Below, in pieces: positions 1-64,000 of a stretch of 64,000 bases of DNA. Made by a program: the position numbers and the translations under genes. How positions within the stretch are numbered: position 1 is the first letter of the stretch; each line of letters starts with the position of its first letter. Where the stretch lies: the NCBI GenBank assembly GCA_964016885.1, contig OZ024742.1:178746001-178810000 (forward strand), in the 5' to 3' direction. The stretch comes from Eledone cirrhosa (Eukaryota). Below the pieces are notes generated by a model that saw only the letters and a list, made by a program, of their open reading frames with translations, did not search any database and had not been told where the DNA came from.

Positions 1-13968: not shown

Positions 13969-14357
13969 TATACACATATGCATACAGGTACACATACATA
14001 TATGCACGCATCAGTTTAGCCGACGTTTATTATAACGCCTGCTTTGTTCGTTTGTTTGTCAACAAATCGAACAGCCTGAATTTATGCCATACGGTGTTAA
14101 GGCAACCACGTCACCTTTTTGTTCAACACTGACACAGGAACGATGTACTAGTTTCAAGCTTGTTAGCTATCATCAGCACCGTTACCCATCTGCCAGATAG
14201 TTGAACGTTCGAAAGTATATACTTTCCTTATGAAAATTAACGGCTGAGCAGCCTAATTTGCATATTGAGTGAGTTAAATCGGTCAGGCATACCGAAAACG
14301 ATAAGTTGAAAAAAAATGAAAACGAAATTTCATTTCTCATGAAATTTCGTTTTCATG
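13773..14357 (-). mobile_element. Non-coding HHR unit (about 528 bp, about 1.07 copies) with a short fold-back, in (TA)n
   Basis: 13773-13810 repeats directly at 14301-14339; 14340-14356 is an inverted copy of ATGAAAACGAAATTTCA; HHR inside. Confidence 0.75.
14140..14182 (-). ncRNA. Minimal type I hammerhead ribozyme motif
   Basis: Minus strand: ACGGTG-CTGATGA-T AGCT aaca AGCT T-GAAA-CTAG-TA-CATCGT. Confidence 0.88.
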
Positions 14358-14390
14358 TATATATATATATGTATATATATGTATATATAT

Positions 14391-14470
<80 letters not shown>

Positions 14471-14675
14471 ATACTTGGCGAGGGTCATATTTGTGTAATA
14501 TTGCCATGCCAGAATTAATAACAGAACACACTCACTGTTTGGTTGGTTTTCGCTTTTCGCTTCTGTGTCTTTTATATCGGTAATCTAATTTATTTGGTCC
14601 TCAATGTTGCCATTGACTGACCAACGGTCAAAAATACAGATACACTATAGACACAAACACATATATATATAGTTT

Positions 14676-14717
14676 ATCAAAGTTCTTTCGTTGCACATCT
14701 GCAACATCGTCAGTGGT
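14676..14717 (-). ncRNA. Hammerhead-like motif in a pLTR-like unit (14464-14730) related to 18780-19466
   Basis: Minus strand: ACCA-CTGACGA-T GTTGCA gatg TGCAAC-GAAA-GAAC-TT-TGAT; stem I has one mismatch. Confidence 0.6.
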
Positions 14718-14809
14718 GCTATTGTTTCCTCCCGTTGCATTGTATTTTCTACGCCATCTTTATTTAGTCTGTTTATATATTTATTTATTTGTTTATTTTA
14801 TTTTGTCTT

Positions 14810-14867
<58 letters not shown>

Positions 14868-15025
14868 ATAATTGATCTTGACTCTGTTTTCCGTTTATTT
14901 TTCACCGAAAGTAGTTTTTGAATGCATCTTCTCTTTTCATGATATCCGGATTACATTGAGTTCTTCATACGGATTGGACACTACCGTAAACTTTTGGTAG
15001 ATTTTTCTACATATATATATATATA

Positions 15026-17568
15026 TATGAATATAGACATAGAATATTCGAAAATATTCTGTATGTTTATAATAAACATTTTGAAGACCTAATCGCTATA
15101 GAATAGAATACGTCACGTATTACAATTAGATTCTCGATAAAAGCAAGGGAAGTAATCTACGCGTTTCATTCTTGTTAGAAATCATCAGGACTACATATCC
15201 AGTGCTTTTATCGAGAATGACACAGCTAGAGACTTATAGAATACTTAGCTGTGTACAGGAACTGGTTTGAAAGAGCGGTTGCCGGTCCGGCAGAAATTAG
15301 AAATTGGAATAAATGCTCTGAAATAGCGATATATATGTGAATATAGACATAGAATATTCGAAAATATTCTGTATGTTTATAATAAACATTTTGAAGACCT
15401 AATCGCTATAGAATAGAATACGTCACGTATTACAATTAGATTCTCGATAAAAGCAAGGGAAGTAATCTACGCGTTTCATTCTTGTTAGAAATCATCAGGA
15501 CTACATATCCAGTGCTTTTATCGAGAATGACACATGAAACGCGTAGATTACTTCCCTTGCTTTTATCGAGAATCTAATTGTAATACGTGACGTATTCTAT
15601 TCTATAGCGATTAGGTCTTCAAAATGTTTATTATAAACATACAGAATATTTTCGAATATTCTATGTCTATATTCACATATATATCGCTATTTCAGAGCAT
15701 TTATTCCAATTTCTAATTTCTGCCGGACCGGCAACCGCTCTTTCAAACCAGTTCCTGTACACAGCTAAGTATTCTATAAGTCTCTAGCTGTGTCATTCTC
15801 GATAAAAGCACTGGATATGTAGTCCTGATGATTTCTAACAAGAATGAAACGCGTAGATTACTTCCCTTGCTTTTATCGAGAATCTAATTGTAATACGTGA
15901 CGTATTCTATTCTATAGCGATTAGGTCTTCAAAATGTTTATTATAAACATACAGAATATTTTCGAATATTCTATGTCTATATTCACATATATATCGCTAT
16001 TTCAGAGCATTTATTCCAATTTCTAATTTCTGCCGGACCGGCAACCGCTCTTTCAAACCAGTTCCTGTACACAGCTAAGTATTCTATAAGTCTCTAGCTG
16101 TGTCATTCTCGATAAAAGCACTGGATATGTAGTCCTGATGATTTCTAACAAGAATGAAACGCGTAGATTACTTCCCTTGCTTTTATCGAGAATCTAATTG
16201 TAATACGTGACGTATTCTATTCTATAGCGATTAGGTCTTCAAAATGTTTATTATAAACATACAGAATATTTTCGAATATTCTATGTCTATATTCACATAT
16301 ATATCGCTATTTCAGAGCATTTATTCCAATTTCTAATTTCTGCCGGACCGGCAACCGCTCTTTCAAACCAGTTCCTGTACACAGCTAAGTATTCTATAAG
16401 TCTCTAGCTGTGTCATTCTCGATAAAAGCACTGGATATGTAGTCCTGATTATTTCTAACAAGAATGAAACGCGTAGATTACTTCCCTTGCTTTTATCGAG
16501 AATCTAATTGTAATACGTGACGTATTCTATTCTATAGCGATTAGGTCTTCAAAATGTTTATTATAAACATACAGAATATTTTCGAATATTCTATGTCTAT
16601 ATTCACATATATATCGCTATTTCAGAGCATTTATTCCAATTTCTAATTTCTGCCGGACCGGCAACCGCTCTTTCAAACCAGTTCCTGTACACAGCTAAGT
16701 ATTCTATAAGTCTCTAGCTGTGTCATTCTCGATAAAAGCACTGGATATGTAGTCCTGATGATTTCTAACAAGAATGAAACGCGTAGATTACTTCCCTTGC
16801 TTTTATCGAGAATCTAATTGTAATACGTGACGTATTCTATTCTATAGCGATTAGGTCTTCAAAATGTTTATTATAAACATACAGAATATTTTCGAATATT
16901 CTATGTCTATATTCACATATATATCGCTATTTCAGAGCATTTATTCCAATTTCTAATTTCTGCCGGACCGGCAACCGCTCTTTCAAACCAGTTCCTGTAC
17001 ACAGCTAAGTATTCTATAAGTCTCTAGCTGTGTCATTCTCGATAAAAGCACTGGATATGTAGTCCTGATGATTTCTAACAAGAATGAAACGCGTAGATTA
17101 CTTCCCTTGCTTTTATCGAGAATCTAATTGTAATACGTGACGTATTCTATTCTATAGCGATTAGGTCTTCAAAATGTTTATTATAAACATACAGAATATT
17201 TTCGAATATTCTATGTCTATATTCACATATATATCGCTATTTCAGAGCATTTATTCCAATTTCTAATTTCTGCCGGACCGGCAACCGCTCTTTCAAACCA
17301 GTTCCTGTACACAGCTAAGTATTCTATAAGTCTCTAGCTGTGTCATTCTCGATAAAAGCACTGGATATGTAGTCCTGATGATTTCTAACAAGAATGAAAC
17401 GCGTAGATTACTTCCCTTGCTTTTATCGAGAATCTAATTGTAATACGTGACCTATTCTATTCTATAGCGATTAGGTCTTCAAAATGTTTATTATAAACAT
17501 ACAGAATATTTTCGAATATTCTATGTCTATATTCACATATATATCGCTATTTCAGAGCATTTATTCCA

Positions 17569-17573
<5 letters not shown>
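15026..17573 (+). mobile_element. Retrozyme-like 310-bp tandem array: about 6.6 direct units (15534-17573) preceded by about 1.6 inverted units (15026-15534)
   Basis: GCGTAGATTA recurs at 15541, 15851, 16161, 16471, 16781, 17091 and 17401 (period 310); one HHR per unit; no ORF in the supplied track; (TA)n at both ends. Confidence 0.92.
15819..15861 (+). ncRNA. Minimal type I hammerhead ribozyme (further copies start at 16129, 16439, 16749, 17059, 17369; minus-strand copies at 15152-15194 and 15462-15504)
   Basis: GTAGTC-CTGATGA-T TTCT aaca AGAA T-GAAA-CGCG-TA-GATTAC; stem I is extended past an internal loop by the 16-bp helix ATTCTCGATAAAAGCA/TGCTTTTATCGAGAAT. Confidence 0.93.
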
Positions 17574-17651
<78 letters not shown>

Positions 17652-17824
17652 GTATATATATATATACACACATATATTATATATAGTATACATATAGCAT
17701 ATAAATATAGTATATATATATATGTGTGTGTGGTGTGTGCGTGTAAGTTGACGAGGTTATAGTGTCATTTATATTCTCGCTTGCCAACATTTCTTACTCC
17801 ACACACTCACACATACACACACAC

Positions 17825-17893
<69 letters not shown>

Positions 17894-18527
17894 AATACAC
17901 ACACATACACACACACTCACATATATATAAATCCCACACTTTACCAACATTGCTTGGTAAAGTGTGGGATTTTGAACACCCTGCAGAATAAGAAGCAAAA
18001 CCTGACAAATATTGGAGGAACTCGTGTGAGTCAACGGCCACCCTATAGTGTGTACATATGTATATGTTATATTGGTGTGTAAGTATGTATATGTTAAATT
18101 AAGAGCCCGCAGTACTGTAGTAGATTTCACTGGTTCGCACTGGATGGTCTCTTTTGGCGTGCCTGTGTGTCCCAGTTTCTGTTCAACATGCGACTCATCG
18201 AACTGATGACGCACAATATATGCTCATTCAAGCATTGTCTTTCTCAGCCTGGTGAAAAGCCACATACTTCACGAAGTGCCTCTGATATGGCTATCATAGG
18301 ATAATCTAGCTGAACAGATCAAATCTTGAGGAGTAAGCTTCGATAAAAATCCTCTTTGTCACATTAATTTAATTAGATGACCTCGGCCTCGGCGTCGGGA
18401 ACACCGGTGGCTTCGCAGATGATCGATTATTAATTCGACAATGACTTGACACAACTACAACAATTAGGGGGAAAAATCTTCGAGTATGCAGGTGTGGCGA
18501 GCTGCATATATTTTAGCCATTATATAT

Positions 18528-18714
18528 GCGGTGGATTGGCAGTATCGGTAGAGGGTCGGACGCCATGCTTTCCAGCATAGTTACGTCCCTTTACGATCTG
18601 AGTTCAAATCCCGCTGAGGTTGACTTTGCCTTTCATCCTTACGGGGTCGATAAAATAAAGTACCAGTAATGCACTGGGTAATTGCTGGCCTTGTGCCTAA
18701 AGTAGAAACAATTA
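18528..18714 (+). mobile_element. tRNA-derived SINE
   Basis: Almost identical to 35511-35695. Confidence 0.92.
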
Positions 18715-18779
18715 TTTATGTATACGATGGCTGCACTCCGCTGTCAAGAATTGCCATCATTTGATCCTTTTTTGCATAT

Positions 18780-19021
18780 GCTGCCGTGAAAAGAAATAAA
18801 TGTCCCTTTCGGCTATGGCACACAGAATGTGTGACGAAAGAGCTTTGACAATATATAAACAACCTTCCGGTTATCGAACGAACCAGCCAGCCAACCGGAA
18901 ACTTATAATATATTGAAGTGTGCGTGTGTTTTTATTTGCAGAATGATCCTCCCAAAGTATAACAATATCTGTTTCAACACACGTTTTCAGATAAGAAATC
19001 TCGCAAAACAAATTCAAAAAC

Positions 19022-19059
<38 letters not shown>

Positions 19060-19466
19060 TTTCTGAATTTGTTTAGCAAGATTCTTTATCTGAAATCGTG
19101 TGTTGAAACCGATATTGTTATACTTTGGGAGGGTCATGTTGCCAACAAGAAACACACGCACCAGTTGCTTTCACTTCAGTTTATTATATATTTATAAATT
19201 TACAAATTTATAAATTTATAAATTTCTGGTTGGTTGGTTGGTTGGTTCCACAACCAGATAGTTGTTTATATATAGTCATAGTCCTTTCGTCACACACTCT
19301 ATGACTATATATAAACAACTATCTGGTTGTGGAACCAACCAACCAACCAACCAGAAATTTATAAATTTATAAATTTGTAAATTTATAAATATATAATAAA
19401 CTGAAGTGAAAGCAACTGGTGCGTGTGTTTCCTGTTGGCAACATGACCCTCCCAAAGTATAACAAT
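18780..19466. mobile_element. Two related pLTR-like units tail-to-tail around (TA)n; the second (19057-19466) is a fold-back
   Basis: 18830-19022 is an imperfect inverted match to 19057-19296; about 19114-19281 and 19299-19466 are near-perfect inverted arms; HHR 3' halves read GTGTGAC-GAAA-GAGC-TT-TGAC and GTGTGAC-GAAA-GGAC-TA-TGAC. Confidence 0.75.
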
Positions 19467-19487
19467 ATATATATATATATATATATA

Positions 19488-19954
<467 letters not shown>

Positions 19955-19955
19955 G

Positions 19956-19986
<31 letters not shown>

Positions 19987-20119
19987 GTATATATATATAT
20001 GCATATTTATATATACCACAACTGAATACTAACCCATACAATCACTAATACTCTTTTATTCCTAATTAAACCATTTTTCAACTGTGAACAATTTGTCAGC
20101 ATTTTCTATTCCGTTTACC

Positions 20120-20212
<93 letters not shown>

Positions 20213-20213
20213 G

Positions 20214-20249
<36 letters not shown>

Positions 20250-20256
<7 letters not shown>

Positions 20257-22990
20257 GTGAGGTTTTTTTACAAAATGAAAAAAAACGTGTCCTACACGAG
20301 TGAAAGTAACAGGAAAAAAGATGAAATCGAAAATGCAGCTGGAGTCATTTTTTTAAAATATATTTATTTGGTTCCTTTACCAGTTTCGCAGTTCTTGTGC
20401 TTTTCAAAAGTAGAATTGAGATGGAGGGTTTGTGGTTTTTCTCACATCTGGTTGGTGTTCGAATGTTACTTCCGTTTTATATGGAAAAAAGTGGTTCGAA
20501 ATGCTAAGTTTTTAGAGAAGTAATTTGGTTGGTTGATGACTGTCATGTGAATAAGTATAATAAATTTCGCGCCAGTTCGCGTTACAAAGTTCTTATTATA
20601 TTTGCCTGAAAAAAAGGGGGGGAGAGCTCAGGTTGTTTTTTCATATAAGAGTGAAGTTTGGTTGGTTGATGTAGTCACGTGTATAAGCACATCATCTTTC
20701 GCGCCAGTTTGTGCTTGAATTTCTTTTTACTTTAAAAAAAGTGGCTCACGAAGGCTTTTTTTTTTATAAAATGTAATTTGATTGGTTATAAATGAAATTA
20801 TGACTGTCACGTGGACAAGTACATTAAATTTCGCGCCCGTATTTGGGAATTTTTTTGTAGCCATTTAGAGAATTTTGTGTCAAACAAAAGATAATGGTCA
20901 AGAAACACGGGATCGGGAGAATTGTACTGGTTCAGTGAGTATAGGAGGTGTGCTGGGGTGTCAAAATTCAGACTTTCTATTGAAATAAAGAAAGTAGAGA
21001 TATGTATGTTTATTTGTGTGCTGGTGTGTGTGTGTGTGTGTGTAGGAAGATGATTCTATTAGTAGAAATGGAGGAGGGAGTTGTGTGTGAGTGTGTATGG
21101 GTGTTATATGTGTGTGTGTATGTGTCTGGAGTATGGTTAGCATGTTAAGATGGAGAGAATATATATTTTGTGTGTGTGTAGGAAAATGATTCCGTTAGTA
21201 GAAATGGAGGAGGGGAGTTGTTATGTGTGTGGGTGGGGGTTGGTTGGTTGGTGGTGGTGGTGGTGGTGGTGGGTGGTGGTGGTGGTGGTGGTGGTGGTGG
21301 TGGTGGTGGGGTGGGGGTGGGAGGGGGGGGGGGTAAGGTGTTAGAGTATTAACGTATGTTTAGGTTTATTTAGCTCTGGTTTTTATTTTCGAAAATAGAA
21401 GGTGTTATGTGTGTGTGTATGTTTGGATGGTTAGCATGTTATGGTGTTGACAAAATGTATATTAAACCATATTTAATGCTGGTCTATATTTTTGAATAAA
21501 TATATTTTCTTTATTTATTCGTATTTGTTCTGTTGTATTTTCAGCGCAAAGATAAAATCGGAAGACTTGGAATTTGGGTGTCTTATTACTTGCGCATATG
21601 TCTAGATATGCACTGAGTGGTATCTGTCTTGTGGTAGGGTCTCGTAATTGTTGGCAATAATTGTCATTCTGTTTCAGAGTGTGCGTTTAGTTTGTCCTAT
21701 ATAATCTTCATTGCATCCTTTACATTTAATGGCATAAAGTAAATTTTTTGATGAGCAAGTGAAGTGATTTTCTACAGCAAAATTTTGTCCTGATTGAAAT
21801 GTATACATGTTGCCTTCAATGAGGTGAGTGCAGGTTCCACAATTAGAGCGACCACATTTTTTGACAGTTGGTTGCGAGTTTGTGGTAGGCAATTTGGCAT
21901 TGGTGAGTAATGTTTTTAGTGATTTCGGTTGTCTTTGCTTTTGATTATTTTGTGTGTTTCAAGGGCTTTTTTCATTCTTGGGTCTTGTTTCAATAGTGGG
22001 ATGTTCTTGTGAATAATGTTGTAAGCTTCCGCATTTCTTGGGTTTTGTATTGAGATATATGATAGAATATTGGACGTACCTTGAATTTGTTTCTGTTTTC
22101 GTAATTCATCAATGCCTATTCCTTTAGCCCTTTCTATTCCATTATTTATTAGTAATGGTGGGTACTGTCATTCGAGCAGAATTTCCTTTAATTCTTGAAG
22201 TCTTTTATTTCGCATTTCATAATTGTAGACAATTGTGCAAATTCTTCTTTCTAGGATAAAAGGGATGTTCATCTTCTTGTGCTTTGGATGGTTGGAGGTG
22301 AATAGCATGTATTGTTTGGAATCTGTTGGTTTGTAGTGTATGTCAGTTTCAATATTTGTGTCTTTTTTTTATGATTAAGATGTCCAGAAATGGGAGTTGA
22401 TGTTGACTGTATTCCATTGTGAATTGGATGTGGTTATTGATGCCGTTAATTAAATTTTTGAAATCATTTAGTTGGTCGAGTGTGGGAGACCAAAGAATGA
22501 GACAATCATCCAAGTAGCGTTTCCAATTCTCTGATAAATATTTGTGGAAGTTCAATCCTTACTTTGATTTGGACTGTTCATATATCTGGACTTCCAAGTA
22601 TGCCATGACTAAGTTGGCATAAGTTGGAGTGACTTTTCTACCCATCGTAGTCCTCGATATTTGCTTATAAGTTCTGCCATCGAAATAAAAAATGTTGTTC
22701 TGTAAAATAAATTTTAATCCCTCGGTGATGAAGCTTTTTTCTATTCTGTCAGGTATCTCATTGGGATATTTATCTATCCAGAATCCTATTGCTTGTAGTC
22801 CGTATTGGTGTGGGATCGTTGTGTAGAGATTCACTACATCGAAAGACACAATAATAGTGTCATTGTTGACATGTTTGGGGTGGGTGGGTGTTTAAGAGGT
22901 CCAGATCGTCTCTTACAAGGCTTTTCCCCTGTTGTTGTGTGGCCTTGTATAGAAGTTTGGTATGTGTTTGAGAATTGGGTTTAGTAGTAT
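20250..22990 (-). mobile_element. Decayed Penelope-like element (Neptune-like): RT and GIY-YIG, with a 3' non-coding region ending in (TA)n
   Basis: ORF pieces SFDVVNLYTTIP, YKQ..TTMG..PTYANL, RYLDD, LPFLD, CGRSNCGTC, LLYAIKCKGC..YIGQT; multiple stops and frameshifts. Confidence 0.9.
20375..20410 (-). ncRNA. Hammerhead-like motif with U3-A8 core variant in the 3' region of the Neptune-like element
   Basis: Minus strand: CTT-TTGAAAA-GCA caagaac TGC-GAAA-CTGG-TA-AAG; all stems short. Confidence 0.55.
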
Positions 22991-22997
22991 TTATATA

Positions 22998-23174
22998 TAG
23001 GAAAAGAGTCAGGACCCATGACGGCTGAGATCCGGCCGTTTCGGCAGCTAGATCCGAACCTGGTTCGAAACGGCCGGAGCTCAGCCGTCAGGGTCCTGAC
23101 TCTTTTCTTATTACCCACTCTACTACCCTAAGTATCGAGTACTCAGGTGCGTTTTGGTCTTACTACACCTCCTT

Positions 23175-23176
<2 letters not shown>
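22998..23176 (+). mobile_element. Fold-back pLTR-end insertion, family F (diverged member)
   Basis: About 43-bp inverted arms GAAAAGAGTCAGGACCC..CCGTTTCG / CGAAACGG..GGGTCCTGACTCTTTTC; tail ATTACCCACTCTACTACCCTAAGT shared with 36595 and 33904. Confidence 0.8.
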
Positions 23177-23256
<80 letters not shown>

Positions 23257-23635
23257 GAGGGTGTTTTTAGAAGGTTAGGTAAATATAGATAGATACTTAG
23301 ATAGACAGACAGACAGAGAGACTGTCTGACAGACAAATAGATAGTGAGGTAGATTATCAGTAACATTTCCCTATATTTTAGAAAGACAAAAGTCGAGACT
23401 GAGGCTTTACATACAACAATCGTTTTATCTTTAACGTTAACAACATTTGGAAGTAGCCAGAGACACGATAAAATATTCGGATATCGAAATCTAATTGAAG
23501 AAGTAGAAAGGAAAACAAAAAGAAAGGAAGAAAGCAAAGACGAAAGAAAATTAAGGACATGATGAGGGTGCGGTGTGGATGAATATGCGTTTGGTAGTAA
23601 GAGAATACATATATATATATATATATATATGTAAA

Positions 23636-23702
<67 letters not shown>

Positions 23703-24375
23703 GTATATATACATATATATATATATAGATATACATGTATATATATATACACAAAGGGAGAGAGTGAGAGTGAGAAAAAGAGAAAGAAAGAGATAAATAG
23801 ATAGATTGATTGGAAGAAAGAGAGAGAGAGAGTGAGAGAAAGAGAAAGAGAAAGAGAAAGAGAAAGAGAAAGAGAAAGAGAAAGAGAAAGAGAGAAATGC
23901 AAAACTTATTCTTAGATAGGTGGTTATATTTCTTGCAACAAAGTTCAGCAAATCAGTAAAAACAAAAGAAAGAAGACGAAAAGAAAGAAAGGAAAATAAA
24001 ACGAAAGAAAGAAATAAAGAAGGAAAACAGAAGCATGAGAAAGTATAAGATATCGACTATTCGAGCATAACAACTATAATGAGGTGTAAGATTGTATTCT
24101 CCTAGCAATGATCCTTCCGTGAACAACAGTATGTAGGCTTCAAAATCCAATATGTCCGCTGGGTAAGTAACGCTAGCTATATGTATTACCTATTGCCACA
24201 TCTATCAGCTAAATAGTTTAAAATTTGCCAACATATAGTCGGATATTTGTTGTAAAGGAATTGCTTTCATCTCCAATCGATCAGCTTTTCGTTAATATGT
24301 TCATCGACATTGTGGTTTCCTCACTTTAAGAAGTAATGCACTTAAACTCCAAGATATATACATACGGACACGGAC

Positions 24376-24482
<107 letters not shown>

Positions 24483-24636
24483 AATATATAGTGTATAGAG
24501 AAAGTTGTAGACAAGAGAAAACGAACGAACTAAAGCATTTATCTTCCAGAATACATACAGAATATAAATATATCCAACATGCAAGTATAAATAACTAAAT
24601 ATATACGTACATTGATACATACATACACACATATAT

Positions 24637-24797
<161 letters not shown>

Positions 24798-25192
24798 CAT
24801 ATTTGTGTATGTGTATGCGTGTGTGTGTAATTATATAATATATATAGCAAAAACGGAAAAAAAAACGAACAGGCAGGACTAACGAACAAAATCATCCCTG
24901 TTTCTCATCAGACTCCCTTGGGTAGTGAAATTTTGTGCATAAGGGTGGGATATAATGTTAATCCCAGATTGCACGGCCGCTTCTATAAGCCGCCGAAAAG
25001 ATGCATATCAGACGACACACCAACATAGAGAGAAACGAGAGCAAAATGAGTAGGTAAACAAATAATAAGAAACAGAACCAGTAATTTGTTGAAATGATAA
25101 CGCAGGACAGAGCGAAATATAGAAAGATCTTCCTTAAAAAAGTGAGTGTAGAACAAAGCAGTCAAAATGCATACAAATACATATCTGTATGA

Positions 25193-25308
<116 letters not shown>

Positions 25309-25479
25309 ATATATATATATATATATAATTATACACTCACACAGATACAAATGAGCTTTGACGTACCCTTTTAAAATGCGACCATTATTTTTGGAAGCCA
25401 TCTAAATACTTGTCGAGTGCTTTATATCAGTTATAAAAATATTTACTTGTTGTATCCCAACAATTTTAAATAGAACTTT

Positions 25480-25562
<83 letters not shown>

Positions 25563-25572
25563 TTATATATAA

Positions 25573-25695
<123 letters not shown>

Positions 25696-25709
25696 TATAT
25701 ATAAATATA

Positions 25710-26699
<990 letters not shown>

Positions 26700-27329
26700 T
26701 CATTGGTTAAGCAAAACAAGACCACAAATTTCACAAGGAAGACATTATTAAAAGATTGTCAACATATTTTAGTTTGATGTAAGGAATGTAGAGAATAATA
26801 TTAATAATAATAATGTCCGTTTACAATTGTTTCGCTACTCCATATAATATTTCTGCATCAAATGACTATATATCATTATTGATCTGGTTCAGTTGAAAAT
26901 AATTAACATATTTAAAGATGGAGCGGCTCCTCGGAACTTCAAAGGAATATAAATTAAAATAAGGAGAGAATGTTACATAATGTAATGTTCCATATATTGG
27001 TATTTCACTATGGTGTCCTGGGTGTATCAATTGTTAGCCATAATCAAGCAGTATATTTCTGTCGAGGCTGCATTGTGTGAGATTTGCCTATGGGTAACAA
27101 GATGGCCGCCAATGGACCTATTTACCTTACTAATTAGAGGGTGGTTTCAGAGGAAGTAACTCCTAGAGAGATTAGAAATTGTGGGTAGTTTATAGTTAAG
27201 TGCTAATTTTTTAATTTTTTAATTGAGAGACAATGTAGGAGAGGTAACTTATAATTATCTAAGTTAGTTATAGCTATTTAACTTATTAGCTAAATGACTA
27301 TGTTGGGTCAATTATTCTGTTGGCGAAGG

Positions 27330-27722
27330 AATTAGCCCTTCGATGTTGACAGCTAATAGTTACCTCCGTTCTATCGTTAATCGGTAGAGGTCGTGATAGA
27401 GTTATGTAATATGCTTCGGTAACACAGAGATCACAAGATTTTCTTCATCCATTGAAATGTTGGGACCTAGCTAAGATATCCCATGTTAGTGAGTGTTCAA
27501 TGTTGGTTAATTGAAGGTTTTTAATGAGCCGAGCTAGAGATGTCGAACATCTGTTGTTAAGGTCTCGGAAGGAAAAAGAGTGCGCGTTATAGCGTACCTT
27601 AAAAGGGTTAGAGCTAGACCCGATATAGGAGCTGGTATTCGAAGCAGTTTTAACCGTGCACCTGTAGACTATACTGGGTGTCAGGCAGTGTCCATTTAGT
27701 GGGCATGCATTAGGGTAACGGT
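27330..27722 (-). pseudogene. Second Naiad-like PLE GIY-YIG fragment (absent from the ORF track); 3' region extends to about 26700
   Basis: Manual translation: NACPLNGHCLTPSIVYRCTV..SYIGSSSNPFKVRYNAHSFSF..STSLA..W.IL..*RKSCDLCVTE..IN.RTEV..CQHR. Confidence 0.8.
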
Positions 27723-27754
27723 CGTTAGCCTAATTTATTTATATATAAATATAA

Positions 27755-27828
<74 letters not shown>

Positions 27829-28227
27829 TTACTTACTCTTGGTGCAGCAGATTTGAAAAAATTCCCGGTATAAGGTCAGCATTTCTTTGTTTATTTTTTA
27901 TATATGAATATTGATTGTTCCTTATATCTCATTCTGTTATTTTGCCCGATAAAATATCTGTGTGTGTCATCAAATGTTGTACACACATAGATATTTTTTC
28001 AATTCCCAATTGAGTTCTTAGCACGTGGCCTGAATTCCTTTCAGAGTTCATTGTCACGCGCATGTATTGTTTTTTGGCGGTAATTCGCTTCCTCATTTTT
28101 TGAATCAGTTCGAGCACTTCTTTCAGAACTGCTGGACTGGCTACCTGACAGATACCTCAGGCACAGAAAGTGATTATCGCTAAATGCTGATGTTGGTTAG
28201 ATTATCAATATTAGTGTTATTGGGGCA

Positions 28228-41640: not shown

Positions 41641-43359
41641 TCAGATATTCAGGACGTATCGGAGTGTTCTTGCTGTTCCCAGCAAACATGCCTTTTGAAG
41701 CGTCCCAAAAAGCGTGGTGGGGCCAATTTTCTTTAACCATCCCTGGAAACTCTTTGAGATAGTTCCTAGTGCGCCTATGACAATCGGGACTACTTTGACT
41801 TCATGGCAGTTCCAAATCCTTTTTACCTCCCACTTTAAGTCCTGGTATCGGTTAATTTTCTCCCTATCCTTCTCTTGCACTCTCGTGTCGAATGGACAGG
41901 CCACATCCACAATCAGGCACGATCTTTTTTCCTTGTCCACAACCACCAGGTCTGGTCTATTGTGTTCCAGTTTCTTGTCCGTCTGTATCCTAAAATCCCA
42001 CAGCACCTTCACCTGATCGTTTTTTATCACCGACTCTGGCTTATGCTCATACCACTTCTCAGAATGAGGTAAATTGTTTACTTTGCATAGGTACCAGTGG
42101 ATCACCTTGCCCATCACATCATGTCTCCAGCCCTTATAGTGAGTCTGGGATAGGTGTTTACACTCGGATACAATGTGAGCCACAGTCTCCTCTTTCTCTC
42201 CACAGATCCTGCACAGTGGGCTAGCCTCCTCCTTGTAAATATGGTGTTTCAACCACTTCGTTTTGAGGGCCTGCTCTTGCGCGGCCATTAGCATTCCTTC
42301 TGTAGCCTTTTTAAGGTCTCCTCTTTTCAACCAGTTCCATGTCTGTGGATCTCTGAATTCAGTTTTCTCAAAGAAGGTACTATGAAGGGATTTTTCATGA
42401 AGGCTGCTCTTTCTCCTTGTTGTTATTTCCTCCTTGGACATCCCCTGATCTATTGTCCTCTTTTTCAGTACAATTCTGAGCATTGGCTCCTTACTATCAG
42501 TCACGTATTTGTGTAGGTTGTTTTTCTCCATCTGAACACAGTCCTCTATGCTGATAAGTCCTCTTCCACCCTCAGATCTCCTTAAGTAGAGTCTATCGAC
42601 ATCACTCCTCTTGTGGAACATGTTGTAGATAGTCAATAGCTTCCTAGTCTTCCTATCCATTTCTTTTTGTTCAGCAACATTCCACCTCAGAATTCCCGCA
42701 CTGTACCTAATAATAGACACAGCTCGGGAATTTACTGCACTTATGGCATTCCTACTGTTCAGATGTGACTTTAATACGCTCCTTATTCTCCGAATGTATT
42801 CAGATCTTATCAATTCCTTCATTTTTTTGTTCTTGATGTGATCAGCCTCCAGAACACCCAAATACTTGTATCCTTCTTCAGTGTCAATTTCCTTTATCAT
42901 CTCACCTGTTGGTACCTGGATTCCGTTGCTTCTGCTCAATTTACCCCTCTTCATCACAAGGACTCCACACTTACTAATACCAAATTGCATACATATATCA
43001 TTGCTGAAAATTCGGACAGTGTCAACAAGCACATCCAACTCCTTCTCACTCTCTCCGAAGAGCTTAAGTTCGTCCATGAAGAGGAGGTGATTGATGGTTA
43101 GCTCTCCCTTTCCCAACTTGTATCCTGCTCTCACTTTTCGCAGTATAATGGTCAGGGGCATCAGGGCAAGGGCAAACAACAGAGGGGACAGACTATCTCC
43201 CTGGAAGATACCTCTCTTGATCTTCACGCCTCCCAAGGATTCTCCAGCTGATGTTAACTCTGTTTTCCAGGACTTCATACTCTTTCCCAACAATTGTCTG
43301 ATGTTATCTGCCACCTTGAAGATCTGTAGGCTTTTGGTGATCCAAGAATAAGGCACCAT
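41641..43359 (-). pseudogene. 5'-truncated R4/Dong-type LINE copy (element about 41566-43427), RT C-half and RLE
   Basis: Closely parallels the C-terminal 572 aa of 43540-46932; catalytic FMDD reads FMDE; TGG>TAG just upstream; (TAA)-like tracts at both ends. Confidence 0.92.
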
Positions 43360-43539
43360 GTCAAATGCCTTTTTGTAGTCTATCTATCCCATGGCAAGAC
43401 CAGTGTGTCTCCTCTTGCAATTCCTCATTATTATTATTATTATTATTATTATTGTTATTGTTATTCCTTGAATCTCAGTCATTGATGTTGGTTAACTGGA
43501 AAGTCCGTTGGATTGAATATCAAGCCACTACCTGCAGCC

Positions 43540-46500
43540 TCAGATATTCAGGACGTATCGGAGGGTTCTTGCCGTTCCAAGCAAGCATGCCTTTTGAAGC
43601 GTTCCAAAAAGCGTGAAGGGGCCGATTTTCTTTAACCATCCCTGGAAACCTTTGGAGATAGTCCCCAGTGCGCCTATGACAATCGGGATCACTTTGACTT
43701 CATGGCAGTTCCAAATCCTTTTCACCTCCCACTTTAGGTCCTGGTATCGGTTAATTTTCTCCCTCTCCTTCTCTTGCACTCTCGTGTCGAACGGGCAGGC
43801 CACATCCACAATCAGGCACGATCTTTTTTCTTTGTCCACAACCACCAGGTCAGGTCTATTGTGTTCCAGTTTTTTGTCCGTCTGTATCCTAAAATCCCAC
43901 AGCACCTTCACCTGACTGTTCTCCATCACCGCCTCTGGCCTATGCTCATACCATTTCTCAGAATGTGGTAGATTGTTTACTTTGCACAGGTGCCAGTGGA
44001 TCACCCTGCCCATCACATCGTGTCTCCAGCCCTTATAGTGGGTCTGGGCTAGGTGTTTACACTCGGACACAATGTGAGCCACAGTCTCCTCTCTCTCTCC
44101 ACAGATCCTGCACAGTGGGCTAGCCTCCTCCTTGTAGATATGGTGCTTCAACCACTTCGTTTTGAGGGCCTGCTCCTGCGCAGCCATTAGCATTCCTTCT
44201 GTAGCCTTTTTGAGGTCTCCTCTTCTCAACCAGTTCCATGTCTGTGGATCTCTAAATTCAGTTTTCTCAAAGAAGGTACTATGAAGGGATTTTCCCTTAA
44301 GGCTGCTCTTCCTCCTTGATGTTATTTCCTCCTTGGGTATCCCCTGGCCTACTGTCCCCTCCTTCAGTACAGCTCTGAGCATTGGCTCCTTACTATAGGT
44401 CACGTATTTGTATAGGTTGTTTTTCTCCATCTGAACACAGTCCTCTATGCTGATAAGACCTCTTCCACCCTCAGATCTCCTTAGGTAGAGTCTATCGACA
44501 TCACTCCTCTTGTGGAACATGTTGTAGATAGTCAATAGCTTCCTAGTCTTCCTATCCATTTCTTTTTGTTCAGCAACATTCCATCTCAGAATTCCCGCAC
44601 TGTACCTAATAATAGACACAGCTCGGGAATTTACTGCGCTTATGGCATTTCTGCTGTTCAGATGTGACTTCAATACGCTCCTTACTCTCCGAATGTATTC
44701 AGTTCTTAACAATTCCTTCATTTTTTTGTTCTTTATGCCATCAGCCTCCAGAACGCCCAAATACTTGTATCCTTCCTCAGAGTCAATTTCCTTTATCATC
44801 TCACCTGTTGGTATCTGGATCCCGTTACTTCTGCTCAACCTACCCCTCCTCATCACAATGACTCCACATTTACCAATACCAAACTGCATACATATATCAC
44901 TGCTGAAAATACGGACAGTGTCAACAAGCACATCCAACTCCTTCTCACTTTTCCCGAAGAGCTTAAGATCGTCCATGAAGAGGAGGTGATTGATGGTAAG
45001 CTCTCCCCTTCCCAACTTGTATCCTGCTCTCACTTTTCGCAGCATAATGGTCAAGGGCATCAGGGCAAGGACAAACAACAGAGGGGACAGGCTATCTCCC
45101 TGGAAGATACCTCTCTTGATCTTCACGCTTCCCAAGGATACTCCAGTTGATGTCAACTCTGTCTCCCAGGACCCCATACTCCTGCCCAGCAACTGTCTGA
45201 TGTTATCTGCCACCCTGAAGATCTCCAGGCTTTTGGTGATCCAGGAATGAGGCACCATGTCAAATGCCTTTCTGTAGTCTATCCATCCCATGGCAAGATC
45301 AGTGTGTCTCCTCCTGCAATTCCCCATTACCATCTTATCAATAAGCAACTGGTCCTTTGTACCACGTGACTTCTTTCGGCATCCTTTCTGTTCGTCCGGC
45401 AACAAGTTGTTTGTGTGGAGGTGATGGTAGATTTCCTCAGACACAATGCTCGTCAACAGTTTCCACATTACGGGCAGACATGTGATAGGTCTATAGTTGG
45501 CAACATCATTACCCTTGATTCGGTCTTTCATTATCAGAACTGTGGTACCTTTTGTCAACCACTCTGGCACCTCACCCGACACCAAGCAGTCATTGAACAT
45601 GGCCGTCAGCTTCGGGTGGAGGGATGTTAAATGTTTAATCCAATACCCCTGCACACCATCTGGGCCTGGTGATTTCCAGTTGGTTAGTTTTTTGGCTTGC
45701 CCCTTAAGAGTTTCAACTGTGATACTCAAATCAGTCTGTTGCTGTGCCTGCTCACCGATCTCCCTCTGTACTGTCTCAATCCACCCTGCCTGGGCATTGT
45801 GTCCAACATCCTGCTCCCATATTCCTCTCCAGAATGTTTTAGCTTGTTCCGCCCCAGGGATCAAGTCGTTGCCTCTTTCTTTCCCCTCAAGCTGTCCAAA
45901 CAGCATCTTCTGGTTGTTGTCGAACATGCGGTTCTGTTTATACTGACTGACTCTGTTCTCGTATCGCCTGATTTTGGCACTCTTTGCTACAATGCGTTGC
46001 TTCAATTCCTCTATGATAATATTTAGCTTTTTACTCCTAGTTTTGTATTTTATTTCCAGTCTATTTTTAGTGCCTATGTTTTTTAGTGTCCCATTCAGTA
46101 GTGACTCAAGCTTTCCTATGTCATTTCTCATTTCCCCGATTTGCCCACTCAGTCGCTTCTTCCACCACGGCTCTGCTCTTTCTTGTCTGTTGTTTCCTCT
46201 CGCTTTTATACCAAGTAGTTTCCTCACCGTATTTGCTGTTGCTTTGAGGATATTGTTGCACTGGTGAAGACTCCTCGCCTCAAGGTATGGGATGACTTTG
46301 TTTACCTTAGCTGTTGTTTCTTTTAACTTTTTCCTGTCTACAAATCTTAGGTTCATAGGTCTCCCACTATCATTGTTCAACTCATCTACCACTAAATTTA
46401 GGATGTCAACCGAATCTTGTCCTAGCCCGTCAGCATTCATCTCCTCAGTGGCCGTATCTCTGTTCCAGGTATTATTTATCTCAGTATTCAGATCATTGTC

Positions 46501-46932
46501 TGCTTCGGGTGGTTCCTCCGTTCTCAGGACCTCTTCACCTTCATTTCCCGCCGGCTCGCTTGTCTGGCATACTACACCCGCCATCTCCAAGCCATTATCT
46601 CTGCTCAGTTCCTCCAGTTCCAGCTCGCTTATCCACCCATTAGTTCTTATTACCCGAGCCTGCCCGGCCAATTTTTGTTCATCTAATTTAAATAAACCAA
46701 TCTCGTTCCAGATGTTATGCATCCGTCTCCTGTAGCCCCTCTCCTTGGGGTTACTTTTCAGGTAGCATTGCATAACAGTTCTATTCAATTCTTTCGTCCA
46801 GTTGGTTCTGGCCCCTTTCCTTCTTCTTCTTCCTCCAACATCAGCAGTATTTGGTTGACAGTCAGGTTCCTGCTGCTGAGCCAGGGGGCACCTGTTGGGT
46901 GAGAGTCTGTCACATGACGTTCTAGTCTCCAT
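43540..46932 (-). CDS. Intact R4/Dong-type non-LTR retrotransposon polyprotein (RT, CCHC finger, restriction-like endonuclease), 1130 aa
   Basis: KSPGPDG, YRPITCL, QGDSLSPLLF, LFMDD, YKYLG, CRICGEREETVAHIVSEC, RHD, RPD..DVACPFD..EKINRY; no APE domain; 76-bp 3' UTR then (TAA)n. Confidence 0.95.
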   Translation of the reverse strand: METRTSCDRLSPNRCPLAQQQEPDCQPNTADVGGRRRRKGARTNWTKELNRTVMQCYLKSNPKERGYRRRMHNIWNEIGLFKLDEQKLAGQARVIRTNGWISELELEELSRDNGLEMAGVVCQTSEPAGNEGEEVLRTEEPPEADNDLNTEINNTWNRDTATEEMNADGLGQDSVDILNLVVDELNNDSGRPMNLRFVDRKKLKETTAKVNKVIPYLEARSLHQCNNILKATANTVRKLLGIKARGNNRQERAEPWWKKRLSGQIGEMRNDIGKLESLLNGTLKNIGTKNRLEIKYKTRSKKLNIIIEELKQRIVAKSAKIRRYENRVSQYKQNRMFDNNQKMLFGQLEGKERGNDLIPGAEQAKTFWRGIWEQDVGHNAQAGWIETVQREIGEQAQQQTDLSITVETLKGQAKKLTNWKSPGPDGVQGYWIKHLTSLHPKLTAMFNDCLVSGEVPEWLTKGTTVLIMKDRIKGNDVANYRPITCLPVMWKLLTSIVSEEIYHHLHTNNLLPDEQKGCRKKSRGTKDQLLIDKMVMGNCRRRHTDLAMGWIDYRKAFDMVPHSWITKSLEIFRVADNIRQLLGRSMGSWETELTSTGVSLGSVKIKRGIFQGDSLSPLLFVLALMPLTIMLRKVRAGYKLGRGELTINHLLFMDDLKLFGKSEKELDVLVDTVRIFSSDICMQFGIGKCGVIVMRRGRLSRSNGIQIPTGEMIKEIDSEEGYKYLGVLEADGIKNKKMKELLRTEYIRRVRSVLKSHLNSRNAISAVNSRAVSIIRYSAGILRWNVAEQKEMDRKTRKLLTIYNMFHKRSDVDRLYLRRSEGGRGLISIEDCVQMEKNNLYKYVTYSKEPMLRAVLKEGTVGQGIPKEEITSRRKSSLKGKSLHSTFFEKTEFRDPQTWNWLRRGDLKKATEGMLMAAQEQALKTKWLKHHIYKEEASPLCRICGEREETVAHIVSECKHLAQTHYKGWRHDVMGRVIHWHLCKVNNLPHSEKWYEHRPEAVMENSQVKVLWDFRIQTDKKLEHNRPDLVVVDKEKRSCLIVDVACPFDTRVQEKEREKINRYQDLKWEVKRIWNCHEVKVIPIVIGALGTISKGFQGWLKKIGPFTLFGTLQKACLLGTARTLRYVLNI

Positions 46933-47501
46933 TTCACCGTTATTCGAACTGTTTATGTTCGATATTTAAACACTCTTATCGAGGATTGGCGAATGTATGT
47001 TTACATAGCCATCTGTGGATCCGCCATCCCACTTGGCCCTTGTGTGGCATTATCACCACGCTGTATACGGACACACATAAACAAACAAACACACGGGCAG
47101 AAAGGGCCCCAAAAATGAATAAGCATAAGTTTCATTGTAATGTAGTATTCGAATGTCTGACTTAGTTTTTGTTTTTTAAGTTTTACTTTTTCCCCCCTCT
47201 TCTCTGTCCGTCCGCCTGCTTCTCTCTTCATTCTTATTTTCTTTACGTTTTTGGGGTTTCTTTTTTTGTTTTTGTTTTTCTCTGTTTTTCTCGTTTTTTA
47301 CTGTTGTTGCTGTGCTGCTTTTGTTGTTTGTTTTTTCTTTTTTCTTTTGAGTCTATCTATATATTTTGATGCCTTCCTCTTTATTAGTAGTAGGAATTCT
47401 ATAATGTGGAAGTGGTAGCCAGCAGAGACTGGCGGCGTTGGCGATACTGAGACAGTGGTGGTGGTGATGTCGATACCGAGGCAGTGGTGGCGGTGATGCG
47501 A

Positions 47502-48474
47502 CCGTATTACTGTAGTGATGGTGCTGTAGCGGTGGCAGCAGCAGTGAAGGAGTCAGGGGGTGGTGGCGGCGGTGATGGGATAGTGGTGGTAATGATGGCC
47601 GTAGTGAGCGGTGGCAGTGAAGGTGAAAATGCTGTTGTGTTCAGTGTACACAGATGATGGGGTGGGTGGTGTATCTAGTTTCTGGTGTTGGTGAGTTTCG
47701 CTGTCCTATATAGTGTAGCCAGAGGAGAGGAGGGGGGGGGGGTTCTTCTTCTTCCATTTATAGCCATTTTATTTTTTTTTTTGGATATACAGTGTACAAT
47801 ACAAAGTTGAATATTTGAATATTTGAGCCGTATTACTGTAGTGATGGTGCTGTAGCGGTGGCAGCAGCAGTGAAGGAGTCAAGGGGTGGTGGCGGCGGTG
47901 ATGGGATAGTGGTGGTAATGATGGCCGTAGTGAGCGGTGGCGGTGAAGGTGAAAATGTTGTTGTGTTTAGTGTACACAGATGATGGGGTGGGTGGTGTAT
48001 CTAGTTTCTGGTGTTGGTGAGTTTCGCTGTCCTATATAGTGTAGCCAGAGGAGAGGAGGGGGGGGGTTCTTCTTCTTCCATTTATAGCCATTTTTTTTTT
48101 TTTTTTTTGGATATACAGTGTACAATACAAAGTTGAATATTTGAATATTTGAGCCGTATTACTGTAGTGATGGTGCTGTAGCGGTGGCAGCAGCAGTGAA
48201 GGAGTCAAGGGGTGGTGGCGGCGGTGATGGGATAGTGGTGGTAATGATGGCCGTAGTGAGCGGTGGCGGTGAAGGTGAAAATGCTGTTGTGTTTAGTGTA
48301 CACAGATGATGGGGTGGGTGGTGTATCTAGTTTCTGGTGTTGGTGAGTTTAGCTGTCCTATATAGTGTAGCCAGAGGAGAGGAGGGGGGGGGGGTTCTTC
48401 TTCTTCCATTTATAGCCATTTTTTTTTGGATATACAGTGTACAATACAAAGTTGAATATTTGAATATTTGAGCC
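47502..48474 (-). repeat. Three 326-bp tandem monomers upstream of the R4/Dong-type ORF
   Basis: CCGTATTACTGTAG at 47502, 47828 and 48154; copies differ mainly in homopolymer length. Confidence 0.92.
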
Positions 48475-48640
48475 TTATAACAATATATTTTGGGTCCGAA
48501 TTTTTTTGGGGCTCAAGCCGGGTGCTTTACGTAGCATTTGTACTAAGAGTTGTTATTTCACAAATGATTTAAATATGTTAAAAATTCAAAACTTACGGGA
48601 GCGATTTCATGACCTCCGTCACCTCGTGCGTCTTCTTCCC

Positions 48641-48729
<89 letters not shown>
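48641..48729 (+). repeat. (TTA)n tract, about 29 units, between two head-to-head LINEs
   Basis: Direct reading. Confidence 0.97.
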
Positions 48730-49408
48730 GGCGACTTACGTAGTAAATCGTATCATCGTGAGCTCCGCAAAGGTTTGTTATTTTCAGTTGTTCAAAATTG
48801 CCATTCATGGAAAATTTTATTGTTAATTGTATATAAGTGCACATACATTGTTATCTGAAAAGGACACCCAAAAAGATTGGGGCCTTGAGCCCAAAATTGA
48901 AACTTTTATAATTAGCAAACAAAAAACTTTCTTTGAAAAATCATGGCCAACTCAGTAGCTGAGAGCCTTCCTCACAAACTAACACCTTCCACCGACACCA
49001 CCATTGTAAATATTACTACGTTTGCCAACACTAAAAAAAATATAAGCAGTTGCAATATTTTAAATTTGTCTCAGGCAGACATTCATTTCCCGCCATTACC
49101 AATGACTGCAGGTGTTAAAGCCGCCACCACCACCACCACCACCGCGACAACCCCCACCCCCACCCCCACCACCACAGCGACAACCAGCACCCCCACCCCC
49201 ACCGCGACAACAGAAACAAAAGAAAAAATTAATTAACCCGTGATATCGAAATGAATTCAACCAAAATGAACTCTTCCACACCGAACACCACTGACGCCAC
49301 CACCACCACAACTGAAACTAAAATTAATAATAACAAAAATAACGATAACAACAACAGCAACATTGACATTAAGGAAACCACCCTGAGTTTTGCCAGAGTA
49401 GCAAAACA

Positions 49409-50593
49409 GTGCGAAGCATTTCAGGTAACTCAGGAGGAATTAGAAGAAGCCAAAAAAATGGTAAAGAAAGATGGGTACAGGGTCAGCCTCACCCCCCACC
49501 TAATAAAATGGAGCATCGGCACCTATGCACCGTGTCTTATCGAACAATTAATATAAAATCGCGCCGAGTGGAACGGGCATCCGAGTTCCAAATCCAAAAA
49601 GCTTTGGGACATGTGTGGGCAAAAAAAACCCACATCAGACGTGGGCAGAAGTATGGAACCGTGGATGTATTCTTTGAAACACCACAGGAGGCTAGAGAAC
49701 ACTCCATGGCCCCATTAAGAAGTGACGACTTCACACTCGTCCCAAGCTATTGTGGCCAGAGACTCGTAAAGATCAGGGTCACCCACGTTCCACCGGCCAT
49801 CGAAATTCCCTGGCTAATAGCTGCCGTCCTCGCCGGCATCGAAGCCAACACCAAGATAATAGAAATAGCGAAAGAAAAGCAGGAGAACTGGTCCGGATCT
49901 GGGATGGAGCTCCTGATCCAAGCGGACCAAAAAAGCATTGAGGAGATCCCAGAGGTAATAGACCTCACTGACGGCAGCCACCTCACCGTAATTGTCGAGG
50001 GCAGAAGGCCTAGGTGTGTCGTTTGTGGTGAAGCAACCCACCTAAGGGCTTTCTGCCCTCAGGCTAAAAGGATGAGGCTACCTCTCCTACCCACCCCAGT
50101 GACTCAACCATCAACACCACCAGCAGCAGAGATGGCGGCAACAACTGTAGCAGCAACAATAGAAGCAACTATAACAGCAACAACCCCAGTAACAGTAGCA
50201 AAACCAACACCACCACCACCCAACGCTTCAGAACTAGCACCAGTGCCTACACCATCCACCACGCCACAACCAAAACTAACGTCCCGCTCTTTAGTGTTAG
50301 TGGGCGACTGGAACGGGATCTTAGATGCACGCTGGGATTGTGTGGGATTAGTGGATAGGGGAGGAGTGTGCAAGAGTCTCACCAACCTGCTCAGGCGTTT
50401 TGAACTGTCTGACAGGTACCGATTGGATTTCCCGAATGTGCCAATGTGGACTTGGACAAATCGCATCGGATCATCCAGATCATATCTAGATAGAGTATTT
50501 TGTAGGGAAATAGATAGGTCTAGCATAGGCTGTCCACAATTCAAGATAGTCAGCTACACGGACCACAAATTCGTGATCTGTGTGCTTGACTAA
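49409..50593 (+). pseudogene. ORF1 (zinc knuckle) fused in frame to the C-terminal half of the APE endonuclease
   Basis: CVVCGEATHLRAFC and a Pro/Thr linker, then LVGDWN..WTW..SYLDR..TDHK after a junction near 50279. Confidence 0.8.
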
Positions 50594-50874
50594 GAAAGGC
50601 TTCATAGACGAGGACCCGGCTACTGGAAGCTAAACGCGTCCTTACCAGCGCGCAAGGCCTACAGAGACCGGATTAGCGAACTAGTTAAGCGGGCGTTGAC
50701 GGGGCCATCGTCAACAAGAAGTGGTGGTTTGCTCTGAAAAGAGCAATTAGAATAGAGTCCATTAGGTTTAGTAAGGCTTTAGCAATAGAGAAAAATAGAG
50801 CAGAGGGAGAATTAGTTAGAAAATTAGACGAGGCGCTTTGCAAAGGCATCACGACCGAGGTATTTGCGGCGAAA

Positions 50875-53001
50875 TTGGCCCTTGACCAATTCTTCAATGC
50901 AAAGCACGGAGGCTGTGTTGTCAGAGCTAGGATGCGTGCTCTCAGACACGAGGGGACGAAAGCCGTTCAATGGGCCCGAGTGGCGGAGGCGCGTCGTGGC
51001 AACAAAGCCACGATCCGGTCTTTGGTGGACCACGACGGGCGCATGCTACTCGATCCCGGGAAAATGTGTGAAGCTTTTCAGCGACACTTCGCTCAACTGT
51101 TCGGGGGCAGTGGCGGGCCGGATCGAGGGATGGACTTTAGTGTCTACCTCGACGGACTGCCGCGGCTCTTGGCCACTGAGGCGGAGTGTTGTAAAAAGTC
51201 GATAACAGCCGCTGAAGTACGGGAGGCAATGACTGGCTGCACAAGGGGTAAATCGCCTGGTTTGGATGGTCTGCCCTATGAACTTTACGTACAAATGCCA
51301 GACTTGTTCGGAGGCCACTTGGCGGACGTCTACTGCAACTGGCAACAGAACGGGAGAATTCTCAGCTCTGTGAGCCGAGGAGCGGTGGCGCTGCTGAGAA
51401 AGGATCCGAACAAGGGGGATAACATAGATAATTTTAGGCCCATAACTCTGCTAAACACAGAGTTCAAGATTTTGGCCAAGGTGCTAGCAAAGAGGTTGGC
51501 GCTTGTCGTTGATGGTCTGTTAGGAGAGGCGCAGACATGCGCCATTCCCGACAGATCCATCCGCGACAACCTCCACCTCATGCGATACATCGTAGAGAGG
51601 GTAGCTAGGGAACCTGACAAGGGTGGGTCTTTGATAAATTTAGATCAGTCGAAAGCCTTCGATAGGCTCGACCATCGTTACCTAGCGGCAGTCCAGAGGG
51701 CGGCTGGCTTTGGGCCCGTCTTCAGAGGCTGGATCGCTGCCATGCACAGCGACATCTGCTCTGTGGTGAGAGTGAACGGTCACCTTTCGGAACCGTTCAA
51801 CATCATGCGCTCGGTCCGCCAAGGATGTCCCCTCTCGTCCCTCTTGTACGTATTGACTCTCGAGCCATTACTGCACAAACTGGAGACGTTGAGGGGGGTC
51901 CCGCGCGAACTAGGATGCGGAAGATCCGTGTCAGCATATGCGGACGATGTCACCGTAGTGGTGTCGAACGCCAAACACATCGAGGCGATCGGCACTACAC
52001 TAAGAGAATACGAAGCGGTGACAGGAGCAATGATCAACCAGGAAAAGTCAGTGGGCCTGCAGCTCGGCACCTGGAGAGGCAGGTCCATGCCGTCCAACAG
52101 CGTCGTCGGGAGCTGGATGGACGGACCGGTTAAATTGCTAGGGGTCTGGTTCGGTCCGGACCTCCAGACGGACAAAAACTGGGACGAGGTGACGAGCAGG
52201 GTGGCTTCTCTCACCCAGAAATGGGCCGAGAGGAAGCTATCGTTGAAAAGTCGAGCGGAGGTGGCTAACGCGTACATCGCGTCCGTCATCTACTACCGCC
52301 TGACCGTCGTACCTTGTCCTAAGCCCCGCCTGACTGCGCTGGAGCGTTTGCTCTTTCGCTTTTTGTGGAAAGGACGCGCTCCGATGGTCAGGCGGTCCAT
52401 CTGCTGTCAACACCCGCTACGTGGAGGGCTAGGCGTTCCGTGGCTGATGATGCGCAGACACGCGCTCAGGCTACGACATCTCCACCTCTTCCTCGATGGT
52501 GATCAGGTGTGGTCGCCGTTTGCTAGACACGTCTTTCCCCAGCTCGTCTCCTTGACGGAGCTGCAGTCCTGGGTCAAGCGAAGACCGAGAGGGAGCGCTT
52601 GGAGACTGGAATGTCTTCAGGCGCTCACAGCCCTCGACCAATCGGGCAATGTGATCGGTGGAAACTCCATCTTGGCGTTCTATAGAGGATTAGTGGAGGG
52701 GAAGAGCGACGACGTACTTGGAGAAACTCTAGGCGTCGACGAAAATCAACTAGCCAATCTCTTCGGAAGGACATTCGGGCCGGGGCCTATGGACAACTTC
52801 CAGAAATCCCTGGCCTGGCAGTGCTACCGTGGAGCTTTGCCAGTTCGGGATAAACTCTACAGGCATGGAGGTGCCGTCAGCCTGGCATGTCCGAGATGCG
52901 CGCAGGGCGACGAAACCGTCCTGCACGCACTCGTCCAGTGTCCGAAAATTGCTGACTTGTGGGTTTATGTCGGATCCAGCTATCAGCTGAGTCTATCGTA
53001 A
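50875..53001 (+). pseudogene. Tx1-like ORF2 reverse transcriptase portion (708-aa open segment)
   Basis: KSPGLDGL, FRPITLLN, LDQSKAFDR, VRQGCPLS, AYADD; cut off from APE by a stop at 50591 and a frameshift; C-terminus frameshifted near 52970. Confidence 0.9.
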
Positions 53002-53794
53002 GGATTGCCCCGCCCTCTTCCTTTAGCCGGGAAGGGCAGGCAGTTTTTATCTGTCTGGTGGCCATGGCGAAAGAGATAGTATGGTGGACACGTTTGAAAG
53101 GGCTGAAGACGAGCACTTACCTCTTCGGTGATGCCCTAATTAACTTTTTCAAATTTCATTTGAAAAGGAAAATCAGGGTAGAGAGGGAAGTGCTCTCTTC
53201 CCAGCATTTTGTTGAAAGATGGGTGAGAGAAGCAAGTATGGCCCGAGTGAATGGGCCTACTCTGAGTATGTGTCTGTAAATTAAAGGTGGAAAACTGGGA
53301 GAGGGCACTTGCCCTGGTGGTCAGGGTCACTGTGGTCTTTTAATGGGCTTTCTCCACAAATGTCCCTCGGAAGTCTCCCCCCTATTGCGGAATTTTTCTT
53401 TGTCATTTTATTACATCCTCTGTTTTTTTACACGCAGAAATGCCCATTTGTACCGTCCTGTATTGTCCTGTACTGTCCTTAATCCTTTACTTAACGTAAA
53501 CCTTTGTGGTTAATAAAGAAAACATTATTATTATTATTTTATGTCTTATATTTACACGCACAAAACCCACATCGTACCGTCCTGTTCCGTCTGTGATGTT
53601 TTTCTTGATGTCAGCCCTTGTGGCCAATAAAGAAATCATTATTATTATTATTATTATTGTTATTATTATTATTGTCATTATTATGTTTTTTTCGTGCAAT
53701 GACCATACTCGATAACAAGGGGGCAACCATCATGTATGTATGTATGTATGTATGTATGTATGTATGTATGTATGTATGTATGTATGTATGTATG

Positions 53795-53828
<34 letters not shown>

Positions 53829-54209
53829 TAGCTATAGAATTTATCAATATATAACACATGTATGCTTAATATCACGAGAAGCCATTTTATTCAATAAATT
53901 TCTATGGTGGAATTTAAAGCTATGAATGATAGAAAGTATATAATATATATTTTGTTATATATACTTATATATGTATGTATACATATATAAAGATAGGTAA
54001 CTTACTCATCTATCAGTTACAGAATCTATCAATGTATCCGTACGTTTTACAAACACGAAGAAAAAGTGGTAATACCAAAGTAAAGAGTATTGTATATATA
54101 TTGTATATATATATATTTTTTTATTAAACTAATGAAATTAATTTCTGTTACTACAGAGTTACCTTAGCAATAAAGTTTTAAAAAACCAGACAAACAATAT
54201 ATATGTTTG

Positions 54210-54250
<41 letters not shown>

Positions 54251-54399
54251 TGTGTATGTGCATGTGTGTGTGTGTGTATGTGCATGTGTGTGTTTATCCT
54301 TGTGTCTGTACATATGTATGTTACGTAACTCAAGGTTTCGACAAAAAGATTGAAATAAATACCAGATTAAAAAAAAAAAAAATTGCAGCCGGTATGATC

Positions 54400-54430
<31 letters not shown>

Positions 54431-54431
<1 letters not shown>

Positions 54432-54813
54432 CGATATTAACAAATGGAAACTATATTTATAAAACCATATTTATTTCATTAAACATATTTCAAGGATACC
54501 AATTTAAATTATGGTATGCCTTCATCAGACAAAATACAATATATACCAGTTTTATAAATAAACATTGACGTACCCTTTCAAAATGCGACCGTTAAACGGT
54601 CGCATTTTGAAAGGGTACGTCAATGTCTGATGAAGGCATACCATAATTTAACTTGGTATCCTTGAAATATGTATAATGAAATAAATATGGTTTTATAAAT
54701 ATAGTTTCCATTTGTTAATATCGTATATCTACTCCAAATACTTGTCGAGTGCTTTATATCAGTTATAAAAATATTTACTTGTTGTATCCCAACAATTTAA
54801 ATAGAACTTTTGC
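54431..54813 (+). mobile_element. Fold-back unit with two opposed HHR-like motifs (cores at 54522-54528 minus and 54627-54633 plus); related fragment at 25358-25483
   Basis: Arms 54431-54531 and 54624-54724, inner palindrome 54562-54626, tail of about 88 bp; CTGATGA-AGG..ATACCA..TGGTAT.CCTT-GAAA-TATG-TA; stem I imperfect. Confidence 0.75.
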
Positions 54814-54843
<30 letters not shown>

Positions 54844-54844
<1 letters not shown>

Positions 54845-55547
54845 TAATAAGGTAATGAATTCTTTTACAATGGAATCAGCTCGAATGAGGAAAAATAACC
54901 CCTGAGCAGTGTATAAATTAATATGTATGTGATGAAACACAGATACCAACACATCTGTATATATATTGCGAAAGAAAAATTTAGCCAGATTGAAGTATAC
55001 TAATTATTATACTACAGTTTGTCCATATCGATTTAAAATAATAAATCAACGGAGACGAACTGTATTGGCAAAAGGCCGTGATGTTTAGACACATTTAAAT
55101 TTCAAAATCAAACCTGTTCCGTAGATAAGTTTAGACTTTAAGATCCAAATATGTTTCGAGTTAAATAAGTGTAGGAATATCATGTCCCGCTCTCCTCAGT
55201 AAACATCCAGAGACAAATTGATATGCTTCACTTCTAAATAATTTAAAAGACTGCGTGGCGCACATGGCTTTACAGTATCTAACTAGTCTCATAACCGTAC
55301 TGCTAGAAATAACAGTCGTGTATATGAGGCGGCTTTGCAGCTCAAACTAGGAGCAGATTAAAATTAATAAGGTAATGAATTCTTTTACAATGGAATCAGC
55401 TCGAATGAGGAAAAATAACCCCTGAGCAGTGTATACATTAATATGTATGTGATGAAACACAGATACCAACACATCTGTATATATATTGCGAAAGAAAAAT
55501 TTAGCCAGATTGAAGTATACTAATTATTATACTACAGTTTGTCCATA
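54844..55547 (-). mobile_element. 520-bp unit present as about 1.35 copies, with a decayed HHR at 55143-55204
   Basis: 54844-55027 equals 55364-55547; minus strand GTTTA-CTGAGGA-GAG...CTC-GAAA-CATA-TT-TGGAT; 3' end in (TA)n. Confidence 0.65.
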
Positions 55548-57100
55548 CTTGGCCATAATTAGTTGGTCAATGAGTTTCTGCTTGCTCTCAGCTCTATACA
55601 GTTGACTTGAGAACCACATTTTTCCCCACATTCCGCAGATGTTTTCGGCACCAGCGCGCAGCTTCGCTCGTTCATCAGGCATCAAAATAAACCCAAGCAA
55701 CAAATAAATTGCTCGGCTATTCCAACAAGCATTGTGCAAGTTAGGTAATTTCTTAAAATTTATTTTAGGAAACGCACCGTTTTCAAAGAAATGTTGCACG
55801 GCTATCATGAGATGCTGGAGGAAATCCATGTCACTTCGCCAGCGCGTCGGGGTTTCATTAATTTCCGTCGTTCCATTTGAAAAGTTCTGCTTCAGTTCGT
55901 CATAGTTCTTTAAAATGGCCTCAACAAAGTAATAATTGATATATGGCGAAGTTGTTTTGCTACTATATGGTTGATCAAAATAAACTTTCAATGCACGGTC
56001 TAAAATGTGGTGCTGGCATCCAACATATAATGGTTTGCTGTAACTGTGACGCGCGAACTCACTGTTGAGCATGGCAACAACTCCTGCCCTTTTGCCGGTA
56101 TTGACACTAGTTGTGTCGGAGACTATCATCACGATAGATTCCCACAGTTCATATTTGTCAATAACTTCTTTCAATTCATTAAATATAGTAAGAGCCTTTC
56201 CATCAGTTAATGCCATCGGCCTCAGGCGTATTTCTTTCTCATCATTTTTTATCACTACAACCTGATATTCTACGTCTCTCATTCGTTTTCCATCAAAATG
56301 AAGGCTCTATTTTTCCCTTTTGAGTTCATTTTTCCACTTTTCCACGAGATCTCACCTCTCTGATAACTGCTTTGTGCACTGCCGACTGACTCGGGGTGCT
56401 CACCTTAATACCACCACTTTTAAATTCGTTGCAAACTGGTGCTGCTTTTCTACTAGGTAATTTAGTATTTCTTACTAGGTTAACAGCATGAGCTGTGTTT
56501 TCTCTTTTTCGTTTTTTTTTCTGGTGAAGGTGAAGGTGAAGGTGAAGGTGAAGGTTTTTAATCGCTGGTATTTGTATCGGTGTCACTGTAACTTTTATTT
56601 GAGTCCAGATGAATGTATGAGCAGGATGGCTTATCATGATCTAGTTCATGTTTTTTGTTTTTAATTCTCTTAGAAGGATGGATTTTCTTTTCACAGTCTA
56701 TTTTCATTGTAGTATACCCAGCCTTTCCACAACTCTCAACTTGCTTTTCATAAAATGACAAATCTTCGGTTGCTAACCATATCCCATATCTTTTTGTAAT
56801 GTCAAACAGATTATTGAAATTCGCAGAGTCAGGTCTTTTCACTTCTTTTTCCTTTTTTAAAATTATTTTTCAATTTTTTGAGGTATTGAAAGTTTGTTGA
56901 TAGTTGGAAAGCTGAACTTTTCCCACAAACTTTCACATTCTTCAGTAATTATCTTAATTCTTTTTTTGGTATTTTTCTCTTCAGCAGCAAGAGTGATATA
57001 TCTATCAACGATCTGTTACTCAGTAGGTAGCTTGCATAATTCGATTAATGAACTTTGAATTTTCGTTTTCCTAGATTTCTTTCTCTTCTCAAAATGACAA
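55548..57100 (-). pseudogene. Decayed DDE transposase, hATm-like
   Basis: LHFDGK (manual, near 56300), SDTTSVNTG, GCQHHILD, WRSDM, NACWNSRAIY; split over several frames; C-terminus replaced by the 520-bp unit; TIRs not found. Confidence 0.7.
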
Positions 57101-57930
57101 ATATTTTATGCCCAAATGATTTTTCCTTTCCTCTTTAGCAACTGGATTTTTATACATCTGAAATTTATAATATTAATATAATATAATTATAAATATTAAA
57201 ATATATTAATAAATATCCCTCGCAAATTTTAATTTATTCTATTTATGTATTTTATGAATTTTATGAACAGATTAAACTGACAAATAAGTGATCAACGAGC
57301 AATAAAGTTGATCCATTAAACAATTTGAAGAAGAATACTATATTTTATAAACTGTTAAATTGCACACTATATATTTTTTTATTACATACATTGTATATGC
57401 AATTCTATATTAGTTAATCAATGTTAAAGAATCTACCTTGTGCAAGAGTCATTGAAAATTCTAATATTTTTAAACATGCTCACAAGTATTTTCTAGTAAA
57501 AGTTCATCTGAAAATTGCCTTCATATTATTATCACTGTTAAACTAATATCTAATATATCAGACTCTGTATCTGAAGGATTGACGGAACACGGAACCTATC
57601 TCTGGATCTCACTGAATTACTTGCTAACAGATTACATTGAGTGCTATCAACGGTATAGACCTTATCACGAAATGTAGACCACATTAGAAATATATATGTG
57701 TGGCTATCACTGGCTGTTATAAATCATGAGACGTTTCCCTAGATATAGTATCATACAATTTAAAATTTTAGAACACTTTAAGTATGCAACGTTTTTTCTT
57801 ACTCTAATGAATTCATTACGTTTTCACACTCTCACACAAATATTATATAAGCAACATTTTCTATCGGGTATTAACTACCTTGATTAAATCTTAACCATTT
57901 AACATCTCAGGGTATGTCATGTATCATTAT

Positions 57931-58017
57931 ATTTTGTCTGATGAGGACGTACTGTTGTACATCCGAAATATATATAATAAAATGTAATTGATCAAAAGAA
58001 CATCTATTTTATTAATA

Positions 58018-58101
<84 letters not shown>

Positions 58102-58170
58102 TATTAATAAAATAGATGTTCTTTTGATCAATTCCATTTTATTATACATATTTCGGATGTACAACAGTAC
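57931..58170. mobile_element. HHR-like unit end and its tail-to-tail inverted copy around (TA)n
   Basis: CTGATGA (57938)-GGACGTAC tgtt GTACATCC-GAAA-TATA-TA; 58099-58170 is the reverse complement of 57949-58019. Confidence 0.75.
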
Positions 58171-58379
58171 TTTGTTTTATCATGAGTTAAGGCTCTATTG
58201 ATTTTTCCCTGGATTTCTCTAAATTCTGTTGGATAAATCTATATCCCGATTCCTTTTGAATTGAGTCTGAATTATTTTTCCCATATCTTATGTTAACTAT
58301 TTTCCCATTTTGACGCTATAGTCGCATATATGTTATGGAATACTATTAGCTTCTCGCTACAACAATTTCTATACTTTTC

Positions 58380-58422
<43 letters not shown>

Positions 58423-58580
58423 AAGAGCACACGCATATTTCTTTCCCCTAACTTTACTCCTTCCGAGGAAGCGTTAACGTCCGATACGTTGAGACATTCT
58501 TTTTCTTTTTTCAACAACCGTGAAACTAATAAGATTGTATAATTGTTTCTTTTTAAAATCTTGATCTATGCGTGTGTGTG

Positions 58581-58698
<118 letters not shown>

Positions 58699-58805
58699 TG
58701 AGTGTGTATGGGGTAGTGTTAGTATCAGAAAGGGAGCGATCGCCCAGAGGATCTATTTCTGGTGGCAGTAGCAGTGATGGTGGCAATGTTTGTGTTATTA
58801 TTATA

Positions 58806-59125
58806 TTCTGAGTTCGAATCCCGCCGAGGTTAACTTTGCCTTTCATCCTTACGGGGGTCGATAAAATAAAGTACCAGTAATGCACTGGGTAATTGCTGGC
58901 CTTGTGCCAAAAAGTAGAAACAATTATTATTATTAGGGCGGTGAATTGACAGTATCGGTTGAGGGTTGGACGCCATGCTTTCTAGCATAGTTACGCCCCT
59001 TTACGGTCTGAGTTCAAATCCCGTTGAGGTTAACTTTGCCTTTCATCCTTACGGGGTCGACATTATAAAGTACCAGTAATGTACTAGGTATTTTGCTGGC
59101 CTTGTGCCAAAAGTAGAAACAATTA
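58806..59125 (+). mobile_element. Two tandem SINE copies (5'-truncated 58806-58925; full 58936-59125) with (ATT)n tails
   Basis: Match to 35511-35695. Confidence 0.9.
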
Positions 59126-59149
59126 TTATTATTTCGTCGTTGTTGTTGC

Positions 59150-59204
<55 letters not shown>

Positions 59205-59879
59205 GGTGTTGTTCCTATTAATCCGCAAGTTTGTAGAGAATCCTGATCACCTTAAATGCATCTCTGTCACCACAACAGCCAACGTCATGACCGACACCAG
59301 CCCCGCCATCACCACCACACCCTCACCAACACCACCACACCCTCACCAACATCATTACAGTCAGTACTACAATCCCCACCACCACCACCACCACCACCAC
59401 CACCAACTCCATTACTACACCATCGCCACCCCACTATCAGTAATACCACCATCACCAACACCACCTCGGTCAGTAGTACCACCAATACTACCACCTCCAC
59501 CACTACACCACCTCCACCACATCATCACCAATACCACCTCTGTCAATACTACCACCGCTATTACCAATTCCACCATCACCACCATCATCACTCTACTATC
59601 ACCAATACTACTATTACCAATACTATCTCGATCAGTACTACCACCATCACTACCAACTCCACCATCATCACCACCACCACCACCACCACCACCCACCACC
59701 ACCACCACCACCACCACACACCACCACCATCACCACCCCACTATCATCAATATCACCCTTACTAACACTACCTCGGTTAGTAGTACCACTGCCACTAACA
59801 CCCCCACCACTACACCATCACCACCCCACCATCACCGATACAACCACCACCACCATCACCACCACCAATTCTACCCCAT

Positions 59880-61430
59880 TATCAACAAAACCGCCATTTC
59901 TAACAACACTTCGGTCAGTACTGCCACCACTACTACTACAAAGACCACTAGCAACATCACTACCACCACTACCACTACCACCACTACCACCACTACCACC
60001 ACCGCCTCCATTATCAGCAAAACTGCCATTTCTAACACTTCGGTCAGTACTACCACCACTACTACTACAAACACCACTAGCAACATCACTACCACCACTA
60101 CCACTACCACTACTACCACCACTACCACCACCGCCCCCACTATCAGCAAAACCGCCATTTCTAACACTTCGGTCAGTACTACCACCACTACTACTACAAA
60201 CACCACTAGCAACATCACTACCACCACTACCACCACTACTACTACAAACACCACTAGCAACATCACTACCACCACTACCACCACTACTACTACAAACACC
60301 ACTAGCAACATCACTACCACCACTACCACTACCACTACTACCACCACTACCACTACTACCACCACTACCACCACTACTACTACAAACACCACTAGCAACA
60401 TCACTACCACCACTACCACCACTACTACTACAAACACCACTAGCAACATCACTACCACCACTACCACTACCACTACTACCACCACTACCACTACTACCAC
60501 TACTACCACCACTACTACTACAAACACCACTAGCAACATCACTACCACCACTACCACCACTACTACTACAAACACCACTAGCAACATCACTACCACCACT
60601 ACCACCACTACTACTACAAACACCACTAGCAACATCACTACCACCACTACCACTACCACTACTACCACCACTACCACTACTACCACCACTACCACCACTA
60701 CTACTACAAACACCACTAGCAACATCACTACCACCACTACCACTACCACTACTACCACCACTACCACTACTACCACTACTACCACCACTACTACTACAAA
60801 CACCACTAGCAACATCACTACCACCACTACCACTACCACTACTACCACCACTACCACTACTACCACCACTACCACCACTACTACTACAAACACCACTAGC
60901 AACATCACTACCACCACTACCACTACCACTACTACCACCACTACCACTACTACCACTACTACCACCACTACTACTACAAACACCACTAGCAACATCACTA
61001 CCACCACTACCACTACCACTACTACCACCACTACCACTACTACCACTACTACCACCACTACTACTACAAACACCACTAGCAACATCACTACCACCACTAC
61101 CACTACCACTACTACCACCACTACCACTACTACCACTACTACCACCACTACCACCACTACCACTACTACCACCACTACCACTACTACCACTACTACCACC
61201 ACTACTACTACAAACACCACTAGCAACATCACTACCACCACTACCACTACCACTACTACCACCACTACCACCACTACCACTACTACCACCACTACCACCA
61301 CTACCACTACTACCACCACTACCACTACTACCACTACTACCACCACTACTACTACAAACACCACTAGCAACATCACTACCACCACTACCACCACTACTAC
61401 TACTACAAACACCACTAGCAACATCACTAC
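59880..61430 (+). repeat. ACC/ACT-based variable minisatellite with anchor ACAAACACCACTAGCAACATC
   Basis: Anchor recurs at spacings such as 48, 90 and 150 bp; more irregular ACC-rich DNA from 59260. Confidence 0.92.
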
Positions 61431-61619
61431 CCTTGCTGCCCACCCTCTGTCGAAATCAACTAGATAACCTGTGTAGTCATACATCAACATCTTGGTGGGA
61501 GTCCAACATTGACCACACCTACTGAACTATCTAATTCTGACCACTGGACAATGGACAACAATGGAAAGGTCAAATTAAATTATCAAACTGCGTCTCTAAG
61601 TTCTAATTAAGTAGTATTA

Positions 61620-64000
61620 AGTGTGATGGTAGAGGTGTTGTTGGTGGTGGTGTGTTGGTGCTGGTGATAGTGCTAAGATGTTGCTGGCGGATGGTGGTGT
61701 GGGCGTGATGGTGTTGGTGGTGGTGTTGGTGGTGATGGTGTTGGTGGTGGTGTTGGTGGTGATGGTGTTGGTGGTGGTGTTGGTGGTGGTGTTGGTGGTG
61801 ATGGTGTTGGTGGTGGTGTTGGTGGTGATGGTGTTGGTGGTGATGGTGTTGGTGGTGATGGTGTTGGTGGTGGTGGTGTTGGTGGTGATGGTGTTGGTGG
61901 TGGTGTTGGTGGTGGTGTTGGTGGTGATGGTGTTGGTGGTGGTGTTGGTGGTGATGGTGTTGGTGGTGATGGTGTTGGTGGTGATGGTGTTGGTGGTGGT
62001 GTTGGTGGTGGTGTTGGTGGTGATGGTGTTGGTGGTGGTGTTGGTGGTGATGGTGTTGGTGGTGATGGTGTTGGTGGTGATGGTGTTGGTGGTGGTGGTG
62101 TTGGTGGTGATGGTGTTGGTGGTGGTGTTGGTGGTTGTGTTGGTGGTGATGTTGGTGGTGGTGGTGTTGGTGGTGGTGTGTTGGTGCTGGTGATAGTGCT
62201 AGGATGTTGCTGGCGGATGGTGGTGTGGGCGTGGCGGATGGTGGTGTGGGCGTGATGGTGTTGGTGGCGGTGTTGGTGGTGATGGTGTTGGTGGTGGTGG
62301 TGTTGGTGGTGATGGTGTTGGTGGTGGTGTTGGTGGTGGTGTTGGTGGTGACGGTGTTGGTGGTGGTGTTGGTGGTGATGGTGTTGGTGGTGATGGTGTT
62401 GGTGGTGGTGGTGTTGGTGGTGATGGTGGTGGTGTTGGTGCTGGTGTGATGGCGCTGGTGATAGTGCTAGGATGTTGCTGGCGGATGGTGGTGTGGGCGT
62501 GATGGTGTTGGTGGTGATGTTGGTGGTGATGTTGTTGGTGGTGGTGTTGGTGGTGATGGTGTTGGTGTTGGTGTTGGTGGTGACGGTGTTGGTGGTGGTG
62601 TTGGTGGTGATGGTGTTGGTGGTGATGGTGTTGGTGGTGGTGGTGTTGGTGGTGATGGTGTTGGTGGTGATGGTGTTGGTGGTGGTGTTGGTGGTGGTGT
62701 TGGTGGTGATGTTGGTGGTGGTGGTGGTGTTGGTGCTGGTGTGATGGCGCTGGTGATAGTGCTAGGATGTTGCTGGCGGATGGTGGTGTGGGCGTGATGG
62801 TGTTGGTGGTGGTGTTGGTGGTGATGGTGTTGGTGGTGATGGTGTTGGTGGTGGTGTTGGTGGTGGTGTTGGTGGTGACGGTGTTGGTGGTGGTGTTGGT
62901 GGTGATGGTGTTGGTGGTGATGGTGTTGGTGGTGGTGGTGTTGGTGGTGATGGTGTTGGTGGTGATGGTGTTGGTGGTGGTGTTGGTGGTGGTGTTGGTG
63001 GTGATGTTGGTGGTGGTGGTGGTGTTGGTGCTGGTGTGATGGCGCTGGTGATAGTGCTAGGATGTTGCTGGCGGATGGTGGTGTGGGCGTGATGGTGTTG
63101 GTGGTGATGTTGGTGGTGATGTTGTTGGTGGTGGTGTTGGTGGTGATGGTGTTGGTGTTGGTGTGGGCGTGATGGTGTTGGTGGTGGTGTTGGTGTTGGT
63201 GTGGGCGTGATGGTGTTGGTGGTGGTGTTGGTGGTGATGGTGTTGGTGTTGGTGTGGGCGTGATGGTGTTGGTGGTGGTGTTGGTGGTGATGGTGTTGGT
63301 GGTGATGTTGGTGGTGATGGTGTTGGTGGTGATGTTGGTGGTGATGGTGTTGGTGGTGATGGTGTTGGTGGTGGTGTTGGTGGTGATGGTGTTGGTGGTG
63401 ATGGTGTTGGTGGTGGTGTTGGTGGTGATGGTGTTGGTGGTGATGGTGTTGGTGGTGGTGTTGGTGGTGATGGTGTTGGTGGTGGCGTTGGTGGTGATGG
63501 TGTTGGTGGTGGCGTTGGTGGTGATGGTGTTGGTGGTGATGTTGGTGGTGATGGTGTTGGTGGTGGTGTGTTGGTGCTGGTGATAGTGCTAAGATGTTGC
63601 TGGCGGATGGTGGTGTGGGCGTGATGGTGTTGGTGGTGGTGTTGGTGGTGATGGTGTTGGTGGTGATGGTGTTGGTGGTGATGTTGGTGGTGATTGTGTT
63701 GGTGGTGGTGGTGTTGGTGGTGATGGTGTTGGTGTTGGTGTGGGCGTGATGGTGTTGGTGGTGGTGTTGGTGGTGATGGTGTTGGTGGTGATGGTGTTGG
63801 TGGTTGGTGGTGTGGGCGTGATGGTGTTGGTGGTGGTGTTGGTGGTGATGGTGTTCGTGGTGATGGTGTTGGTGGTGGTGTCGGTGGTGATGGTGTTGGT
63901 GGTGGTGTGGTGGTGACGGTGTTGGTGGTGGTGTTGGTGGTGATGGTGTTGGTGGTGGTGTTGGTGGTGATGGTGTTGGTGGTGTTGGTGGTGATGGTGT
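61620..64000 (+). repeat. GGT/GAT/GTT-based minisatellite with higher-order anchor GCTGGTGATAGTGCTA(A/G)GATGTTGCTGGCGGATGG
   Basis: Anchor near 61660, 62186, 62454, 62749, 63044 and 63576; runs off the window end. Confidence 0.92.

Follow-up and report, generated by a model that had tools for sequence, protein, structure and literature searches.

The window, meaning the whole 64,000-nucleotide stretch of Eledone cirrhosa DNA that was analysed, carries a tandem array with a period of 310 bp and a total of 8.2 units, arranged as two arms of opposite orientation (Table 1). The direct arm (2,040 bp, 99% matches by TRF) carries substitutions at exactly two positions (16450 G>T; 17452 G>C), and the inverted arm (507 bp) has none. 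Positions within the unit are given as phases, where phase 1 is the first base past the predicted GUA cut, i.e. 15856. The outer end of the inverted arm lies at phase 130 and that of the direct arm at phase 168, a difference of 38 nt, and (TA)n adjoins the array at both ends. No listed open reading frame of at least 120 aa overlaps the array, and its GC content is 0.32–0.35. An earlier sequence-only reading had described a non-coding array of about 8.2 units with the same two substitutions, both ends in (TA)n and a direct arm reaching about 40 nt beyond the inverted one, and all of this was recovered; its inverted part of about 1.6 units was found as well (1.64 units), with a start at 15028 rather than 15026.

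The window also contains other repeats. At 47502–48478 a unit of 326 bp occurs three times in tandem (96% alike, with a T tract in each); a hammerhead motif was searched for there and none was found. A stop-free non-LTR retrotransposon frame of 1,141 aa with RVT_1 and zf-RVT domains lies at 43540–46965 (−) and is followed by a related truncated copy at 41641–43383 (−). Judged by eye from the translations, there is an L1/Tx1-like two-frame element at 49373–53001 (+) and a decayed relative of it at 10777–12222 (+).

Table 1. Features of the 310-bp array and its surroundings (positions within the window).
Feature	Position	Strand	Remarks
Left (TA)n target microsatellite	15011..15027	.	
Inverted arm	15028..15534	−	1.64 units, 5'→3' phase 244 to 130; outer (RNA 3') end is the short 'S' end
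Head-to-head arm junction	15534..15534	.	1-nt microhomology, phases 244 and 299
Direct arm	15534..17573	+	6.6 units, phase 299 to 168; outer end is the long 'T' end
Type I hammerhead	15795..15883	+	Core motif, fold, covariation
Hammerhead parts	CUGAUGA 15825–15831; GAAA 15846–15849; predicted cut after 15855	+	ACGCGU is the palindromic helix III
Monomer between two predicted cleavage sites	15856..16165	+	Predicted 310-nt RNA; circular fold
Two tandem hairpins	15934..15972	+	Phases 79–95 and 98–117, just 5' of the S end
Hammerhead core altered by G8U (16450)	16445..16451	+	Predicted inactive copy
35-nt 'tail'	17536..17570	+	Phases 131–165, in the T-end arm only; begins with CAUAUAUAU
Right (TA)n target microsatellite	17574..17723	.	

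The array contains eight complete hammerhead cores, of which seven are intact. The substitution at 16450 changes CUGAUGA to CUGAUUA (G8U), and a ninth GAAACGCGTA at 15536 is interrupted by the arm junction; the earlier statement that each unit has a hammerhead therefore needs these two exceptions. Helix I has a distal part of 16 bp and a proximal part of 6 bp, and in the circular monomer fold 20 of its 22 pairs have a probability of 0.85–1.0, the two outermost distal pairs having 0.71 and 0.52. The fold as a whole has a minimum free energy of −67.8 kcal/mol (z = −4.3, and none of 100 shuffles is as low). Helix II consists of 4 bp with a U.U mismatch at its base; in the monomer fold its probability is about 0.15 and that of helix III about 0. 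In the predicted dimer, the ACGCGU motifs of two hammerheads form an intermolecular duplex of −9.5 kcal/mol. Canonical metazoan hammerheads have been defined by a helix I of 6 bp, a helix II of 4 bp and a helix III of 1–2 bp with a palindromic loop, and minimal (PLE-type) ones by an absent helix III, a helix II of 7–8 bp and a helix I of 4–5 bp (PMC4209133). Since its helix I of 6 bp (plus 16 bp), helix II of 4 bp and palindromic helix III fit the canonical definition, the modelled ribozyme is a canonical metazoan type I hammerhead that would be expected to work as a dimer. The type I topology, the palindromic stem III and the 16-bp distal stem I had been read correctly from the letters, but the label 'minimal' does not hold.

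Rfam, which had been proposed as a check, did not recognise this hammerhead: no match within the window array reaches the gathering score, and the best match below it is Hammerhead_HH9 with 19.2 bits (cut-off 52, E = 0.099). What supports the call is thus the core motif together with the fold and covariation. Two other Rfam matches, mir-1255 and sau-5971, are a product of the inverted junction and were rejected. A 37-nt pattern of the core has 4,541 exact matches in the genome and its reversed control has 0, which excludes chance. Five more hammerhead-like motifs, from other families, lie in the window at 14146–14176 (−), 14713 (−), 57938 (+), 35907 (+) and 20407 (−). The motif at 14176 (−) is built like the retrozyme hammerhead (U.U at helix II, AACA loop, palindromic tetraloop, GUA), and two of the five have a core of the U3-A8 type.

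Part of the covariation comes from a sister retrozyme family with units of about 317–320 nt and 2,293 pattern matches, which is older and more diverged (loci L190–L248, L138, L139 and L088). Its units are collinear throughout with the window-family unit, for which reason a swapped-in hammerhead in the sister family was rejected, and it has the same two end sites and the 35-nt tail; a loose end-caller finds opposite-strand S+T pairs at 6 distinct loci. When the window unit is aligned with 23 sister units, two-sided changes occur at 21 of 43 pairs, a number reached in none of 500 shuffles and compared with 4–10 in slid controls, the structure being derived from the same alignment and the sequences being related. 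Of 55 cases, 50 retain the core 3-8 pair (33 U-A and 17 C-G) and 5 are unpaired. The two tandem hairpins immediately before the S end, on its 5' side, rank with the best conserved parts (97% paired) and the sister family preserves them with compensatory changes; they may represent a module to which the reverse transcriptase (RT) binds.

Searches with exact patterns, for which reversed controls gave 0, find 16,522 units of the window family genome-wide, about 5.1 Mb or 0.17% of the 3.0-Gb genome, in approximately 1,300–1,500 insertions. S ends at phase 130 run into (TA)n in 1,245 cases (reversed control 0), and T ends at phase 165 do so in 686 cases on the forward strand and about 1,370 in total (reversed control 0). 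Changes seen in a single unit amount to 0.045% per base over 170 kb, which makes the family very young. The sequence-only reading had called the insertion very young and had foreseen dispersed multimers with the same 3' end in (TA)n, and more than 1,200 such loci now bear this out. Targeting of (TA)n is nearly absolute. A G or C five bases past the T end occurs in only 15 cases genome-wide, and in 13 of these the T end still enters TA-type repeats, with one internal deletion and one complex sequence making up the rest. A duplication of about 12 bp is readable at three loci, L034 (12–15 bp), L129 and L144; at the window locus the target duplication is masked by the microsatellite. No LTR structure was seen at the retrozyme insertions, and poly(A) is absent.

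It is worth considering that inverted repeats in microsatellites are hard to assemble, and that no read-derived contig spans the window locus. That the inversion is false, or that the array collapsed in assembly, is nevertheless scarcely credible with more than 1,200 loci that have their own junction phases and fixed variants and yet end at the same two outer positions. Six sequencing runs of unknown kind from 4 studies contain 93–97% of the retrozyme words, and no RNA run is among those listed. Four of the six were assembled: runs X1, X3 and X6 each give one cyclic contig of 340 nt (310 + 30), a result that tandem DNA would equally give, and X2 gives 929 contigs. As some of these runs may also stem from the sample that was assembled, the contigs do not bear on expression or on independent confirmation.

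The feature is thus real, and by the features compared (unit size, GC, hammerhead, dispersal and a duplication of more than 4 bp) it classifies as a non-LTR retrozyme. Non-LTR retrozymes were defined by Cervera and de la Pena (2020, PMC7229834), who showed circles in coral, mussel and axolotl and proposed Penelope-like elements (PLEs) as helpers. The metazoan families described there are likewise non-coding tandem units (150–450 bp) of low GC with a type I hammerhead, and they have duplications of more than 4 bp and a self-paired predicted circle, as seen for the axolotl Rtz331/353 among others. Two axolotl ribozymes come close in detail: HHR_Amex1 has the one-pair helix III with a palindromic tetraloop and HHR_Amex2 the U.U at the base of helix II. 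By contrast, the parts of that study consulted describe neither head-to-head arms nor a pair of fixed ends nor a strict targeting of (TA)n for metazoan retrozymes, all of which are found here for a family whose RNA is predicted.

The arrangement at the window locus recurs across the family. The survey covered 72 insertions; both ends could be read in 61, and the 11 that are cut off were excluded. In 57 of the 61, two arms on opposite strands meet head-to-head with one S and one T end; one more has two T ends and three have a single arm. The sample was picked mostly by the T end, which inflates the share of two-armed insertions (58/61) but does not predetermine the position of the other end. 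In an end-blind list of 18 insertions, taken from the first 100 of the 16,522 matches, 14 are head-to-head, 3 are single-arm, 1 is unreadable and none is tail-to-tail, meaning that 14 of 17 readable ones are two-armed, and each of the 12 head-to-head insertions whose ends were checked is S+T. The fixed outer ends lie at phases of about 130 (S) and 165 (T), 35 nt apart. Median arm length is 940 for S and 1,447 for T; the T arm is the longer one in 31 of 56 cases (p = 0.064), and either arm can be longer.

These fixed ends bear on the idea that the family is satellite DNA spreading by extrachromosomal circles, by recombination or by a LINE protein, with the hammerhead as a passenger. Long arrays do evolve in a satellite-like way and intact LINE-type frames are present in the window, but the two ends fixed at a distance of 35 nt, the near-absolute targeting of (TA)n, duplications of about 12 bp, the absence of poly(A) and the covariation at the RNA level all speak against it. 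The fixed-end rule has already largely refuted this explanation, which is very improbable.

The inner (5') ends of the arms behave differently from the outer ones. They are uniform round the monomer (122 ends, chi-square p = 0.45) without a pile-up at the ribozyme cut, suggesting that the template was continuous across the cut site. A scar at the ligation site was considered and rejected, as singletons are spread evenly and only 2 of the 122 ends lie within 3 nt of the cut. The junction phases of the two arms are independent of each other (51 pairs, KS p = 0.93), with 4 of 51 pairs within 15 nt of each other where 5.1 are expected. Among 35 flush joins, 22 have a microhomology of at least 2 nt against an expected 18% (p = 7e-9), and a further 16 joins have inserts of 1–15 nt, apart from one of 272 nt. 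The latter (L037:3099–3370) is an unrelated GC-rich sequence captured at the arm junction, without a match to the L186 PLE peptides. Independent phases together with microhomology suggest that each end of the target primed its own cDNA and that the cDNAs were then joined end to end. The inverted arm is better read as such a second, independently primed cDNA than as an addition to one rolling-circle product.

A single priming event could also be imagined: folding back of the nascent cDNA, or a switch of template onto it, would produce the inverted arm, and the end at 130 would be an endonuclease cut made in the element DNA during resolution. Endonuclease resolution has been offered as a guess for the PLE tail (PMC8557442), at L104 the junction shows homology over 16 nt within the distal helix, and some junctions have short inverted inserts. 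In such a case, however, the unrelated junction phases of the two arms are not accounted for, nor is it clear why either arm may be longer and why single-arm insertions end at S or at T; moreover, RT start sites in vitro coincide with the tail ends (PMC11167929). A single priming event is therefore improbable.

L1 retrotransposons offer a precedent for independent priming. In L1 twin priming, inverted arms come from two target-primed cDNAs that are joined by microhomology. The second primer anneals at variable internal sites there and inversion is a minority outcome, whereas in the retrozyme both starts are fixed and two arms are found in the majority of insertions.

PLEs are a closer match. 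Craig et al. (2021, PMC8557442) list an inverted 5'-truncated copy, a tail of 30–40 nt at one end and (TA)n targets among PLE features; PLEs of the Hydra clade target (TA)n, and the bias is seen in Hydra, Naiad and Neptune. For Poseidon PAc, Frangieh et al. (2024, PMC11167929) found that the PLE protein cleaves both strands and extends them, starting at two internal sites that mark off the tail; in vitro, insertion used the same start sites on both strands and did not need hammerhead cleavage. The retrozyme has in common with these elements the inverted truncated copy, the 30–40-nt tail, (TA)n, a hammerhead and two internal starts. It differs in that its 310-nt unit lacks an ORF and is repeated up to tens of times, and in having its starts 130 and 165 nt past the cut in non-coding sequence. 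By analogy, the inverted arm, the tail of about 35 nt and the (TA)n ends are most readily taken as the signature of PLE integration, recurring across the family. PLE-type integration, whichever template was copied and whether priming happened once or twice, is highly probable, and the verdict is that of a new retrozyme family with a PLE footprint. The earlier proposal of integration by a PLE RT/GIY-YIG protein is partly supported, with the change that the inverted arm probably has a priming of its own.

The family bears on what moves animal retrozymes, as it leaves a PLE footprint at more than 1,000 near-identical loci. A 2020 review states that animal retrozyme repeats show no motif indicating their helper (PMC7761336). 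In Xenopus, Li, Clavereau and Pollet (2026, 10.64898/2026.07.22.740005) drew a link between non-LTR retrozymes and PLE termini from their similarity, and saw activity in 1 of 9 dimers. There, as here, a PLE is the proposed mobiliser and PLEs co-occur in the genome, but the link consists of co-occurrence and pLTR similarity, whereas here it is the insertion footprint; the words 'tail', 'inversion' and 'head-to-head' have 0 occurrences in the preprint text. No report of the inverted copy, tail and (TA)n footprint together in retrozymes was found in the open literature, and the family may be catalogued in repeat databases.

A helper was sought among the PLEs, which are abundant in the genome. The window itself contains the 3' fragment of a PLE ORF at 7042–7746 (−), with a CxCX5C linker and a GIY-YIG-like domain, Hydra-like by its motifs; it has 157 scored matches, the best of which are 75–96% identical. 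This family was rejected as the helper because its 3' UTR is unrelated to the retrozyme in 30 loci. A PLE family hammerhead with the same U.U in helix II has 28,844 pattern matches genome-wide. In this PLE family (L156–L185 and L249), an intact stop-free frame of 758 aa is found in 18 of 150 scored matches, and its motifs (RWR, DKT, CxCX5C, CCHH absent) suggest a place in the Hydra clade as described in PMC8557442. Head-to-head pairs occur in the family too, but their two ends lie at +21 and +89 past its own cut, giving a tail of about 68 nt, which exceeds the 30–40 nt known from print; it shares with the retrozyme only 25 of 28 hammerhead bases, 12 of which are core. It is a candidate helper whose tail differs (about 68 nt vs 35 nt). 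The retrozyme module was not seen to run into a PLE ORF in any of 30 of the 2,293 module-variant matches or in any of 29/29 downstream-variant matches, and pLTR homology between retrozyme and PLEs was not found in two targeted pattern searches and in the two PLE families, of many, that were examined. The lack of a helper ORF joined to the module in these searches and the different tail length of the L249 family count as evidence against the proposed mechanism.

What kind of RNA was copied can be judged from the variants. In 57 insertions there are 87 fixed variants (locus-variant pairs, usually in both arms), 77 in single units and 12 partial ones, making 25 haplotypes. Lineages that each go through a stage of one unit, as they would with a circle, are expected to show variants that are mostly either fixed or single. 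At L128, L129 and L035b, however, the two arms have unit-specific variants in common, and L117 is a mixture of two alleles; a single monomer circle is not sufficient at these loci. L134 has an arm of 45 units and L106 one of 27, and both are mosaics in which variants recur; the length of long arms is thus no measure of RT processivity. Shared variants and mosaics together suggest that multimer templates or later exchange also occur. In L134, with L187, the 14-kb arm shows a higher-order recurrence of variants, like a retrozyme insertion becoming a satellite.

It is also informative where the variants fall. Of the substitutions in helices I and II, all 6 fixed ones preserve the pairing and none of the 10 singletons does (p = 1.2e-4), one junction-edge change and indels being excluded from this classification. 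Fixed changes in the core are confined to the free N7 position, and singletons reach G8 and helix III. The hammerhead is under selection, and because fixed changes spare the catalytic core and the helices, the predicted cleavage would be important for transmission.

The same twin priming by a PLE could have used a mostly uncut linear multimer transcript, with length regained by unequal exchange and circles as a side product or an occasional bottleneck. The unit-specific variants in both arms at L128, L129 and L035b and the mosaic long arrays agree with this, as do the weak helices II and III in the monomer, the inactivity of most Xenopus dimers (10.64898/2026.07.22.740005) and the in vitro finding that the PLE needed no hammerhead cleavage (PMC11167929). 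Such a template is fairly unlikely all the same: it would take repeated bottlenecks of a single unit to produce 87 fixed and 12 partial variants, and 25 haplotypes among 57 insertions, and the sparing of core and helices by fixed changes is again difficult to reconcile with it. A circle as the main route has somewhat better than an even chance. The claim of rolling-circle reverse transcription of a 310-nt circle in the sequence-only reading is thus favoured by the mostly fixed variants, but does not cover the few loci whose arms share unit variants, or the mosaics.

Taken as a whole, the account that we favour, with moderate confidence, is that of a very young non-autonomous non-LTR retrozyme moved by a PLE protein, with a circle as template and twin priming. 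The array would be transcribed, and adjacent hammerheads would pair via ACGCGU and cut after GUA, after which a host ligase would close the 310-nt circle, as in other retrozymes. A PLE RT/GIY-YIG protein would then bind the hairpin module and cut (TA)n with a stagger of about 12 nt, in line with the targeting and with the duplication seen at 3 loci. Both target 3' ends would prime reverse transcription, at phases 165 and 130, where the ends are observed and the priming is modelled on PLE biochemistry; the tail start CAUAUAUAU could pair with a (TA)n primer. Each RT would circuit the template for a variable distance, and the cDNAs would be joined head-to-head by 0–5 nt of microhomology or a few added bases, as the junctions show, giving two inverted arms and one tail. 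Unequal exchange would later reshape long arrays, of which the mosaics are the visible trace. A more specific version, in which two PLE RTs, probably a dimer, prime at the fixed sites 35 nt apart and roll round a ribozyme-made circle, is tentative, at slightly less than an even chance.

If this is true, the movement of animal retrozyme circles by PLEs is shown by its footprint, the 'inverted copy plus tail' of PLEs is an obligate twin priming with one short and one long start, and hammerhead cleavage is selected in the cycle although it is dispensable in vitro. The two exact start sites and the conserved hairpin module would provide a minimal 310-nt substrate for tests of PLE priming and rolling-circle copying. 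The family is also a natural mutational scan of a hammerhead under selection. On the RNA strand, A>G makes up 7 of 22 fixed substitution types and 5 of 65 singletons. Two such changes, 20A>G and 276A>G, have turned up repeatedly, on several haplotypes; the excess among fixed variants could reflect A-to-I editing of the RNA intermediate, or tolerance of G.U only.
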